Source: Bacillota bacterium (GTDB taxonomy: Bacteria; Bacillota; UBA4882; UBA8346). From it: 64,000 bases of DNA. The notes beneath the pieces were generated by a model, which did no database searches, was not told the origin of the DNA, and saw only the letters and a list, made by a program, of their open reading frames with translations. The position numbers were made by a program, and so were the translations under genes. The stretch covers positions 8,344 to 72,343 of the forward strand of contig JAEVYU010000065.1 in assembly GCA_023392595.1 (NCBI GenBank), written 5' to 3'. How positions within the stretch are numbered: the stretch's first letter is position 1; each line of letters starts with the position of its first letter. Shown here piece by piece: positions 1 through 64,000 of this stretch.

Positions 1-77
1 CCCAAGATCTCTTTTTGCCGCCAGGGGGAAAGCGGATTGCTTCATGATGGGTTCATGGCATAACTGCCATCAATTTC

Positions 78-106
78 TTGACAATCCAGCGGAAGTATTT
101 TAATAT
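78..106 (+). promoter_or_regulatory. Sigma-A-type promoter: TTGACA (78-83), 17-nt spacer, TAATAT (101-106)
   Basis: Near-consensus -35 and -10 hexamers with 17-nt spacing, about 70 nt upstream of the ATG at 179. Confidence 0.6.
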
Positions 107-134
107 ATAGTTATCTAGTTAACTAGTAAACTAT
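107..134. promoter_or_regulatory. 28-bp near-perfect palindrome ATAGTTATCTAGTTAACTAGTAAACTAT, candidate repressor operator over the predicted transcription start
   Basis: 24 of 28 positions are self-complementary, with a perfect 12-bp core CTAGTTAACTAG. It directly abuts the -10 hexamer. Confidence 0.55.
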
Positions 135-178
135 AAATAATCCAAGACGAGTAAAATGACAAGGAGTTGAAATCGACC

Positions 179-883
179 ATGGCCATCACCATTTCCATTG
201 CTGAAATCAAACAGAAAGCCTATGAACTGGGGGCGGATTTGTGCGGCGTCGCTTCGGTCGACCGTTTTAAGGAAGCTCCGGAGGGCTTTCATCCTCAGGA
301 TGTTTTGCCCTCCTGCCAGTCCGTCATCATCCTGGCATCCCGGTTTTTAAAAAGCACCCTGGAAGCCAAATCAACCGTACCCTACACGACGGTGCGAAAT
401 GAATTAATGGCGCAAATGAACCACCGGGCGGTTGCATTATCGGAGTATTTGGAGGATAACGGAGCCGTCGCCCTCCCGATGAATTCCACCGGACCGGACG
501 AGTGGGACGCTAAAACCAATAAATTCAGAGGAATCATTTCCTTAAAACATGCTGCGGTTTTGGCCGGACTTGGCACAATGGGCAAAAACACTCTTCTGGT
601 CAACGAAAAGTACGGCAACATGATCTGGTTAAGCGGGGTCTTCGTCGGGGAAGCATTACCGGCCGACCCTCTGGCATCCTATGAAGGCTGCATTCCAAAC
701 TGCAGATTATGTCTGGATTCCTGCCCGGTAAAAGCCTTGGATGGGATCTCCATCAATCAGCCTTTGTGCAAAAATCACGCTTTCGGAGAACACAATGGCG
801 GCGAATGGCGGATTAAATGCTACATTTGCCGTAAAGTGTGCCCCAACCGCAGCGGAATTAAAAAATTGAAGATAGCGGAATGA
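179..883 (+). CDS. 4Fe-4S cluster protein, QueG/reductive-dehalogenase-like (epoxyqueuosine-reductase-like fold)
   Basis: ORF 167-883. AAGGAG at 161-166 favours the ATG at 179 over the TTG at 167. Two Cys clusters (CIPNCRLCLDSCP and CYICRKVCP); the N-terminus resembles QueG-type proteins. Confidence 0.65.
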   Translation: MAITISIAEIKQKAYELGADLCGVASVDRFKEAPEGFHPQDVLPSCQSVIILASRFLKSTLEAKSTVPYTTVRNELMAQMNHRAVALSEYLEDNGAVALPMNSTGPDEWDAKTNKFRGIISLKHAAVLAGLGTMGKNTLLVNEKYGNMIWLSGVFVGEALPADPLASYEGCIPNCRLCLDSCPVKALDGISINQPLCKNHAFGEHNGGEWRIKCYICRKVCPNRSGIKKLKIAE

Positions 884-895
884 AGGAGAACTACC

Positions 896-1273
896 ATGAC
901 CAGCGAGGGAATTTGTTTTGAAAAAGCCCATTCTTTGGATCTTCGGTCCATATGGTATTTATTGCACGCCAACAGTCAAATGATGAGCGAGGAAAGAATA
1001 TTGGCCGATCTGGACCGGCTTTATATCTTGCATTACAGGCAAAGGATTCTGGGAGTCCTTTGTGGAACTTATGAACAAAGGAAAGTGGTTATCCATTGGG
1101 TGGCCGTTCATCCGCTTTATCCGGAAAAGTCCCTAAGGGAAGCGATGATCCGGGAATTCACGGCTGTAATCTGCCGGGAGCCCGGAATTCCTTCGGCAAA
1201 ATCCCGTTTCCTTGAAAAATGGAGGAAACGGGATCCATCCTTATGGATAAAGGAACTCATTTCATTCAACTGA
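896..1273 (+). CDS. Small (125 aa) degenerate GNAT-fold-like protein, paralog of 2878-3243
   Basis: AAGGAGA lies 6 nt before the ATG. It shares IWxLLHAN, LGxLxG and WVAVHPLYPE with the 2878-3243 product. WVAVHPLYPEKSLREAM resembles GNAT motif A but lacks the R/QxxGxG/A loop. Confidence 0.6.
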   Translation: MTSEGICFEKAHSLDLRSIWYLLHANSQMMSEERILADLDRLYILHYRQRILGVLCGTYEQRKVVIHWVAVHPLYPEKSLREAMIREFTAVICREPGIPSAKSRFLEKWRKRDPSLWIKELISFN

Positions 1274-1282
1274 GGGATTGCG

Positions 1283-2266
1283 ATGGAATTTAAAATCAAT
1301 AAAAGTTCGGAATTTCCTATTTACCAACAATTAAAGGAACAAATCAAATTTTACTTGCTAAGCGGCGCTTTACAGCCGGGGAGCCAGGTCCCCACCCCAA
1401 AAGACCTTGGGTTTTACCTGCAGATAAACCGCAACACGGTAATTGCCGCCTATAAGGAATTGGAACAGGAGGGTTTGCTTATGACCAAGCAAGGGCAGGG
1501 AACCTATATCGCTGATAAATTGCCTCCCGCCAATCTTCAAGATAATCAGAAATTAATCGCCCTGGCCCAGGAAGCGATCGAAGGCGCCAAAGCGCTGGGC
1601 TTCACCACCGAGGATCTTTTTACGGTCATTTTTAATCGAACCATTCTTGGGCTGGAGTCTCCAGACCCGGTTTCCGATAGAAAATCCCCCCGCGCCTTCA
1701 TGGTCGAGTGCAATCAGGCGGATTTGGACCACTACCGAAATACGCTCCAAAAGGAGCTGAAGATCGAGGTTGACGGGTGTTTGCTCCATGAACTCCCGGA
1801 TAAAATCCTCCAGGAAGAAATCAAAAATGCCGACTTTATCGTAACCCACTTTACGCATCTTGAAGATGTCAAAGCCCTGTTGGAGCCCTATCACAAACCG
1901 GTATTCGGGGTTATGGCCGCGCCCTATCTGGAAACATTCTTGAAAATCAAAGCCCTCCCGGCAGGATCCCGGGCCGGCATCGTCTGTATAACCCGGGCCT
2001 ATACGGAAAAAATGAAAAAAGCCATTGCTGATGCGGGTATCGACCATATCACCGTCGAGAACTGCGGCCTCGATGAGATGGATGCTTTCCGGCAAATGCT
2101 CACCCGGGTTGATTATCTCATTAGCTCCCGGGCGGTTTTCGACGATGTCCGAAAAATGCTGCCGGCCAACATCGGCCTGCTGGAATATTCACCTGAACTG
2201 GACAAAGCCGGAATCCAAATGTTGAAAAAGTTTATGATGGATCAGTTAACCGATTCACAACGTTGA
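1283..2266 (+). CDS. GntR-family transcriptional regulator with a ~250-aa unassigned alpha/beta C-terminal domain
   Basis: N-terminal winged HTH (PIYQQLKEQIKFYLLSGALQPGSQVPTPKDLGFYLQINRNTVIAAYKELEQEGLL); GAGGGA RBS. Confidence 0.85.
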   Translation: MEFKINKSSEFPIYQQLKEQIKFYLLSGALQPGSQVPTPKDLGFYLQINRNTVIAAYKELEQEGLLMTKQGQGTYIADKLPPANLQDNQKLIALAQEAIEGAKALGFTTEDLFTVIFNRTILGLESPDPVSDRKSPRAFMVECNQADLDHYRNTLQKELKIEVDGCLLHELPDKILQEEIKNADFIVTHFTHLEDVKALLEPYHKPVFGVMAAPYLETFLKIKALPAGSRAGIVCITRAYTEKMKKAIADAGIDHITVENCGLDEMDAFRQMLTRVDYLISSRAVFDDVRKMLPANIGLLEYSPELDKAGIQMLKKFMMDQLTDSQR

Positions 2267-2856
2267 TTCGGGAATTCATCCGAAATAACTTTTTCAACTT
2301 CAGCAAGCCATTCTTTCCTTTGTTCATAAGTACTTTCCGCAATTACCCGAAAAATTTTTCGCTCAAATTTTTTGATACCGCAAAAATCAAAAATGCAATC
2401 CCGCCAAATCCGCTCCAGAGGATCGCCGAATACTTTCAGTTCTCTATCTTCGGGGGTATTCGAAGTGTTGAAAACGATTGCCTTTGTTGCGATTAACAGG
2501 CCCTCCGGAACACCCCCGCCTTGATCTCCATCTTCAAACTTATAAGCTATACCCATCCGTAAGACTCGATCAACCCAACCTTTCACAATTGCCGGAGGCT
2601 GGCCCCACCAATTGGGATGGATTATGATGATTCCATCAGACTTTTTAATTTCATCACAATATTGTTGTACGACTTCATCGCCGGAAACATCATCAACCAA
2701 TTCCTGACACGCTATAAGCGGATCAAATTTTTCCCCATATAAATCATGATAAAAAACTTGATGGCGGTTTTCTTGAAGTGTTTTTAAAACCCTATCGGCA
2801 ATGGCATGATTAAAACTGTTCACGTATGGATGTCCTAAAATAACCGTTATTTTCAT
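2242..2856 (-). CDS. Flavodoxin-like-fold NAD(P)H dehydrogenase (quinone)
   Basis: MKITVILGHPYVNSFNHAI... and IIIHPNWWGQPPAIVKGWVDRV are typical of the NQO/KefF-type Flavodoxin_2 family. The 3-prime end overlaps the convergent GntR gene by 25 bp. Confidence 0.8.
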   Translation of the reverse strand: MKITVILGHPYVNSFNHAIADRVLKTLQENRHQVFYHDLYGEKFDPLIACQELVDDVSGDEVVQQYCDEIKKSDGIIIIHPNWWGQPPAIVKGWVDRVLRMGIAYKFEDGDQGGGVPEGLLIATKAIVFNTSNTPEDRELKVFGDPLERIWRDCIFDFCGIKKFERKIFRVIAESTYEQRKEWLAEVEKVISDEFPNQRCESVN

Positions 2857-2877
2857 AGTTTCACATGAGTCTCCTTT

Positions 2878-3243
2878 TCAAACATTATGCCTTAGGAATG
2901 ATCGGGACAACAGATAATCTGGAAATCCTCGGGAATCCGGTAACTTTTTTTGATTTCTTCCAGGATTCCTTTGTAAACTCCCAATCAGCATTTGCTTGAG
3001 GGGTTCTTCCGGATATAAGGGATGAACGGCCACCCAAAAAACTTCCTTATGATACGGGTTAAATTCCCCAAACAGGATACCCAGCAACCGCTCCCCTTCC
3101 CCCTCTTCCATCACCAGCAAGTGGTCAATATTCTCCTTTACTTTCTCTTGCCTCCATCCCATACAGTTGGCATGCAGCAAATGCCAAATGCCTTCGATAT
3201 CCTTCGTCCCGGCGCAGCGAATTGTAATCGTTTTAAAATCCAT
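2878..3243 (-). CDS. Small (121 aa) degenerate GNAT-fold-like protein, paralog of 896-1273
   Basis: ORF 2878-3291. GGAGG lies 7 nt before the internal ATG at 3243 (MDFKTITIR...). Shares IWHLLHAN and WVAVHPLYPEE with the 896-1273 product. Confidence 0.6.
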   Translation of the reverse strand: MDFKTITIRCAGTKDIEGIWHLLHANCMGWRQEKVKENIDHLLVMEEGEGERLLGILFGEFNPYHKEVFWVAVHPLYPEEPLKQMLIGSLQRNPGRNQKKLPDSRGFPDYLLSRSFLRHNV

Positions 3244-3358
3244 TCCGGTACCTCCTATCCGTAACCCAATAAGTTTAGTATAATGTATCATAAGAGAAGT
3301 GGCTAAAAAAGAACCACCAAAAGAGAATATTTATAGTACCACTTTTCCGGAGGAAGAC

Positions 3359-4753
3359 ATGTGGTTATCAATCGAAAAGATGAGCGAGGCCTCCCTAACC
3401 AAACAGGTTTACCAACAAATCCGCGCTCAAATCTTACATGGAGAAATGAAATCCGGTGAAAAATTGCCTGCTACCAGAGAATTAGCCAGCCAAATCAACG
3501 TTTCGCGGAATGTGATCATCGAGGCCTATGATTTGCTAATCGCCGAAGGTTTTCTGGAAAGCGCGCCGGGATCCGGTACCTATGTAGCGGAAGGCGCATT
3601 TTTGGAAGAAGGCGAAACCGAAAGCCCCGTGCCGATCCAGGAATTCCAAAATTCCCGGTCCCAAACGGAACAAATCGATTTCCGCTCCGGAATCCCGGAT
3701 TTGCGCCTTTTGCCGAGGAAAAAATGGAGCCAACTGGAGCAAGCCGTTTGTTTGGACTCTCCGGCCGACATTTTTGGATACGACTCTCCGGAAGGACGAA
3801 TGGAGCTTCGCAGCGCCCTATGCCGTTATCTAAAAAAATCCCGCGGGGTCTACGCCGGGCCCGAACAGATTATTATCACTTGTGGGGCTGTCCAGGCCTT
3901 GTCCATTATCACCAGAGCCCTGCTCACTTCCGACAGTTCATACATTATCGAAGATCCCATTCACCGTGAAATCCGGAATTTATTTGAGGTCCATACCGAG
4001 CACATTTTTCCGGTTCCGGTCGATGAGTCGGGCATCAGGACCTCCCTGCTGCCCCAAAACCTGAATCCCTCTCTGATCATGCTGACGCCCTCCCATCAAT
4101 ACCCCCTTGGAGTGGTATTGCCCATCCAAAGAAGAATTGAACTGGTTCAATATGCGCGGGCCAAAGAATGTTATATTGTCGAGGATGATTACGACAGCGA
4201 ATTCCGCTACCAGGGAGCGCCCATCCATTCGCTGCAAGGTTTGGATCCTAACCGGGTCATTTACATCGGTTCCTTCAGTAAAATCCTATTTCCAGCGCTC
4301 CGGCTGGGCTACATGATCCTGCCGCCCGCTTTGATAACCCGTTGCCGGGAGCTAAAACATTTACAGGACAATCACGCGCCGATCTTGGCCCAACTGACCC
4401 TGGCCCGTTTTATCGAGGAGGGGCATTTGGAGCGGCACATCGCCAAAATGAAAAAGGCCTACCGCGCCAAACGCGATTTATTGATCAGCCATTTGAAAAA
4501 AGCTTTCCCGGACGGTTTAAAAATTTCCGGAGAATCAACCGGTCTCCATTTGATTGCCGAATTTGATAGGATTTCCTTTAATGAAGAAATTGTGGCGAAT
4601 ATCAAAAAAACCGGGTTCATCGTCCACCCGGTCAGTGAGCATGCGCTGGAAAAAAAGAGTCATACCCATAAACTAATTTTGGGTTACAGCCAATTGAGCC
4701 ACCCGGAAGTCGTGGCCGGCGTGGCTCAATTGAAAAAAGCGCTTATTCCTTAA
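3359..4753 (+). CDS. MocR/PdxR-type regulator (GntR HTH fused to a PLP aminotransferase-like domain)
   Basis: HTH KLPATRELASQINVSRNVIIEAYDLLIAEGFL. The fold-type-I domain carries the PLP-lysine motif YIGSFSKILFPALRLGY. GGAGG lies 5 nt before the ATG at 3359 (the ORF opens at GTG 3299). Confidence 0.85.
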   Translation: MWLSIEKMSEASLTKQVYQQIRAQILHGEMKSGEKLPATRELASQINVSRNVIIEAYDLLIAEGFLESAPGSGTYVAEGAFLEEGETESPVPIQEFQNSRSQTEQIDFRSGIPDLRLLPRKKWSQLEQAVCLDSPADIFGYDSPEGRMELRSALCRYLKKSRGVYAGPEQIIITCGAVQALSIITRALLTSDSSYIIEDPIHREIRNLFEVHTEHIFPVPVDESGIRTSLLPQNLNPSLIMLTPSHQYPLGVVLPIQRRIELVQYARAKECYIVEDDYDSEFRYQGAPIHSLQGLDPNRVIYIGSFSKILFPALRLGYMILPPALITRCRELKHLQDNHAPILAQLTLARFIEEGHLERHIAKMKKAYRAKRDLLISHLKKAFPDGLKISGESTGLHLIAEFDRISFNEEIVANIKKTGFIVHPVSEHALEKKSHTHKLILGYSQLSHPEVVAGVAQLKKALIP

Positions 4754-6125
4754 TCTCTACCGGTGAAATCACGCTGAGTGAATAGTGCTGAAAATACTTG
4801 GAAGCTACCCTTTGGATATCGGCGGCGCTCACTTCATCAATCAGCTTCGGGTATTCTTCATCAAAGGAATATCCAAGCCCCGACAGTTCATAACTTCCCA
4901 GAAAATAATTCTGCGCCGAATTGGTCTCGTGCTCCATAAGATACCCGCCTTTAAGGGCGATCTTGGCCATATCCAACTCCCGGAGAGACACGGGTTCCGT
5001 TGTCAACCTTGAAAACTCTTTCAGGATCCCGGCCTTCGCCGCTTGATAATTTCCCGGGGCCGTCGCCATGAACGTATACAGGTATGAAGAATAATTGGCC
5101 GCCTCATAACCGGTGCTGACAGTATAGGCCAAACCTTTTTTGTCCCGCAACTCCACAAACAGTCTGGAGCCCATGTCACTGCCCATGATGTAATGAATCA
5201 CCGACATCACCGGATAATCGGGGTCTCCGATTGGAGGCGCAGGAAAACCTAAAATCATAAAGATGGCCTGGGAATTGCGGGAGCCAATCACATGCCGGTT
5301 TTCTGTCCTTGTTTGAGCGGATACCTCTTCCGGTCCCGATTTTTCCCCTTTTCGCCATCCGCCGAGAGTTTTAGCCAAAGTCGCTTCGATTTTCTGGGGC
5401 TCCACATCTCCGACCACACTAATCACCAGATTGGCCGGTTGATAAATTTTCTTATACCAGACAAGAAGATCGTCCCGGGTCATCCCGGCCACATTTCCGG
5501 CGATTTCATCCGGGGTCATCCCCATGGGGGAGTTGCCATAGAAGAGTTTGAGAAAATTTTGATACGCTTCTCCAACCGGTTGATCCGTTGAAGCTTTTAA
5601 CTCCTGGACCATCAACGCTTTCTCTTTGGCGACCTCTTTCTCGGAAAAGTTAGGATTCATCAGGGTATCCAAAAATATCTCAAAACCGGTGTTAAAACCG
5701 GTCAACGTCGTCTTGAGAGAAACCGTCCCCGAATTATAATTGACAATATTACTGCTGATGGAAGCGCCGAGGGATTCGGTTTGGTATACAATATTCTGGG
5801 CGCTGCGGGTCGTCGTTCCCTTGATTAATACTCTTTGCATCAGTTTGGAGATGCCGCGTTCCCGGGTGGATTCGTAGAGAGCCCCCATTCCGGCAAAGGC
5901 ATTGACAACCACTACTTCATTGGCGGTATTCCGTTTGACCAATAAAGTCAACCCGTTTGCGAATACTTTCTTGATGACAGCCGGTTGTTTTTGAGGCTGG
6001 GTCTCCGCTTGCACAGGTTGATAGAATCCGCCGGCTATCGCCAAGCCCAAGATCAAAACGGGCAATCCCAGAGAAACACCAATTCTTTTGTATGGGTTGC
6101 TATTCTTGTCTCGAAAGTGTATCAT
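4743..6125 (-). CDS. M16-family peptidase, non-catalytic partner subunit (no HxxEH), with signal peptide or anchor
   Basis: Insulinase-like length and layout. The position equivalent to HxxEH reads GISKLMQRVL. N-terminal hydrophobic segment GVSLGLPVLILGLAIAGG; GAGGTGA RBS. Confidence 0.75.
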   Translation of the reverse strand: MIHFRDKNSNPYKRIGVSLGLPVLILGLAIAGGFYQPVQAETQPQKQPAVIKKVFANGLTLLVKRNTANEVVVVNAFAGMGALYESTRERGISKLMQRVLIKGTTTRSAQNIVYQTESLGASISSNIVNYNSGTVSLKTTLTGFNTGFEIFLDTLMNPNFSEKEVAKEKALMVQELKASTDQPVGEAYQNFLKLFYGNSPMGMTPDEIAGNVAGMTRDDLLVWYKKIYQPANLVISVVGDVEPQKIEATLAKTLGGWRKGEKSGPEEVSAQTRTENRHVIGSRNSQAIFMILGFPAPPIGDPDYPVMSVIHYIMGSDMGSRLFVELRDKKGLAYTVSTGYEAANYSSYLYTFMATAPGNYQAAKAGILKEFSRLTTEPVSLRELDMAKIALKGGYLMEHETNSAQNYFLGSYELSGLGYSFDEEYPKLIDEVSAADIQRVASKYFQHYSLSVISPVEIKE

Positions 6126-6129
6126 CGGA

Positions 6130-7506
6130 TTATTTCACCTCCAAAGGTCTAACCGTGGCCAAGACATACGCTTGTGGATTGAGATACTTCCTGGCGACCC
6201 GCTGAACATCTTTGGCGGTTACCTTTTGGATCTCTCCTACGGATGCCGCCGCATTGGACGCATCCCCGCCCACCTGGTATTCGCCTAATATCGAGGCGAT
6301 ATCGGCATTGCTTTCCACCGCATAAGCGATTTGGCTCCGGACAATGGCTTTGGCCCGGGACAACTCTTCTCCGCTGACGCCGTTTTTGATGATTTGGAAA
6401 ATCATTTTTTGAACTTCCGATTCCAAAGCCATGGTCGTTCCCTTTTGCATTTGGGCATAGATCGCGAACATTCCGATGTTTTGGTAGGATTGATATCCGG
6501 CCCCAATTTCATTGGCCAGATCTTTCTTCTCCACCAGTTCCTGATGGAACCGGGAGCCCCCTCCGCCGCCGAGGATGACACCGAGAACCGATAAGGCCGC
6601 CTCATCCGGATCATTCATACCCGGACCCGGAAAGCCGAAATAAAGGTAAGTTTGATCCACTTGCATGGTTGCATCGACTCTGGTAATTTTCACGAGCTTG
6701 GGTATTTTAAATTCGAAAGCTTTCTTCCTGGCTTGAGCTTTACCGTTGTTTTGAAAATCTTTAAACAAACTCTTCGCCTGATCGATAATCTGCCGGGTGT
6801 CTACATCTCCGACCACCACCACTACGATATTGCCGGGAATGTAATATTGACGGTAATAATTCATAAAAGTATCATGGTTAATCTTCGCCAGCGTTTCCGC
6901 ATCTCCTAAAACATCATTGGCATACGGAGTTCCTTTAAACACGGCCTGATAGGCCAGGAGTCCCAATTTCCCCCGGGGGTTATCTTCTTTGAGCCGCTTC
7001 TCTTCCAGGATTACCTGGCGTTCTTTCTCTATTTCCTGCGGGTCAAAAGAAGAATTCATAATGGCGTCGGCCTGCACGTCCAAAGCCAATCCTATCTCTT
7101 TGCTGGGAACCACCACGTAGTAATGGGTGGTGTCAAGGGAAGTCTGGGCATTTTGATAGCCCCCGACCCCCTTGATTTCCTGGGCGATTTCCCCCACTTT
7201 CCGCTTGGCGGTTCCCTTAAATAACATGTGTTCGAAAAAATGAGATAATCCCGCGATTTCCGGGGTCTCATTTTTGGCTCCCGTGCCGACCCAAATATCA
7301 ACCGCCGCTATCGGAGCCGAATGAACTTCCTTGACAATTAACGTTAAACCGTTTTCCATTCTTATGCGGGTAAAGGAACCAAGGGGACCATCTGTCCCGG
7401 GCGCCTCTCCCCGGACGGAAGGGAGTATGACCCATCCGAAAAAAGCAACGAACGCTAAAACCAATCCTAAATAATGACTCTTCTTTCTGCCTTCTACCAT
7501 ATTCAT
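6130..7506 (-). CDS. M16-family zinc peptidase, catalytic subunit (HxxEH present), with signal peptide or anchor
   Basis: Inverted zincin motif in SHFFEHMLFKG. N-terminal hydrophobic segment LGLVLAFVAFFGWVIL. The stop lies 4 nt before the start of the partner gene. Confidence 0.85.
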   Translation of the reverse strand: MNMVEGRKKSHYLGLVLAFVAFFGWVILPSVRGEAPGTDGPLGSFTRIRMENGLTLIVKEVHSAPIAAVDIWVGTGAKNETPEIAGLSHFFEHMLFKGTAKRKVGEIAQEIKGVGGYQNAQTSLDTTHYYVVVPSKEIGLALDVQADAIMNSSFDPQEIEKERQVILEEKRLKEDNPRGKLGLLAYQAVFKGTPYANDVLGDAETLAKINHDTFMNYYRQYYIPGNIVVVVVGDVDTRQIIDQAKSLFKDFQNNGKAQARKKAFEFKIPKLVKITRVDATMQVDQTYLYFGFPGPGMNDPDEAALSVLGVILGGGGGSRFHQELVEKKDLANEIGAGYQSYQNIGMFAIYAQMQKGTTMALESEVQKMIFQIIKNGVSGEELSRAKAIVRSQIAYAVESNADIASILGEYQVGGDASNAAASVGEIQKVTAKDVQRVARKYLNPQAYVLATVRPLEVK

Positions 7507-7759
7507 TCCCCCAAAGAATAAGTGCGGACTTGATCAACACCAATAGTTTCCTTTTCAAGGACGCCTATCCTATTGAAGCTGAATTATCCATCCATAAATA
7601 ACGGATTACTTCTTTGTTAATTTCACATTTCTATCAACAAATCCTGTTAAAATATAATGGAAAGACCCTCCTCTGGCGGTAAAGTTTCTTTCCAGGATTA
7701 TTTTTGCCATAAACAGCGTCAATTTTTTAGATAAAAATCTTTCATAAAGGGGACTTACG

Positions 7760-8323
7760 ATGAATATCGGAATTATCAGCGATACCCACGGTTCAGTAAC
7801 AGCCTGGCGGGAAGCTTATCAAAAGTACTTGCAAAAAACCGATTTAATCATTCATTGCGGAGACGTTTTATATCACGGACCCCGCAATCCTTTGCCGGAA
7901 GGTCATGACCCTAAAAGTCTGGCTGTGGAACTGAATTCGCTAACCAAATCCCTGGTCATTGTTCAAGGAAATTGTGATGCCGAGGTCGATCAGATGGTGT
8001 TGGACTACCCCCTGGAATCGCCTTATGCCCATATCTACACCCCGGAATGGAAGATCCTGGCCCATCATGGTCATCATTGGACCCCGGAATCCACACCCGC
8101 CAAAATAAGCAGTTTTTATGACATCATCATCTCCGGACATACCCATGTTCCCGAAATTCGTAAAATTGGACAAACCCTATATCTCAATCCCGGAAGCCCG
8201 GCTCTGCCGAAAAACGAGGAGAAAACTCCCACCATCGCCTTGATGGATCAAACAAAAATTCAAATCATCGATATCCGGAATGGACAAACCGTTGATGAAT
8301 TCCGATTCAGTCAACATTTCTAA
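7760..8323 (+). CDS. YfcE/MJ0936-family metallophosphoesterase
   Basis: Motifs ISDTHGS, CGDVLYHG, GNCD and SGHTH. Confidence 0.85.
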   Translation: MNIGIISDTHGSVTAWREAYQKYLQKTDLIIHCGDVLYHGPRNPLPEGHDPKSLAVELNSLTKSLVIVQGNCDAEVDQMVLDYPLESPYAHIYTPEWKILAHHGHHWTPESTPAKISSFYDIIISGHTHVPEIRKIGQTLYLNPGSPALPKNEEKTPTIALMDQTKIQIIDIRNGQTVDEFRFSQHF

Positions 8324-8343
8324 CTTAACAATTTTCCAATCTC

Positions 8344-8386
8344 CTCCGTGTCTCTGGAGCCCATAAATTAGCCACAGAGACACGGA
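8344..8386. terminator. Hairpin with a perfect 13-bp stem between convergent genes, likely a bidirectional terminator
   Basis: CTCCGTGTCTCTG (8344-8356) pairs with CAGAGACACGGAG (8374-8386). It lies between the stops at 8323 (+) and 8443 (-). Confidence 0.55.
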
Positions 8387-8442
8387 GACACAGAGAAAAA
8401 ATAATAATTATTCTTTATAGCAGAAAAGTTTAATCTCCAAGA

Positions 8443-10056
8443 CTAAACCATCCCCACCACGACTTGGGCAATATTGACGGCATGTCCGTCAATGCGTAGA
8501 AAACTTTCAATCAGCTCCAAGTGTTCGGCGCTGGTGGCAATGGTCTTTTCATTACCGCCCTGCATCCGGTCAAAATGACTGTAACGGAGTTCTTTTTCCA
8601 GGCGCAAAATTCGGGGATGCTCTTTTATCACCCGCATCGCCGCTTTTTGATCATGATCGGCAAAAGCCTTTAAAGCCAAATCCAACCGTTCACGGACTTG
8701 GGCAAACATATTTTCCAATTCTTCAAGCCCCTCCGGGGAAAAAGCAATGCCTTCGATATTGATTTTACGGATATGTTTACCCATGATAATCATAACATCC
8801 CCGATATGTTCCAAGTCATTGGCAACATATAAAATTTCAATGCTTTGCTGCATCAGCTGATCCGAAATCCGGTTATTGCCTAAACTCGTTAAATACCTGC
8901 TGATCTTGCTATATAATTGATCGATGGCCGGTTCCACTTCATCAATGCGATCAACAGCCCTGTCATCGCCAAATTGAAGGGCGGGAATCGTCCTGACGAG
9001 CATCTCTTCCCGCAAAATCCGGGCCATTTCCAAAGTCTGAAGCCGTGCCTGGTTTACGGCCAATTCAGGAATTTCCAAAAGGGTTGGATCCAGGTAAAGC
9101 GCTTCTCCCAGTGTTATTTTGCGGCTGGGCATCAAACGTTCCATCCAACGGGCTATCGCCCCGGTAAATGGCAAAAAGCCGATCACCATGACCAAAGAAA
9201 AAAAGGTGTGGGCATTGGCGATTTCCCGGCTTAAATTACCGGAGCTGATGATCATCCACCCGGTGAGAATCTTGTAAAACGGTAAAAAAATCGCGGCAGC
9301 GATCAACTTAAAGAAAAAATTGGCGACAGCAGCCCGTTTGGCATCAAATCCGGGAGCGCCGATACTGGAAATGATACCGGTTACCGTTCCACCTAAGTGA
9401 GCGCCTATAACAAAGGGAATGACAGAATAGATTCCGATTAAATCATGAGCTGCCAGGGACATCATTAACGCCAAAAAAGCCGGGCTTGATTGCATAACGG
9501 CGGTAATCACAAAAGCGACTAAAAATCCCAATACCGGATAGGAATTTAATTCAATTAAAATATGGGCAATCAGCGGATAATCTTTCACTGGGGCCATGGC
9601 GGAATTCATAACATGCATGCCGTAAAATAGCAGCCCAAATCCGAGCACCGTTTGCCCAATATTGCGCAGCCTCGAATGTTTGGCGAATATATAGAGGATC
9701 ATCCCGATAAACAATAAAAGCAAAGCGAGGTTGGTCGTTTTAAAAGCTATCAATTGGATGGTAATCGAAGTTCCGATAGCGGATCCCAGAAGAATTCCCA
9801 AAGCCTGGGCCAAGTTCATCAATTCCGCGCTGACAAACCCGACTACCATCGCGGATACCGCATTACTGCCCTGGAGGGCAAAAGTGAGCACCGCACCCAT
9901 GAAAACGCCCATCAAGGGATTGCCGGTTAGAGTACGAATCAATTGTTGAATCCGGTGGGCGGCCACTTTTTGCAGGCCTTCGGAACAAAGTTGGATTCCA
10001 TAAATAAAAAGGCCTAAACCACCGGCTAGACCAAATAATGATGGGAATGGATTCAT
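8443..10056 (-). CDS. Na+/phosphate cotransporter family protein (NptA/YjbB type) with a C-terminal PhoU-like domain
   Basis: Polytopic N-terminal half plus a helical C-terminal PhoU-like repeat region (…VANDLEHIGD…). Confidence 0.85.
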   Translation of the reverse strand: MNPFPSLFGLAGGLGLFIYGIQLCSEGLQKVAAHRIQQLIRTLTGNPLMGVFMGAVLTFALQGSNAVSAMVVGFVSAELMNLAQALGILLGSAIGTSITIQLIAFKTTNLALLLLFIGMILYIFAKHSRLRNIGQTVLGFGLLFYGMHVMNSAMAPVKDYPLIAHILIELNSYPVLGFLVAFVITAVMQSSPAFLALMMSLAAHDLIGIYSVIPFVIGAHLGGTVTGIISSIGAPGFDAKRAAVANFFFKLIAAAIFLPFYKILTGWMIISSGNLSREIANAHTFFSLVMVIGFLPFTGAIARWMERLMPSRKITLGEALYLDPTLLEIPELAVNQARLQTLEMARILREEMLVRTIPALQFGDDRAVDRIDEVEPAIDQLYSKISRYLTSLGNNRISDQLMQQSIEILYVANDLEHIGDVMIIMGKHIRKINIEGIAFSPEGLEELENMFAQVRERLDLALKAFADHDQKAAMRVIKEHPRILRLEKELRYSHFDRMQGGNEKTIATSAEHLELIESFLRIDGHAVNIAQVVVGMV

Positions 10057-10065
10057 CGATACTCC

Positions 10066-10731
10066 TTATTTGCTTTTAAAGGGATGCCGTTCCCCGCAGT
10101 CAATAAAAATGACCATTTCTGCAATATTTACAATATGATCGCCCATCCGTTCCAAATATCTGGCGACCAGCAACAAACTACTGGCTTGATCCACATATTC
10201 AGAGCTTTTTTTCATATAAGCGGTTAACTCCTGAAGGAGTGAAATAAACAAACCATCCACCTGATCATCGTCGCTGTCAAGTTGCCGGGCTAAGGAAGAG
10301 TTGCGCTTGGTAAATGCCTCTAAACTTTTGCTCATCATCTGTTGCACCAGCTCCGCCAGATGCGGAATGTCGACCAACGGTTTAAAAAAAGGCGTTTTAG
10401 GCTGTAGATCCAGGGTTAACTCGGCAATATCGCAGGCGTAATCATTGATTCTTTCAAGCTCACGGCTAATTCTCATGGCAGCCGCTAAAAAACGCAAATC
10501 CCGGTCCATCGGTTGTTGCAAAGAGATTAATTCCAGAGAATCCATTTCCAAAGCCTCTTCAAGGGCGTCGACAGCTTCGTCGCCATCAATCACCGCTTTT
10601 GCCTTTGCAATATCCTGACTTACGAAAGAATCCATGGCTTCTTTTAAAGAGACGCCGACTAATTCACTCATCGTTAAAATTCGCCGATGGATTTCAATCA
10701 AGGCTTTATCATATGCGTTGAGATGTTTCAT
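10066..10731 (-). CDS. phoU: Phosphate signalling/transport regulator PhoU
   Basis: Two PhoU repeats (RISRELERINDYACDIAE and ARYLERMGDHIVNIAE). It sits directly upstream of the Na/Pi transporter gene. Confidence 0.85.
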   Translation of the reverse strand: MKHLNAYDKALIEIHRRILTMSELVGVSLKEAMDSFVSQDIAKAKAVIDGDEAVDALEEALEMDSLELISLQQPMDRDLRFLAAAMRISRELERINDYACDIAELTLDLQPKTPFFKPLVDIPHLAELVQQMMSKSLEAFTKRNSSLARQLDSDDDQVDGLFISLLQELTAYMKKSSEYVDQASSLLLVARYLERMGDHIVNIAEMVIFIDCGERHPFKSK

Positions 10732-10782
10732 AGCTTCTCCATGACTTAACTTACTTTCCTTTTACAATCGTACCATCTTTTG

Positions 10783-10804
10783 AAAAATCTGACTACAGAT
10801 TTTT
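10783..10804. promoter_or_regulatory. AT-rich palindrome AAAAATCTG-ACTA-CAGATTTTT about 50 nt upstream of phoU
   Basis: Perfect 9-bp arms. No gene ends here, so an operator role is more likely than a terminator. Confidence 0.35.
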
Positions 10805-11102
10805 AACTCAACTTTCCCAGCTAAAAAATACGCTTGATGTAAGCAATACTATAGGGTTCTAGCCCTCATTCGACGGCTCCAGGGAGCCGAGTTTTCTCCC
10901 GGCATCGGGAGAAACGAAGGTCATGTTGAGAAAACAATAAAAAAACAACCAGCACCAAGCTAAAAACCTGCAATGAAAAACAGTTCGTTTCTCCCTGGGG
11001 AAGAAAGATAAATGAGGACGGACCCAATTATAAATTTCAAACAACAGCGATTCACCCTATGCTAATACTTGGCGGCAAACGAAAAAAAAACCACCAGGAA
11101 GA

Positions 11103-12572
11103 ATGAAAATGAAGAAGAATGTTATAGAAAGTTTCACCAAGCAAGAAGGGGGACTCATTCTGAATTTACACTCTACCAAGAATAGTGGTTTTAGAAAGAT
11201 AGAAACTTATTATTCCTTTTTCATTCGATTCATCATCCTATGTTGTGCCGCTTTCTTCATAGACTGGATAATTATTCCAAGTGCAGTATATGCCGATAAC
11301 GCTCCATCTGAAATGAACAAAATAAAGGTTATGACCCTCAATATGCATAATGGTTATGACGAGAGGCGGCAGAATAATCTTGACAAAGCTTTGGCGTTCT
11401 TCGAAACCGAAAGTCCGGATATCATCATCCTGCAAGAAATCGAGTCCCAAAAACTAAAAGGATTTAAGGCCGCCGGCTATAAAATTGTCACCGGCATGAA
11501 CCACAACCTTTTTCGGTATCATTTTGGAAATGCCATTCTCACCCGCCATAAAATCATTTACCACCGCCATCACTATTTGCCTAGCAGCAAGGAACAGCGC
11601 GGACTTGATGAAGTTGCAATCGATGTAAACGGTGTTCCGGTGATTGTTCTAGGAACTCATTTGGGTCTGGGCCGAGTGGAGCAACGGAATCAATTTCAAG
11701 AAATTGAAAGAATCCTAACCTACCTTCAAGGCCCCGTCATTTTGAGTGGGGATTTTAATGTATCCCCGTCGGATCAACTCTTTGTCAATTTGCAAAAGGA
11801 TTATGAGGAAATCGGCCAAACCGTTCCCGTCGCCGCCAGTTTCCCCACCAGCAATCCCAAAGTACGTTTGGACCAGATTTGGCTGGGCCGTCATTGGCGT
11901 CTATTGAAGGCTCAAACCCTGGATTGGGACCTTTCCGATCACCGGCCGGTGGTAGCCGAATTAGCCGTTGATCCGCCATCCGTACCGGTTATCAAGAAAA
12001 GAATCCCTGAAGTTATCCCGGTGAATAACCCCTTACTGCCGAATGTTGAGGGATCTCTTTCGACCTTAACCTTTTCATTTCCATCAAGTATCGAAAGCTG
12101 CCAAGACAAACTGGGCGCTTCCGTGGATCTACCCTTGGGAAGTCCGTTTCATGTTTCGGCGGAATATGACGGGTCCAACTATACTGCAGCCCTGAATTAT
12201 AAAATGGTTACTTTTGACTTTCGGGATTATATTTCAAAATGGCGAAACATCCGGGGCAAAGGGAAATGGATCGTTTCCCTGGCCCGTGATAACAAGGATC
12301 AAAACTGGATTGCCTGGGAGCAATATTACCGCTGGAATGATAACCAGGGTACCAAAATCATGCTATCCAACAGGAACGACCAAATCAATTGGTGTATTGA
12401 ACAAACCATCCTTACATCCCAAAAATTCGGCTTTCTGATAGGATTTGATACCCATCAGAAAATATTAGGGGGCTTATGCTTTTCTCCCGATCGAAGGAAT
12501 GCTTTTGAGCTCCGGTGGCATCCGGGAGATTCGGACCAAAAATGGCAGTTCCGCTGGAAATATCAAAAATAA
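11103..12572 (+). CDS. Secreted endonuclease/exonuclease/phosphatase (EEP) family protein with an unassigned ~190-aa Trp-rich C-terminal domain
   Basis: Signal-like segment FIILCCAAFFIDWIIIPSAVYA. EEP motifs: LNMHNG, IIILQEIE, GTHLG, SGDFN, LSDHRPV. A Pro-rich linker follows, then a beta-rich tail. The start could be 11103 or 11109. Confidence 0.8.
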   Translation: MKMKKNVIESFTKQEGGLILNLHSTKNSGFRKIETYYSFFIRFIILCCAAFFIDWIIIPSAVYADNAPSEMNKIKVMTLNMHNGYDERRQNNLDKALAFFETESPDIIILQEIESQKLKGFKAAGYKIVTGMNHNLFRYHFGNAILTRHKIIYHRHHYLPSSKEQRGLDEVAIDVNGVPVIVLGTHLGLGRVEQRNQFQEIERILTYLQGPVILSGDFNVSPSDQLFVNLQKDYEEIGQTVPVAASFPTSNPKVRLDQIWLGRHWRLLKAQTLDWDLSDHRPVVAELAVDPPSVPVIKKRIPEVIPVNNPLLPNVEGSLSTLTFSFPSSIESCQDKLGASVDLPLGSPFHVSAEYDGSNYTAALNYKMVTFDFRDYISKWRNIRGKGKWIVSLARDNKDQNWIAWEQYYRWNDNQGTKIMLSNRNDQINWCIEQTILTSQKFGFLIGFDTHQKILGGLCFSPDRRNAFELRWHPGDSDQKWQFRWKYQK

Positions 12573-12578
12573 ACCCAA

Positions 12579-12806
12579 TCATTTAAATAACGCCGCGGCG
12601 GCAAAAAACCCGGCGGCAACCGTTTCCATCCAAAAACTTGGAAAACCGGCAATTTGAATGATTCCTTTAAACATTAGAATTCCACAAATCGCTGTAATGA
12701 GACCAATCCACCAAAGGGTATTCAATTTCATATCTTTAAATTTCATCCTTTCTTTAAACCTTGATCCGGCAAGTTTTAATTGAAGGGATTCACTTGCCGG
12801 ATTCAT
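12579..12806 (-). CDS. Hypothetical small membrane protein (two hydrophobic helices); start uncertain
   Basis: ORF only; no convincing RBS. Confidence 0.3.
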   Translation of the reverse strand: MNPASESLQLKLAGSRFKERMKFKDMKLNTLWWIGLITAICGILMFKGIIQIAGFPSFWMETVAAGFFAAAALFK

Positions 12807-12870
12807 GTTAAAATTTGAATATTACTTCGCCTTTAAAAAATTTTTTTCCTGTATTGCAAGAGATTTTCAT

Positions 12871-12900
12871 AAAAAAAGGCCTCCCCGATTTTGGAAGCCT
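12871..12900 (-). terminator. Rho-independent terminator after the kor operon
   Basis: On the minus strand, AGGCTTCC-loop-GGGAGGCCT is followed by TTTTTTT. Confidence 0.6.
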
Positions 12901-12916
12901 TTTCCAGTAATATACT

Positions 12917-13453
12917 TTAAATCAATTCCATTCCCTTTTCAATGGCTTTTCTGTTGATATCCACCAAATCTTTTTTCTTGCCGGTCAGCACCTTTTCCTG
13001 CAACACTTTCATGACGGTTTCAATATGCACAATCGAAGTGCTTTTTAATATGGCCCCGATGATTACCATGTTGGCCACCCGGTTATTGCCGATTTCCGTT
13101 GCAATTTCATTGGCCGGAACGGCGATAACTTTAATATCGGTCCGTTTGGGTTTCACGTCGATTAACGATGAATTATAAAATAAGATGCCGCCGGATTTGA
13201 TCATTCCTTCAAATCTTTCCAGAGACGGCCGGTTCATCGCCACCACAATGTTGGGTTCCGAAATAACCGGTGATCCGATTAATTCGTCGGATACCACAAC
13301 AGAGCAATTGGCCGTTCCTCCCCGCATTTCAGGGCCGTAGGATGGAACGTACGTGGTATTTTTGCCTTCATACATGCCTGAGTAAGCCAGCAATTGACCC
13401 ATCAACATAACGCCTTGACCGCCAAAACCGGCGAAAATCGATTCGAATAACAT
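12917..13453 (-). CDS. korC: 2-oxoacid:ferredoxin oxidoreductase, gamma subunit
   Basis: MLFESIFAGFGGQGV... is typical of gamma subunits. GGAGGGAG precedes the ATG at 13453. Substrate specificity cannot be read from the sequence. Confidence 0.85.
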   Translation of the reverse strand: MLFESIFAGFGGQGVMLMGQLLAYSGMYEGKNTTYVPSYGPEMRGGTANCSVVVSDELIGSPVISEPNIVVAMNRPSLERFEGMIKSGGILFYNSSLIDVKPKRTDIKVIAVPANEIATEIGNNRVANMVIIGAILKSTSIVHIETVMKVLQEKVLTGKKKDLVDINRKAIEKGMELI

Positions 13454-13455
13454 TT

Positions 13456-14202
13456 TTAGGCTCCCTCCTTCAAATCTCTGACGATCCCCAGGGGGAACCT
13501 CGGAATCATATCGGTTTCCAGCCATTTTAAGGCCTCAACCGGCGTCATTCCCCAGTTGGTCGGACAGGTTGACAATACTTCCACCATTGCAAATCCTTTA
13601 CCTTGGATTTGAGCATCAAAAGCTTTCCGTATCGCCTGTTTTGCCAAATTGACGTTTTTAGGATCATGGGTGCTGACCCGGGCCAAAAACGCCGGTGCTT
13701 CCAAAGTATTCAGCATTTCGGTCATTTTAATCGGATAACCGGTTGTTTCCACATCCCTGCCATAAGGCGAGGTTGTTGTTTTCTGGCCCGGTAAGGTTGT
13801 TGGGGCCATTTGTCCGCCGGTCATTCCATAAATGGCGTTATTCACGAAAATAACGGTAAACTTTTCACCACGATTGGCGGCATGAACGATTTCAGCTGTT
13901 CCAATCGAAGCCAAATCACCATCTCCCTGATAGGTGAAAACGACTTTATCCGGCAACACCCGTTTAATTCCGGTGGCTACCGCAGGCGCGCGGCCATGGG
14001 ATGCCTGTTGACAGTCGCAATTGAAAACATTGTAAGCGGTAACCGCACAACCTACCGGCGCAATCGCAATCGTCTGTTCGCGGACATTTAGTTCATCGAT
14101 TACTTCTGCTACAAGACGGTGAATGATTCCGTGGGTACATCCCGGGCAATAGGAATATACTCTATCTTGCAGCGCTTCTGGCCTTCCGAATACTTTTTCC
14201 AT
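13456..14202 (-). CDS. korB: 2-oxoacid:ferredoxin oxidoreductase, beta (TPP-binding) subunit
   Basis: Cys ligands CPGCTHG and TPP motif [11 protein letters not shown]...[11 protein letters not shown]. The ATG overlaps the korA stop (TAATG). Confidence 0.9.
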
Positions 14203-15272
14203 TAGGCCATCCCTCCTTTGGAGAAACATTTCAGCACCGCATCATAAACCTCAGTGACTGAAGGAATTGTTCCGTTGAGTTTTCCGTAAAAATCAACCGA
14301 TGTTTTTCCATCTACAGCCAGCCTTACATCCTCCACCATTTGGCCGACACTCATTTCAATCACCATAAACCTTTTGCCGGCCTTGGTCAATTCTTGAATC
14401 CTTTGGGTGGGAAATGGCCATAATGAAATCGGCCTGAATAAACCGACCTTTTTCCCTTGGGTTCTTTCCTTGAGCATCACCGTCTTGGCGATTCGGGCGG
14501 AGGTTCCATAAGCGATGATGACCAAATCGGCGTCATCGGTTTGCTCCTCCTGGTAACGAACTTCATTTGAGGAAATTTCCTGATATTTTTGCTGAATCCG
14601 GATATTGATTTTTTCCAAATCTTCCGGAGCAAGTCCTAAGCTGTTAATGATTCGTTGGGGCGTTCCCTTGGTCATTCCCGTTGTTGCCCAAGGCTTTTCC
14701 GGGATTTTTAAATCCTCAACTTCGGATAAAGTTACCGGCTCCATCATCTGGCCCAGAATACCATCCGCCAGTATCATCACCGGATTACGATATTTATCGG
14801 CTGTTACAAATGCTTCATACATCAAATCAATTATTTCCTGAACCGAAGCAGGCGCAAGCACAATCAGATGATAATCGCCATGCCCGCCGCCCTTGGTCGC
14901 CTGAAAATAATCGGCCTGTGAAGGGGTGAGCCCTCCAAGTCCAGGTCCGCCACGGGCCACGTTTACAATTACACAAGGTAATTCAGCTCCGGCAATATAA
15001 GAAATACCTTCTTGCTTTAAACTGATTCCCGGACTGGACGAAGAAGTCATTGCCCTGGCTCCCGCTCCGGCAGCGCCATAGACCATATTAATTGCGCTAA
15101 CTTCACTTTCGGCTTGAATAAATGTGCCGCCTATCTGGGGCAAGCGTTTGGCCATATACTCCGGCACTTCATTTTGAGGAGTAATGGGATATCCAAAAAA
15201 GAAACGACAGCCTGCCCGGATGGCTCCCTCGGCAATGGCTTCATTTCCCTTCATCATGACACGATCTGCCAT
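14202..15272 (-). CDS. korA: 2-oxoacid:ferredoxin oxidoreductase, alpha subunit
   Basis: [29 protein letters not shown]; AAGGAGG lies 9 nt before the ATG at 15272. Confidence 0.9.
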
Positions 15273-15298
15273 ACTCTGCAACCTCCTTGAATTGGTAT

Positions 15299-15502
15299 TT
15301 ATTTATAAACTTCAATGACTACATCCGGACACATCCGGGCGCAAAAAGCACAACCAATACATTGACTTTGGTCGATAATTTCAGCCGGTTTATATCCCTT
15401 CGAATTAAATCGATCAGCCATTCTTAAGATCTTCTTTGGGCATACACTGGTACAGACCTCACAGCCTTTGCAACGTTCTTCATCGAATTTAACCTGGGCC
15501 AT
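15299..15502 (-). CDS. korD: 2-oxoacid:ferredoxin oxidoreductase, delta (2x[4Fe-4S] ferredoxin) subunit
   Basis: CKGCEVCTSVCP and CIGCAFCARMCP. The D-A-B-C gene order matches oorDABC/korDABC operons. Confidence 0.9.
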   Translation of the reverse strand: MAQVKFDEERCKGCEVCTSVCPKKILRMADRFNSKGYKPAEIIDQSQCIGCAFCARMCPDVVIEVYK

Positions 15503-15587
15503 TCCATTTCCTCCTTTGATTTTAATATCTAAAAAAAGTTATTGACAGGATGAAGACAATTTCCGAATTTATTAGTACCTGATAATA

Positions 15588-15616
15588 ATTATAAACGTTT
15601 CATCGGCTGAATGCAA
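15588..15616 (-). promoter_or_regulatory. Candidate sigma-A promoter for korDABC: TTGCAT, 17-nt spacer, TATAAT (minus strand)
   Basis: The -35 is the complement of 15611-15616 and the -10 the complement of 15588-15593, about 85 nt upstream of korD. Confidence 0.5.
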
Positions 15617-15725
15617 TCACATAAATACAGCAAAATCCAGTTCGATTCATGATTCATAACAGCCGCCGTTATCTTCAGTCGGATATCATTAACTTTCCCC
15701 TAGAAACGCTGCCCTCTCCAAATTA

Positions 15726-16427
15726 TCAGGAACGCCATGGCGGCAGCATCCGTAAAGTTACCGGGAAAACAGGAACATTGGAAAATCGGGAACGATTTTC
15801 GTTAAGAAATTCTTCCTCTACCATATGATAAACAACAGGCAACGCTAAACGTTCCGCAAGTCCATTCACAAACTCAAGTCCGCTCTGCCAAACTTCCATG
15901 GTCGTATCCGGCCCCAAGTTAATATTGGAAATCATTCCGGTAGCCCTCAGACGACTGGTATTTTGGATGGCTGCGATTAAAGCGGCAGATTCGGCGATAT
16001 TGCGGGTATCCGGCCGGTAGGGGTTTACCACAATGAACATATCGTAAGGTTCTTTTACAAAGTACGGATTAAAACGTCCCAAGGCCCTTGCTCCGGCTGG
16101 ATCGCCGCCGACATCAAAAACTACTTGATAGCTATGATCTTGAAGCAAAGAAAAAATCCGCGGCGATAAGGACGGGATATCGGAGTATTCCATACCCGGC
16201 TCTGACGAAACGATGTCCAACCCTTTTCTTTCCAATTCCAAGGCGAGATCCCGCGAACGAAAATAAGGATTTACAATATCCAAATCAATTAAGCCGACTT
16301 TGGTGAAATTTTTGGTTTGGCCTCCAGATGCGGCATTCAAAGCATAAGTAAGCGCAAATTCGGTTTTGCCGCTGCCATAAGCTCCACAAATCACAGTTAA
16401 TCTTTTCATACTCATTCGCATACTCAT
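15726..16427 (-). CDS. Uncharacterized P-loop NTPase (SIMIBI/GPN-loop-like)
   Basis: Walker A CGAYGSGKTE and Walker-B-like VVFDVGGDPAG. GAGGAGA lies 6 nt before the ATG at 16427 (the ORF opens at 16442). Confidence 0.7.
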   Translation of the reverse strand: MSMRMSMKRLTVICGAYGSGKTEFALTYALNAASGGQTKNFTKVGLIDLDIVNPYFRSRDLALELERKGLDIVSSEPGMEYSDIPSLSPRIFSLLQDHSYQVVFDVGGDPAGARALGRFNPYFVKEPYDMFIVVNPYRPDTRNIAESAALIAAIQNTSRLRATGMISNINLGPDTTMEVWQSGLEFVNGLAERLALPVVYHMVEEEFLNENRSRFSNVPVFPVTLRMLPPWRS

Positions 16428-16454
16428 ACTGTATCTCCTCAAGATGTTTACTTT

Positions 16455-17741
16455 TTACGGATAAAGCAACCCCCGAAGGTAACCCACTAAATATAATGAA
16501 CCGCTGGCAATTACAATCTCGGCATCGGAATTTAATAACAACTTTAAAGCTTTTTCAGGTACCGGTTCAATAAGAACCGGTATTCCCAGCGCCTGGAAAC
16601 TACTTGCCAGTTTTTCCGGGGGGGTACTTTTCGGGTCCGGCACCGTGGTTACAATAACACGCTCTGTGATGGGGGCTAATATTTCAGCCATCACATTCCC
16701 GGGGCGATTATTCAAGAGTCCGAACAATAAATGGACTTTTTGTCCCGGGTAGATTGTTTGAATCGTTTTTACCAAAGCGTTGGCTCCATCCGGATTATGC
16801 GCCCCATCCAGGTATAGTTTGGGCAAACCTTTAGCCGCTACACGCTCCATTCGCCCGGGCCAAACCACGTTAGCCAAGCCATTCAATATGGCGTCAACCG
16901 GTAGCTGGATGCCGGCTTCCGCCAAAAATTCCATACCGGCCAGGACATTAAGGCAATTCATCACTTGATGTTCCCCAAGAAGCTTTAAGTTCACCAAAAG
17001 CTCACCAAGATATGGATCTTCCGCTCTAAATCGAGTGAACTCCTCCGAAAAACTCAAATCCCGGAAGGTAATTCTTCGAACCTCTTTATACGACGCCTTG
17101 CGTTCCAAAGCAATATGGGTCAAAAATTTTTCGATTGCAGGCTCCTGGATTCCAATCACTACCGGGATACTGGGCTTAATAATTCCGGCTTTTTCAAAAG
17201 CGATCTTCTCTAAAGTGTCCCCTAAAAATTCTTGATGATCCAGGGCAATATGGGTAATCACCGTCAAAATCGGCTGCAAAACATTGGTGGCATCAAATCT
17301 GCCGCCCATTCCCACTTCGATAATGGCGATGTCCACATTTTGACGGGCGAAATATTCAAAAGCAATTACGGTCCCCACTTCAAACTCGGTCGGATTACCG
17401 AATCCATCTCTTTCTACCTCTTGCAGGACAGGGGCCATTTGGGTTACGATTTCTGCCAACTCTTTTTCAGAAATCAAGTGATCATTGACCCGAAAACGTT
17501 CCCGGTAAGTAACAAGATGAGGCGAAGTATAACATCCTGTCTGGTATCCTGTTTGTTGCAATACTGCATTTATCATGGCAACTGTGGAGCCTTTACCGTT
17601 GGTCCCGGCAATGTGGATGGAACGAAATTTTTGATGGGGATTATTAAGTCTCCGTAAGATTTCGGTTATTCGCTCTAAACCCAATTTAATTCCGTGTTTG
17701 GTACATTCCTTAATATATTGGATTGATTCTTCATAATTCAT
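16455..17741 (-). CDS. folC: Folylpolyglutamate synthase / dihydrofolate synthase
   Basis: MNYEESIQYI..., P-loop IAGTNGKGST and DGAHNPDGA. The RBS favours the ATG at 17741. Confidence 0.9.
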   Translation of the reverse strand: MNYEESIQYIKECTKHGIKLGLERITEILRRLNNPHQKFRSIHIAGTNGKGSTVAMINAVLQQTGYQTGCYTSPHLVTYRERFRVNDHLISEKELAEIVTQMAPVLQEVERDGFGNPTEFEVGTVIAFEYFARQNVDIAIIEVGMGGRFDATNVLQPILTVITHIALDHQEFLGDTLEKIAFEKAGIIKPSIPVVIGIQEPAIEKFLTHIALERKASYKEVRRITFRDLSFSEEFTRFRAEDPYLGELLVNLKLLGEHQVMNCLNVLAGMEFLAEAGIQLPVDAILNGLANVVWPGRMERVAAKGLPKLYLDGAHNPDGANALVKTIQTIYPGQKVHLLFGLLNNRPGNVMAEILAPITERVIVTTVPDPKSTPPEKLASSFQALGIPVLIEPVPEKALKLLLNSDAEIVIASGSLYLVGYLRGLLYP

Positions 17742-17936
17742 AAGCTGCCTCATTAAAAACAATATTGAAAGCTTTTTTCAATGAAAATCGAGTGGTATAA
17801 TAATACCATTATTGTAGCACAAGATCGATCGAGAACCTACATGTCTGACAATATTTTTTAGTCAATCGTAACAATTCTGATCATTATTTCTGTTATGATG
17901 ATTGGATATCATATACTCATGAGAGAAGGACTTAAA

Positions 17937-18395
17937 ATGCATATTGTTTTATACCAGCCGGAAATACCGCAAAATACCGGAAATATCGCCAGACTCTGCG
18001 CTGCAGCCAGGGCGGGACTTCATTTAATTGAACCCTTGGGTTTTTTTTGGGATGATCAACGCCTTAAAAGAGCAGGTCTGGATTACTGGGAATTGGTTAA
18101 TATTGAACGGCATCTTAATTTACAAGCTTATCTCGATAAATATCCCGGAAAGGCCATTTATTATGCTACAACCAAAGGTGGGTTTTCTTATAGCGAAATA
18201 AACTATACAAGTGATGATGTTATTATGTTTGGCCCTGAGACCAGAGGTTTGCCGCCGCAAATCCTAAGCATAAATCCGGCCCATAATATCCGGATTCCAA
18301 TGTTTGAAAAGGCCAGATCGCTTAATTTATCAAATTCAGTGGCCATTATTTTGTATGAAGCCATTCGGCAGACCGGATTTCCCGGATTGATATAA
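17937..18395 (+). CDS. trmL: tRNA (cytidine/uridine-2-prime-O)-methyltransferase TrmL (SpoU family)
   Basis: MHIVLYQPEIPQNTGNIARLCAA... and FGPETRGLP...LNLSNSVAI; an RBS precedes the ATG at 17937. Confidence 0.85.
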   Translation: MHIVLYQPEIPQNTGNIARLCAAARAGLHLIEPLGFFWDDQRLKRAGLDYWELVNIERHLNLQAYLDKYPGKAIYYATTKGGFSYSEINYTSDDVIMFGPETRGLPPQILSINPAHNIRIPMFEKARSLNLSNSVAIILYEAIRQTGFPGLI

Positions 18396-18408
18396 AATTA
18401 AAGAAAAA

Positions 18409-18440
18409 GTAGCAGCCTTCAAGGGGGCGCTACTTTTTTT
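18409..18440 (+). terminator. Rho-independent terminator after trmL
   Basis: GTAGC(A)GCC-loop-GGCGCTAC followed by TTTTTTT. Confidence 0.65.
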
Positions 18441-18470
18441 AATCCATCCATTGAAATCTGTACTTAAGGA

Positions 18471-18689
18471 CTAAACCTGTTCCACGCTTTTAACTTCAGG
18501 TATCGTTTGTTTTAAGTAGCTTTCAATACCGTTTTTAATGGTCATGGTAGACATGGGGCAACCTGCGCAGGCACCTTTTAAACGCACCTGAACAATTCCA
18601 TCAACATAATCTACCAACTCAACGTCACCACCGTCGGCTTGCAGTGAAGGACGGATTTTATTTAAAGCATCATTAATTTTTTCTTTCAT
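18471..18689 (-). CDS. NifU-like (Nfu C-terminal domain) Fe-S cluster carrier
   Basis: LQADGGDVELV...GACAGCPMS; AAGGAG precedes the ATG at 18689. Confidence 0.8.
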   Translation of the reverse strand: MKEKINDALNKIRPSLQADGGDVELVDYVDGIVQVRLKGACAGCPMSTMTIKNGIESYLKQTIPEVKSVEQV

Positions 18690-18836
18690 AAGAGACTCCT
18701 TTCTAAAAATTGCTTGTATAAATCTTACCAAACTCAAGACCGGATCGCAATGAAAAACCACAAATTTAACATAATGATGAACGATTCCATTCCCTCGTTA
18801 GCATGTGCTAAATTAGGAAAAATGATTCTGAAAAAA

Positions 18837-19634
18837 TCAGTGACCCGGATTTGCGGTTCCCCTTACAGAATCCGAGGCCGGGCTTGAAGTCGAATCCGTT
18901 GAAGTTTCCGGAACTTCCACGCGGGAAGCGCTTTCCCGCAAAATTACCAAATCAACCCTGCGGTTCAAAGTACGTCCCTCAGGGATATCATTGCTGGCAA
19001 TAGGCTTAAATTGACCGAACCCAGCCGCCGATAAGTTAGCTGCTTGATTAGGGTATTTAGAAATCCAGTAAATAATAACATTGGTGGCCCGATCCGTCGA
19101 TAATTGCCAGTTCGATTCATACCGGGCGGTATGAATCGGCACATTGTCGGTATGCCCTTCCACCCGGATTTGTTTTTTGGTGGCAAAAATAATGTCGGCC
19201 AGCCTGTCCAATATTTCTTTGGCTTTGGGTGAGAGTCCGGCGCTGCCGGATTGAAAAAGCAAAGAATCCGCCAAATTTACCACCAAGCCCCGTTCAGTAA
19301 TTTTAGCATCCAACTTTTTGGTAATCCCTTGTTTGGCCGCGTACTCCTTTACCAGCTTGACCATGGATTTAAATTCATTATTTTCACGGACCGTAATAAA
19401 AGAAGTATTGCTCATTCCGGTTCCGCCGCCGCTATTACTATTAATCATATTTTTACCGCCGGATCCGAAAGCCATGCTCATGGATGTAGCCAAAGCCTTA
19501 AATTTGGTCATATTCACATTGGCCATGGAATAAAGCACCACGAAAAGCACGAACAACAATGTGATCATGTCCAAATACGTTAAAGTCCACCGTTCAGAGT
19601 TTTCTACTTCAGCTTCTTCTTGTTTTTTTCGCAT
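18837..19634 (-). CDS. motB: Flagellar motor stator protein MotB (OmpA-like C-terminal domain)
   Basis: Single TM (DMITLLFVLFVVLYSM) and an OmpA-like motif (VEGHTDNVPI...SNWQLSTDRA). Confidence 0.85.
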   Translation of the reverse strand: MRKKQEEAEVENSERWTLTYLDMITLLFVLFVVLYSMANVNMTKFKALATSMSMAFGSGGKNMINSNSGGGTGMSNTSFITVRENNEFKSMVKLVKEYAAKQGITKKLDAKITERGLVVNLADSLLFQSGSAGLSPKAKEILDRLADIIFATKKQIRVEGHTDNVPIHTARYESNWQLSTDRATNVIIYWISKYPNQAANLSAAGFGQFKPIASNDIPEGRTLNRRVDLVILRESASRVEVPETSTDSTSSPASDSVRGTANPGH

Positions 19635-19639
19635 GTCAA

Positions 19640-20449
19640 TTAACCTCTTGCGCCCATGGATTCTTTGCCTTGATCAGGCCGTTTCGTAGGCGGCAGGAAG
19701 GAAGTAAGCTTCTCACCGATAACCCGTGGATGTTCACCGGCTTGAATCGAGAGAATGCCTTCGATAATAATTTGGCGGGCTGCCGATTCTTCTTTACTGA
19801 TTGCTTTCAATTTATTACCAATCGGCAACCAGAAAACGTTTGCTGAAAAAATTCCGTAGAATGTCGCTACGAATGCCGTTGAAATCGATGGCCCTAGACT
19901 CGCTGCATCCGACATATTGGCCAAAACGTTAATCAGTCCCATAACCGTTCCGACGATTCCCATTGTCGGAGCAAATCCACCTGCCGCTTGAAACAATGAC
20001 GCCGCCGACTTATGGCGTTCTTCCATATACCCAGTTTCAATCTCCAAAATTTCCCGCACCAATGTGGGGTCGGTACCATCCACGATAAGTTGAATTCCTT
20101 TTCGCAAAAAATCGTTTTTAACACTGGCGATCATTTCTTCCAGCGTCAGCAATCCTTCTTTACGGGCCATTTCGGCATAACGGACCATCTCGCTGATGAG
20201 TTCGGTAATATCCATCTTGTCTTCTTTCATGGCGACCGAAATATATTTCCCGATGTTCAGAAAATCCTTTAACCGCATGCAAATCATCGTTGCTCCAATA
20301 GTTCCTCCAAAAACAATCAAACCTGCCGGAAGATTCAATAAACCAAGCAAACTGGAAATCTCGCCATGACCTTCCAAGATTCCCGATAAAACAATGGAGG
20401 CAATCGCCAAAAATAAACCTACAATCGTCGCTAAATCCATCTGTTTCAC
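19640..20449 (-). CDS. motA: Flagellar motor stator protein MotA
   Basis: Four-TM MotA/TolQ/ExbB-type channel (…APTMGIVGTVMGLI…), 5 nt upstream of motB. Confidence 0.85.
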   Translation of the reverse strand: MKQMDLATIVGLFLAIASIVLSGILEGHGEISSLLGLLNLPAGLIVFGGTIGATMICMRLKDFLNIGKYISVAMKEDKMDITELISEMVRYAEMARKEGLLTLEEMIASVKNDFLRKGIQLIVDGTDPTLVREILEIETGYMEERHKSAASLFQAAGGFAPTMGIVGTVMGLINVLANMSDAASLGPSISTAFVATFYGIFSANVFWLPIGNKLKAISKEESAARQIIIEGILSIQAGEHPRVIGEKLTSFLPPTKRPDQGKESMGARG

Positions 20450-20536
20450 TCCAAATTATATGTCTTCTCTCTTTTTATCGGTCTATTGGCGGAGAAGTTT
20501 AGTCATTTATTTAAAAAAATATGTTGGAGTTGGCCC

Positions 20537-21133
20537 TTAATCCCGGTTTTCTTTCGGTTGAATGACTCCGGCAGTGATAATGAGTTTAAAACCCTCTTCG
20601 ATACTCATATCAAGTACCATTACATCTTCTTCGGGTACAAAAATCAGAAACCCGGTTACCGGATTGGGAACTGTTGGTATCAGTACACTAATCAATTTCT
20701 GATTGGTTTGTGTATTGATACTTATCGGAGCTTCGGAAGTTAAAAACCCTGGGGAATAAAGCCCCTTCCGTGGGTATTCAACCAGCACAACTTGACGGAA
20801 AGAATTTTTATCCGCTTTGGTTAACGTTTCGGTGATTTGCTTGGCTGTACCGTAGACTTTACTGAGAATAGGAATTTTGTGGAGGATGTTTTCCCCGAAA
20901 GAAATTAATTTCCGTCCCAAATAATTGTGGGCTAAAAGGCCGGTTAAAGTAATTAAAACCAACAGGGTGATCAAGCCAAGTCCCATAACACGGATTTTAA
21001 AAATCCGAAAAATAAGCCCTCCCAAAATGGCATCCGTTTGATTAAAGGCCCAGATCAGCAGCAAAATTGTGACAACCAAAGGAATAGTGATAAATAACCC
21101 GGTTAAAAAGTACGTCCGTAAATGTTTGAACAT
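20537..21133 (-). CDS. DUF502-family membrane protein
   Basis: The N-terminus LRTYFLTGLFITIPLVVTI and overall layout match DUF502. Confidence 0.7.
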   Translation of the reverse strand: MFKHLRTYFLTGLFITIPLVVTILLLIWAFNQTDAILGGLIFRIFKIRVMGLGLITLLVLITLTGLLAHNYLGRKLISFGENILHKIPILSKVYGTAKQITETLTKADKNSFRQVVLVEYPRKGLYSPGFLTSEAPISINTQTNQKLISVLIPTVPNPVTGFLIFVPEEDVMVLDMSIEEGFKLIITAGVIQPKENRD

Positions 21134-21173
21134 TCAACCACCCTATCCAAGTTATTAGTTAATGCTTTTCCCG

Positions 21174-22988
21174 TCACACGAGCGCCCCTGTCAATTCAAT
21201 CATTTCATTCAACAGCTTTTCAAACACTTTTAACGCATCTTCAACCGGCGCAGGCGACTCCATATCCACTCCGGCTTTTCGTAACAAATTTAAAGGGTAA
21301 TCCGAATCACCGCTCTTAAGGAAATCAAGATATTTGGCAACCGCGCCCGTTCCTTCTTTCAAGATTTTTTGAGACAAGGCAATCGCAGCCGAATAACCTG
21401 TGGCGTATTTATAAACATAAAACGCGCTGTAAAAATGGGGAATACGGGCCCACTCCATGGCAATTTCGGGATCAACGACCGTCTCCTCACCATAATAAAG
21501 CTGATTCAATTTTAAATATTGTTCCGAGAACCACTCTGCGGTCAATGCGCCGCCATTTTCGACTTCCTGATGAATTATCTTTTCAAACTCGGCAAACATG
21601 GTCTGTCGGAAAACGGTCGTCCGGAATTGTTCCAGATACTGATTGAGCAAATAAAGCTTTTCCTGTAAATTAACGGAATTGGCAAGCAAATGCTCCATCA
21701 ATAAAGCTTCATTTACAGTGGAAGCCACTTCAGCGACAAATATTTTATATCCGGCATAGATATAAGGTTGATGATGATTGGAAAAATAACTATGAAGCGC
21801 ATGCCCCATCTCATGAGCGATCGTAAAAACATCATGAACTTTTTCTTGATAATTGGCCAAAATAAACGGATGGGTATCATAGGCGCCCCAAGCATAAGCG
21901 CCTCCTGTTTTACCCGCGTTTTCATAAACATCAATCCAGCCGCCATTAAGTCCTTTCTCTACCAGCTGAATGTATTCCTTTCCCAGGGGATGTAAACCTT
22001 TGAGTACCAATTGCTTGGCTTCCCCATAATCTATCGTTCGTTGGTATTCCGGAATTAAAGGGGTATACAAATCGTACATATGTAATTCCGGTATGTTTAA
22101 AAGTTTTTTGCGCAATTTCAGGTAACGGTTTAAAGCCGGGATATAAGCGTGAATGACATCAATTAAACGATTGTAAACATTTGTAGAGATATTGTCATCA
22201 TATAAGGAGGCTTCCAATGCCGAATCGAAATGGCGGGTCTTGGCATAAAAAATGTCGGCTTTCACAGAAGCATCCAAAGTGGCCCCCAGCGTGTTATCAA
22301 AATTGGAATATGTACTGTATAAGGCCTTAAAAGCATCCTGACGCACCTTGCGGTTTTGACTTTCAATATACTTGGAATAACGGCCTTTGGTGAGCTCAAC
22401 CTCTTCACCTTTCTCATCCGTAATGACGGGAAACTTAAAATCCGCGTTATCCAGCATGCCGAAAATAGTTCCGGCAGCATCGGAAATCTCAGCCGTTTGG
22501 GCTAAGATTTTTTCTTCAGCGGCTGATAAAATATGTTGCCTTTGCCGTTCCAATTCTTTGAAGAAATATTCGTAGACTTTAAGTTCCGGCTGCTCTTGAA
22601 TATATTGCCGGAGAAGATCCGGTGGGCACTCTGCTAAAGCCGGTACGATAAATGATAGCGTACTGCCTACTTCAGTGGCAAGGCTCTGAATTCGGTTGGT
22701 AAGAGCTTGATAAATGGCATTAGCATTATTTTCATCCTTATGCATTTTCGCATAAACAAACAGCTTATCCAGCAACCGGCCGATTTGGTCTTTTAACTGG
22801 AGAACATCCAAGAGATTCTGGGCGGAGTTTAGAAAATCAGCTTGAACCTCGTTTACTCTGGCTAAATCATCTTTGAGTTTTTTAAAATCCGATTCCCAAT
22901 CATCTTGACTGCCAAAAATATCATTTAAATGCCATTTAAATTCATTTGGGATCTCTTCCCGAGTTGGTATTTTCTTAGAGTTTGCCAT
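21174..22988 (-). CDS. pepF: Oligoendopeptidase F (M3B)
   Basis: HEMGH zinc motif within TIAHEMGHALHSYF; about 600 aa. Confidence 0.9.
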   Translation of the reverse strand: MANSKKIPTREEIPNEFKWHLNDIFGSQDDWESDFKKLKDDLARVNEVQADFLNSAQNLLDVLQLKDQIGRLLDKLFVYAKMHKDENNANAIYQALTNRIQSLATEVGSTLSFIVPALAECPPDLLRQYIQEQPELKVYEYFFKELERQRQHILSAAEEKILAQTAEISDAAGTIFGMLDNADFKFPVITDEKGEEVELTKGRYSKYIESQNRKVRQDAFKALYSTYSNFDNTLGATLDASVKADIFYAKTRHFDSALEASLYDDNISTNVYNRLIDVIHAYIPALNRYLKLRKKLLNIPELHMYDLYTPLIPEYQRTIDYGEAKQLVLKGLHPLGKEYIQLVEKGLNGGWIDVYENAGKTGGAYAWGAYDTHPFILANYQEKVHDVFTIAHEMGHALHSYFSNHHQPYIYAGYKIFVAEVASTVNEALLMEHLLANSVNLQEKLYLLNQYLEQFRTTVFRQTMFAEFEKIIHQEVENGGALTAEWFSEQYLKLNQLYYGEETVVDPEIAMEWARIPHFYSAFYVYKYATGYSAAIALSQKILKEGTGAVAKYLDFLKSGDSDYPLNLLRKAGVDMESPAPVEDALKVFEKLLNEMIELTGALV

Positions 22989-23189
22989 TGATTATGACCT
23001 CCCATTTTAAGTATAATCATCTTAAGATCCATAATATTCTTCCCCAAACTTTGTCAATCCTTTAGGAGATAATTTATAAATTTTTAATTTCCGGTGGGGA
23101 TTACCGGTTTATTGAGGCCCGCCATTCTTTTCCGAGTAACTTTAGGCCAATGCGCTTAAATTTTTAGGCTTCCCCAAAACGCAATAAAA

Positions 23190-23214
23190 CTAAAAATACC
23201 GGAACACCCGGTAT
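23190..23214 (-). terminator. Rho-independent terminator downstream of hisC
   Basis: On the minus strand, ATACCGG-GTGTT-CCGGTAT is followed by TTTTTAG. Confidence 0.5.
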
Positions 23215-23310
23215 TCAAGCATATCATCCTTAAAAATATTTGGACGACTATTCTAAATTATATTTATTGAAATAACTTAAGCAGCCCTAAAAATAACCCC
23301 GGCTTGGACG

Positions 23311-24417
23311 TTAATTTTTTAAAGCAGCCCGAAATAATTTGAAAAATCGGTCATTTTGTTCAGCCGTTCCAAATGTCACCCGGATATAATTAGGTAGACC
23401 AAATGAGTGGGTTGGACGCACAATAACCCCATTTTGCAGTAAACAACGATATATCTCCTGACTGTCTTGCTTACAATGAATTAAGATGAAATTGGATTGA
23501 GTCCGAAGGTACTCAATCCCCAGTTCGTCCAGCTCTTCATAAAAATAACGTCTTCCGGCAAAAACCAATTCTTTACTTAATTGAATATGTTTTTTGCTTC
23601 CGATTGCCGCTACTCCAGCTGCCAAAGCTAAAATATTGACATTAAACGGGTCGCGGACCTTCTGCATTTGAGCGATGATGGGAGGCGCTGCGATCGCATA
23701 ACCCAAACGCAAACCGGCCATGCCGTGAATTTTGGAAAAGGTATGATACACAATAAGGTTATCAAAACCTTCACGAATTAAATCCAGTCCCCCAGGAAAA
23801 TCCGGATCGTCGGCAAAATCGGCATATGCTTCATCCAATACAACGAGAACTTTTTCCGGTAAACGCTTTAAAAACTCAACCAACTCGTCACGCTTGACAA
23901 TGGTTCCGGTTGGATTATTTGGATTACAAATAAATATCAGTTTCGTGTGACTTGTTATCGCTTCGCGCATTGCCCGTAGATCATTCCCCAAAGACCCGTC
24001 CGGGCTTTTTACAAGGACAGGTTTAGCGCCCATCAATAGTGTTACCGTTTCATACATGCTAAAGGTCGGTGATGGAATAATTACCTCATCGGTAGGCTTT
24101 AGAATTGTTTCTGCCAAAATACGATTGACATCATCTAACCCGTTTCCAATTAAGATTTGCTCAGGCCCAACCTTTAGCTCATGACACAGCGCTTCCTTTA
24201 AATAAAAGTGATTGGCGTCGGGATACATATTTACCTTATCCAACAACTGGGTAATTGTTTGCCGAACTTCTTTTGAAGGGCCTAAAGGATTTTCATTGGA
24301 GGCCATCTTTACAACCCCATTGATTCCGAGCTCCCGTTCCACTTCTTCAATGGGCTTTCCTGGAATATAGGGTGGAATTTTATCGATACAGTTCCTGAAC
24401 AACTGATTGGAATTCAT
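23311..24417 (-). CDS. hisC: Histidinol-phosphate aminotransferase
   Basis: PLP-lysine motif YHTFSKIHGMAGLRLGY and NPNNPTG; AAGGAG RBS. Confidence 0.9.
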   Translation of the reverse strand: MNSNQLFRNCIDKIPPYIPGKPIEEVERELGINGVVKMASNENPLGPSKEVRQTITQLLDKVNMYPDANHFYLKEALCHELKVGPEQILIGNGLDDVNRILAETILKPTDEVIIPSPTFSMYETVTLLMGAKPVLVKSPDGSLGNDLRAMREAITSHTKLIFICNPNNPTGTIVKRDELVEFLKRLPEKVLVVLDEAYADFADDPDFPGGLDLIREGFDNLIVYHTFSKIHGMAGLRLGYAIAAPPIIAQMQKVRDPFNVNILALAAGVAAIGSKKHIQLSKELVFAGRRYFYEELDELGIEYLRTQSNFILIHCKQDSQEIYRCLLQNGVIVRPTHSFGLPNYIRVTFGTAEQNDRFFKLFRAALKN

Positions 24418-24429
24418 TTGAGAGCTCCT

Positions 24430-24798
24430 TTATTCCTGTACTGTTAGATCAGGTCTTAGTTTGACGGCTTCTCGCAAATAAACAGACTTAACCTCTGATT
24501 TTTGCAAATCGGTATAAAAATATAATAATGCCCGAATACATAAAGGCAAAGCACCCGGTTTGGGAATTTCCTGAGCGCACATCAAAGGCGTATCGATAAG
24601 TCCGATTTTACGCGCAGCTACGGCAGGAAACTCACTGATGACATCCGGAGTGGTTGTAAAAAAAATACTGACGATGTTTTGGGGTTGAATCTGGTTTTTC
24701 TCCATCAAACTTAACAACATTTCCTCGGTAGCGGAGACAATTGCGGCAGATTCGTCTTTATGGATAGTAATGGCTCCTCTAACAGCTCTTAATTGCAT
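24430..24798 (-). CDS. aroH: Chorismate mutase, AroH class
   Basis: RAVRGAITI... and ...CIRALLYFYTD...VYLREAVKLRPDL align closely with B. subtilis AroH. Confidence 0.85.
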   Translation of the reverse strand: MQLRAVRGAITIHKDESAAIVSATEEMLLSLMEKNQIQPQNIVSIFFTTTPDVISEFPAVAARKIGLIDTPLMCAQEIPKPGALPLCIRALLYFYTDLQKSEVKSVYLREAVKLRPDLTVQE

Positions 24799-24802
24799 AA
24801 TA

Positions 24803-25216
24803 TCACCCTATCGCCCGGTGGCTTAAGCCGACCGCCACCTCGTCCAAATGAATCAACCCGATACAAAAAAATGCCGCAACGCTAATATGGTCGCCCTTGC
24901 GGGCAATTCCTAATTTCCCGCCTATGTTTAACCCGATGGATTTCGTTAAAATTTGGGACATCGCATCACGAGTAGCCCCTACAATAGCCCCTTCTTCCAA
25001 GTGGCATTCTTTAATGACCTGTTCACGTTTGGCAGCTACGATTGCGCGCTCCACCAAAGTTTTCATAGCCGGAATTGCTTCCCCGCCATAATCAATTGCA
25101 GCGGTCCATATTTCCCGGGTCCGGTATTCCTCTTTCATTGCTTTTTCATCCTCACGCGAAGCTGTCATAGCAATCGACAAGGCCGCTTTGGCGACTTCTC
25201 TGCTACCGGTTTCCAT
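24803..25216 (-). CDS. HutP-family protein (divergent RNA-binding antiterminator-like)
   Basis: Aligns by eye to B. subtilis HutP: AIVAAKREQVIKECHLEEGAIVGATRDAM vs [31 protein letters not shown], and GDHISVAAF...GLIHLDEVAVGLSH vs GDWIAVSLY...GLEHETFGVGINH. Confidence 0.6.
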   Translation of the reverse strand: METGSREVAKAALSIAMTASREDEKAMKEEYRTREIWTAAIDYGGEAIPAMKTLVERAIVAAKREQVIKECHLEEGAIVGATRDAMSQILTKSIGLNIGGKLGIARKGDHISVAAFFCIGLIHLDEVAVGLSHRAIG

Positions 25217-25252
25217 CCGGGCATCCCCTTTCGAAAAACTTGGTTCATGGAA

Positions 25253-25280
25253 TAAAAAAGCACCGATGGCTGCAGTGCTT
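25253..25280 (-). terminator. Rho-independent terminator upstream of the HutP-like gene
   Basis: On the minus strand, AAGCAC-11 nt-GTGCTT is followed by TTTTATT. Confidence 0.55.
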
Positions 25281-25332
25281 TGGTAAACTTAAACTTCATT
25301 TTAATTTAGCACAAATTAAGCTTGATTACAAG

Positions 25333-25608
25333 TCAACGCGCCTTAAAACTTTTGTAAAACTTGACAGGTTGTCCTTCGTATTTTTCGGTTAGAATAAACC
25401 TGCTTCGAAACTCCGAATGGGTTAACAAAATTTGCATCAACAGTATCACCAAAAAAAAGCCCACGAGAATCCAGACGCATTTACGTTCGCACATTTGTAG
25501 TTTGAAAAATATTTTTTCATACCAATGATGCCTTACTCTTATCGCCAAAAAAAATTGCTCCTTGAAGTTTTCAATGGATATAAAATTAGTATTACCGGAA
25601 TTTAGCAA
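25333..25608 (-). CDS. Hypothetical small membrane protein (one TM); doubtful
   Basis: ORF only. It overlaps the stop of the upstream flavoprotein gene, and I recognise no motif. Confidence 0.25.
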   Translation of the reverse strand: MLNSGNTNFISIENFKEQFFLAIRVRHHWYEKIFFKLQMCERKCVWILVGFFLVILLMQILLTHSEFRSRFILTEKYEGQPVKFYKSFKAR

Positions 25609-26888
25609 GAGTATAGCTCCCCCTTAAGGGCAATGCTACGGGCGGCCTCCAATCCGGCTACAAAACCAGTTGAAAAAGCAATCTGTAAATTAAAGCCACC
25701 GGTATAAGCATCCACATCCACCACTTCTCCGGCAAAATATAACCCCTGAATGAGCTTGGACTCCATCGTCTTGGGGTTTATTTCTTTAGTGTTAACCCCC
25801 CCTGCGGTAACAATAGCTTCAGCAATGGGTCTTGGTTTATGGATCGTTAAGGTCAAATTTTTCAATAAATCAACCAAATGCGACCTTTCTTCCTTATTAA
25901 TCTGATGCACCGGTTTCAAAGGATCAATACCAGACAATTCAATGATAACCGGAATTATTTTTTGAGGCAACAAATCATCCAATACATTTTTAAAAATTTT
26001 ATTCAGGGATTTGGAAAAATCTCTTTGGACTCTTAAATCCAACTCTTCTTTGGTTAATGCCGGTTTCAAATCAATTGAAATCGATACTGTATTCGGCTTG
26101 TCCAAAACCAAAAGAGAAATTTTCCGGCTTAAACTCAAAATAATCGGTCCGGAAACTCCGAAAGAAGTAAACAACATCTCGCCGAATTCGCTCTGGAGCT
26201 TTTTACCTTCATGAAAAGAGGTAACTTCCACATTGACGAGGGACAAACCCTCCAGGCGCTTTACCCAAGGTTCGAGTGTCTCAAGCGGTATCAATGAGGG
26301 CGTTAAAGGAATGATTTGATGCCCGGCCAAACGCGCAAATTGATAGCCATCACCTGTGCTCCCGGTCCCGGGATAAGAAAGGCCTCCGGTGGCAACCACT
26401 ACCATGGATGAATATACCTCTTTCCCATTATCAAGCCGGACACCACGTATTTGGCCAGTTTCTATAACCAAACCAGCAACTTTGGTGGAAGTTCTGATTT
26501 CAACTCCACTACTTTTCAATTCCTGATATAAAACACCAACCACATCTTGGGCTTTATCCGATTCTGGGAAAACCCGGTTACCCCGTTCAACTTTTAAAGG
26601 AAGTCCTAAGCTATTTTGAAAAAAGTTCATGAGCGCTTCCGGGTTCAAACGTTGAAATGCGCCATAGAGAAATCGTCCGTTTCCGGGAGTATTCGAAATC
26701 AACTGATTCATATCCGTTAAATTTGTAAGATTACAACGTCCGGCTCCTGTTATTGCCAACTTTCGCCCGATGGTCTTGTTTTTTTCAAATAATATTACCC
26801 TGGCGCCCTTGCGAGCTCCGGTGAATGCAGCCATTATTCCGGCAGGACCTGCTCCTATAACGATCAAATCAGCATCAGATTTTAACAC
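25602..26888 (-). CDS. BaiN/HI0933-family NAD(P)/FAD-dependent oxidoreductase
   Basis: Dinucleotide motif LIVIGAGPAGIMAA, CNLTN and the C-terminal GEVVDVDAYTGGFNLQ signature. Confidence 0.85.
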   Translation of the reverse strand: MLKSDADLIVIGAGPAGIMAAFTGARKGARVILFEKNKTIGRKLAITGAGRCNLTNLTDMNQLISNTPGNGRFLYGAFQRLNPEALMNFFQNSLGLPLKVERGNRVFPESDKAQDVVGVLYQELKSSGVEIRTSTKVAGLVIETGQIRGVRLDNGKEVYSSMVVVATGGLSYPGTGSTGDGYQFARLAGHQIIPLTPSLIPLETLEPWVKRLEGLSLVNVEVTSFHEGKKLQSEFGEMLFTSFGVSGPIILSLSRKISLLVLDKPNTVSISIDLKPALTKEELDLRVQRDFSKSLNKIFKNVLDDLLPQKIIPVIIELSGIDPLKPVHQINKEERSHLVDLLKNLTLTIHKPRPIAEAIVTAGGVNTKEINPKTMESKLIQGLYFAGEVVDVDAYTGGFNLQIAFSTGFVAGLEAARSIALKGELYSC

Positions 26889-27685
26889 ACCTTATCCTCC
26901 CGGGTCATAAAAATAGCTATCTGTTTTTCGAGATCCGGAACTATCTGTTCAGCCGCTTTACGTCCTATCTCCAAGCACTCTTTAGCCCTATGGAAATGCA
27001 AAGTACCGATATTGCCGAGTTGTGGGGCAATTGTCAAATCGGCTTGCAATATTTGCCTTGAGTCCAACGTATTCCCCATAATATCCAGGACCTTTGCCAT
27101 AACATCAAAAATGTTGCGGACCTCATGTTGGGTATGGTCAAACCCGACGTTAACCGCAACCGTTATATCACCGTTAAGCTGCCGGGCCACCGACACAGGG
27201 ACTCCGGCAACAACCCCGCCGTCTACCAAAGTCCGGCCATCCAAGTTAACCGGCGTAAATACACCCGGTATCGAAATGCTTGCCCTGACAGCCGACGCTA
27301 AAGGACCATTCTTGAAGACAACTTCTTCTCCGGTAAAAAGGTCGGTAGCCACGGCCCAAAATTCTATCGGCAACTCTTCGAAGGACTTACCTTTGGTCAA
27401 TAAATCAATAACCGCCTTTACCTTGGAACCATCGATTAGGCCTAGCGTAGGAAGATGAAAATCAATTAGATCCTCCCAATGAAAATATTCAACCAATTGT
27501 CCTAAATAATAAAGATCCGTACCCGCGGCATATGTAGATCCTATCAATGCTCCCATACTGGTACCGACGATTCCTGAAACTTTGATACCGGCTTCTTTTA
27601 ACACTTGAAGCACACCAATATGGGCAAAGCCACGGGCTCCACCGCCACCTAATACCAATACGATTCTGGGATAACTATTCGTCAT
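26882..27685 (-). CDS. Patatin-like phospholipase (RssA/YlbK type)
   Basis: Oxyanion GGGGARG, nucleophile elbow GTSMG, catalytic DGG. Confidence 0.85.
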   Translation of the reverse strand: MTNSYPRIVLVLGGGGARGFAHIGVLQVLKEAGIKVSGIVGTSMGALIGSTYAAGTDLYYLGQLVEYFHWEDLIDFHLPTLGLIDGSKVKAVIDLLTKGKSFEELPIEFWAVATDLFTGEEVVFKNGPLASAVRASISIPGVFTPVNLDGRTLVDGGVVAGVPVSVARQLNGDITVAVNVGFDHTQHEVRNIFDVMAKVLDIMGNTLDSRQILQADLTIAPQLGNIGTLHFHRAKECLEIGRKAAEQIVPDLEKQIAIFMTREDKVC

Positions 27686-27854
27686 TATAAAAAATGCGCT
27701 CCTTCCAAGAACTCAACGGGGGATTTTTGCCCGGCGCCAAAAATCAAACAAATCCTCCTCCTATATATTACATAATATCGAATGAAAGGTAAATACGGTG
27801 AGCAAATTATTCATAAGGTCTCCAAATATAAGATACTTACAGAACATGCCCATC

Positions 27855-27887
27855 AAAAAACGGGGCTGTTTAAAACCAGCCCCGTTG
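27855..27887 (-). terminator. Rho-independent terminator after lonB
   Basis: On the minus strand, AACGGGGCTG-loop-CAGCCCCGTT is followed by TTTTTG. Confidence 0.7.
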
Positions 27888-27903
27888 GTAAGTTTTAAAA
27901 ATT

Positions 27904-29580
27904 TTAGGCTGAAATAACCGGCTCACCACTCATTGTGATGGGAGGAATTACTTCAAGTACCGGTTTAAATACGGCAAGCCGGATAACTTCCTCAATTCGC
28001 TCCACAGGAATAACAGTAATCCCCATTTCATCCTCAAATATTTTTTGCCAATTTTCTTTGGGTATTAATACTCTTTTGACACCTGCTTCTCTGGCGGCAT
28101 TAATTTTTGCGACCACTCCACCAATTGGCATCACCCCGCCTCGAATGGACAATTCACCGGTCATGGCAATTTCATTGTCTACGGCTTGACCTGTTATCGC
28201 CGAATAAATTGCGGTTGCTAAAGTAATCCCTGCCGAGGGGCCATCGATGGGTGTACCTCCAGGAAAATTAACATGGATATCGTAGTTTAAAGGATTAATG
28301 TTCATAAATTTACGTAAAACTGTGAGCACATTCTCTACAGAACCCAAAGCCATACTCTTTCGTCGGAGGGTCCTTCCGCCCCCGCCCATTTCTTCCTCAT
28401 CGACTACTCCGGTTGTGGTAATTTTCCCTTTACCGGCTTCAGATACGGGAATGGCGGAGACTTCAACCTGAATCACGGAACCCATATTGGGTCCGTAAAC
28501 CGCCAGCCCATTAACGTATCCCACTTGCGGTTTTGACGGTATTTTAACACTTGGCCGAGGGGAATATTGACTGCTGTGAATAACCCATTCCAAATCCTTT
28601 ACAGAAACCCCTTTACGGTTTTCCGTGATTGCCAAACCCGCTGTAATTTGAATTAAGTTAACGGCATCCCGGCCATTGGTGGCGTATTTGGTGATGATAT
28701 CGATAACACCCGGCTCAAGTTCAAAAGTGATTTTTTGGGCGGCATTCTCAGCTATCCGTTTAATATCACCCGGAGTCAACGGCTGGAAAAAGATTTCAAC
28801 GCAACGGGAACGAATGGCAGGAGGAATATCCTGCGGCATACGCGTCGTCGCTCCCACAAGACGGAAATCAGCCGGTAACCCATTTTGAAAAATATCGTGG
28901 ATGTGACTTGGAATATTCGTATCCTCTGAACTATAGTAGGCACTCTCAAAAAATACTCGCCGGTCTTCCAAAACTTTCAGCAGTTTATTCATTTGAATGG
29001 GATGAAGTTCGCCAATCTCATCAATAAATAAAACGCCACCATGAGCTTTTGTTACTGCGCCGGGCTTTGGCTGAGGAATTCCCGCAATTCCTAAAGGCCC
29101 CGCTCCTTGATAAATTGGATCGTGAACGGAACCCATTAAAGGATCGGCAATACCGCGGTCATCAAACCGGGCCGTGGTGGCATCGATTTCAATAAAACGG
29201 GCATATTCTTTAAACGGCGAATACCCTTGTTTTTTAGCTTCTTCCAGTACTACCCTGGCTGCTGCAGTTTTCCCTACACCAGGTGGACCGTAAAGTATCA
29301 CATGCTGCGGATTAGGACCACATAATGATGCCCGTAAAGCTTTTAAGCCATCATCCTGGCCGATAATTTCCCCAAAATTACTGGGACGGGTTTTTTCGGA
29401 AAGGGGCTCCGTAAGCGAAATGCGTCTCAATCTTTGTAATTTCTCCATTTCTTTACGGGATTCCCTGTCTACGGCAGTTTTATTCCCCTGCTGCGACTTG
29501 AGTAAGTTCCAAAAATATAAACCAATTACAATCGCAAAAAACAGATTAATAAGACCAAGTACATTCCCTAATACCTCCAT
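27904..29580 (-). CDS. lonB: Sporulation protease LonB (membrane-anchored AAA+ Lon-like protease)
   Basis: N-terminal TM, Walker A GPPGVGKT, and a Lon protease domain with PSAGITLATAIYSA. It lies immediately downstream of clpX, as in spore formers. Confidence 0.9.
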   Translation of the reverse strand: MEVLGNVLGLINLFFAIVIGLYFWNLLKSQQGNKTAVDRESRKEMEKLQRLRRISLTEPLSEKTRPSNFGEIIGQDDGLKALRASLCGPNPQHVILYGPPGVGKTAAARVVLEEAKKQGYSPFKEYARFIEIDATTARFDDRGIADPLMGSVHDPIYQGAGPLGIAGIPQPKPGAVTKAHGGVLFIDEIGELHPIQMNKLLKVLEDRRVFFESAYYSSEDTNIPSHIHDIFQNGLPADFRLVGATTRMPQDIPPAIRSRCVEIFFQPLTPGDIKRIAENAAQKITFELEPGVIDIITKYATNGRDAVNLIQITAGLAITENRKGVSVKDLEWVIHSSQYSPRPSVKIPSKPQVGYVNGLAVYGPNMGSVIQVEVSAIPVSEAGKGKITTTGVVDEEEMGGGGRTLRRKSMALGSVENVLTVLRKFMNINPLNYDIHVNFPGGTPIDGPSAGITLATAIYSAITGQAVDNEIAMTGELSIRGGVMPIGGVVAKINAAREAGVKRVLIPKENWQKIFEDEMGITVIPVERIEEVIRLAVFKPVLEVIPPITMSGEPVISA

Positions 29581-29736
29581 TTGGCAATACTCCTTTCAAC
29601 AACAGTCTCGAAGTAGTAAAGCGTCTCCCAAGATGAATTAAGGCGCTTTTACTTAAGTAGAACGTCACTATCGTTCTTATGATGACGCTATACTAGTATC
29701 ACCAATATGACCTTATTTAAACCCGGGATGATCAAT

Positions 29737-29764
29737 AAAAAATCCCAACCAAAAGGTTGGGATT
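29737..29764 (-). terminator. Rho-independent terminator after clpX
   Basis: On the minus strand, AATCCCAACC-TTTT-GGTTGGGATT is followed by TTTTTAT. Confidence 0.75.
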
Positions 29765-29798
29765 ATAAAATGAGTCATTTTTAAGGGATCAAATTTAT

Positions 29799-31061
29799 TT
29801 AAGCAGATTCTTCTTTCTTTTTTTTACGGGTCTCCACTCCGACTAAAATCGGCTCACCATTTTCTTCAACCATCGATTTGGTAACTACACAACGTTTTAA
29901 ATCATTGTGAGAAGGCAATTCATACATTAAATCCATTAATAATTTCTCGATAATCGCCCGAAGTCCCCTGGCGCCAGTATTCCGTTTGATAGCTTGTTTA
30001 GCGATGGAATCAAGGGCATCCGGTTCAAAAGCCAGTTCAATACTATCGAGTTCAAACAATTTTTGAAATTGTTTGGCCAAAGCATTCTTGGGTTCGGTAA
30101 GAATCTGCACCAAGGCTTTTTCATCCAGAGCATCTAAAGCAACAACAATCGGTAATCGGCCCACAAATTCCGGAATTAAACCGAATTTCAATAAATCCTC
30201 CGGCATAATTTGCCGCAAAATTTCTCCCAGCGGCTTTTCCGTTTTTGACCGGGCCTCGGCGCCAAATCCCAAGGTTTTCTTGCCAATCCTATTTTCAATG
30301 ATCTTTTCTAAACCATCAAATGCGCCGCCACAAATAAATAAGATACTCGTAGTGTCCAGTTGAATAAATTCCTGATGAGGGTGTTTTCGACCCCCTTGAG
30401 GAGGAACCGAAGCGACAGTACCTTCGAGTATTTTTAATAAAGCTTGTTGAACTCCTTCACCGGATACATCCCGGGTTATGGAAGGGTTTTCCGATTTTCG
30501 GGCAATTTTATCAATTTCATCAATATAGATAATTCCTCTTTCGGCCCGCTCCACATCGTAATCAGCTGCTTGAATAAGTTTTAAGAGAATATTCTCAACG
30601 TCTTCACCAACATACCCGGCCTCAGTTAATGAGGTGGCGTCGGCAATTGCGAAAGGAACATTCAAAATTTTTGCTAAAGTCTGGGCGAGTAAAGTTTTAC
30701 CGCAACCCGTCGGTCCTAGTAATAAAATGTTACTCTTTTGAAGCTCCACATCCTCAAAACGTTCTTCGGAGTTGATCCGTTTATAATGATTATAAACAGC
30801 CACTGCCAAAGTTCTTTTGGCGTCTTCCTGGCCAATTACATACTGGTCCAAAATTTCTTTGATTTCTTTAGGCTTAGGATTATTGCCGATGTCCAGATTA
30901 ACTTCTTCACTAAGTTCTTCATCAATAATTTCATTGCAGAGCTCAATGCATTCATCACAAATATACACTCCGGGACCGGCAATCAGTTTTTTCACCTGTT
31001 CCTGTGCTTTACCGCAGAAAGAGCATTTTAACTGGCCTTTTTCATCTCCAAATTTAAGCAT
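29799..31061 (-). CDS. clpX: ATP-dependent Clp protease ATP-binding subunit ClpX
   Basis: Zinc ribbon CSFCGK...CDEC and Walker A GPTGCGKT. Confidence 0.95.
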
Positions 31062-31119
31062 CTCTCCACCTCGCTTTCGGCATATTTTGTGGAAATCTTA
31101 TTTCCCAATTCAACAACAA

Positions 31120-31719
31120 TTACTTTTTTTGGCTGATAAAGATATCGTCAATAATCCCGTATTCTTTAGCTTCCTCTGCAGACATCCAGTAATCGCGATC
31201 CACGTCTTTTTCAATTTTTTCAAAGGGTTGCCCGGTATGTTTCGCCAAGATATGGCTGCCTACTTCTCTCATTCTCAAGATTTCTTTGGCCTGAATTTCG
31301 ATATCGGTTGCTTGCCCTCCGACACCACCCTGAATGTGAGGCTGGTGAATTAAAACTCTGGAATTAGGCAACCCAAAACGTTTTCCTTTACTTCCGGCAG
31401 TCAATAAGATTGCCGCCATACTGGCCGCCATACCCACACAAATCGTCGATACTTGCGGTCGTATGTGTTGGATTGTGTCGTAAATCGCCAGACCTGAATA
31501 TACTGCCCCGCCGGGGCTATTAATATATAGGAAAATTTCTTTATCGGGATCTTCTCCTGCCAAAAAAAGCAATTCCGCTATGATCAAATTGGCTAAATTA
31601 TCATCGATTGGGCCACCCAAAAAGACAATCCGATCCTTTAATAGACGAGAATAAATATCATATGCCCGTTCGCCGCGATTGGTTTGTTCAACCACCATCG
31701 GTACCAAATTCATATTCAT
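31120..31719 (-). CDS. clpP: ATP-dependent Clp protease proteolytic subunit ClpP
   Basis: [15 protein letters not shown]..., Ser motif GMAASMAA, and HQP...G. A GGAGG RBS favours the ATG at 31719. Confidence 0.95.
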
Positions 31720-31773
31720 CAATTTGCTCCCCTCCTAGCATGTGCGCCTATGTACGCGAATATTCAATGCTTA

Positions 31774-33081
31774 TTACTTTTCAACAATTTTAACAATAGC
31801 TTGTTCTTTAATAAAATCAGCAGTTTTTTCCAATAAAATAGCCTGTTTGACTCCGGAGAGCCGACCGTTTTTCTCCAAATCCTTTTTTAATTTATCCGGA
31901 TTCTTTTGTTCATACATTGCTGCCAGTTCCTGAATTTTTTGATTAACTTCATCTTCAGACACTTCAATATTTTCAGCCTTAGCAACACTGTTCAAAATCA
32001 AATCGGTTTTAACCCGCTTTACGGCTTCGGGACGAAAATCTTCTTTCACTTGTTCGTTGGATTTTTGAGTATATTCCAAGTATTTCTCCAAGGTTAAACC
32101 TTGATATGCCAAGTTATGCTCAAAACGGTGCAATAAATCGTCCATTTCCTGCTTAATCATTGTTTCCGGCACATCGACCGTAGCGTTTTCGACCGCAGTA
32201 TTGATGACGGCATCACTGAAATTCGCTTCCAACTCCCGCTCATTCATGGCTAGTATTTTTTCTTGAAGATCATTTTTCAACTCATCGACAGTTTCAAAGT
32301 TCCCTACCGATTTAGCAAATTCATCATCAATCGTCGGAATTTCTTTAACCTTAATTTCATGGAGCGTTACCTTAAAGGTTGCCTCTTTACCGGCTAAATC
32401 TTTACTATGATAGTCTTCAGGAAATTTGACAGTGATGTCTTTGGAATTTTCAGGGGACATTCCAACCAATTGTTCCTCAAATCCCGGTATGAAACTGCCG
32501 GATCCGATTTCTAACGAATACCCCTGAGCAGCTCCACCTGGAAATGCCTTGCCGTCAACATAGCCTTCAAAATCGATGACCGAAAAGTCACCTTTTTCAA
32601 GTTCCTTTTTATCGCTCACCACAAGCTCGGCATGACGTTCTTGCAAAGATTTCAGCCGTTCTTCGATTTCGCTTTCGCTAACCGTAGCTTTTTTCTTTTC
32701 AATTTCCAGACCTTTATATTGCCCCAATTTCACTTCAGGCAATACTTCAATTTTCGCTTTATAAACAAAATTTTTACCTTCTTCAAACGGTTCTTTGATT
32801 TCCAATTTCGGTTGATCAATGGGCTCTAAATTATATTGTTCCATCCCTTTAAAATATCCCTTGGATACAATTATATCTAAAGCATCCTCGTAAAGAACGG
32901 TTTTTCCGAATTGGGCCTCAAGAATTTGGCGTGGAATATGTCCCTTACGAAAGCCCGGTAAATTCACCTTATTAACAACGATTTTGTAACTCTCTGCCAA
33001 AGCATCTTCGATTTCTTTGGGGTCAACCGTAACCTCCAGCATGACAAAATTCTGTTCTAGTTTTTCCAGGTTAAACTGCAT
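31774..33081 (-). CDS. tig: Trigger factor
   Basis: GFRKGHIP ribosome-binding loop and an FKBP-type middle domain; upstream of clpP-clpX. Confidence 0.95.
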   Translation of the reverse strand: MQFNLEKLEQNFVMLEVTVDPKEIEDALAESYKIVVNKVNLPGFRKGHIPRQILEAQFGKTVLYEDALDIIVSKGYFKGMEQYNLEPIDQPKLEIKEPFEEGKNFVYKAKIEVLPEVKLGQYKGLEIEKKKATVSESEIEERLKSLQERHAELVVSDKKELEKGDFSVIDFEGYVDGKAFPGGAAQGYSLEIGSGSFIPGFEEQLVGMSPENSKDITVKFPEDYHSKDLAGKEATFKVTLHEIKVKEIPTIDDEFAKSVGNFETVDELKNDLQEKILAMNERELEANFSDAVINTAVENATVDVPETMIKQEMDDLLHRFEHNLAYQGLTLEKYLEYTQKSNEQVKEDFRPEAVKRVKTDLILNSVAKAENIEVSEDEVNQKIQELAAMYEQKNPDKLKKDLEKNGRLSGVKQAILLEKTADFIKEQAIVKIVEK

Positions 33082-33286
33082 TTATGCTCCTCCGAATCTG
33101 TACTATAATATATGTTTGACGCTGAAATTTCTTGCCCTTTATCTGCATTCAGCATTTCGACACTTCGATTTGAAACTCCTGCTAAACTATTATCGCTCAT
33201 AGAGCTCAGAAGTAAACGAAATTTATAATTTCCACGATGCAAATTTTTCCGCATGATTCCGGTAAATCCCGTTAAAATTTCAGCAT

Positions 33287-33312
33287 AAAAAATAACCCCC
33301 GGCTATCCGAGG
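33287..33312 (-). terminator. Possible terminator after tRNA-Leu
   Basis: On the minus strand, CCTCGG-ATAG-CCGGGG (one G-U pair) is followed by a T-rich run. Confidence 0.4.
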
Positions 33313-33374
33313 ATAATAAAATATTACCTTTGTTATCTTAAAAAGTCAATAGCTTCGGATGAAATCAATTTAAT

Positions 33375-33456
33375 TGGTGCGAGAGGCGGGACTTGAACCC
33401 GCACGGTTGCCCACTAGATCCTAAGTCTAGCGCGTCTGCCATTCCGCCACTCTCGC
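33375..33456 (-). tRNA. tRNA-Leu (anticodon UAG), class II with long variable arm, CCA encoded
   Basis: Folded by hand. Acceptor GCGAGAG/CUCUCGC, anticodon stem CUAGA/UCUAG with loop CUUAGGA, T arm GCGGG-UUCAAGU-CCCGC, 3-prime ACCA. Confidence 0.9.
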
Positions 33457-33514
33457 ATCGTATACAAGATTATAGCACCGGCATGACAAGACGTCAAGCC
33501 TATTAACACCGTAT

Positions 33515-34633
33515 TTATTGAAATAATCCAGTAACCCATTCCCAAAACCGCTGAAAAATCCCTTTTCGCTGAACAGGGGTTATAGCAACCACCGGACATT
33601 TTTCCAAGACCTTTCCGCCCAGTTCCACTTTAAGCTCACCGACATGTTGGGCTTTTTCAACCGGCGCCTTAATGGACTGAGGTAAACTCAAATTCATTTG
33701 GAGTTTTGATTCCGTTCCTTTCGGGATAATCAGATTAATTGGACTCATAGCAGAAACCGGAACTTGTTGCTGCACTCCTCCGGCAACATTCACCGCTCCT
33801 AACCTCTTCGTAGAAGAAAGGGTATAAAGTTGAAACCGACTGAATCCATAATCCAATAAAGCCGTTGAGTCAACATATTCATTTTTGCTATGTAATACTA
33901 CGACGATCAAGCGATGGTTATTCTTCGTCGCCGACGTAACCAGACAGTGACCGGCCTGGCGGGTATATCCTGTCTTTACTCCATCAGCATACGGATAACG
34001 CCACAACATTTTATTATGGTTATACATCGTCCGATCCCACTTATGTCCGGGCCAACTAATAATTTTTTTCTTGGTATTTACAATTTCATTAAAAATCGGA
34101 TTATGTAAGGCATAACGGGTGATAAGCGCCAAATCGTAAGCTGTAGTATAATGATTTATTTCCGGAAGGCCGTTACAATTAACAAAATGGCTGTCTTTAG
34201 CCCCCAATGCTTTTGCTTTCTCATTCATCCAGGCGGCAAAATTACTTTCCGAGCCGGCCAAATTTTCGGCGACGGTAACGGAGGCGTCATTTCCGGAATT
34301 TAAAAGAATACCATATAATAAATCCTCAAGAGTATGGGCTTCACCGGGAGCAAGCCAAATGGATGACCCATCCGTTTTACTGGCTTTGGTGCTTGAAACC
34401 ATTTCTTGATTCATTTTACCGCGCTCAATTGCTAAAATCGCGGTTAATATTTTGGTGGTACTGGCAGGGGCTAGTTTTTTCGAGGCGTTTTTTTGATATA
34501 AGATTTCACCCGTAGTGTAGTCCATTAAAATTGCTGCCGAGGCGGTTACTTCAACTCCACTAGCGGCAAATACGCAGGTTGTAATGATAATTGGAACCAT
34601 AAATAGTAAAAAATAGAAAAGCCGCTTTTTCAT
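33515..34633 (-). CDS. D-alanyl-D-alanine carboxypeptidase (S11, PBP5/DacB/DacF-like)
   Basis: Signal peptide, SxxK (ASTTK) and SxN (NSGND). Confidence 0.85.
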   Translation of the reverse strand: MKKRLFYFLLFMVPIIITTCVFAASGVEVTASAAILMDYTTGEILYQKNASKKLAPASTTKILTAILAIERGKMNQEMVSSTKASKTDGSSIWLAPGEAHTLEDLLYGILLNSGNDASVTVAENLAGSESNFAAWMNEKAKALGAKDSHFVNCNGLPEINHYTTAYDLALITRYALHNPIFNEIVNTKKKIISWPGHKWDRTMYNHNKMLWRYPYADGVKTGYTRQAGHCLVTSATKNNHRLIVVVLHSKNEYVDSTALLDYGFSRFQLYTLSSTKRLGAVNVAGGVQQQVPVSAMSPINLIIPKGTESKLQMNLSLPQSIKAPVEKAQHVGELKVELGGKVLEKCPVVAITPVQRKGIFQRFWEWVTGLFQ

Positions 34634-34800
34634 AAGAGAGCCTCCACCCAGTTGTTTGTTTGTTCATTTCTGAAAACAGTCATGAAATCCTGCGTATACC
34701 TTTGTTTTTTATTTGGAAATTCATGGACTTGCTTAGGAAGAACTACCTTCCTGACCTATAGGGTGGATTAGTTGCCAAAATCCGGTTCATTTTTAATCAA

Positions 34801-34826
34801 TAAAAAAACCGCACATAACGCGGTTT
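34801..34826 (-). terminator. Rho-independent terminator after ytfJ
   Basis: On the minus strand, AAACCGC-loop-GCGGTTT is followed by TTTTTTA. Confidence 0.6.
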
Positions 34827-34871
34827 ATTTGAATTCTGGGGACCATTTGATGATCATTGCTTTTGAAAAAA

Positions 34872-35309
34872 TTAATGGATTTCTTTTTCTTGATTTTTGG
34901 GACTGATAAATTCATGCAGTTTATCCAACAACTGTGGAGCTGAGTCTAAAATACGATCCACTAATACATTGCTTTCAATCGGTAATAATTTGGTTTGCTC
35001 TTTACCGACAACTAAAAAAGCTACCGGATTAATGGTAATTCCGGCGCCGCTTCCCCCGCCGAATGGAAGCTTCTTACTACTCTCCGTTGTTTCCTGATTC
35101 CGTTCGCGATCTTTATCCTTGGCTTTTAACATATTGGCCTCAAATTCACTGCCGCCGGCTGCAAAACCAAATGTGACTCGCGAAATTGGTACAATAACGC
35201 TACCATCCAGTGTTTCTACCGGATCTCCAAGTATGGTATTGACATCAACCATTTCTTTAATATTCTGCATCGCGGTTTTCATTAAACCTTCAATTGGATG
35301 ATCTTCCAA
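34872..35309 (-). CDS. ytfJ: Sporulation protein YtfJ (GerW family)
   Basis: …VIVPISRVTFGFAAGGSEF… and …FGGGSGAGITINPVAFLVV… are characteristic of YtfJ/GerW. Confidence 0.8.
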   Translation of the reverse strand: MEDHPIEGLMKTAMQNIKEMVDVNTILGDPVETLDGSVIVPISRVTFGFAAGGSEFEANMLKAKDKDRERNQETTESSKKLPFGGGSGAGITINPVAFLVVGKEQTKLLPIESNVLVDRILDSAPQLLDKLHEFISPKNQEKEIH

Positions 35310-35988
35310 ATCCGATACCTCCTTTCATCATGCGATGACGGAAATGCGCTATAAAAGCAGCAATTATAATATAGCCCAGTTTAACGCGAAATATACAGTC
35401 AAAGTTCAAGTCCAATCTCAGGTTTTGGAAATCGGGAATTACTTGAATATCCGGCTTCAAATCAAATTTTATCTTACGATGAAGATAACTTAAAAGACTT
35501 GATTTGCCCCCCCATAAAATTCCATAAATTATCGCTGTGCTCACTGGATTTCCAGTACCGAATCGCGTAATCCAGGTGAATTTGGTAAAATGCCCTCGCT
35601 TTTCCAAATCTTCAACTACAAATAGCCAGCGGTGGTATTGGGCAGGCAAAAAATAAGTGAGTAAAGTCACCCCTAAACCCCTTTCTTGATAGCTCTGAAA
35701 AAATTCCCGCCAGTTGCGGGAATCTCCTTGATAGGAGGTGGTTTTTTTTTGACGGCGGATTTTCCTTAAGAAAAACCAGCGGCCGGAGTTTTTTTGTTGT
35801 ACTTTAACCCCTTTGGCTGTTAATTGGAGTAAACTGATGGCTCTGCGTCTTTTCAACAAACCATGTAAAAAAGACATTTCTAACACTAAGGCATCGTCCC
35901 AAGCTACCTTTTGATAAAAGATCCTGAATTCAACCGGTAAAAAAAAGAATATACAAAAAACACTTAAAAACAAAAAAAGCTGAACCAC
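35290..35988 (-). CDS. DUF2953-like (YtfI-like) membrane protein
   Basis: N-terminal TM. It overlaps and precedes ytfJ, as ytfI does in B. subtilis. Confidence 0.55.
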   Translation of the reverse strand: MVQLFLFLSVFCIFFFLPVEFRIFYQKVAWDDALVLEMSFLHGLLKRRRAISLLQLTAKGVKVQQKNSGRWFFLRKIRRQKKTTSYQGDSRNWREFFQSYQERGLGVTLLTYFLPAQYHRWLFVVEDLEKRGHFTKFTWITRFGTGNPVSTAIIYGILWGGKSSLLSYLHRKIKFDLKPDIQVIPDFQNLRLDLNFDCIFRVKLGYIIIAAFIAHFRHRMMKGGIGFGRSSN

Positions 35989-36028
35989 AGATTCACCCCG
36001 AGGTTTCCAGTCTGTGGTTATTTTTCCA

Positions 36029-38725
36029 CTAAAACGTGGACCTATGCGTTTCGAAGCGAAAGATACTTAAATGTTTCTTAATCACGCTTCGGAACTGAAA
36101 CACCAGTTCTCCGATGATTGTTGATAATAATGTCAAAGCCAGGATCATACCCCAATCGGCGGCCTTTAGGGAAGTAGTATAAAAAATCCTCTGAAACCAG
36201 GGAATCATAATAACCGCCACTTGCATTGCGCTAGAGACGAAGGCTGCTCCCAAAAGATACCAGTTTTGAAAAGGATTGAGCTGCAATAGGCTCTTGGATT
36301 CTGAACGACACTGAAATACAAAAAATAATTGGGCAAAAACCAAGGTTGCAAAGGCCGCCGTACGTGCTTCCATTAAGCCGCCTGCCTTTAATTTCAAAAT
36401 ATAAACCAGTAAAGTAACCGCACCGATCATTACACCCTGAAACATTATTTTCAGGCCCAATCCTCGCCCAAAAATCCCTTCCCGGGGAGGCCTGGGCCGC
36501 CGGTTCATATTGTCCACATCTGCCTGATCCATTCCGAGTGCAATTGCAGGAAGTCCATCCGTAACCAAGTTGACCCACAATATTTGAATCGGCAGGAGAG
36601 GGAAAGGTAAGCCCAACATAATACCGCCAAACATGGTTAAAATTTCCCCCATATTACAGCTTAACAAATAGCGGATAAACTTACGGATATTATCATAAAT
36701 TGTCCGTCCTTCTTCAACTGCTGCAATGATTGTGGCAAAATTATCATCCGCAATGACCATTGCCGAAGCCTCTTTCGTGACATCGGTACCGCTTTGACCC
36801 ATAGCCACTCCAATATCAGCTTCCTTAATTGCAGGAGCATCGTTAACACCATCCCCGGTCATGGCAACAATTTCTCCTTGTTGCTTTAATGCCTTAACCA
36901 CCCTTAATTTATGGTGAGGTGAAACCCGGGCAAAAACGTCAATTTCATGAATAATGGCAGCTAGCGCTTTATCGCTCAATTGGTCGATTTCCCTTCCGGT
37001 AATGATTTTACCCTCAGGCCTGAGCAAATAAATTTGTTTGGCGATAGCCGCAGCAGTCCGCGGGTAATCTCCAGTAATCATTTTGGTCTGAATTCCTGCG
37101 CGTCTGGCCTTCTCGATGGCTCCTCTCGATTCGGGTCGCGGTGGGTCGGTCATTCCCATCAATCCGACAAAGATTAAGCCCTTTTCAGGATCGTTATTTT
37201 TCAGATGGATTTCCTCAAACCGGGCTGGCCGGTAGGCGAAGGCCAAGATTCGCAGGCCTTTAGACCCCCATTTTTCCGTACAGCTTTTAACTTCCATTTT
37301 CATTTTCGATGAAAAAGGGACAATCCCAACATTAGACCCAACATGGGTACAGCGCTCCATCATAATATCGGCGGCGCCTTTAACCAACAACAACAGGCCA
37401 TCCTGGCTTTTTACCCATACGCTCATACGTTTGCGGTCCGAGCTGAAGGGAATTTCCCCAAGGCGCATTTGTTCCCGGGCGCAACACACCGGATCGATTC
37501 CAAATTTTAGAGCAGCTGTCAGCAATGCTCCTTCTGTCGGATCCCCAATAATATTGAGTAAATTTCCTTCCTTTTGAAGTTCGGCATTATTACAAAGAAT
37601 ACCGATTTCCAGCAGTCGTTTAAATACCCCTCCTATATCAGCCGCTGTCTTTTTGGGGGAATCATCTGACTCCAAACTATACTCCCCTCCCCCGGTCCAA
37701 AGCCGGGTAACTCCCAATTTGTTCTGGGTTAATGTTCCCGTCTTGTCTGAACAAATTACCGTAGCGCAACCCAAGGTTTCTACCGCCGGCAACCTGCGGA
37801 TGATCGCATTCCGACGAATCATTTTCTGGACTCCCACTGCCAAGACAATGGTGACAATAGCCGGCAAACCCTCCGGAATCGCAGCTACCGCTAGACTTAC
37901 AGCGGCCAAAAACATTTGGCGGGGTGGTTCACCCCTTAAAACCCCCATTGTCCCTACAGCTGCGCAAACACCTAAACAAATCACAACCAGCCATTTTCCT
38001 AGCTGTTCCAAACGTTTTTGTAAAGGAGTTTCTTCAGTTTGAGCATTACTTATCAAACCGGCTATTTTGCCGATTTCTGTTTTCATTCCGGTTGCTGTAA
38101 CAATAGCCCGTCCTCTTCCGCCAGTAACAATCGTACCCGCGAATACCATATTTTTTTGATCGCCGAGTGCGGGGTGGGGATCTTTATGAACATGTTCATC
38201 TTTTAAAACTGCCAAAGACTCACCGGTTAAGGTGGCCTCATTGATTTCCAAATCGGTGGCTAGGATGATTCTACCATCGGCCGCAATCCTATCCCCGCTT
38301 TCCAAAACCAGAATGTCGCCGGGAACGATAGATTTGGCAGGCGCTCTCTGCACTTTACCGTCCCGAAAAACGTGAGCCAGGGGTGCGGTTAATTCTTTTA
38401 AAGCTTCTAAAGACTTTTCTGCCCGGTATTCTTGGATAAACCCCAAAAAAGAGTTGAGAATGACGATAGCGACAATTGTGATCGCATCAGCCTTTTCTCC
38501 CAGCAAACCCGAAACAATTGCGGCTCCAATCAGCACCAACACCATGAAATCCTTAAATTGCGAGCCTAAGATTTGCCATGGCGAAAGCTTTATTCCGGGA
38601 GCTAGTTGATTTTGTCCCACTTTGGCGAGTCTGCGGTTTGCTTCGGAAGTTGTCAATCCTTTCTTTTCACAGCTGGAGAAATCTTTGATTACATCTTTGG
38701 TTTCAATGTTAAACCAGTTGGACAT
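36029..38725 (-). CDS. Cation (Ca2+-type) transporting P-type ATPase, YloB-like
   Basis: CSDKTGTLT phosphorylation site, TGDGVNDAPA and PEGLP. GGAGG lies before the ATG at 38725 (the ORF opens at 38737). Confidence 0.9.
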   Translation of the reverse strand: MSNWFNIETKDVIKDFSSCEKKGLTTSEANRRLAKVGQNQLAPGIKLSPWQILGSQFKDFMVLVLIGAAIVSGLLGEKADAITIVAIVILNSFLGFIQEYRAEKSLEALKELTAPLAHVFRDGKVQRAPAKSIVPGDILVLESGDRIAADGRIILATDLEINEATLTGESLAVLKDEHVHKDPHPALGDQKNMVFAGTIVTGGRGRAIVTATGMKTEIGKIAGLISNAQTEETPLQKRLEQLGKWLVVICLGVCAAVGTMGVLRGEPPRQMFLAAVSLAVAAIPEGLPAIVTIVLAVGVQKMIRRNAIIRRLPAVETLGCATVICSDKTGTLTQNKLGVTRLWTGGGEYSLESDDSPKKTAADIGGVFKRLLEIGILCNNAELQKEGNLLNIIGDPTEGALLTAALKFGIDPVCCAREQMRLGEIPFSSDRKRMSVWVKSQDGLLLLVKGAADIMMERCTHVGSNVGIVPFSSKMKMEVKSCTEKWGSKGLRILAFAYRPARFEEIHLKNNDPEKGLIFVGLMGMTDPPRPESRGAIEKARRAGIQTKMITGDYPRTAAAIAKQIYLLRPEGKIITGREIDQLSDKALAAIIHEIDVFARVSPHHKLRVVKALKQQGEIVAMTGDGVNDAPAIKEADIGVAMGQSGTDVTKEASAMVIADDNFATIIAAVEEGRTIYDNIRKFIRYLLSCNMGEILTMFGGIMLGLPFPLLPIQILWVNLVTDGLPAIALGMDQADVDNMNRRPRPPREGIFGRGLGLKIMFQGVMIGAVTLLVYILKLKAGGLMEARTAAFATLVFAQLFFVFQCRSESKSLLQLNPFQNWYLLGAAFVSSAMQVAVIMIPWFQRIFYTTSLKAADWGMILALTLLSTIIGELVFQFRSVIKKHLSIFRFETHRSTF

Positions 38726-38786
38726 ATTCTCCTCCATTGACCAAACTGTCTTTCATCGCTATACTTACTAAGGGAGGTTAAAAAAA

Positions 38787-40598
38787 ATGCCTATCGATGC
38801 TCCAGTGATTGCCCAAATTTGTATTGAACTCTCTGGCTGTCTGCCGGTAAGAATCAATCGGATTGACCAAACATTTGCCGATGAGTTTATTCTCAGCGGC
38901 TATGGGTCCGGTACTGATTTTAATCTATTAATTTCCCTGAATTCCGGATATGGCCGTTTTCACCTGGTAGATCCAAACTCGCGGATTGACGCGAAAGAAG
39001 TTCCGGCTCCCCCAACAATATTCGCCGCCTCTATGCGGAAACGTTTTTCAGGTTCAAAATTGATTGGGATTGAATCGGTTCCCTTTGAAAGAATCATCAA
39101 GCTAACCTTCGAAGTTTATGAACAGGCGCTGGGGATCATCCATCGTTATCTTCTGGTTGAACTGACGGGTAAAAGTTCAAATTTAATGATCTGTGACGAA
39201 AATCTGGTTATTACCGATGTCTGGCGTAAAGTTAACCCCAAAAGGCCCGAAGACCGGGAGATTGCTCCGGGTATTTCCTATGAATTTCCGCCGACCGGTG
39301 GACGTTGGCGGCCGGTTTCCATTAATGAAGAGCAATTTGCGGTTCTCTTGAGTCAATTGCCGAAAGATGTTTCACTGGAAAAGTTTTTTCTCAAACATTG
39401 GTATGGATTATCGGCTCTCTCCATTCACGAGATTACCCGGACTGTCCATTTTTCTCCGGATACACTCTGCCATGAAATACCGGCTGAAGACTACCCTAAA
39501 CTGTTTGCCGCTTTCAGTTCCTGGGCTGATACCGTTGCCAGAGGAGACTTTAAGCCGGTGGGTTTATTGGACGGGACCGGAAAGCTGTTCGACTGTTCGG
39601 CGCTGGCGATTCATTTTCCACCGGCAAATATCTCAGTCCGCCCTATCCCGACCCTCCATGAGGAAGTCGCCGTTCTCTTTGATCAAAAGCAATTAACGAG
39701 CCGCCTCAAAGAAGCGAAAATAAACCTGGAAAAAAAAGTTCACGCCCAAATCGAAAAGACCCGCGCCAAATTAGCAAAGCAACAAGCGGAAGCCACTGCC
39801 GCCGATCAAGGCGACCAGTTGCGAATTGCCGGCGAACTTTTAACGACATACGGATTTCAGATTACCAAAGGCAGCAAGGAAGTAACCCTATTGAACCATT
39901 ATGACCCACAAGGCAAAGAAATCCTTATCAAACTGGATCCCGCGCTGTCAGCCCAAGCCAACGCGCAGATTTATTTTAAAAAGTACCAAAAAGCCAAGAA
40001 AGGCCAAGTGGCGATTGGTGAACAAATCGCCAGGACTCAGGAAACCCTTGAATATTTGGAAAGCATTGAGGTTATGGCGCAAAACGCCATGAACCTCGCC
40101 GACCTTCACCTGGTTTTGGAGGAATTGCAGCAAAATGAAACTGCCAAAAAAGCCAGAATTCACCCGGTAAAAAAATTTGCCAAGAAAGAAAAACCTGCAC
40201 AGCCCCGCCAATATAAAACACCTGCCGGGCATAGCATCCTGGTCGGCCGCAATAATCTTCAAAATGACCGCTTGACATTTAAAGTCGCCGATCCCGATGA
40301 TTTCTGGTTCCATACCCAAAAGATACCCGGTTCCCATGTTATTCTGAGGCCCGAACCCGGAGTCCCGGTTGATGACGAATCCTTGAATTATGCCTGTCAA
40401 TTGGCGGCGTATTTCAGCAAGGCCAAAAATTCCACCAAGGTTCCGGTCGATTATACCAAGCGGAAAAATGTCAAAAAACCTCCGGCATCAAAACCTGGAT
40501 TTGTCATTTACGACTTTTTTAAAACCGCCATTATAACGCCGGATGAAAAATTGCTGGAGAGACTTGGGGTTAGGGGCGATTTCAATCAGCCTCAATGA
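38787..40598 (+). CDS. rqcH: Ribosome quality control factor RqcH (NFACT / FbpA family)
   Basis: NFACT-N domain, central coiled coil, and an NFACT-R segment (FWFHTQKIPGSHVIL). Divergent from the Ca-ATPase gene, as yloA/yloB are in B. subtilis. Confidence 0.85.
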   Translation: MPIDAPVIAQICIELSGCLPVRINRIDQTFADEFILSGYGSGTDFNLLISLNSGYGRFHLVDPNSRIDAKEVPAPPTIFAASMRKRFSGSKLIGIESVPFERIIKLTFEVYEQALGIIHRYLLVELTGKSSNLMICDENLVITDVWRKVNPKRPEDREIAPGISYEFPPTGGRWRPVSINEEQFAVLLSQLPKDVSLEKFFLKHWYGLSALSIHEITRTVHFSPDTLCHEIPAEDYPKLFAAFSSWADTVARGDFKPVGLLDGTGKLFDCSALAIHFPPANISVRPIPTLHEEVAVLFDQKQLTSRLKEAKINLEKKVHAQIEKTRAKLAKQQAEATAADQGDQLRIAGELLTTYGFQITKGSKEVTLLNHYDPQGKEILIKLDPALSAQANAQIYFKKYQKAKKGQVAIGEQIARTQETLEYLESIEVMAQNAMNLADLHLVLEELQQNETAKKARIHPVKKFAKKEKPAQPRQYKTPAGHSILVGRNNLQNDRLTFKVADPDDFWFHTQKIPGSHVILRPEPGVPVDDESLNYACQLAAYFSKAKNSTKVPVDYTKRKNVKKPPASKPGFVIYDFFKTAIITPDEKLLERLGVRGDFNQPQ

Positions 40599-40862
40599 CC
40601 TGTTTTTTTTACTTTCATATATAAATTAACATTTTCTTCATGAAAAAGTTATCTTCTGCTTGCTTGGATTTTACGATAATCGGACTTTTAATAATCCAAT
40701 AATCATCTTGATCTCCCCGGTTTTCCAATCTCTCCCTGATGAATCCGAATATCAATATGGATTAATCGCGAGAAATAACAAGAAAACAAAAGAAAAGGGA
40801 AGATAATTGCGCCAGATTGCCATAATCAGTTAAAATGTAAATTTTATCCCGTCTTCCTTTTC

Positions 40863-40891
40863 TTGAAAAAAGAGACCAAGCTTAATACAAT
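40863..40891 (+). promoter_or_regulatory. Sigma-A promoter for groES-groEL: TTGAAA, 17-nt spacer, TACAAT
   Basis: -35 at 40863-40868 and -10 at 40886-40891, directly upstream of CIRCE. Confidence 0.65.
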
Positions 40892-40902
40892 AATTTCTGT
40901 GA

Positions 40903-40929
40903 TTAGCACTCAATAGTAGTGAGTGCTAA
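40903..40929 (+). promoter_or_regulatory. CIRCE operator (HrcA binding site)
   Basis: Perfect match to the consensus TTAGCACTC-N9-GAGTGCTAA. Confidence 0.92.
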
Positions 40930-40951
40930 CAATAACGCAAGGAGGGATATT

Positions 40952-41242
40952 ATGAACATCAAACCTTTAGGTGAAAGAGTCGTTGTCAAAGCATTAGAAA
41001 GTGAAGAAAAAACTAAAAGCGGTATTGTGCTTCCGGATACAGCCAAGGAAAAACCGCAAAAAGGGACCGTTGTAGCCGTTGGCCCGGGTAAAGTTCTTGA
41101 TAACGGTCAAAAACTTCCCCTGGAAGTTAAAGTCGGTGATAAAGTGCTTTTTGCCAAATATGCCGGTACTGAAGTTAAAGTGGATGAAGAAGAATACATG
41201 GTTTTAAAAGAAAACGACATTCTGGCAATTATTGCTGACTAA
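40952..41242 (+). CDS. groES: Co-chaperonin GroES
   Basis: [13 protein letters not shown]...; AAGGAGG RBS. Confidence 0.95.
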
Positions 41243-42916
<1,674 letters not shown>

Positions 42917-42937
42917 GATAAGATTCTCTTCTCTTAC

Positions 42938-42970
42938 AAGAGCTGTCTCCATAGAGGCGGCTCTTTTCTT
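42938..42970 (+). terminator. Rho-independent terminator after groEL
   Basis: A 12-bp stem (AAGAGCTGTCTC / GAGGCGGCTCTT, with G-U pairs) followed by TTTTCTT. Confidence 0.7.
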
Positions 42971-43109
42971 ATAAAAAACAAAATATCCTCGGGCATACCC
43001 CGGGAATATTATATTTACTTGCCTTCCGGCCTAAAATAAGGCATAATGAAATCAACCGATGGATTATTTTCGCTACGCATCGATTGATAAAAACCCCCGA
43101 GGATCGGCA

Positions 43110-44429
43110 ATGACAAATCCGGCTATCGAACAACCCTATATAACGACCCCCGCTTTTCAAGACGCTCTCGACTGTATAGCGAGCGGTGCTCCGCTCACTT
43201 TCATATCCGGTAAAGCGGGCACCGGAAAATCAACCTTCACCAAACACGAACTAACCAATCTTTCCGGTAATACGGTCTTTCTCTCCCCTACCGGTATTGC
43301 GGCTTTAAATATCGGAGGACAGACCATTCACTCCTTTTTCAACTTAGAACACGGTATGCTTTACCCGGAACGCATCAAGGAAAGCCGGCAGCCACAAATT
43401 TATAAAAAAGTAGACTATCTGGTCATTGATGAAATTTCCATGGTACGGGCGGATTTAATGGATGCTGTCAATTATTCCCTCCAAATCAACCGCAAATCCT
43501 CCGAACCCTTTGGGGGCGTCAAGCTAATCCTGATTGGAGACCTCTATCAATTGCCACCGGTGGTAGTCCGCGAGGAGCGCTCTGAATTTTGTCCCGGAGG
43601 GCGTTATAAAAACCGTTTTTTCTTCAATTCTCAGGCCATCCGTTCCGCAATCATCGGCGATTCATTTAAGTACATCAAATTTGAAGCTATTTTTCGCCAG
43701 GAGAACCAGGAATTCATTAACCTCTTGGAACAAGTCCGCCAGAGCAACCTCAGTCAAGGAATAATCCGCGCCTTAAATGAGCGGGTCACTGCCGCAAACA
43801 TTATTGAACAACTGGATGAGGTTACAGTGTTAACCTGCACCAACGAAGCGGCCCAAGCTTACAATACCAGTAGACTGGAGGCGCTCATAACGCCAAAACG
43901 CCAGTACCAGGCAAATATTGAAGGGAAGTTCAGCCGGGAGGATTTTCCTACCCTACCCCTACTCTCTTTAAAAGTGGGGGCCAAAGTGATTTTCATCAAA
44001 AATGATCCCGGGAAAGCGTGGGTCAATGGAACTACCGGGGTCATCAAAGAACTTGGCCAGGATGAGCTGATTATTGAGGTGGGTGGAATTGATTATCCGG
44101 TATCCCGGGAAACCTGGGAAAAATATCAATATCATTTCAAGAACGGCAAAATCGAAAAAGACGTTATCGGCACCTTTAGCCAGTTTCCCCTGAAACTTGG
44201 CTGGGCTCTCACGATTCACAAGAGCCAGGGGCTTACCTTAAAAAACATTTACCTGGATACCGGCAGAGGCGCCTTTGATTCCGGCCAAATCTATGTCGCC
44301 TTAAGCCGGGTGCGCAATTTGGAAAACCTTTACCTCAAGCAGCCGCTTTCTCAGCGGGAACTGTTAATCGATGAGGGAATTAAGGCTTTTCTTGAGTATA
44401 TTGAGCGCTTTATCTGGCGGCAGTGTTGA
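43110..44429 (+). CDS. pif1: Pif1-family (RecD-like SF1B) DNA helicase
   Basis: Walker A GKAGTGKST, Walker B LVIDEISMV, Pif1 signature PFGGVKLILIGDLYQLPPV, and C-terminal TIHKSQGLT and YVALSRV. GAGGA precedes the ATG at 43110 (the ORF opens at 43059). Confidence 0.8.
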   Translation: MTNPAIEQPYITTPAFQDALDCIASGAPLTFISGKAGTGKSTFTKHELTNLSGNTVFLSPTGIAALNIGGQTIHSFFNLEHGMLYPERIKESRQPQIYKKVDYLVIDEISMVRADLMDAVNYSLQINRKSSEPFGGVKLILIGDLYQLPPVVVREERSEFCPGGRYKNRFFFNSQAIRSAIIGDSFKYIKFEAIFRQENQEFINLLEQVRQSNLSQGIIRALNERVTAANIIEQLDEVTVLTCTNEAAQAYNTSRLEALITPKRQYQANIEGKFSREDFPTLPLLSLKVGAKVIFIKNDPGKAWVNGTTGVIKELGQDELIIEVGGIDYPVSRETWEKYQYHFKNGKIEKDVIGTFSQFPLKLGWALTIHKSQGLTLKNIYLDTGRGAFDSGQIYVALSRVRNLENLYLKQPLSQRELLIDEGIKAFLEYIERFIWRQC

Positions 44430-44651
44430 TATTCAAAAAAAGTCCCATACCCACCGGAGCAGGAGCAACTGAAATGTCCGTCCGTCAGTTAGGCATGGAA
44501 AAAATGGCCCGCCGCCGCACGGTTTTTTTCTTGACCGTTAAGCATGATGCTAATTCCTCCGCTACCCGCATGGCATTAGGCCCCATCATGGTAGCTTTCA
44601 AAAAATTCCATGTTCTTCTGGTAATATAGAATCATAAGCCAATTTCCTTTC

Positions 44652-45437
44652 TTAAAGAGTTTCATTAAACTCCCAGCCCTCATCACCGCTATAAATCATC
44701 CGTTTGGTCATGCCTCCGTCGACGGTGATGTTTTGACCGGTAATAAAGGTATTTTCCTGGTCGCATAAAAACATTACCGCCCGCGCGATATCCATGGGGG
44801 CGCCGACCCGGCTGACCGGATGTTGAAGCTTATCGGCAAGGCTGTGTTTGTTGTGATACTCGGTATCAAAGTTAGCCCTCACGTCGATCCAACCGGGACT
44901 CACACTGTTGACTCTTACCTTCCCCGCAAGACTGATCGCCAGGGCATGGGTCAAGGCCGAAATGCCGCCTTTGGCCGCGGTGTAACTTTCAGTATCCCGC
45001 TGCGACATGATGCTTCGGGTGGAAGAGATATTTACGATAGCCCCCTTATCGGAAAAATGGTTTTGAAAAAGTTTAGCCAGCATATAGGGAGCTGTTACCC
45101 CCACTTTTAAAACATAATTAAAATCTTCATAGTCACAGCCGGAAATAATCCCTTTCCGGCTTAAACAGGCATTATTAATCAGAAAGTCAATCCGGCCATA
45201 GGTATCGATAACGCGTTTGGAGAATTCCTCCAAAACCTTATTTTCAGCAACATCCCCGGCATAAAAAAATCCTGCGCCGCCGCTGCCGGTAATGGCAGTC
45301 AGGGCTTTTTCCCCTGCTTCTTTATCCAAATCAATAAAAGCAACTTTTGCTCCGCGTTTAGCGAATTCAGTGACCAGGCAAAGACCGATTCCGTTGGCGC
45401 CACCGGTAATAACGCCAATCTTATCAATGAAATTCAT
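44652..45437 (-). CDS. Short-chain dehydrogenase/reductase (classical SDR)
   Basis: TGGANGIG, NNAC and YTAAKGG. An RBS precedes the ATG at 45437. The ORF's upstream extension to 45554 runs into a repeat region. Confidence 0.85.
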   Translation of the reverse strand: MNFIDKIGVITGGANGIGLCLVTEFAKRGAKVAFIDLDKEAGEKALTAITGSGGAGFFYAGDVAENKVLEEFSKRVIDTYGRIDFLINNACLSRKGIISGCDYEDFNYVLKVGVTAPYMLAKLFQNHFSDKGAIVNISSTRSIMSQRDTESYTAAKGGISALTHALAISLAGKVRVNSVSPGWIDVRANFDTEYHNKHSLADKLQHPVSRVGAPMDIARAVMFLCDQENTFITGQNITVDGGMTKRMIYSGDEGWEFNETL

Positions 45438-45520
45438 GCGCCACCTCATTTCAGGAAATAGACACCTATTTTCTTTCATTGTACCATAAAAACTTGGCGT
45501 AATAGAAAAGGCGCAACCCG

Positions 45521-45614
45521 AGTGCCGGTTTTCAATTTCAATTTGTGCATCCACTCTGCCCCAGTGCAGACCCTCACGACCTCAGTGCCGGTTTCAATTT
45601 CAATTGGTGCATCC
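45521..45614. repeat. Two direct copies of a 31-32-nt sequence separated by a 31-nt spacer
   Basis: AGTGCCGGTTTTCAATTTCAATTTGTGCATCC (45521-45552) and AGTGCCGGTTTCAATTTCAATTGGTGCATCC (45584-45614) differ by one substitution and one 1-nt indel. Confidence 0.7.
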
Positions 45615-45615
45615 G

Positions 45616-45831
45616 TTATAGCGGATGAATTGCAGTTGCCTCATATCCGGCTTCCTCAATAGCCTCTTTTAAACTTAAATCCGTTACGTTGTCGCTTCCT
45701 TCAACCGTCGCATTTTTACCAACCAAATCGACTTCCACGCGGCTAACTCCGGATACCCCTTTCAATGCTTCCTCAACATGTTTTACGCAATGACCGCAGC
45801 TCATTCCTTCGATCGTAATCTGTTTTTTCAT
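45616..45831 (-). CDS. copZ: Copper chaperone CopZ (heavy-metal-associated domain)
   Basis: GMSCGHCV metal-binding motif; 71 aa. Confidence 0.85.
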   Translation of the reverse strand: MKKQITIEGMSCGHCVKHVEEALKGVSGVSRVEVDLVGKNATVEGSDNVTDLSLKEAIEEAGYEATAIHPL

Positions 45832-45861
45832 GATTGAAATCTCCTTTTTATTTAATCCTTT

Positions 45862-46134
45862 TCAGGTCCTGTCCAGATACTTATCCAAGATATAAAGTAT
45901 CTCATCGATTTTTTCATCGCCTTTTCCTTCCATCATTCCACTGACTACACAATGGTGCATATGATTCTTTAATATTTTCATATTCGCCTTCTTCAAAAGG
46001 GACTGTACCGAAATGATCTGCTTTGCTATGTCGATGCAGTATCTTTCTTCATCAATCATCTTCAATATACCGTCAATTTGTCCCCTGGCGGTTTTCAATC
46101 GATTGACGACTTCAGCATCATCCTTATGCTGCAT
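45862..46134 (-). CDS. csoR: CsoR-family metal-sensing repressor
   Basis: RLKTARGQIDGILKMIDEERYCIDI...HMHHCV carries the Cys-His-Cys ligand pattern of CsoR. Confidence 0.85.
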   Translation of the reverse strand: MQHKDDAEVVNRLKTARGQIDGILKMIDEERYCIDIAKQIISVQSLLKKANMKILKNHMHHCVVSGMMEGKGDEKIDEILYILDKYLDRT

Positions 46135-46171
46135 TCCTAATTTTCCTTTCTTATATCGCCCTTAACCGTCC

Positions 46172-46186
46172 CCCTCCCCGGGAGGG
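46172..46186. promoter_or_regulatory. GC-rich 7-1-7 palindrome CCCTCCC-C-GGGAGGG, candidate CsoR operator
   Basis: Lies 38-52 nt upstream of the csoR start, just downstream of the candidate -10. CsoR operators are G/C-tract pseudo-palindromes. Confidence 0.5.
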
Positions 46187-46196
46187 ATCATCAATT

Positions 46197-46225
46197 ATCT
46201 TACCACCTTTTAATAGGATAGACAA
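46197..46225 (-). promoter_or_regulatory. Candidate promoter for csoR-copZ: TTGTCT, 17-nt spacer, TAAGAT (minus strand)
   Basis: The hexamers are the complements of 46220-46225 and 46197-46202. Confidence 0.4.
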
Positions 46226-46260
46226 TAGATCATTTTTAAATTGACAGATATTTTTTAGCC

Positions 46261-46294
46261 AAAAAAACAACCCGTCTAAGTCGTCTTAGACGGG
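46261..46294 (-). terminator. Rho-independent terminator after hup
   Basis: On the minus strand, CCCGTCTAAG-ACGA-CTTAGACGGG is followed by TTGTTTTTTT. Confidence 0.8.
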
Positions 46295-46319
46295 TCCAGG
46301 GTCAATCAAGTTTGTTTAA

Positions 46320-46598
46320 TTATTTCTTGGCCACTGAATCTTTTAAAGCTTTACCGGCTTTAAATACCGGCACTTTACGGGCAGCAATTTTAATTACTTT
46401 ACCGGTTTGCGGATTGCGGCCATTCCGAGCTTCTCTTTTTTTAACATCAAAGCTTCCAAAGCCAATTAATTGGACTTTATTCCCTTTGGTAAGAGATCCT
46501 TTAATTGCTTCTACCATTGCATCAATGGCTTGACCCGAAGCTTTTTTAGTTAATTTTGTTTTAGATGCCACTTTGTCAATTAGTTCTGTCTTCGTCAA
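46320..46598 (-). CDS. hup: DNA-binding protein HU
   Basis: …[44 protein letters not shown] start with GGAGG 8 nt upstream. Confidence 0.9.
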
Positions 46599-46898
46599 AC
46601 AAATCGCCTCCTAAATTTAATGAACATTGGGGTAACACCTGCATTGGCTGCAACCGTTTTTCTGACCCCCGCTAGATTAATATTCGGTAATAATTATATA
46701 AACTTTATAGTTAATTTTAGCGGTTTTGCAATTTTACAATTCTTGAAAGGCAACTTAATACTGATCATATTATAACCTATTTCTTTAAACTTTAATTTTA
46801 TTAAGGATCTAGAGCTGATTGACAATGGAACTCCCCAGACAGAAAACAGTTTCACAATCTTTTACGCGAAATTTCCTTATTCATACATGTTTCTAATT

Positions 46899-46934
46899 AA
46901 AAAACTACAGGTGGCAAGATTCGCCTCCTGTAGT
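46899..46934 (-). terminator. Rho-independent terminator after the DUF1292 gene
   Basis: On the minus strand, ACTACAGG...CCTGTAGT is followed by TTTTTTAAT. Confidence 0.7.
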
Positions 46935-47014
46935 CAAAGAGTTAACTCCATAAAAATATCTTAATCACTGGATTCATTAATGGGTGTAAGCTTCCTCAAA
47001 ACGGAACCATCTTT

Positions 47015-47326
47015 TTATTGATTTTCCTGTTTCGTTACGGAAGGACTACCATCTTCTTCGTCGGCCTCTTCCAATTCATCAAGCGCTTCACAGACCTTAG
47101 CAAACTCATCGTCATCTTCAATGTCAACTAGAACTTCTTCGCCTTCTTCATCTGCTTCAATACGGAAAATCACTGCCTCTTCCTGTTCTTCCTCACTTTC
47201 TTGCTCCTCAGGTACCATTACTGCATACTTGGCCTCGTCGACTTCCACGATATTTAATAGATTAAAGCGATGTTCATGCCCTTCCTCATCAACCAAAGTT
47301 ATCCAGTTTGTTTCTTGTTCAGCCAT
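47015..47326 (-). CDS. DUF1292 (YrzB-like) acidic protein
   Basis: ITLVDEEGHEHRFNLLNIVEVDEAKYAVMVP, an acidic tail, and a position downstream of ruvX. Confidence 0.8.
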   Translation of the reverse strand: MAEQETNWITLVDEEGHEHRFNLLNIVEVDEAKYAVMVPEEQESEEEQEEAVIFRIEADEEGEEVLVDIEDDDEFAKVCEALDELEEADEEDGSPSVTKQENQ

Positions 47327-47488
47327 TTTTATTTCCTCCTATTTATATTCATTCGCCAATTTTTTTACGGCAAATTCTCTACCAAACTTTACAGTTTATG
47401 CCGGTCTAATTTGGATTATATCCTTTTGAAGCAATTGAATTGCTTCTCAAAAATATCTATATTGGGATCGCTTTGCTATTTTGCCCTC

Positions 47489-47917
47489 TCAAGTCATCTT
47501 AATACCTTTTTTAAAATCCAAAAAGTTTTGTAGAATAATGGTGGCTGCGACTTGATCGACTTTCCCTTTCCGTTGTTTCCGAGACAAATCAGCCTCAATT
47601 AATAAACGTTGCGCCGAAGCTGTCGATAATCGTTCATCCCAGTATTCGATGGGAATACCCGATAACTTATTTAAGGCCAGACCAAAATTCCGTGCTTTAT
47701 CTGCCATAATTCCTTCCGTGCCATTCATATGTTTGGGTAAACCTAAAACCACACCATCAATCTCGTAGTCTTGAATCACCTGCTGAAGATAGTTTAAGTC
47801 TTGCTTTAAAGAACCCTTGCGGTGCCAAACAGTGAAAGGTTGTGCCGTTAATTCCAGAGGGTCACTGATTGCAAGGCCAATTCGCCGTTCTCCTAAGTCC
47901 AGTCCCAACCAACGCAT
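47489..47917 (-). CDS. ruvX: Putative pre-16S rRNA nuclease / Holliday junction resolvase-like RuvX (YqgF)
   Basis: MRWLGLDLGERRIGLAISD... and ...DERLSTASAQR. Confidence 0.9.
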   Translation of the reverse strand: MRWLGLDLGERRIGLAISDPLELTAQPFTVWHRKGSLKQDLNYLQQVIQDYEIDGVVLGLPKHMNGTEGIMADKARNFGLALNKLSGIPIEYWDERLSTASAQRLLIEADLSRKQRKGKVDQVAATIILQNFLDFKKGIKMT

Positions 47918-47995
47918 ATTTGCTCTCCAATTTACTTATTTTCCGAATATTCTTGGTTATCCCGAAAGAAATAAAGAAAGAATTCCCGTCGGTCC

Positions 47996-49531
47996 TTAAT
48001 TTATTTTTGGACCTGCCGGAAGTAAAATCCGAATTTGAAAGCCAAAATTGGGTAAGGTAGTCCGTGAGCCTTCAATTTTAAATTTAGTATCCGCAATCTC
48101 ATTTTGGCGGGCCAGAATATCCTGAGCCTCCATGACAAGTTTTCCCTTAATTAAATTTCTAATTGCCCCTGGATCCAGCAGACCTCTGATTTGCCCCTGC
48201 CCTTCCAATTCTAGCTTTGCATTTTGATCATCATATTGGGTAAGTTTCATGGATACCAAAGCCGCTTTATGATCTTGGGCCTCAAAACGAACCGGAATTT
48301 CCTTTTTAAACTGCCCGCTTAAAAATTTATGTATTCCTACTGCAGTAGGAGCCAAGACCTTCACTTGGTACTCAATAACGGTTTCTACAGAATCACTTTC
48401 GGCGCCAATATCCGGTTTACTCGTTATATGAATGATTTCGGTTTTTATAAGATCTTGTATATAAACATAGTCTTTATTAACCATACTCCGCGCTTGATCG
48501 GCAAATGAAAGCTGCATTTGTTTACCGGCCTCATCTTCGCCTTTTTTTACATCATTCAGATCCACAATCGCCACTTGTTTATCCATGCCATTCCGTGTGG
48601 GGAGCGGGTTCGTTATTTTTAATAGACTATTATATCTTCCTTCAATGCTGGTAATCGATTTAGCCGGCTGATTACCGGCTGTGCCTCTTTGATCGGCGGT
48701 TATAGAAACTTCCGCTTTTCCATAATTCTCTCCAATTACAATTCCCAGTTCTTTTTTGGTGACTTTTTTAGGGATTAATACGTCGCTATCGGTACGGAAA
48801 CGGATTCCGTACTTCCCGTAGAGAATACTTCCTTTAGGAAGTAAAACCGGCTGATTCGAACCATTGATAATCATTACTTTACCAACAGCTGCCGTAACAC
48901 CGACAAACTTTCGTCCGGTGGTCACAGTTTGCGTGGCAACCGTAAAATTCTGTATCAACTCTTCTGCCGGTATATTCCCATGAACAATATCGGCATCCGT
49001 GAAGGCACTTCCTATTTGAACCGCTGATTTAAAAGTCAATGTTTTAATTTTAGGGTATACGGTGACGACTGCCTTGGGTTGTAAAAACCACCATATGGCC
49101 ATGACTAAAGTAAATAGCAACAGGACCATTGCAGGGATCATCCGACTATATTGAGAAGTTTTAAACGATATAGGCTTTCCGTTTGGGGATACGGACCTGG
49201 TGGCGCTTTTAATTTCCTCCCCGGAATCTGCTTCATAGGGTGAAGGAACGGCACTCATTTGGTTATCCCGGCTCCAAACTGTTGAAATTCCCAAACGTTG
49301 CGCTAATGAAATTAACGTTGGTTCAACCCCGTTGATAATGATTTCTTTTTCCTCTTCCTCGGCGTAAAATTTTAGTAACCGCAGGTTGATTTCATTGGTC
49401 AACAAGGAACAATTCTCAGGCACTTCAATCATTATTTCCGGTTCGGAACTGTTAATAATTTCCCTTGCCAGTTGCTCAATTTTATAATCGGGATTCAATG
49501 GGATGGTTTTATGAATCCCCATTTGATTCAT
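47996..49531 (-). CDS. Uncharacterized single-pass membrane protein (511 aa) with a beta-rich ectodomain; weak baseplate-J/gp47-like segment
   Basis: TM MIPAMVLLLFTLVMAIWWFL near residue 140, plus the segment AEVSITADQRGTAGNQPAKSITSIEG. The start overlaps the upstream gene by 23 nt. Confidence 0.7.
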   Translation of the reverse strand: MNQMGIHKTIPLNPDYKIEQLAREIINSSEPEIMIEVPENCSLLTNEINLRLLKFYAEEEEKEIIINGVEPTLISLAQRLGISTVWSRDNQMSAVPSPYEADSGEEIKSATRSVSPNGKPISFKTSQYSRMIPAMVLLLFTLVMAIWWFLQPKAVVTVYPKIKTLTFKSAVQIGSAFTDADIVHGNIPAEELIQNFTVATQTVTTGRKFVGVTAAVGKVMIINGSNQPVLLPKGSILYGKYGIRFRTDSDVLIPKKVTKKELGIVIGENYGKAEVSITADQRGTAGNQPAKSITSIEGRYNSLLKITNPLPTRNGMDKQVAIVDLNDVKKGEDEAGKQMQLSFADQARSMVNKDYVYIQDLIKTEIIHITSKPDIGAESDSVETVIEYQVKVLAPTAVGIHKFLSGQFKKEIPVRFEAQDHKAALVSMKLTQYDDQNAKLELEGQGQIRGLLDPGAIRNLIKGKLVMEAQDILARQNEIADTKFKIEGSRTTLPNFGFQIRILLPAGPKIN

Positions 49532-51773
49532 CTCCTTTATTTACGCGGACAGGCGCATTCCAATCTTCCAAAACCAGCAGCAAAAGCATGGGTAGTCCGA
49601 ACATATACATGGTCGTGACCGTGACGATTCCGGAATCGTTAATTAATAATGCCACGATTGCAGTAAGCGTTAATCCAAAAAAACCTCTGGTTTCATCCGG
49701 ATATTTTTGAAGGAAACGCGATACGAAAAAAGGCGGTTTTTTATATAAAATGGGGATTGCCAGTAAAATCAAAAGTAAAACTTTAGTCCAAAACGTATAG
49801 GCGATTAAACGAAAATTTAAATCTAGTTTTCGCTTAACCAAATCGGCAATGGTGTTGAAGCCTTGACTCCGGACAACATCTAAAAATTGTCCAAAATGAG
49901 TCATATTGATATTATTGAGATAATAATCCCACAATCCTGCCAGTACCAATAGAGAAATTGCGGCGGCAATCAAGCTGACAATGTCTTTCCAATGAATCGG
50001 CCTATCCAACCAAAGGTTTGTGGTAATCCCTAAACCAATAAGGGCGGTAGCGCCGCCCCCGACACTTGAGCCAAAATTGGGATGGGCAAGAAATATAGCT
50101 ATAAAGCAAGTAATCGTCCATAATATTTGTTTCCGACAAACGGTAATCTTCTTTAACTGTGTTGATACCGTTACAATAATGGCTCCTAATAAAAAGCCCA
50201 TATATTCATTGCCGACTCCATAAAAACGGGCGCCTGCAACGGCTGAATAGCCAAAAAACGAACGTAATTCCAAAAAACCATTAAAAAAACCTTCCAGGAG
50301 GATTACTACAATCGTTAATAAGGCAATACCGGATAGGGTTAATAAGGGTTTACCCTTGGACCCACAGCGAACCATAAACAAAATCAACAGGGCCAATCCC
50401 AATGTCCATCCCAAGATGGCAAACCAATTAAGAGGATTGATGGCGGCTTCTATCAAAAAAACAACCGGGATCGTGATTAAATATAAGTAAGCATTTGCTA
50501 TATAATTAAATAAACTATGGTGCCTGGACCAAAAAAATGCGCCCACGACTCCGCCAAGGATTAATCCAATCAATATATAGGCGTAAGTTGTTAAGAGAGG
50601 CCATCGCACATTATAATTTTGAATTAATTGTTGTTGTTCGTCCCGGACTGTCTGCCAATTGCCCGACACCCGTTGCAATATATGCCCGCTAAAATAACGC
50701 GACTTTGGAATATTCAAATAGTGGAGGATGGTAATGGGTAGATCATAACAGGTAATAATTCCTGTTTTTCGAGTGCTGGGAGAATAAAGAAGCCCACTTT
50801 CAAAACCCGGTCCTAAAATAACTACCGGGCTTAGTCGTTGTCCAGCTCCGGCATTCCGTAACGGCGCCTGTGCTGTAAAAAGCAATGTCAAAGTTTGGCG
50901 ATGGTCAATTTCCTCAAAAAATCGTCCCACTAAAGAATCGTAACGGTGTAGTATCTCTCTTCGGTAATTTCCCCATTGAGACTCAGTCAGATAAAGACTA
51001 AAACGTTCCAACCGTTCTAAGTCACCGAGTGTCACGGCTATTACATTCGCTTGCTTACGAAATTCATGCCAAGTATTAAAAACCTGCTCATTATCAGTAC
51101 GATGACCGAATGGGAAAGAAGGATCATCCTGGATGGAGTTTTCCCCGATATTTCCCAAATCGATCTGTCCTTTTTGATCCATTAATAAAAGCGCGCTGCT
51201 ACGACTAATCAAATCGGCATCGGCATTTCCAATGGCGGCCGTTTTGAATAGACTCCGATGCAGTAACTCTCCAAATAACCCAATATTGGGAGTAATATCT
51301 TTGCTATTGAGTTGAATCAATTTAGCCAATCCTATATGGACGATACCCGACGGAGGCGCCTTATACCCCATAAGGGATTGATATAAATCTCCCGCCGGTA
51401 TCTGCCTGAATTTTTCAGAAGCCCCAAACAGCAAGTAATTTTCTTCAGCAGTCTTTACTTGGGTGCCGCTGTTAAAAGTAAAATAAATTTGATCCAAACT
51501 CACCGGTTCCGAAAGCGGAGTCGTCATAATCGCCGTAGAACCATTTTTTACCAAACGATAAAGGTTGGGATATTGGGGTGTAATATCCTCAAGAGTTAAA
51601 CGAGTGATATCTAAAATCAACACTTCCTTGGAATTGGCTGCGCATAATGCAGGCTTGTTTATGGTAAATAATATCACCGAAAGCAAGAAAAACACAAATA
51701 TCCGGCGCAACACGTTTAGCCACCCCTTGTCCAAGATTAAAGCCTGTCCACTTTTTAAATCTTTTGATGTCAA
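49509..51773 (-). CDS. Uncharacterized large membrane protein (up to 754 aa): exported alkaline-phosphatase-fold-like domain plus ~10 TM helices
   Basis: N-terminal signal or anchor, then motif order VLILDITRL / TTPLSEPVSLDQIYFTFNSG / VVILGPGF / CYDLPITILHYLNIP, then a polytopic C-terminal half. The start is uncertain: TTG 51773 has no RBS, while GTG 51713 follows AAGGGG. Confidence 0.7.
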   Translation of the reverse strand: MTSKDLKSGQALILDKGWLNVLRRIFVFFLLSVILFTINKPALCAANSKEVLILDITRLTLEDITPQYPNLYRLVKNGSTAIMTTPLSEPVSLDQIYFTFNSGTQVKTAEENYLLFGASEKFRQIPAGDLYQSLMGYKAPPSGIVHIGLAKLIQLNSKDITPNIGLFGELLHRSLFKTAAIGNADADLISRSSALLLMDQKGQIDLGNIGENSIQDDPSFPFGHRTDNEQVFNTWHEFRKQANVIAVTLGDLERLERFSLYLTESQWGNYRREILHRYDSLVGRFFEEIDHRQTLTLLFTAQAPLRNAGAGQRLSPVVILGPGFESGLLYSPSTRKTGIITCYDLPITILHYLNIPKSRYFSGHILQRVSGNWQTVRDEQQQLIQNYNVRWPLLTTYAYILIGLILGGVVGAFFWSRHHSLFNYIANAYLYLITIPVVFLIEAAINPLNWFAILGWTLGLALLILFMVRCGSKGKPLLTLSGIALLTIVVILLEGFFNGFLELRSFFGYSAVAGARFYGVGNEYMGFLLGAIIVTVSTQLKKITVCRKQILWTITCFIAIFLAHPNFGSSVGGGATALIGLGITTNLWLDRPIHWKDIVSLIAAAISLLVLAGLWDYYLNNINMTHFGQFLDVVRSQGFNTIADLVKRKLDLNFRLIAYTFWTKVLLLILLAIPILYKKPPFFVSRFLQKYPDETRGFFGLTLTAIVALLINDSGIVTVTTMYMFGLPMLLLLVLEDWNAPVRVNKGDESNGDS

Positions 51774-51828
51774 AAAAAAAACGGATAAGTTCCGCTTTAT
51801 CTCATAATACCCAATCCTCCCCTAATTG

Positions 51829-52995
51829 TCAATCAGGGTCTGAAAACTTCAAATCAAGTTTTTCAGAAATCGGTTCCCCGGCAACTGAATTTTGATCATG
51901 AAAACAAATTTCATAAAAACTCCTCATGATAATCCCCACAATGGCTCCCAAAGGCACTGCAAAAATCATCCCGATCAGCCCAAAAACCGCTCCTCCAAAC
52001 ATAATCAAAAAAATGACAGTGGCCGGGTTTATTCGTAAATTACAACTAATAATCCGGGGAGCTAAAAAAAGGGCTTCAATTTGATTAATGACCAGAAATA
52101 GAATGATCACATACAATACAAGCCATGGGGATTTGAGCAAGGCAAAAACAATTAAGGGAATTGCACCGATGATCGGCCCGAAATAAGGGATAACATTAAA
52201 AATACCAACAATAAAGCCCAAAAGAATGGCGGATTCAAATCCTAAAAGGCTCAATCCAATTGCAAATAATGCTCCAATGATCAATGTATCCAGCAATTGG
52301 CTGCGAATATAATATTTAAAAACCGCATCAATCTTCAAAAATGTGTGGGCCCAATGACTACCCATATATTTTTGAATCCATTGCAAAATATTATTTTTAA
52401 TTCGCGGATAATCTCTACTGAAATAATAGGCAATTAGAGGGATCAGTAAATAAAGAAGAGATTGAGAGAAAAACTGGATTACGGTTCCTCCCAATTGAAT
52501 AAAAAAATCGTTAAGAGCAGTGGTTATTCTTTGGGTTAAGTCGCCAGTCATTATCTGCGGATTAAAAGGAAGCTGCCATTTGTTTATCATACCATTTAAT
52601 TTATTTTGAATATCTTGGAGATCCATCAATACTTGGGGCAACTTTTGAATTAATGTCGTCAAATCCCGGATAAGGCGAGGAATCAATGTTTCTAAAACTA
52701 ATATGCCCATCACCAAAAGGGCTCCATAAATTGTAATAATCGCCAAGTCACGGCGGGCTCCCCTTTTTTGTAAAAACTCAACCATCGGGTTCAAAGCGTA
52801 TGCCAGAAAAAAAGCCAAAATAAACGGCAACAAGATAGCCCGTGATAGGTAAATGACTATCAGAATAAAAGAAATGATTACAATTAAAAAGAATATTTTT
52901 TTTAGGGTCAATCGGGTCTCCATGTTCTTTGGCATTCCACGCAAGAGGCAAAATAAAAAAAGGACTGCCCGCTGGTGGTCTACAGAATCATCCAA
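51829..52995 (-). CDS. AI-2E family transporter (UPF0118/PerM-like)
   Basis: Polytopic, with the typical …IPYFGPIIGAIP… segment. The start is uncertain (internal Met at 52923). Confidence 0.8.
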   Translation of the reverse strand: MDDSVDHQRAVLFLFCLLRGMPKNMETRLTLKKIFFLIVIISFILIVIYLSRAILLPFILAFFLAYALNPMVEFLQKRGARRDLAIITIYGALLVMGILVLETLIPRLIRDLTTLIQKLPQVLMDLQDIQNKLNGMINKWQLPFNPQIMTGDLTQRITTALNDFFIQLGGTVIQFFSQSLLYLLIPLIAYYFSRDYPRIKNNILQWIQKYMGSHWAHTFLKIDAVFKYYIRSQLLDTLIIGALFAIGLSLLGFESAILLGFIVGIFNVIPYFGPIIGAIPLIVFALLKSPWLVLYVIILFLVINQIEALFLAPRIISCNLRINPATVIFLIMFGGAVFGLIGMIFAVPLGAIVGIIMRSFYEICFHDQNSVAGEPISEKLDLKFSDPD

Positions 52996-53067
52996 TATTA
53001 AGAACAGCTTCGGCGCTAATATTGCATAATACCGTATATCAAAACCAAGAGACAGCCTATTGACTCA

Positions 53068-53307
53068 TTATGAAGTCCGGTGTGCCAGTTTTCGTGAAAA
53101 TGCTTGAGTTCCATTCTTTACAGCAGAAGTCCATCTTCTGGCATTATCCTGCATCATTTTTGCAGTTTCACGGGTCCGGCCACTTAATTGGTCCACCTGC
53201 GCATTCATATTTTTCATAACGCCGGTTTTTTTGCGCATCAACATAACGATTCCAACTGTTGCCCCAATTACGCTTCCGGTTATAATCCCCCTGACAAGCT
53301 TATTCAT
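53068..53307 (-). CDS. Small YtxH-like membrane-anchored protein
   Basis: N-terminal TM GIITGSVIGATVGIVML followed by a polar helical tail. Confidence 0.45.
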   Translation of the reverse strand: MNKLVRGIITGSVIGATVGIVMLMRKKTGVMKNMNAQVDQLSGRTRETAKMMQDNARRWTSAVKNGTQAFSRKLAHRTS

Positions 53308-53381
53308 TTAATGCTTCACCTCTTTCCAATAGGACGATTGATGGATATTATCTCCCATTCCAAGAGGGGCTAATCATAATT

Positions 53382-54467
53382 TTAGGGAATTGCCCTTTCG
53401 ATCGTCCCGCCGCCCAACATTAAGTCACCTCTGTAAAAAACCACAGCTTGTCCCGGAGTGACCGCTCGTTGAGAGGTTTTAAACTCCACATTCACCTGAT
53501 TTCCATCAATCGGGCGGATGATGCAGGAAACCGGTTTGGCGCTATAGCGGATTTTCACTTCAACTTCCTGTGAAGAATCCAAATCCTGAAAAGCAATCCA
53601 ATTCATTTTGGAGGCTATCAATCCCTTGCTGAACACCTCTTCTTGGGTGCCGACAACCACTTCGTTGGTTTCGGGATCGATTTTAGTCACAAAAAGAGGG
53701 GTACCCTTTGCAATTCCTAATCCTTTTCGCTGGCCAATCGTAAAATTAAAAATTCCTTGGTGATGTCCAAGAATCTGTCCTTTGGAATCAACAATCGTCC
53801 CCGGTTTAGCATGACCCGGTGAATATTCGTCAATAAAACGGCTATAATCTTGATCCGGCACAAAACAAATTTCCTGGCTGTCGGGCTTATCGGCTACCCT
53901 CAAACCCAACATGGCCGCCTTTTGGCGGATCACGGTTTTTTCGAAACTCCCGAGCGGAAATAAACTACGGGACAATTGTTCCTGATTAAGGCCGTATAAA
54001 ACATAACTCTGATCTTTCGTACTGTCGAACCCTTTTCGCAACAACCAACGGCCGGTCAGCGGATCCTGATCTTTTTGCACATAATGACCGGTTGCTATAT
54101 AATCTCCACCCAAGGATAGGCTTTTTTCAAGAAGATTATCAAATTTAAGACTATGGTTACAGACAATACAAGGGTTGGGAGTCCTGCCCTGCAGGTATTC
54201 GTTAACAAAATAATCGATGACTTTTTCCCGAAAGGGTACTTGAAAATTCAGTACATAATAAGGAATACCCAGCTTACCGGCAACGGCTCTGGCATCCTCC
54301 ACTGCTCCTAAAGAGCAGCAACCTCCCTCCACCTCAGTGCCATACGGTAAATCACTGGGCCATATTTGCATGGTGACACCTATGACTTCATATCCCTGTT
54401 CAAGCAAAAGAGCAGCCGCGACAGAACTATCAACGCCACCGCTCATAGCCATGATGACCCGAGCCAT
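53382..54467 (-). CDS. mnmA: tRNA 2-thiouridine(34) synthase MnmA
   Basis: PP-loop [12 protein letters not shown] and catalytic Cys in NPCIVCN; GGAGGAAAT RBS. Confidence 0.92.
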
Positions 54468-54601
54468 ATTTCCTCCTTGATGCTAATAAAAATTAAATAA
54501 TTAATCATAACATTTTGGAATCCAGAAGCCCAAATAAAAGCACACAGAAAAACCCGGTATGATATCTTTTGCTTCCGGCTCCTGTTTTCTGGATCCCCAT
54601 C

Positions 54602-55765
54602 TTACCTATCATACAACGGAGACATAGAACGCAATTTATTGACGATTTCCGGCAGAACTTCCAGTAAATAATCAATTTCTTCCTTGGTATTGGATTTACC
54701 TAAGGTTATTCTAAGAGAACCATGGGCAATCTCGTGGCAAAGGCCCATAGCCAAAAGCACATGAGAAGGTTCAAGCGACCCGGAAGTGCACGCCGAACCA
54801 CTGGAAGCTGCTATTCCTCTTAAGTCCAGATTCAACAGCAAAGATTCACCCTCAATATACTCAAAACTAAAGTTGACGTTGCCCGGCAAACGCTCCGTCC
54901 GGTGGCCGTTCAAGCGCAGATGATCAATCTTATTTAAGGCATTATCAATCAGGTAATCTCTTAAATAAGTAGTTTTTCTTTGATTCTCCGTCAACCGGCT
55001 GTTAGCTAGCTGGATAGCTTTGGCAAGGCCGACAATACCGGCAATATTCTCTGTGCCTGCCCGGCGGTTCCGTTCCTGTCCCCCGCCATGGATCAAGGAG
55101 TGGATCCGGGTGCCTTTGCGAATATATAAAGCACCAACTCCTTTAGGGCCGTATAACTTATGGGCGGACAAAGAAAGCAAATCAACGGATAAATCATTGA
55201 CATTGACCGGAATCGAACCCGTAGATTGAACCGCGTCGGTATGAAATAAAATTTTTCTTTCCTTCAAAAGCCTACCAATAACCGCAATTGGTTGAATAGT
55301 CCCTATTTCATTGTTGGCATGCATAATGGACACCAAAATCGTCCGGTCGGTAAGCGCCTTCAATACATCCTGCGGTTCGACCAAACCGTCCGCGTCCACG
55401 GGAAGATAAGTAATTTCAAACCCTTTTCTTTCAAGATATTTGCAAGTATCAAAAATAGCATGATGTTCAATGGATGAAGTAATTATATGATTTCCTTTGT
55501 CCTTATAAGCTGATGCAATTCCCTTAAGCGCCAGGTTATCACTTTCGGAGCCGCATCCTGTAAAAACAATTTCCCTGGGTTCGTCGGCTCCGAGTTCTTG
55601 GGTCACGATTACCCGGGCATCCTCAATGGTTTTTCTGGTTTCCCTGCCATAGGAATGAATACTGGAAGGATTGCCAAAGGAATCCGTAAAGTATGGCAAC
55701 ATGGCTTGTAAAACTTCCGGATCAACCGGAGTGGTCGCCGCATGATCAAGATATATTTTTTTCAA
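54602..55765 (-). CDS. Cysteine desulfurase (class I NifS/IscS type)
   Basis: PLP lysine in SLSAHKLYGPKG and catalytic Cys in SSGSACTSGS; upstream of mnmA. Confidence 0.9.
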   Translation of the reverse strand: MKKIYLDHAATTPVDPEVLQAMLPYFTDSFGNPSSIHSYGRETRKTIEDARVIVTQELGADEPREIVFTGCGSESDNLALKGIASAYKDKGNHIITSSIEHHAIFDTCKYLERKGFEITYLPVDADGLVEPQDVLKALTDRTILVSIMHANNEIGTIQPIAVIGRLLKERKILFHTDAVQSTGSIPVNVNDLSVDLLSLSAHKLYGPKGVGALYIRKGTRIHSLIHGGGQERNRRAGTENIAGIVGLAKAIQLANSRLTENQRKTTYLRDYLIDNALNKIDHLRLNGHRTERLPGNVNFSFEYIEGESLLLNLDLRGIAASSGSACTSGSLEPSHVLLAMGLCHEIAHGSLRITLGKSNTKEEIDYLLEVLPEIVNKLRSMSPLYDR

Positions 55766-55876
55766 AACTCCTCAACTCCCAAAATTAGCATCCATTATTT
55801 CTTATTGATTGAGGTCTCTTGAAAGCACATCATAGTTTTACCTGTCGATACCTTTTGTATGTTGATGACTATCCAT

Positions 55877-56452
55877 TTATTCTATTTGCGCCAGTTGATC
55901 AAGAAAGTCCGTAATTTTTTTTACGGAACCAAAAGAATGATACTGGATAATGAGTTCACCTTTATTCAACATAAGCTGCTCCACACCGGAGAACCGAAGA
56001 ATCTTTTTGAAGTTGACTAAATTCCAGCATTCCTTGGCGATACTTACATTGTTGGTTAAAATAAACCATTGGTTGTCCAGGATGGTATCCTCCGTTAAAA
56101 AACGCTTAAAATCTCCCCATTCTCTTTTTTTCATCCGCAGGGGGTAAAACTCTAACACGGCATCCCCACAACAATCCTGATTATGAAGGTTCATCCTTAT
56201 TTCTAATCCGGAACTCACTTTTAAAGAATCAACCGAGCCTTCCAAAAAACGGATTTTTAAATCCATTCCCCGATAAACCGTTTCAATCTGGGAATAAATA
56301 TTTCCGAAAAAGATACTGTTTTTTTCAGGAACCGTATTTAAATGAGAAGCCAGTTTCGTTAATATATGACGATGAAACAATTTCACCGGCCAATTGGTAA
56401 CAAAAATTGAGATGATAAAAAAAGCGATCAATAATAAACCTAAAATATACAT
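55877..56452 (-). CDS. Hypothetical membrane-anchored protein (191 aa)
   Basis: N-terminal TM MYILGLLLIAFFIISIFV; no recognisable motif. Confidence 0.5.
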   Translation of the reverse strand: MYILGLLLIAFFIISIFVTNWPVKLFHRHILTKLASHLNTVPEKNSIFFGNIYSQIETVYRGMDLKIRFLEGSVDSLKVSSGLEIRMNLHNQDCCGDAVLEFYPLRMKKREWGDFKRFLTEDTILDNQWFILTNNVSIAKECWNLVNFKKILRFSGVEQLMLNKGELIIQYHSFGSVKKITDFLDQLAQIE

Positions 56453-56548
56453 TGCTTAATTCCTCCGTTATCTATGACCAGCCTGAATCTTATTTCGATG
56501 GATATGGTAGTATTCAGATCCGATTATTCAACAAAGAAAGCCGAATGG

Positions 56549-56797
56549 TTACTTGTTAAACCGGATAACCAAGGACATGATCAGGATGAAAAAGAAACCA
56601 ATGGTCACAACGAGTACTCCACTTTGTTCATGGTCATTTCGTAAAAAATTGAAACCCATGAAAAGGCCAACCATACTTACAACAAACATAAGTTTGGCAT
56701 TGGCCGTCACTGTTACAAATAGCAATATACCGGCAGAAACCACGTTATATTGCATGGCTGTAATTTTCATTCGTTTCCCTCTTACCCTCACCCGCAT
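56549..56797 (-). CDS. Hypothetical small membrane protein (about 3 TM)
   Basis: ORF with three hydrophobic segments; no motif. Confidence 0.35.
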   Translation of the reverse strand: MRVRVRGKRMKITAMQYNVVSAGILLFVTVTANAKLMFVVSMVGLFMGFNFLRNDHEQSGVLVVTIGFFFILIMSLVIRFNK

Positions 56798-56867
56798 AGA
56801 ACATGACTGACTTTTATATATTTTTCACCAAAAATTCCGAATTACCCCGCCCCCGCCCGCACTGGCC

Positions 56868-57347
56868 TCACTTTTTATTAAAGACAATCCCATCATTGAA
56901 ACGGGCGTTATATGCATCAAAATTGGGAATAATCCGCTGATAATTCTGTCCTACCAGGGAGGAATTGATTATATAATCAGCCGAGGCCCGATTGCAAGCA
57001 ACCGGGACATTCCAGACGGCAGCAATCCGAAGCAATGCTTTGACATCAGGGTCATGTGGTTGCGGTTCCAGCGGGTCCCAGAAAAAAATCAGCATATCGA
57101 TTTTTCCTTCGGCAATGAATGCACCAACTTCCAAATCTCCCCCCAAAGGACCACTTTTAAATTTATGGACATCAATTCCCAGTGCGGTTTCTAATAATTT
57201 CCCCGTAGTGCCGGTTGCATAAAGATGGTGTTTTTTTAAAATATCCTTATATTCTCCGGCCCATTCCAGTAAACTCTTCTTCTCGTGGTCATGAGCAACC
57301 ATGGCAATATGTTTTGACTTAAAAGTTTGCGGATCATGATCTGGCAT
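56868..57347 (-). CDS. mgsA: Methylglyoxal synthase
   Basis: [11 protein letters not shown]...LYATGTTG...SGPLGGD...FFWDPL...[10 protein letters not shown]; GGAGGAAAC RBS. Confidence 0.9.
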
Positions 57348-57433
57348 ATTCTGTTTCCTCCGTAATTACCATTTCTTTCATTATACCTTACTTCATGGCA
57401 AAATGCTTGGAATTTATGCAAATTTGATCCTGA

Positions 57434-57549
57434 GAAATAAAAAGCCGGGGCTGTCCCAAAAGCAATTTAAATCAATAAGAAATACAATATACCGTATCGT
57501 TTCAATATTGTATTCAGATCGCTAAATTTACTTTTGGGAGAATCCCCGG
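57434..57549 (-). terminator. Unusually long (~105 nt) compound hairpin followed by a T-run; probable trxA terminator
   Basis: Outer arms CCGGGG...CCCAAAAG (57445-57462) pair with CTTTTGGG...CCCCGG (57531-57549). Inner stem AATACAATAT (57481-57490) pairs with ATATTGTATT (57505-57514). The minus strand continues CTTTTTATTT. Confidence 0.55.
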
Positions 57550-57607
57550 ACCGACGGTCTTCATCCATTAAAACTCATATCAGATGAACCAGTAACAGTT
57601 AAACAGT

Positions 57608-57925
57608 TTAGCCTAAATACTTATCAATTTCTCCCGCGATTTCTTTTTTCGGCCTGAAGCCCACCAGTTTGAACGCTGGATTACCATCCTTAAACAGGCA
57701 AATCGTCGGGATGCTCATAACCCCATATTCACTGGCCAATTGCTGATTATCATCTACATTAATCTTACCCACTTCAATTTTCCCGGAATATTGAGAAGCA
57801 ATCTCTTCAATGACGGGTCCCACCATCTTGCAGGGCCCGCACCAAGGGGCCCAAAAATCTACAAGTACTGGAACTTTGGAATCCAGGACTTCTTTTTGAA
57901 AGTTACTTTGATCCAAATCAATCAT
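57608..57925 (-). CDS. trxA: Thioredoxin
   Basis: FWAPWCGPCK. AAGGGAG lies 8 nt before the ATG at 57925 (the ORF opens at 58039). Confidence 0.9.
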   Translation of the reverse strand: MIDLDQSNFQKEVLDSKVPVLVDFWAPWCGPCKMVGPVIEEIASQYSGKIEVGKINVDDNQQLASEYGVMSIPTICLFKDGNPAFKLVGFRPKKEIAGEIDKYLG

Positions 57926-58118
57926 TACGAACACTCCCTTATCGTTGATAGCTTTAGCCGGTAAATAGTTTAACTTTTCCAGTTGCCATTTAGGGTGGAC
58001 ACAAACAACTGCAAATGTCAAATTCATTATCTCCATCAACTATTCAGTTCATTCCTGGATAAAATTTATTTTAAGCAGCGGCAATCTTCGAACGCTATCA
58101 GCAGCTTTCGCCCCTCAC

Positions 58119-59537
58119 TCACGACACTTGGTAAACTTGAAGTAGATTGGTTGACCCCGGTTCGTTGGTTCGGACTCCGGCGGTTAATACGATTAAATCA
58201 TCTTCCTTAATAAAACCGTTTTTCTTGGCCGCTTCGACACTTCCATCAAGCATGCTGTCAATATCTTGCGCAACCGGGACAATTAAAGGATAAACGCCCC
58301 AGGAAATCGTCAATTGCTGAGCCACTTTTTGAGATGGAGTAACTGCCACAATCGGAGCCTGCGGCCGATATTTGGAAACGGTCCTCGCCGTGCTTCCCGA
58401 TTGAGTCGAGCTAATAATAGCGGTGGCTTTCAGATCCAGAGCCGTTTGACATGTTGCATGGCTGATAGCATCGGCAACCGTAGGAAAAATACCAACTTTC
58501 TTCTGGTCCAAGAGTTGATCATACTGTAAAGAATTTTCAATCCGCTGCGCAGTCTTGGCCATCATTTCCACAGCTTCTATAGGATATTTACCGGCAGCAG
58601 TTTCTGCGGAAAGCATAATAGCATCGGTACCATCTAAAATAGCATGAGTAATATCAGTTATTTCAGCCCGTGTCGGTCTTGGATTTCGAATCATCGACTC
58701 CAACATTTCGGTAGCGGTGATAACCGGCTTCCCAGTACGGTTACATAAGTCTATCAAAGTTTTTTGGATGATAGGAACTTCCTCTAGAGGAACTTCAACC
58801 CCCAAATCGCCCCGGGCAACCATAATCCCATCGCAAGCTTGCAGAATTTCTTCGCTGTTCCTGAATCCTTCTTCGTTTTCTATTTTAGCAATTAAAAGTT
58901 GCTGACCGCCCAATTCCTTCACTAGCCTGCGGATTTCCAACAGATGTTCCGCTTTGCGGGCAAAGGAAACTGCTATAAAGTCGACTTGCTGCTTCACGAC
59001 AAATTCGATATCGGCCGGATCTTTTCCCATCAGAGCCGGCAAATTGACGGAAATACCCGGTAAAGTTACCCCTTTACGGGAAGTTAACTCTCCGCTATTT
59101 AAAACCTGGCATTCGACTTGAACATCCTTTAAGGCCACCACACTCAGATTGATCATGCCATCAGCCAGTAAAATTTTGCTTCCCACTTTAACATCTTGGA
59201 GCAACGTTGGATAATCGACATAAATAAACCCTTCGGTTTTATCCTTAGCCGAATCGGTCGTCAAATGAAGCCGGTCACCCTCGTTTAATATTAGTGGTTC
59301 TGTTTTGAGTTTTCCGATGCGAATTTTCGGGCCCTGAATATCGGCTAAAATTCCCACAGTCACTCCAAGCCGCGCGGCAGTTTCCCGTATTAAACGGATC
59401 CGCTCGGCATGTTCCTCGTAGGTACCGTGGGAGAAATTTAAGCGAGCAATATTCATCCCCGCTTTAATCATTTTTTCTAAAATTTGCGGATCTGTGCTGG
59501 AAGGTCCTATCGTACATATAATTTTTGTCTTTTTCAC
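58119..59537 (-). CDS. pyk: Pyruvate kinase (no PEP-utilizer extension)
   Basis: MKKTKIICTIGPS... and ...MVARGDLGVE... Confidence 0.95.
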   Translation of the reverse strand: MKKTKIICTIGPSSTDPQILEKMIKAGMNIARLNFSHGTYEEHAERIRLIRETAARLGVTVGILADIQGPKIRIGKLKTEPLILNEGDRLHLTTDSAKDKTEGFIYVDYPTLLQDVKVGSKILLADGMINLSVVALKDVQVECQVLNSGELTSRKGVTLPGISVNLPALMGKDPADIEFVVKQQVDFIAVSFARKAEHLLEIRRLVKELGGQQLLIAKIENEEGFRNSEEILQACDGIMVARGDLGVEVPLEEVPIIQKTLIDLCNRTGKPVITATEMLESMIRNPRPTRAEITDITHAILDGTDAIMLSAETAAGKYPIEAVEMMAKTAQRIENSLQYDQLLDQKKVGIFPTVADAISHATCQTALDLKATAIISSTQSGSTARTVSKYRPQAPIVAVTPSQKVAQQLTISWGVYPLIVPVAQDIDSMLDGSVEAAKKNGFIKEDDLIVLTAGVRTNEPGSTNLLQVYQVS

Positions 59538-59546
59538 AGATGCCTC

Positions 59547-60533
59547 CTAAACATTTGCCATAATGTTAACCAATTCAAGCTCCGCTGGATTGAGTGATTT
59601 TTTAGTATTAATAGCTTCATCTAAATTACAGACGCTAACTTGATTATTCGTATACCCAACCATCTTTTCACTTTCTCCCGCCAATAACAAATCAACGGCT
59701 TTTGCTCCCATCAATGTTGCGATTTTGCGGTCAAAAAATGTCGGTGTGCCACCCCGTTGCAAATGGCCTAAAATTGTAATCCGAACATCAAGGCCGGTCC
59801 GTAACGATAAGTAATTGCCTACTTTAAAAGAACTGGAATGTTCGATATTGTTCGGATCACCAAATAATCCTTCCGCAACCAATACAATACTATGCGACTT
59901 CTTACGCGAAGTATTCTCGAGAATTTGAGCCGCCAGACGTTCCAAATCGCATGGGATTTCCGGAACCAAAACCGCCTCCGCGCCCCCGGTCAGAGCTGCC
60001 GATACAGCTATAAATCCATTATTCTTTCCCATTACCTCAATAACACAAGTCCGGTTATGGGAGGAAGCAGTATCCCGTACTTTGTTCATAGCATCTAAAA
60101 CTGTATTCACGGCAGTATCAAATCCAATGGAATAATCGGTACAGCCGATATCGTTGTCAATCGTACCGGGAATTCCCACCGTTTGAAATCCCATTTTATT
60201 TAATACCTGAGCGCCACGGAAAGAACCGTCGCCGCCAATAATAACCAGTCCATTCAGTCCAAGCTTTTCCAATTGTTCTTTGGCCCTTGATTGCCCTTCC
60301 GGAGTTTTAAATTCAAGGCAACGAGCTGATTGTAGGATTGTACCACCCCGTTGAATAATATCTCCTACCGAACGGGAATCCATCTTAACCATATCGTCTT
60401 CCAAAATACCGCTATATCCCCGTTTAATGCCGTAAACCTCACACCCATGAAAAAGCGCTTTACGAACGATGGACCGAATCGCAGCATTCATTCCAGGGGC
60501 ATCGCCGCCACTAGTCAACACTCCAATCTTCAT
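59547..60533 (-). CDS. pfkA: ATP-dependent 6-phosphofructokinase
   Basis: MKIGVLTSGGDAPGMNAAIR and GGDGS...PGTIDND. GGAGG lies 5 nt before the ATG at 60533. Confidence 0.95.
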   Translation of the reverse strand: MKIGVLTSGGDAPGMNAAIRSIVRKALFHGCEVYGIKRGYSGILEDDMVKMDSRSVGDIIQRGGTILQSARCLEFKTPEGQSRAKEQLEKLGLNGLVIIGGDGSFRGAQVLNKMGFQTVGIPGTIDNDIGCTDYSIGFDTAVNTVLDAMNKVRDTASSHNRTCVIEVMGKNNGFIAVSAALTGGAEAVLVPEIPCDLERLAAQILENTSRKKSHSIVLVAEGLFGDPNNIEHSSSFKVGNYLSLRTGLDVRITILGHLQRGGTPTFFDRKIATLMGAKAVDLLLAGESEKMVGYTNNQVSVCNLDEAINTKKSLNPAELELVNIMANV

Positions 60534-60552
60534 TTTTGCCTCCGTTGTCCGT

Positions 60553-61521
60553 TTATTTTTCGTTGTATTTGCCATAATTACGATACCTCTTGTATCTGTC
60601 TTCTAACAGTATTTCAGGGGACATTTGCAATAAAGATTGCAAATGTTTCAAAACGGCAGTTTTTATATTCGTAGCCGCTTCAGTCGGATTTTTATGAGCT
60701 CCCCCTAATGGTTCCGGAATTACTTCATCGACGATTCCCAGTTTTAAGAGATTCGGAGCGCTAAATTGCAAAGCGTTGGACGCTTCGTTAGCCTTTGAAG
60801 CATCCTTCCACAAAATTGATGCGCAAGCTTCAGGAGAACAAACAGAATAATAAGCATTTTCCATGATTAAAACTCTATTACCGACACCCGTTGCCAAAGC
60901 GCCGCCGCTTCCTCCTTCTCCAGTAATCACCACCACAATAGGAACTTTCATATTGGCCATTTCCCGGATGTTACGCGCTAAAGCCTCGGCCTGACCGCGT
61001 TCTTCAGCTTCAATTCCGGGATAAGCTCCTACCACATCCACTAAACAAATAATGGGTCTATTAAATTTATTAGCCTGTTGCATCAGGCGTAATGCTTTAC
61101 GATACCCTTCCGGATAAGGAAGTCCGAAACTTCTTAAAATGTTTTCTTTCGTGTCCCGGCCTTTTTGTTGGCCTAAAATTGTGACCGGAATTCCCTCAAA
61201 AAAAGCCACTCCTCCTACCATAGCCGGGTCATCGCGAAAACTCCGGTCGCCATGAAGTTCAATAAAATCAGTACAAATCATTCCCACGTAATCCAAAAAA
61301 GTAGGCCGTTTAGGGTGACGGGCTATTTGCATTCGTTGTAAGGGTGATAAATTTTTATAAATTTCAGTACGCAGGGAATTGGCCTTCGATTCAAGCGCCA
61401 GGATCTGTTCTTCCATATCAATCCCTTTTTCCCTGGAAAACTGTTTAATCTCTTCAATCTGTTTTTCTAATTCTAATACAGGTTTTTCAAATTCCAATAT
61501 TGGACCCTGATTAATTGCCAT
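60553..61521 (-). CDS. accA: Acetyl-CoA carboxylase carboxyltransferase alpha subunit
   Basis: …RHPKRPTFLDY…, …TGEGGSGGALA…. The start overlaps the accD stop. Confidence 0.92.
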   Translation of the reverse strand: MAINQGPILEFEKPVLELEKQIEEIKQFSREKGIDMEEQILALESKANSLRTEIYKNLSPLQRMQIARHPKRPTFLDYVGMICTDFIELHGDRSFRDDPAMVGGVAFFEGIPVTILGQQKGRDTKENILRSFGLPYPEGYRKALRLMQQANKFNRPIICLVDVVGAYPGIEAEERGQAEALARNIREMANMKVPIVVVITGEGGSGGALATGVGNRVLIMENAYYSVCSPEACASILWKDASKANEASNALQFSAPNLLKLGIVDEVIPEPLGGAHKNPTEAATNIKTAVLKHLQSLLQMSPEILLEDRYKRYRNYGKYNEK

Positions 61522-62419
61522 CAACCCCACCTCCATTCGTATGCACTTTAAGTAGCTGAGTTAGGGTTGCTTTTAAATCCTTACGGTTGACAAGAATATC
61601 GACAATCCCGTGTTCCAATACGAACTGGGATGATTGAAAACCCTGCGGTAATGTTTGCCGTATGGTTTGTTGAATAATACGGGGGCCGGTAAAACCGATT
61701 AAGGCGTCCGGTTCGGCAATGATAATATCCCCCAGTGAAGCAAAACTTGCAAATACTCCTCCCATGGTAGGATCGGTTAAAAGTGAAATGTACAAACAAC
61801 CCGCTTCCGACAACCTGTTCAACGCCTGACTCGTTTTCGCCATTTGCATAAGAGAAAATATTCCCTCTTGCATTCTGGCCCCTCCGCCTCCGGCAGATAC
61901 AGCGATAAAAGGCAACTTTTCTTTGGTGGCGTATTCAATTGCGCGGGTAATTTTTTCACCGACGACCGAACCCATGGAGCCAGCCATAAATCCAAATTCA
62001 ATAATGGCAAGACTCACAGGGATGTCATTAATTAACGCCCGTCCAATAATCGCACCCTCATTGAGTTCCGTATTTTTCTGAGCTTTTTTGATTCGCGGCT
62101 CATATTCAGGGAAATTCAAAATATTAACCGTTTTTAAATTGGAATCAATTTCCTGAAAACCATCTTTATCGACCAATAATTCCAAACGTTCTTTGTAATT
62201 AATTCGAAAATGAAAATTACATTTCGGACAAACATTCAAATTTTTCTCCAGATCTTTATGGTAGGTAATTTGAGAACAGCGGTTGCACTTTACCCATAAC
62301 CCATCCGGAATTTCTTTCTTTTCTACAGCATCAATACGGCCATTGAATTGTTGTTGCTCGCTTTTAACTGTAATGTATTTCGGTTTCGTTTTAAAAAGAT
62401 CTTTTAACAAAAACTCCAC
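61511..62419 (-). CDS. accD: Acetyl-CoA carboxylase carboxyltransferase beta subunit
   Basis: Zinc ribbon CNRCSQ...CPKCNFH. The start is uncertain: the RBS AAGGAG favours TTG at 62410 over GTG at 62419. Confidence 0.9.
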   Translation of the reverse strand: MEFLLKDLFKTKPKYITVKSEQQQFNGRIDAVEKKEIPDGLWVKCNRCSQITYHKDLEKNLNVCPKCNFHFRINYKERLELLVDKDGFQEIDSNLKTVNILNFPEYEPRIKKAQKNTELNEGAIIGRALINDIPVSLAIIEFGFMAGSMGSVVGEKITRAIEYATKEKLPFIAVSAGGGGARMQEGIFSLMQMAKTSQALNRLSEAGCLYISLLTDPTMGGVFASFASLGDIIIAEPDALIGFTGPRIIQQTIRQTLPQGFQSSQFVLEHGIVDILVNRKDLKATLTQLLKVHTNGGGVDGN

Positions 62420-62543
62420 TCCTTAAGCTCATCTTAGTATTCTGGAGCATTTTACTAAAATATCAAAATTTCTATAAATTGTCATTAACTACATTTATTT
62501 CGTGATTCTAAGTAAATATCCTGCTCAATTAATTTCTATAAAA

Positions 62544-62765
62544 TCAAAACCTTTGAAGCGCATTGTTGATAACCTCATTTGCTTCCCCGATTTCCAATTG
62601 GGTAACCATGACTTCTACATTTTGTTCTTCCTTCACAGTTGAATTAGATTCTTTCAATTTCACCAGAATACCTTCTATTTCCAAAAGTTGTTTTAAGATT
62701 GCGGCTATTCTTCGATTTGGCGCTATGTAAACAGCAACCCACATTGAAAGAATCCCTCTTTCCAA
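62544..62765 (-). CDS. Hypothetical small protein, possibly DUF2007-like
   Basis: MWVAVYIAPNRRIAAILKQLLEIEGILVKLKE resembles the beta-alpha-beta pattern of DUF2007 domains. Weak call. Confidence 0.35.
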   Translation of the reverse strand: MERGILSMWVAVYIAPNRRIAAILKQLLEIEGILVKLKESNSTVKEEQNVEVMVTQLEIGEANEVINNALQRF

Positions 62766-62961
62766 TTTAAGCGCAAAAGCGCCTATATATCAGGATAAAT
62801 GAGTATATCAAGCTTGTCAAGTAAAAAAAACGAGAATTAACACAGTAGTAATCTCCTGGTATTTATTTTTAATAAAAAATTCAGAGTGTTCTCGATGAAA
62901 AAATAAAAAAAGTTTCGGAAGCCCAATAATCTAAAAAATATAAAGTCCTTCAAAAAAGATC

Positions 62962-64000
62962 TTATCCCATCGCATTCACCAGGTTTTTAAACAAGGTACC
63001 CCGTTCCTGGTAATTTTTAAACATATCGTAACTGGCACAGGCTGGCGATAACAGTACAACCTGGCCTGGCCCGGCAAGTTTTGTTGCCGTTTCCACAGCT
63101 TCCTCAAAAGTTTTGACCGGAGTGATCGGAAAATCTTCCCGGAAGTTTCTAACTGCGGCAATTATTTGGGGTCCGGTAACACCGATTACAACCAAATGCT
63201 TACATTGATTGACAATGACTGGGGCGAGTTTATCGAAGGGAAGATGTTTATCATAACCGCCGGCAATTAGAATCGTAGGTCTGGTCATGGCCATTAAACC
63301 GGCAATAGCCCGATCAGGCGTCGTGGAAATTGAATCGTTGTAAAAAAGTACCCCGTTTTTTTCCCGTATAAATTCCAAACGGTGTTCGACTCCACTGAAT
63401 TCTTCCACAACCGGGGTTAAATTCTCAAGAGGTACTCCGTTGATTCGTGCAGCTAACGAAGCAGTTAATATATTTTCAACGTTATGGTCACCTAAAAGTT
63501 TCAGGCGATTTCTGGTGGTCAATACCTCAGTCTGACCGTTCAGCCGGATTACCAACTTATCGTCTTCCAAACAAGCTCCTTCATCAAGGTTCCGCTTTCG
63601 GCTGAAATAATACAATTTTCCTTTTACTTTGTCGGAGAGGCCACGGGTAATTTCATTGTCATAATTGAGAATAGCAATATCCTTTTCGCTTTGATACTGT
63701 AAAATATTGCTTTTGGCTTGGATATATTCCTCCATGGACGCATGAATATCCAGATGGTTGGGAGTTATATTGGTAATAATCGACAATTGCGGACTTTTGC
63801 TAACCGTTTGAAGTTGAAAACTGCTAAGTTCGAGAACAACCTTAGAAGATTGGTTCATGGCCGGCAACTGGTCCATCAAAGAACGTCCAATATTGCCACC
63901 GACAAAAGTAGCAGGAAAAGCGGATGCCATCATTAGTCCAATCAACGTGGTGGTTGTAGTCTTACCGCTGCTGCCGGTAATCCCAGTGATTTGACCCGGG
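62962..64000 (-). CDS. murD: MurD-like Mur ligase (UDP-MurNAc-L-Ala:glutamate ligase family), N-terminus beyond the window edge
   Basis: The reading frame continues to 64000 (…ITGSSGKTTTTTLIGL). Also GGNIG, LELSSFQL, NITPNHLDIH, GDHNVEN, GVEHRLE and LLSPACASYDMFKNYQERG. Confidence 0.8.
   Translation of the reverse strand, partial: PGQITGITGSSGKTTTTTLIGLMMASAFPATFVGGNIGRSLMDQLPAMNQSSKVVLELSSFQLQTVSKSPQLSIITNITPNHLDIHASMEEYIQAKSNILQYQSEKDIAILNYDNEITRGLSDKVKGKLYYFSRKRNLDEGACLEDDKLVIRLNGQTEVLTTRNRLKLLGDHNVENILTASLAARINGVPLENLTPVVEEFSGVEHRLEFIREKNGVLFYNDSISTTPDRAIAGLMAMTRPTILIAGGYDKHLPFDKLAPVIVNQCKHLVVIGVTGPQIIAAVRNFREDFPITPVKTFEEAVETATKLAGPGQVVLLSPACASYDMFKNYQERGTLFKNLVNAMG

Follow-up and report, generated by a model that had tools for sequence, protein, structure and literature searches.

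Two tightly coupled membrane-protein genes upstream of ruvX, with a tentative link to envelope glycan assembly

The window (the whole stretch of DNA analysed, 64 kb) carries on its minus strand two real, tightly coupled membrane-protein genes, here called A and B. A represents a large unnamed family whose gene contexts point to a role in the building of cell-surface sugar polymers. The reading that we tentatively favour is that A works as the outer-face part of an envelope glycan pathway dependent on a lipid carrier, and that B is its lineage-specific accessory partner.

The order of genes around the pair, namely, cysteine desulfurase, mnmA, AI-2E permease, A, B, ruvX and a YrzB-like gene, is as the original prediction described it. 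Both long minus-strand ORFs that it delineated are present and evolve under purifying selection: dN/dS against five orthologous loci ranges from 0.12 to 0.18 in A and from 0.07 to 0.16 in B, and dN is equal for the two genes at each divergence level. The longest ORF of A reaches a TTG at 51773 (754 aa), and an alternative ATG at 49531 would yield a 511-aa B. The refined products, of 734 and 508 aa, are found exactly in public gene calls, so the overlap of the two genes, predicted at 23 nt, is real but 14 nt long (Table 1). Among the related loci in which A precedes B, 15 of 20 show an overlap or abutment (-47 to +2 nt), and the end of the A gene contains AAAGGAG; through this conserved junction A and B are, as predicted, translationally coupled. 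No terminator is predicted in the gap between B and ruvX, and ruvX is probably on the same transcript as B.

Table 1 Features of the A/B locus (positions in the window)
Feature	Coordinates	Strand	Details
ruvX	47489..47917	-	78 nt downstream of B
Protein B gene	47996..49522	-	508 aa; second ATG at 49522, GGAG 9 nt upstream
B beta-rich ectodomain	47999..49081	-	
B baseplate-J-like subdomain	48581-48895	-	residues 213-317
B single TM helix	49082..49150	-	residues about 128-150; AF2 helix 131-149
B disordered linker	49151-49270	-	low-pLDDT segment 88-127
B cytoplasmic alpha/beta N-domain	49271..49522	-	AF2; invariant motif E-I-N-L-R-L-L-K-F-Y-A-E-E-E-x-K
A/B overlap	49509-49522	-	
B Shine-Dalgarno AAAGGAG	49532..49538	-	inside 3' end of A
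Protein A gene	49509..51713	-	734 aa; GTG start at 51713, AAGGGG 9 nt upstream
A 11-helix membrane module	49557..50657	-	residues 373-739; AF2 helices, topology, hydropathy
A outer-loop motif R-x-Y-G-x-G-N-E	50205..50228	-	residues 516-523
A extracytoplasmic alkaline-phosphatase-fold domain	50658..51635	-	residues about 47-372; Foldseek PDB and BFVD matches to AP superfamily
A N-terminal signal/anchor helix	51660..51710	-	residues 22-38 (754-aa numbering); mean hydropathy 2.22
Intergenic AI-2E permease/A	51778..51832	-	sigma70-like match 11/12, then weak hairpin and T-run; consensus matches only

The AlphaFold2 (AF2) model of A is confident (pLDDT 87.3, pTM 0.83) and reproduces the expected layout of anchor, exported domain and helical module, the last with 11 helices; the anchor is predicted as helix 17-38, and the topology comprises 12 TM helices with both termini inside, which puts all conserved polar residues at the outer face. 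Foldseek matches of the ectodomain in the PDB include PH0037, LtaP, sulfatases, PbgA/YejM and BcsG (E 7e-6 to 1e-3), in agreement with the alkaline-phosphatase (AP)-like fold suggested originally, and family members show weak matches to SGSH_C, Sulfatase, Phosphodiest or Metalloenzyme. The AP fold is common to LtaS, EptA, BcsG and PbgA, all of which act on or bind envelope lipids or polymers. The canonical AP catalytic residues are, as anticipated, not conserved across 197 members of the A family. Nevertheless, the description of A as 'catalytically dead' was overstated: other polar residues are invariant, most of them at the outer side of the membrane module, and it is this module, not the AP pocket, that shows the strongest conservation. 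Within the outer-loop motif, R516, G519, G521 and N522 are invariant in the 197 sequences, and S331, T334 and D344 of the ectodomain are invariant even in distant fusions. The module has no relative in Pfam, NCBIfam or PDB sequences, no Foldseek PDB match at E<0.01 was obtained outside the AP domain, and neither GT-C enzymes nor O-antigen ligases nor any solved structure detectably resemble the module, so that the catalytic assignment of A is drawn from its genomic context.

The A family comprises about 6,400 representative clusters at 50% identity, and public records name its members only 'hypothetical protein' or, automatically, 'phosphoglyceromutase'. Across phyla, A adjoins or is fused to GT4 or GT2 glycosyltransferases and MurJ-type flippases, and also adjoins SteA/SteB. 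A GT4 gene, the usual partner in Firmicutes, is adjacent in 26-27 of 80 A loci and resembles glycolipid-anchor synthases, among many GT4 families. Fusions of the form A-GT2-A are represented by at least five full-length proteins, mutually less than 50% identical, and one N-truncated form; there are also one MurJ-A-GT2-A fusion and one A-A tandem. The fused GT2 comes nearest to AglJ and PpgS, which are synthases of Dol-P/polyprenyl-P sugars, but scores below the equivalog cutoffs, and the inside location of both termini of A fits a cytoplasmic GT2 placed between two A modules. R516 and N522 are kept in both modules of all fusions, as are the outer-face residue set and S331/T334/D344; the canonical AP positions, in contrast, are not retained. 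In Blastococcus, MurJ-GT4-A lies between steA-mctB/steB and pyrG, and in locus L108 MurJ followed by the fusion occupies the same interval. In the Firmicutes loci L047 and L060, divergent steA and steB lie next to A; L060 also carries a GT2, a PF00953 phosphoglycosyl transferase and DUF3866, and L075 has gene clusters and the GT2 match in common with it. Most A loci, however, lie amid housekeeping genes without a glycan link, and in the window there is no glycosyltransferase or flippase gene near the pair.

In the pathway that we envisage, a cytoplasmic glycosyltransferase, either a GT4 or a GT2 of the kind that makes polyprenyl-phosphate sugars, would load a sugar onto a membrane lipid phosphate, a MurJ-type flippase would carry the loaded lipid outward, and A would act on it at the outer leaflet, so that a glycopolymer is built or decorated. 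GT4 enzymes normally do not make polyprenyl-phosphate sugars, and hence the donor may differ between lineages. The putative working site would consist of residues at the outer side of the 11-helix module (D/E494, R516, N522, D/E616, H626, R648, K649, N653 and N712-D713-S714), with a contribution from the ectodomain segment containing S331, T334 and D344; the AP-fold domain would then be a cap or acceptor-binding domain rather than a classical metallo-phosphatase. The envelope role proposed originally is consistent with the genomic context.

Protein B, too, is modeled confidently (pLDDT 83.6), with the predicted cytoplasmic domain, one TM helix and beta-rich ectodomain. The N-domain motif is its most conserved stretch, and the N, L, R, Y and K of this motif are invariant in divergent homologs. 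The baseplate-J likeness seen earlier holds up: B scores 26.3 bits against Pfam Baseplate_J (gathering score 21.1) and matches the phrog_6 baseplate wedge subunit (E 5e-11, about 100 residues covered), and Foldseek aligns the ectodomain with baseplate proteins of phi812, A-1(L), Mu, diffocin and phiCD508 as well as with GlxA. Such matches could indicate a remnant of a prophage, a tailocin or another contractile injection system. This origin is effectively refuted, however, by the complete lack of phage or tail genes in the window (the prediction had seen none nearby), the shortness of the sequence match, the presence of two parts that baseplate proteins do not have (the cytoplasmic domain and the TM helix), and the fixed housekeeping position of B, under purifying selection, in about 25 species; there are no PADLOC matches either. 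Compared with the Baseplate_J wedge proteins (P2 gpJ, Mu gp47, T4 gp6, diffocin, phi812), B shares a beta-domain of ~100 residues with the G-x-x-G-N motif, and longer Foldseek alignments reach E 2e-8, but the TM-scores are low (0.15-0.25), so that a match of the overall domain arrangement is not established. Unlike these proteins, B spans the membrane in type II orientation, has a conserved cytoplasmic domain and is encoded in a housekeeping locus devoid of tail genes. B could be a protein made in step with A, with its cytoplasmic domain used for docking and its ectodomain built around a domesticated baseplate-wedge beta-domain, and would most likely assist the envelope process of A as a scaffold or adaptor, beside the ruvX-mltG cell-wall locus.

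The two genes do not form the obligate unit that the original prediction implied. B is confined to about 25 uncultured Bacillota species of one lineage, against the thousands of A clusters; A is present without B in more than 500 species, and the two are not co-conserved outside one clade. B is directly upstream of (AKR-)ruvX in every related locus that has flanks, and tracks ruvX-mltG more tightly than A. B or B-like genes without an adjacent A lie between alaS or AI-2E and ruvX in L088, L092 and L103-L105; in L106, where no ruvX or alaS was detected, the corresponding gene (P0302) is just upstream of mltG. Many Clostridia have AI-2E, alaS, an A homolog, an aldo/keto reductase and ruvX in this order. 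With this usual clostridial place between alaS and ruvX, A is an old resident of the interval; contrary to the original idea, the pair did not take the place of alaS-yrzL, and this clade merely lost alaS from the interval. The adjacency of A and B could, then, simply reflect a shared preference for the alaS-ruvX interval, the two proteins being functionally unrelated, each independently favouring the region from alaS through ruvX to mltG, and B being tied to ruvX-mltG. This distribution lends the idea some weight, but we regard it as rather unlikely, given the conserved overlap with the internal Shine-Dalgarno sequence, the identical dN values, and the retention of an ectodomain-only A beside B in L090 and L098. 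Under the partnership that we prefer, A and B may form a physical complex.

Might the pair instead be a sporulation-specific system acting on the cortex, coat or spore surface? Many hosts of A are endospore-forming Clostridia, and Thermoanaerobacterales carry the A homolog between gpr-spoIIP and GT4-lepA; a LonB-like protease and a YtfI-like protein, recognised by eye, are encoded in the window, and the adjoining AI-2E permease is most like YtvI, below the cutoff; and the involvement of clostridial SteAB in sporulation, a speculation in the published work (PMC12977500), would fit as well. We nonetheless find this improbable, and the spore-specific role raised earlier is not indicated: actinobacterial-type genomes and an Armatimonadota MAG, neither of which forms endospores, contain relatives of A in the same MurJ/GT context, and in the window A and B seem to belong to one operon with ruvX and the yrzB-like gene, both of them housekeeping genes.

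Among known systems, LtaS/LtaP, EptA and BcsG have in common with A an extracytoplasmic AP-fold domain on a polytopic membrane part (4uop, 3lxq, 6pd0) and an envelope context. Conceivably, A could itself be an LtaS-like polymerase or phosphotransferase with a non-canonical active site that takes a phospholipid donor, such as phosphatidylglycerol, and uses it to build or modify a phosphodiester-linked polymer on the glycolipid product of the GT4 partner. The AP fold of A is indeed closest to LtaP (4uop), 3lxq and BcsG, the GT4 neighbour is similar to glycolipid-anchor synthases (among its many relatives), and we take the outer-loop motif to recall, loosely, the phosphate-binding G-R-x-G-N of Lgt. 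The differences nevertheless make this a poor prospect. The parts of A come in the opposite order and its TM count is different: in the known enzymes the AP domain comes after 3-5 TM helices, in A it lies between the anchor and 11 TM helices; neither the Thr/Ser nucleophile nor the Asp/His metal ligands are conserved, LtaS and EptA being defined by the Thr nucleophile and the ligands, and conservation peaks away from the AP pocket; and the fused GT2, by its resemblance to polyprenyl-phosphate sugar synthases, suggests a glycosyl rather than a phosphoglycerol donor.

PbgA/YejM (LapC), which binds LPS and regulates LPS synthesis, has an AP fold but no classical catalysis. Like A, it is a membrane protein whose AP-fold ectodomain is degenerate, and its structures 6xlp, 6vat and 5i5d are among the Foldseek matches of A. 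In the same manner, A might be a non-catalytic envelope sensor or regulator that binds a lipid or polymer and controls a partner enzyme, a role compatible with the lack of conservation of the canonical AP residues, with the housekeeping setting of A and with its proximity to SteA/SteB, which regulate a cell-wall hydrolase (PMC12977500). We consider this unlikely because the outer face of A carries a cluster of about 14 charged or polar residues that stay invariant across phyla and in both fusion modules, a pattern more typical of a catalytic site, and direct fusion to GT2 and flippase suggests a pathway enzyme. PbgA, for its part, is a Gram-negative protein with 5 N-terminal TM helices, without the 11-helix module or the GT/flippase fusions, and has no detectable sequence relationship to A.

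For B, a further parallel comes from Streptomyces, where GlxA is a membrane-anchored radical copper oxidase working with the CslA glycan synthase. B lacks the beta-propeller and copper site and matches the non-catalytic barrel only (NCBIfam GlxA, 17.7 bits, cutoff 800), but the membrane anchor, the matching beta-barrel domain (PF21110, weak; Foldseek E about 4e-7) and the association with a glycan-synthesis partner, putative in the case of B, are similar. For A, the parallel is with three-component envelope glycosylation systems, such as GtrB-GtrA-GtrC, CsbB-GtcA-YfhO, ArnC-ArnE/F-ArnT and PpgS-Rv3779. In these, the third component is a GT-C-fold enzyme or GtrC-type protein, none detectably similar to the A module, the flippase is of the GtrA or GtcA type rather than MurJ-like, and the glycosyltransferase is a GT2, whereas the Firmicutes partner of A is usually a GT4. 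By analogy, however, the same combination would recur around A: a lipid-phosphate-sugar synthase of the GT2 type, joined by a flippase and by a large polytopic protein whose outer-face residues are conserved.

Both minus-strand ORFs of the original prediction are present where it placed them, and the overlap between them is real, although it spans 14 nt rather than 23 nt because both gene starts have been refined. The most likely initiation codons are the GTG of the protein A gene and the second ATG of the protein B gene (see the table), and the refined products are each identical to genes called in public assemblies. The Shine-Dalgarno sequence of B is located within the final codons of A. 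This close arrangement is conserved: of the 20 related loci with A ahead of B, 15 have the two genes overlapping or abutting (-47 to +2 nt), and AAAGGAG is found upstream of B where the junction is tight. In a comparison with five orthologous loci, dN/dS was 0.12-0.18 for A and 0.07-0.16 for B, with nearly the same dN for the two at each divergence level; A and B are real genes under purifying selection. Downstream of B, ruvX follows after 78 nt, with no terminator predicted in the gap, and the earliest strong terminator comes after the HU gene. The short element just before protein A may be a terminator, a promoter or a leader.

Coordinates of the protein A and B genes, neighbouring features of the window and features of related loci (L handles)
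Feature	Location	Strand	Remarks
Protein A gene	window 49509-51713	-	GTG start at 51713 most likely; AAGGGG 9 nt upstream; 734 aa
Protein B gene	window 47996-49522	-	second ATG, at 49522, most likely start; GGAG 9 nt upstream; 508 aa
Element before protein A	window 51778-51832	-	11/12 sigma70-like promoter match overlapping AI-2E stop codon, directly followed by weak hairpin and run of ten T
191-aa ORF	window 55877-56452	-	N-terminal hydrophobic helix; upstream of cysteine desulfurase gene; no Pfam match
LonB-like protease	window 27904-29580	-	by eye; adjoins clpX-clpP-tig
DacB/F-like carboxypeptidase	window 33515-34633	-	by eye
YtfI-like membrane protein	window 35290-35988	-	by eye
Short form of A	L098:4829-5941		370 aa
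FtsA-like actin-fold ATPase	L104:4737-5999		directly upstream of B-like gene
Divergent B-like gene	L104:6007-7569		ATPase and B-like gene between alaS and AKR-ruvX
P0306, distant B-like protein	L105:8001-10274
AKR with 4Fe-4S domain	L018:10090-11049
AKR with 4Fe-4S domain	L002:11630-12574
steA-like, mctB/steB-like, GT2, PF00953, DUF3866 string	L060:3137-7857	-	Thermoanaerobacterium sp. DL9XJH110
Protein A homolog	L060:7989-10208		divergent to steA-like string

The AlphaFold2 model of A (pLDDT 87.3, pTM 0.83) consists of one N-terminal helix, an alpha/beta domain of the alkaline phosphatase (AP) type at approximately residues 47-372 (numbered, here and below, on the longest, 754-aa ORF) and 11 further helices. 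The AP-like fold originally proposed for the exported domain is borne out by Foldseek (probability 1.0, E 7e-6 to 1e-3 against AP-superfamily structures), with matches to PH0037, LtaP, sulfatases, 3lxq, PbgA/YejM, BcsG, NPPs and phosphopentomutase. Alkaline phosphatase and sulfatases were also retrieved from the BFVD viral structure library, and 54 diverse members of the family yielded weak Pfam matches to SGSH_C (23), Sulfatase (8), Phosphodiest (6) and Metalloenzyme (4). The predicted structure thus places the ectodomain in the AP superfamily at the fold level. The suspicion about the AP active site was likewise borne out: among 197 family members, conservation is lacking at the strand-1 Asp, at the nucleophile position and at the His ligands. 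Asp occupies position 55 in 64 sequences and position 57 in 86, Thr or Ser occupies the nucleophile-equivalent position 92 in 113, and no His column of the ectodomain exceeds 51%. We consider it distinctly unlikely that A is an LtaS-like phosphotransferase. Assignment to the catalytic AP members (LtaS, EptA, NPP, sulfatase) was rejected because the metal-binding Asp, the nucleophile and the Asp/His ligands are unconserved; furthermore, in LtaS and EptA an N-terminal bundle of 3-5 transmembrane (TM) helices precedes the C-terminal AP domain, whereas the order in A differs. PbgA/YejM is among the structural matches, and A might be a non-catalytic sensor of this kind, a reading that we find rather doubtful.

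Hydropathy and charge analysis assigns 12 TM helices to A, with both termini inside, and puts all the near-invariant polar residues at the outer face or the outer helix ends. These are N183, D185, R191, D251, R254, S331, T334 and D344 in the ectodomain, and D/E494, R516-x-Y-G-x-G-N-E, D616, H626, R648, K649, N653 and N712-D-S-G in the membrane module. The outer-face set and S331/T334/D344 are retained in both modules of every fusion described below, whereas actinobacterial-type forms do not retain N183, D185, D251 and R254. The site conserved throughout therefore comprises the outer side of the membrane module together with a single segment of the ectodomain, and not the classical AP pocket. 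The membrane module matched no family in Pfam and NCBIfam scans of the 54 diverse members: there was no match to Pfam GT-C or Wzy_C, one match to O-antigen_lig (E 0.36), and one weak, below-threshold match to DUF6541 (protein P0004), for which no literature was found. PDB sequence searches with the full-length and TM-only profiles returned nothing significant, the Foldseek PDB matches of the whole model at E<0.01 included no non-AP structures, and the BFVD matches were to the AP fold only, with none for the membrane module. Tandem A paralogs occur in relatives of the window organism (L003 and L005), and Thermincola has the arrangement protA-x-GT4-protA (L058; protA, protein A gene; GT2 and GT4, glycosyltransferase families). 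Both copies retain nearly all the invariant residues, which hints that the A module may work as a dimer.

A profile search against 1.84 billion representative proteins recovered 6,414 clusters (50% identity representatives) at E<=0.001, 3,304 of them at E<=1e-30; most clusters of the family are full-length proteins of ~730 aa. In a genome scan, relatives of A were detected in at least 511 species, and the cultured hosts include Caldanaerobacter, Thermoanaerobacterium, Carboxydothermus, Geosporobacter, Alkaliphilus, Caldicoprobacter and Ammoniphilus. The public names are, in all cases, 'hypothetical protein' or an automatic 'phosphoglyceromutase'.

Fusions, GT4 neighbours, the actinobacterial-type gene order and the SteA/SteB genes of Firmicutes all point the same way. 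A protA-GT2-protA fusion is represented by at least five full-length proteins that are mutually <50% identical, along with one N-truncated form; one MurJ-protA-GT2-protA protein of 2,394 aa is encoded on four contigs, and there is one protA-protA tandem fusion. The fused GT2 is closest to the dolichyl/polyprenyl-phosphate sugar synthases AglJ and PpgS, below the equivalog cutoffs. An immediately adjacent GT4 gene is present in 26-27 of 80 A loci. The actinobacterial-type order is recN, steA, mctB/steB, MurJ, GT plus protA, pyrG. In the Firmicutes loci L047 and L060, steA-like and steB-like genes adjoin protA divergently; in L047, these were assigned by Pfam, and in L060, GT2, PF00953 phosphoglycosyl transferase and DUF3866 genes lie on the same strand. 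Another locus, L075, has gene clusters in common with the L060 string as well as a GT2 match. In Corynebacteriales, SteA and SteB control RipA, a hydrolase of cell separation; they have also been noted in some Clostridia, with GT, MurJ and protA neighbours unmentioned (PMC12977500). A search of the papers on SteA/SteB for GT or MurJ neighbours turned up no description of the A or B family. The context of A suggests a possible function for these clostridial SteAB loci, which the literature mentions only in passing. In the window itself, there is no GT or flippase gene near the pair.

The reading we prefer, with a confidence slightly short of even, is that A serves at the outer face in an envelope glycan pathway that depends on a lipid carrier. 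In the cytoplasm, a GT2 or GT4 would put a sugar on a lipid phosphate, and a MurJ-type flippase would translocate the loaded lipid. The Arg, His, Lys, Asp and Asn set at the outer face of A would then bind the lipid phosphate, and A would transfer the glycan onto an envelope acceptor or process it there, with the repurposed AP fold serving as a cap over these residues. B, co-produced with A, would be a lineage-specific transmembrane adaptor or scaffold. Folds, topology, the pattern of conservation, fusions, synteny and the coupling of the genes are results of the analysis; we infer the substrate and catalysis of A, as well as a complex between A and B.

The model of B (pLDDT 83.6) comprises an ~85-residue alpha/beta cytoplasmic domain, a disordered linker, one TM helix and a beta-rich ectodomain. 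The resemblance to baseplate-J/gp47 proteins suspected from one short stretch was substantiated by a PF04865 match of 26.3 bits (gathering score 21.1) that spans only positions 21-111 of the 255 in the profile; the B-like proteins L103, L104, P0299 and P0303 also score above the Baseplate_J gathering score. Residues 210-314 (~105 residues) match phrog_6, 'baseplate wedge subunit' (E 5e-11), and Foldseek retrieved baseplate proteins of phi812, A-1(L), Mu, diffocin and phiCD508, along with GlxA, with E down to 2e-8 and low TM-scores. By these matches, B contains a true Baseplate_J-type domain. Neither its context nor its architecture is that of a baseplate protein: baseplate wedge subunits are soluble and encoded in contractile-tail, tailocin or T6SS clusters, whereas B combines a TM helix with a cytoplasmic domain. 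No tail genes were found in the window or in ~25 related B loci, where the neighbours are housekeeping genes, and the remainder of the 64 kb window consists of housekeeping genes as well, with no phage genes, no defence-system match in PADLOC and no Rfam match between 44 and 58 kb. Accordingly, a prophage origin was rejected, tail genes being absent and the locus being a fixed housekeeping position; that B is a prophage remnant is exceedingly improbable. Assignment to the GlxA radical copper oxidases was also rejected (NCBIfam NF052501, 17.7 bits vs a cutoff of 800; barrel domain only). A PDB sequence search with the full-length B profile gave nothing significant, and a literature search for a membrane-anchored baseplate J protein yielded no description of the B or A family. 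The most conserved stretch of B is the cytoplasmic E-I-N-L-R-L-L-K-F-Y-A-E-E-E-x-K (mean top-residue frequency 0.90), which suggests a conserved intracellular partner.

The B family is small, with ~80 clusters at 90% identity; the ~25 species-level genomes that carry it are without exception MAGs of uncultured Bacillota. The genes directly downstream of B are always (AKR-)ruvX-yrzB-like-mltG (AKR, aldo/keto reductase), and in ~20 of the 25 loci B is itself preceded by A. L088 and L092 have the B locus without A, and at least two of these genomes have A paralogs elsewhere. The divergent loci L103 and L104 have B-like genes downstream of alaS; the distant B-like protein P0302 adjoins mltG, and the order in L105 is alaS, P0306, sortase, ruvX, mltG, rpoB, rpoC. 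These exceptions indicate that B is tied more closely to ruvX-mltG than to A. A in L090 and L098 is reduced to the anchor and AP ectodomain, without the membrane module, and still adjoins B. It is somewhat unlikely that A and B are simply unrelated neighbours in one favoured locus, a view that is compatible with the other readings. In L104, an FtsA-like ATPase gene precedes the B-like gene. The distant P0304-P0306 have a different N-terminal domain of ~250 aa in place of the small N-L-R-L-L cytoplasmic domain; it gave a by-eye impression of an FtsA/PilM-like fold, with a weak hhalign probability of 31%, no Pfam match and nothing significant in a PDB sequence search.

The proposal that the pair replaces alaS-yrzL proved wrong. 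Many Clostridia have cysteine desulfurase, mnmA, AI-2E permease, alaS, A homolog, AKR with a 4Fe-4S tail, ruvX and YrzB-like in this order. From the common alaS-protA-AKR-ruvX arrangement, it follows that A has long occupied the alaS-ruvX interval and that the clade of the window organism lost alaS there. The AKR with its C-terminal 4Fe-4S ferredoxin domain is conserved in many Clostridia between A or B and ruvX, often within ~10 nt of its neighbours, and is absent from the window. In Thermoanaerobacterales, an A homolog lies between gpr-spoIIP and GT4-lepA. The LonB-like, DacB/F-like and YtfI-like genes identified by eye suggest that the host organism forms endospores; a sporulation-specific role for the pair is nevertheless improbable in our estimation.

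The A family, present in many cultured Clostridia and some Actinobacteria, is without a curated model or an informative name anywhere. It is large and unannotated, experiments on it are feasible, and A supplies a coherent hypothesis for it. Its recurrent fusion or adjacency to GTs, MurJ-type flippases and SteA/SteB makes an unrecognised Gram-positive envelope glycosylation step a testable proposition. The pair itself is restricted to one lineage, and we infer its function. The recruitment of a baseplate-wedge domain into a conserved membrane-anchored protein of a housekeeping locus is unusual, and B may mark a broader, fast-evolving family that is also found in lineages resembling candidate phyla radiation bacteria. 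In its boldest form, which we regard as fairly unlikely, the hypothesis would make A a new class of extracytoplasmic transferase, with an 11-helix fold unrelated to GT-C/Wzy/WaaL and an AP-fold cap, that together with GT2/GT4, a MurJ-type flippase and a SteA/SteB link installs an unrecognised Gram-positive wall glycan modification; B would be a domesticated phage baseplate-wedge domain acting as the transmembrane adaptor of that machinery.

Among known systems, no relationship of A to GT-C or Wzy proteins was detectable in these profile and structure searches, and A differs from the catalytic AP members LtaS and EptA in both residues and architecture. The genomic coupling to a GT2 and a flippase seen in three-component lipid-phosphate-sugar glycosylation systems is found in the A family as well, where a polytopic outer-face protein is likewise coupled with a lipid-phosphate-sugar-synthase GT2 and a flippase. 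A may work like the envelope transferases of the LtaS/EptA/BcsG type, or like the third component of such three-component systems.
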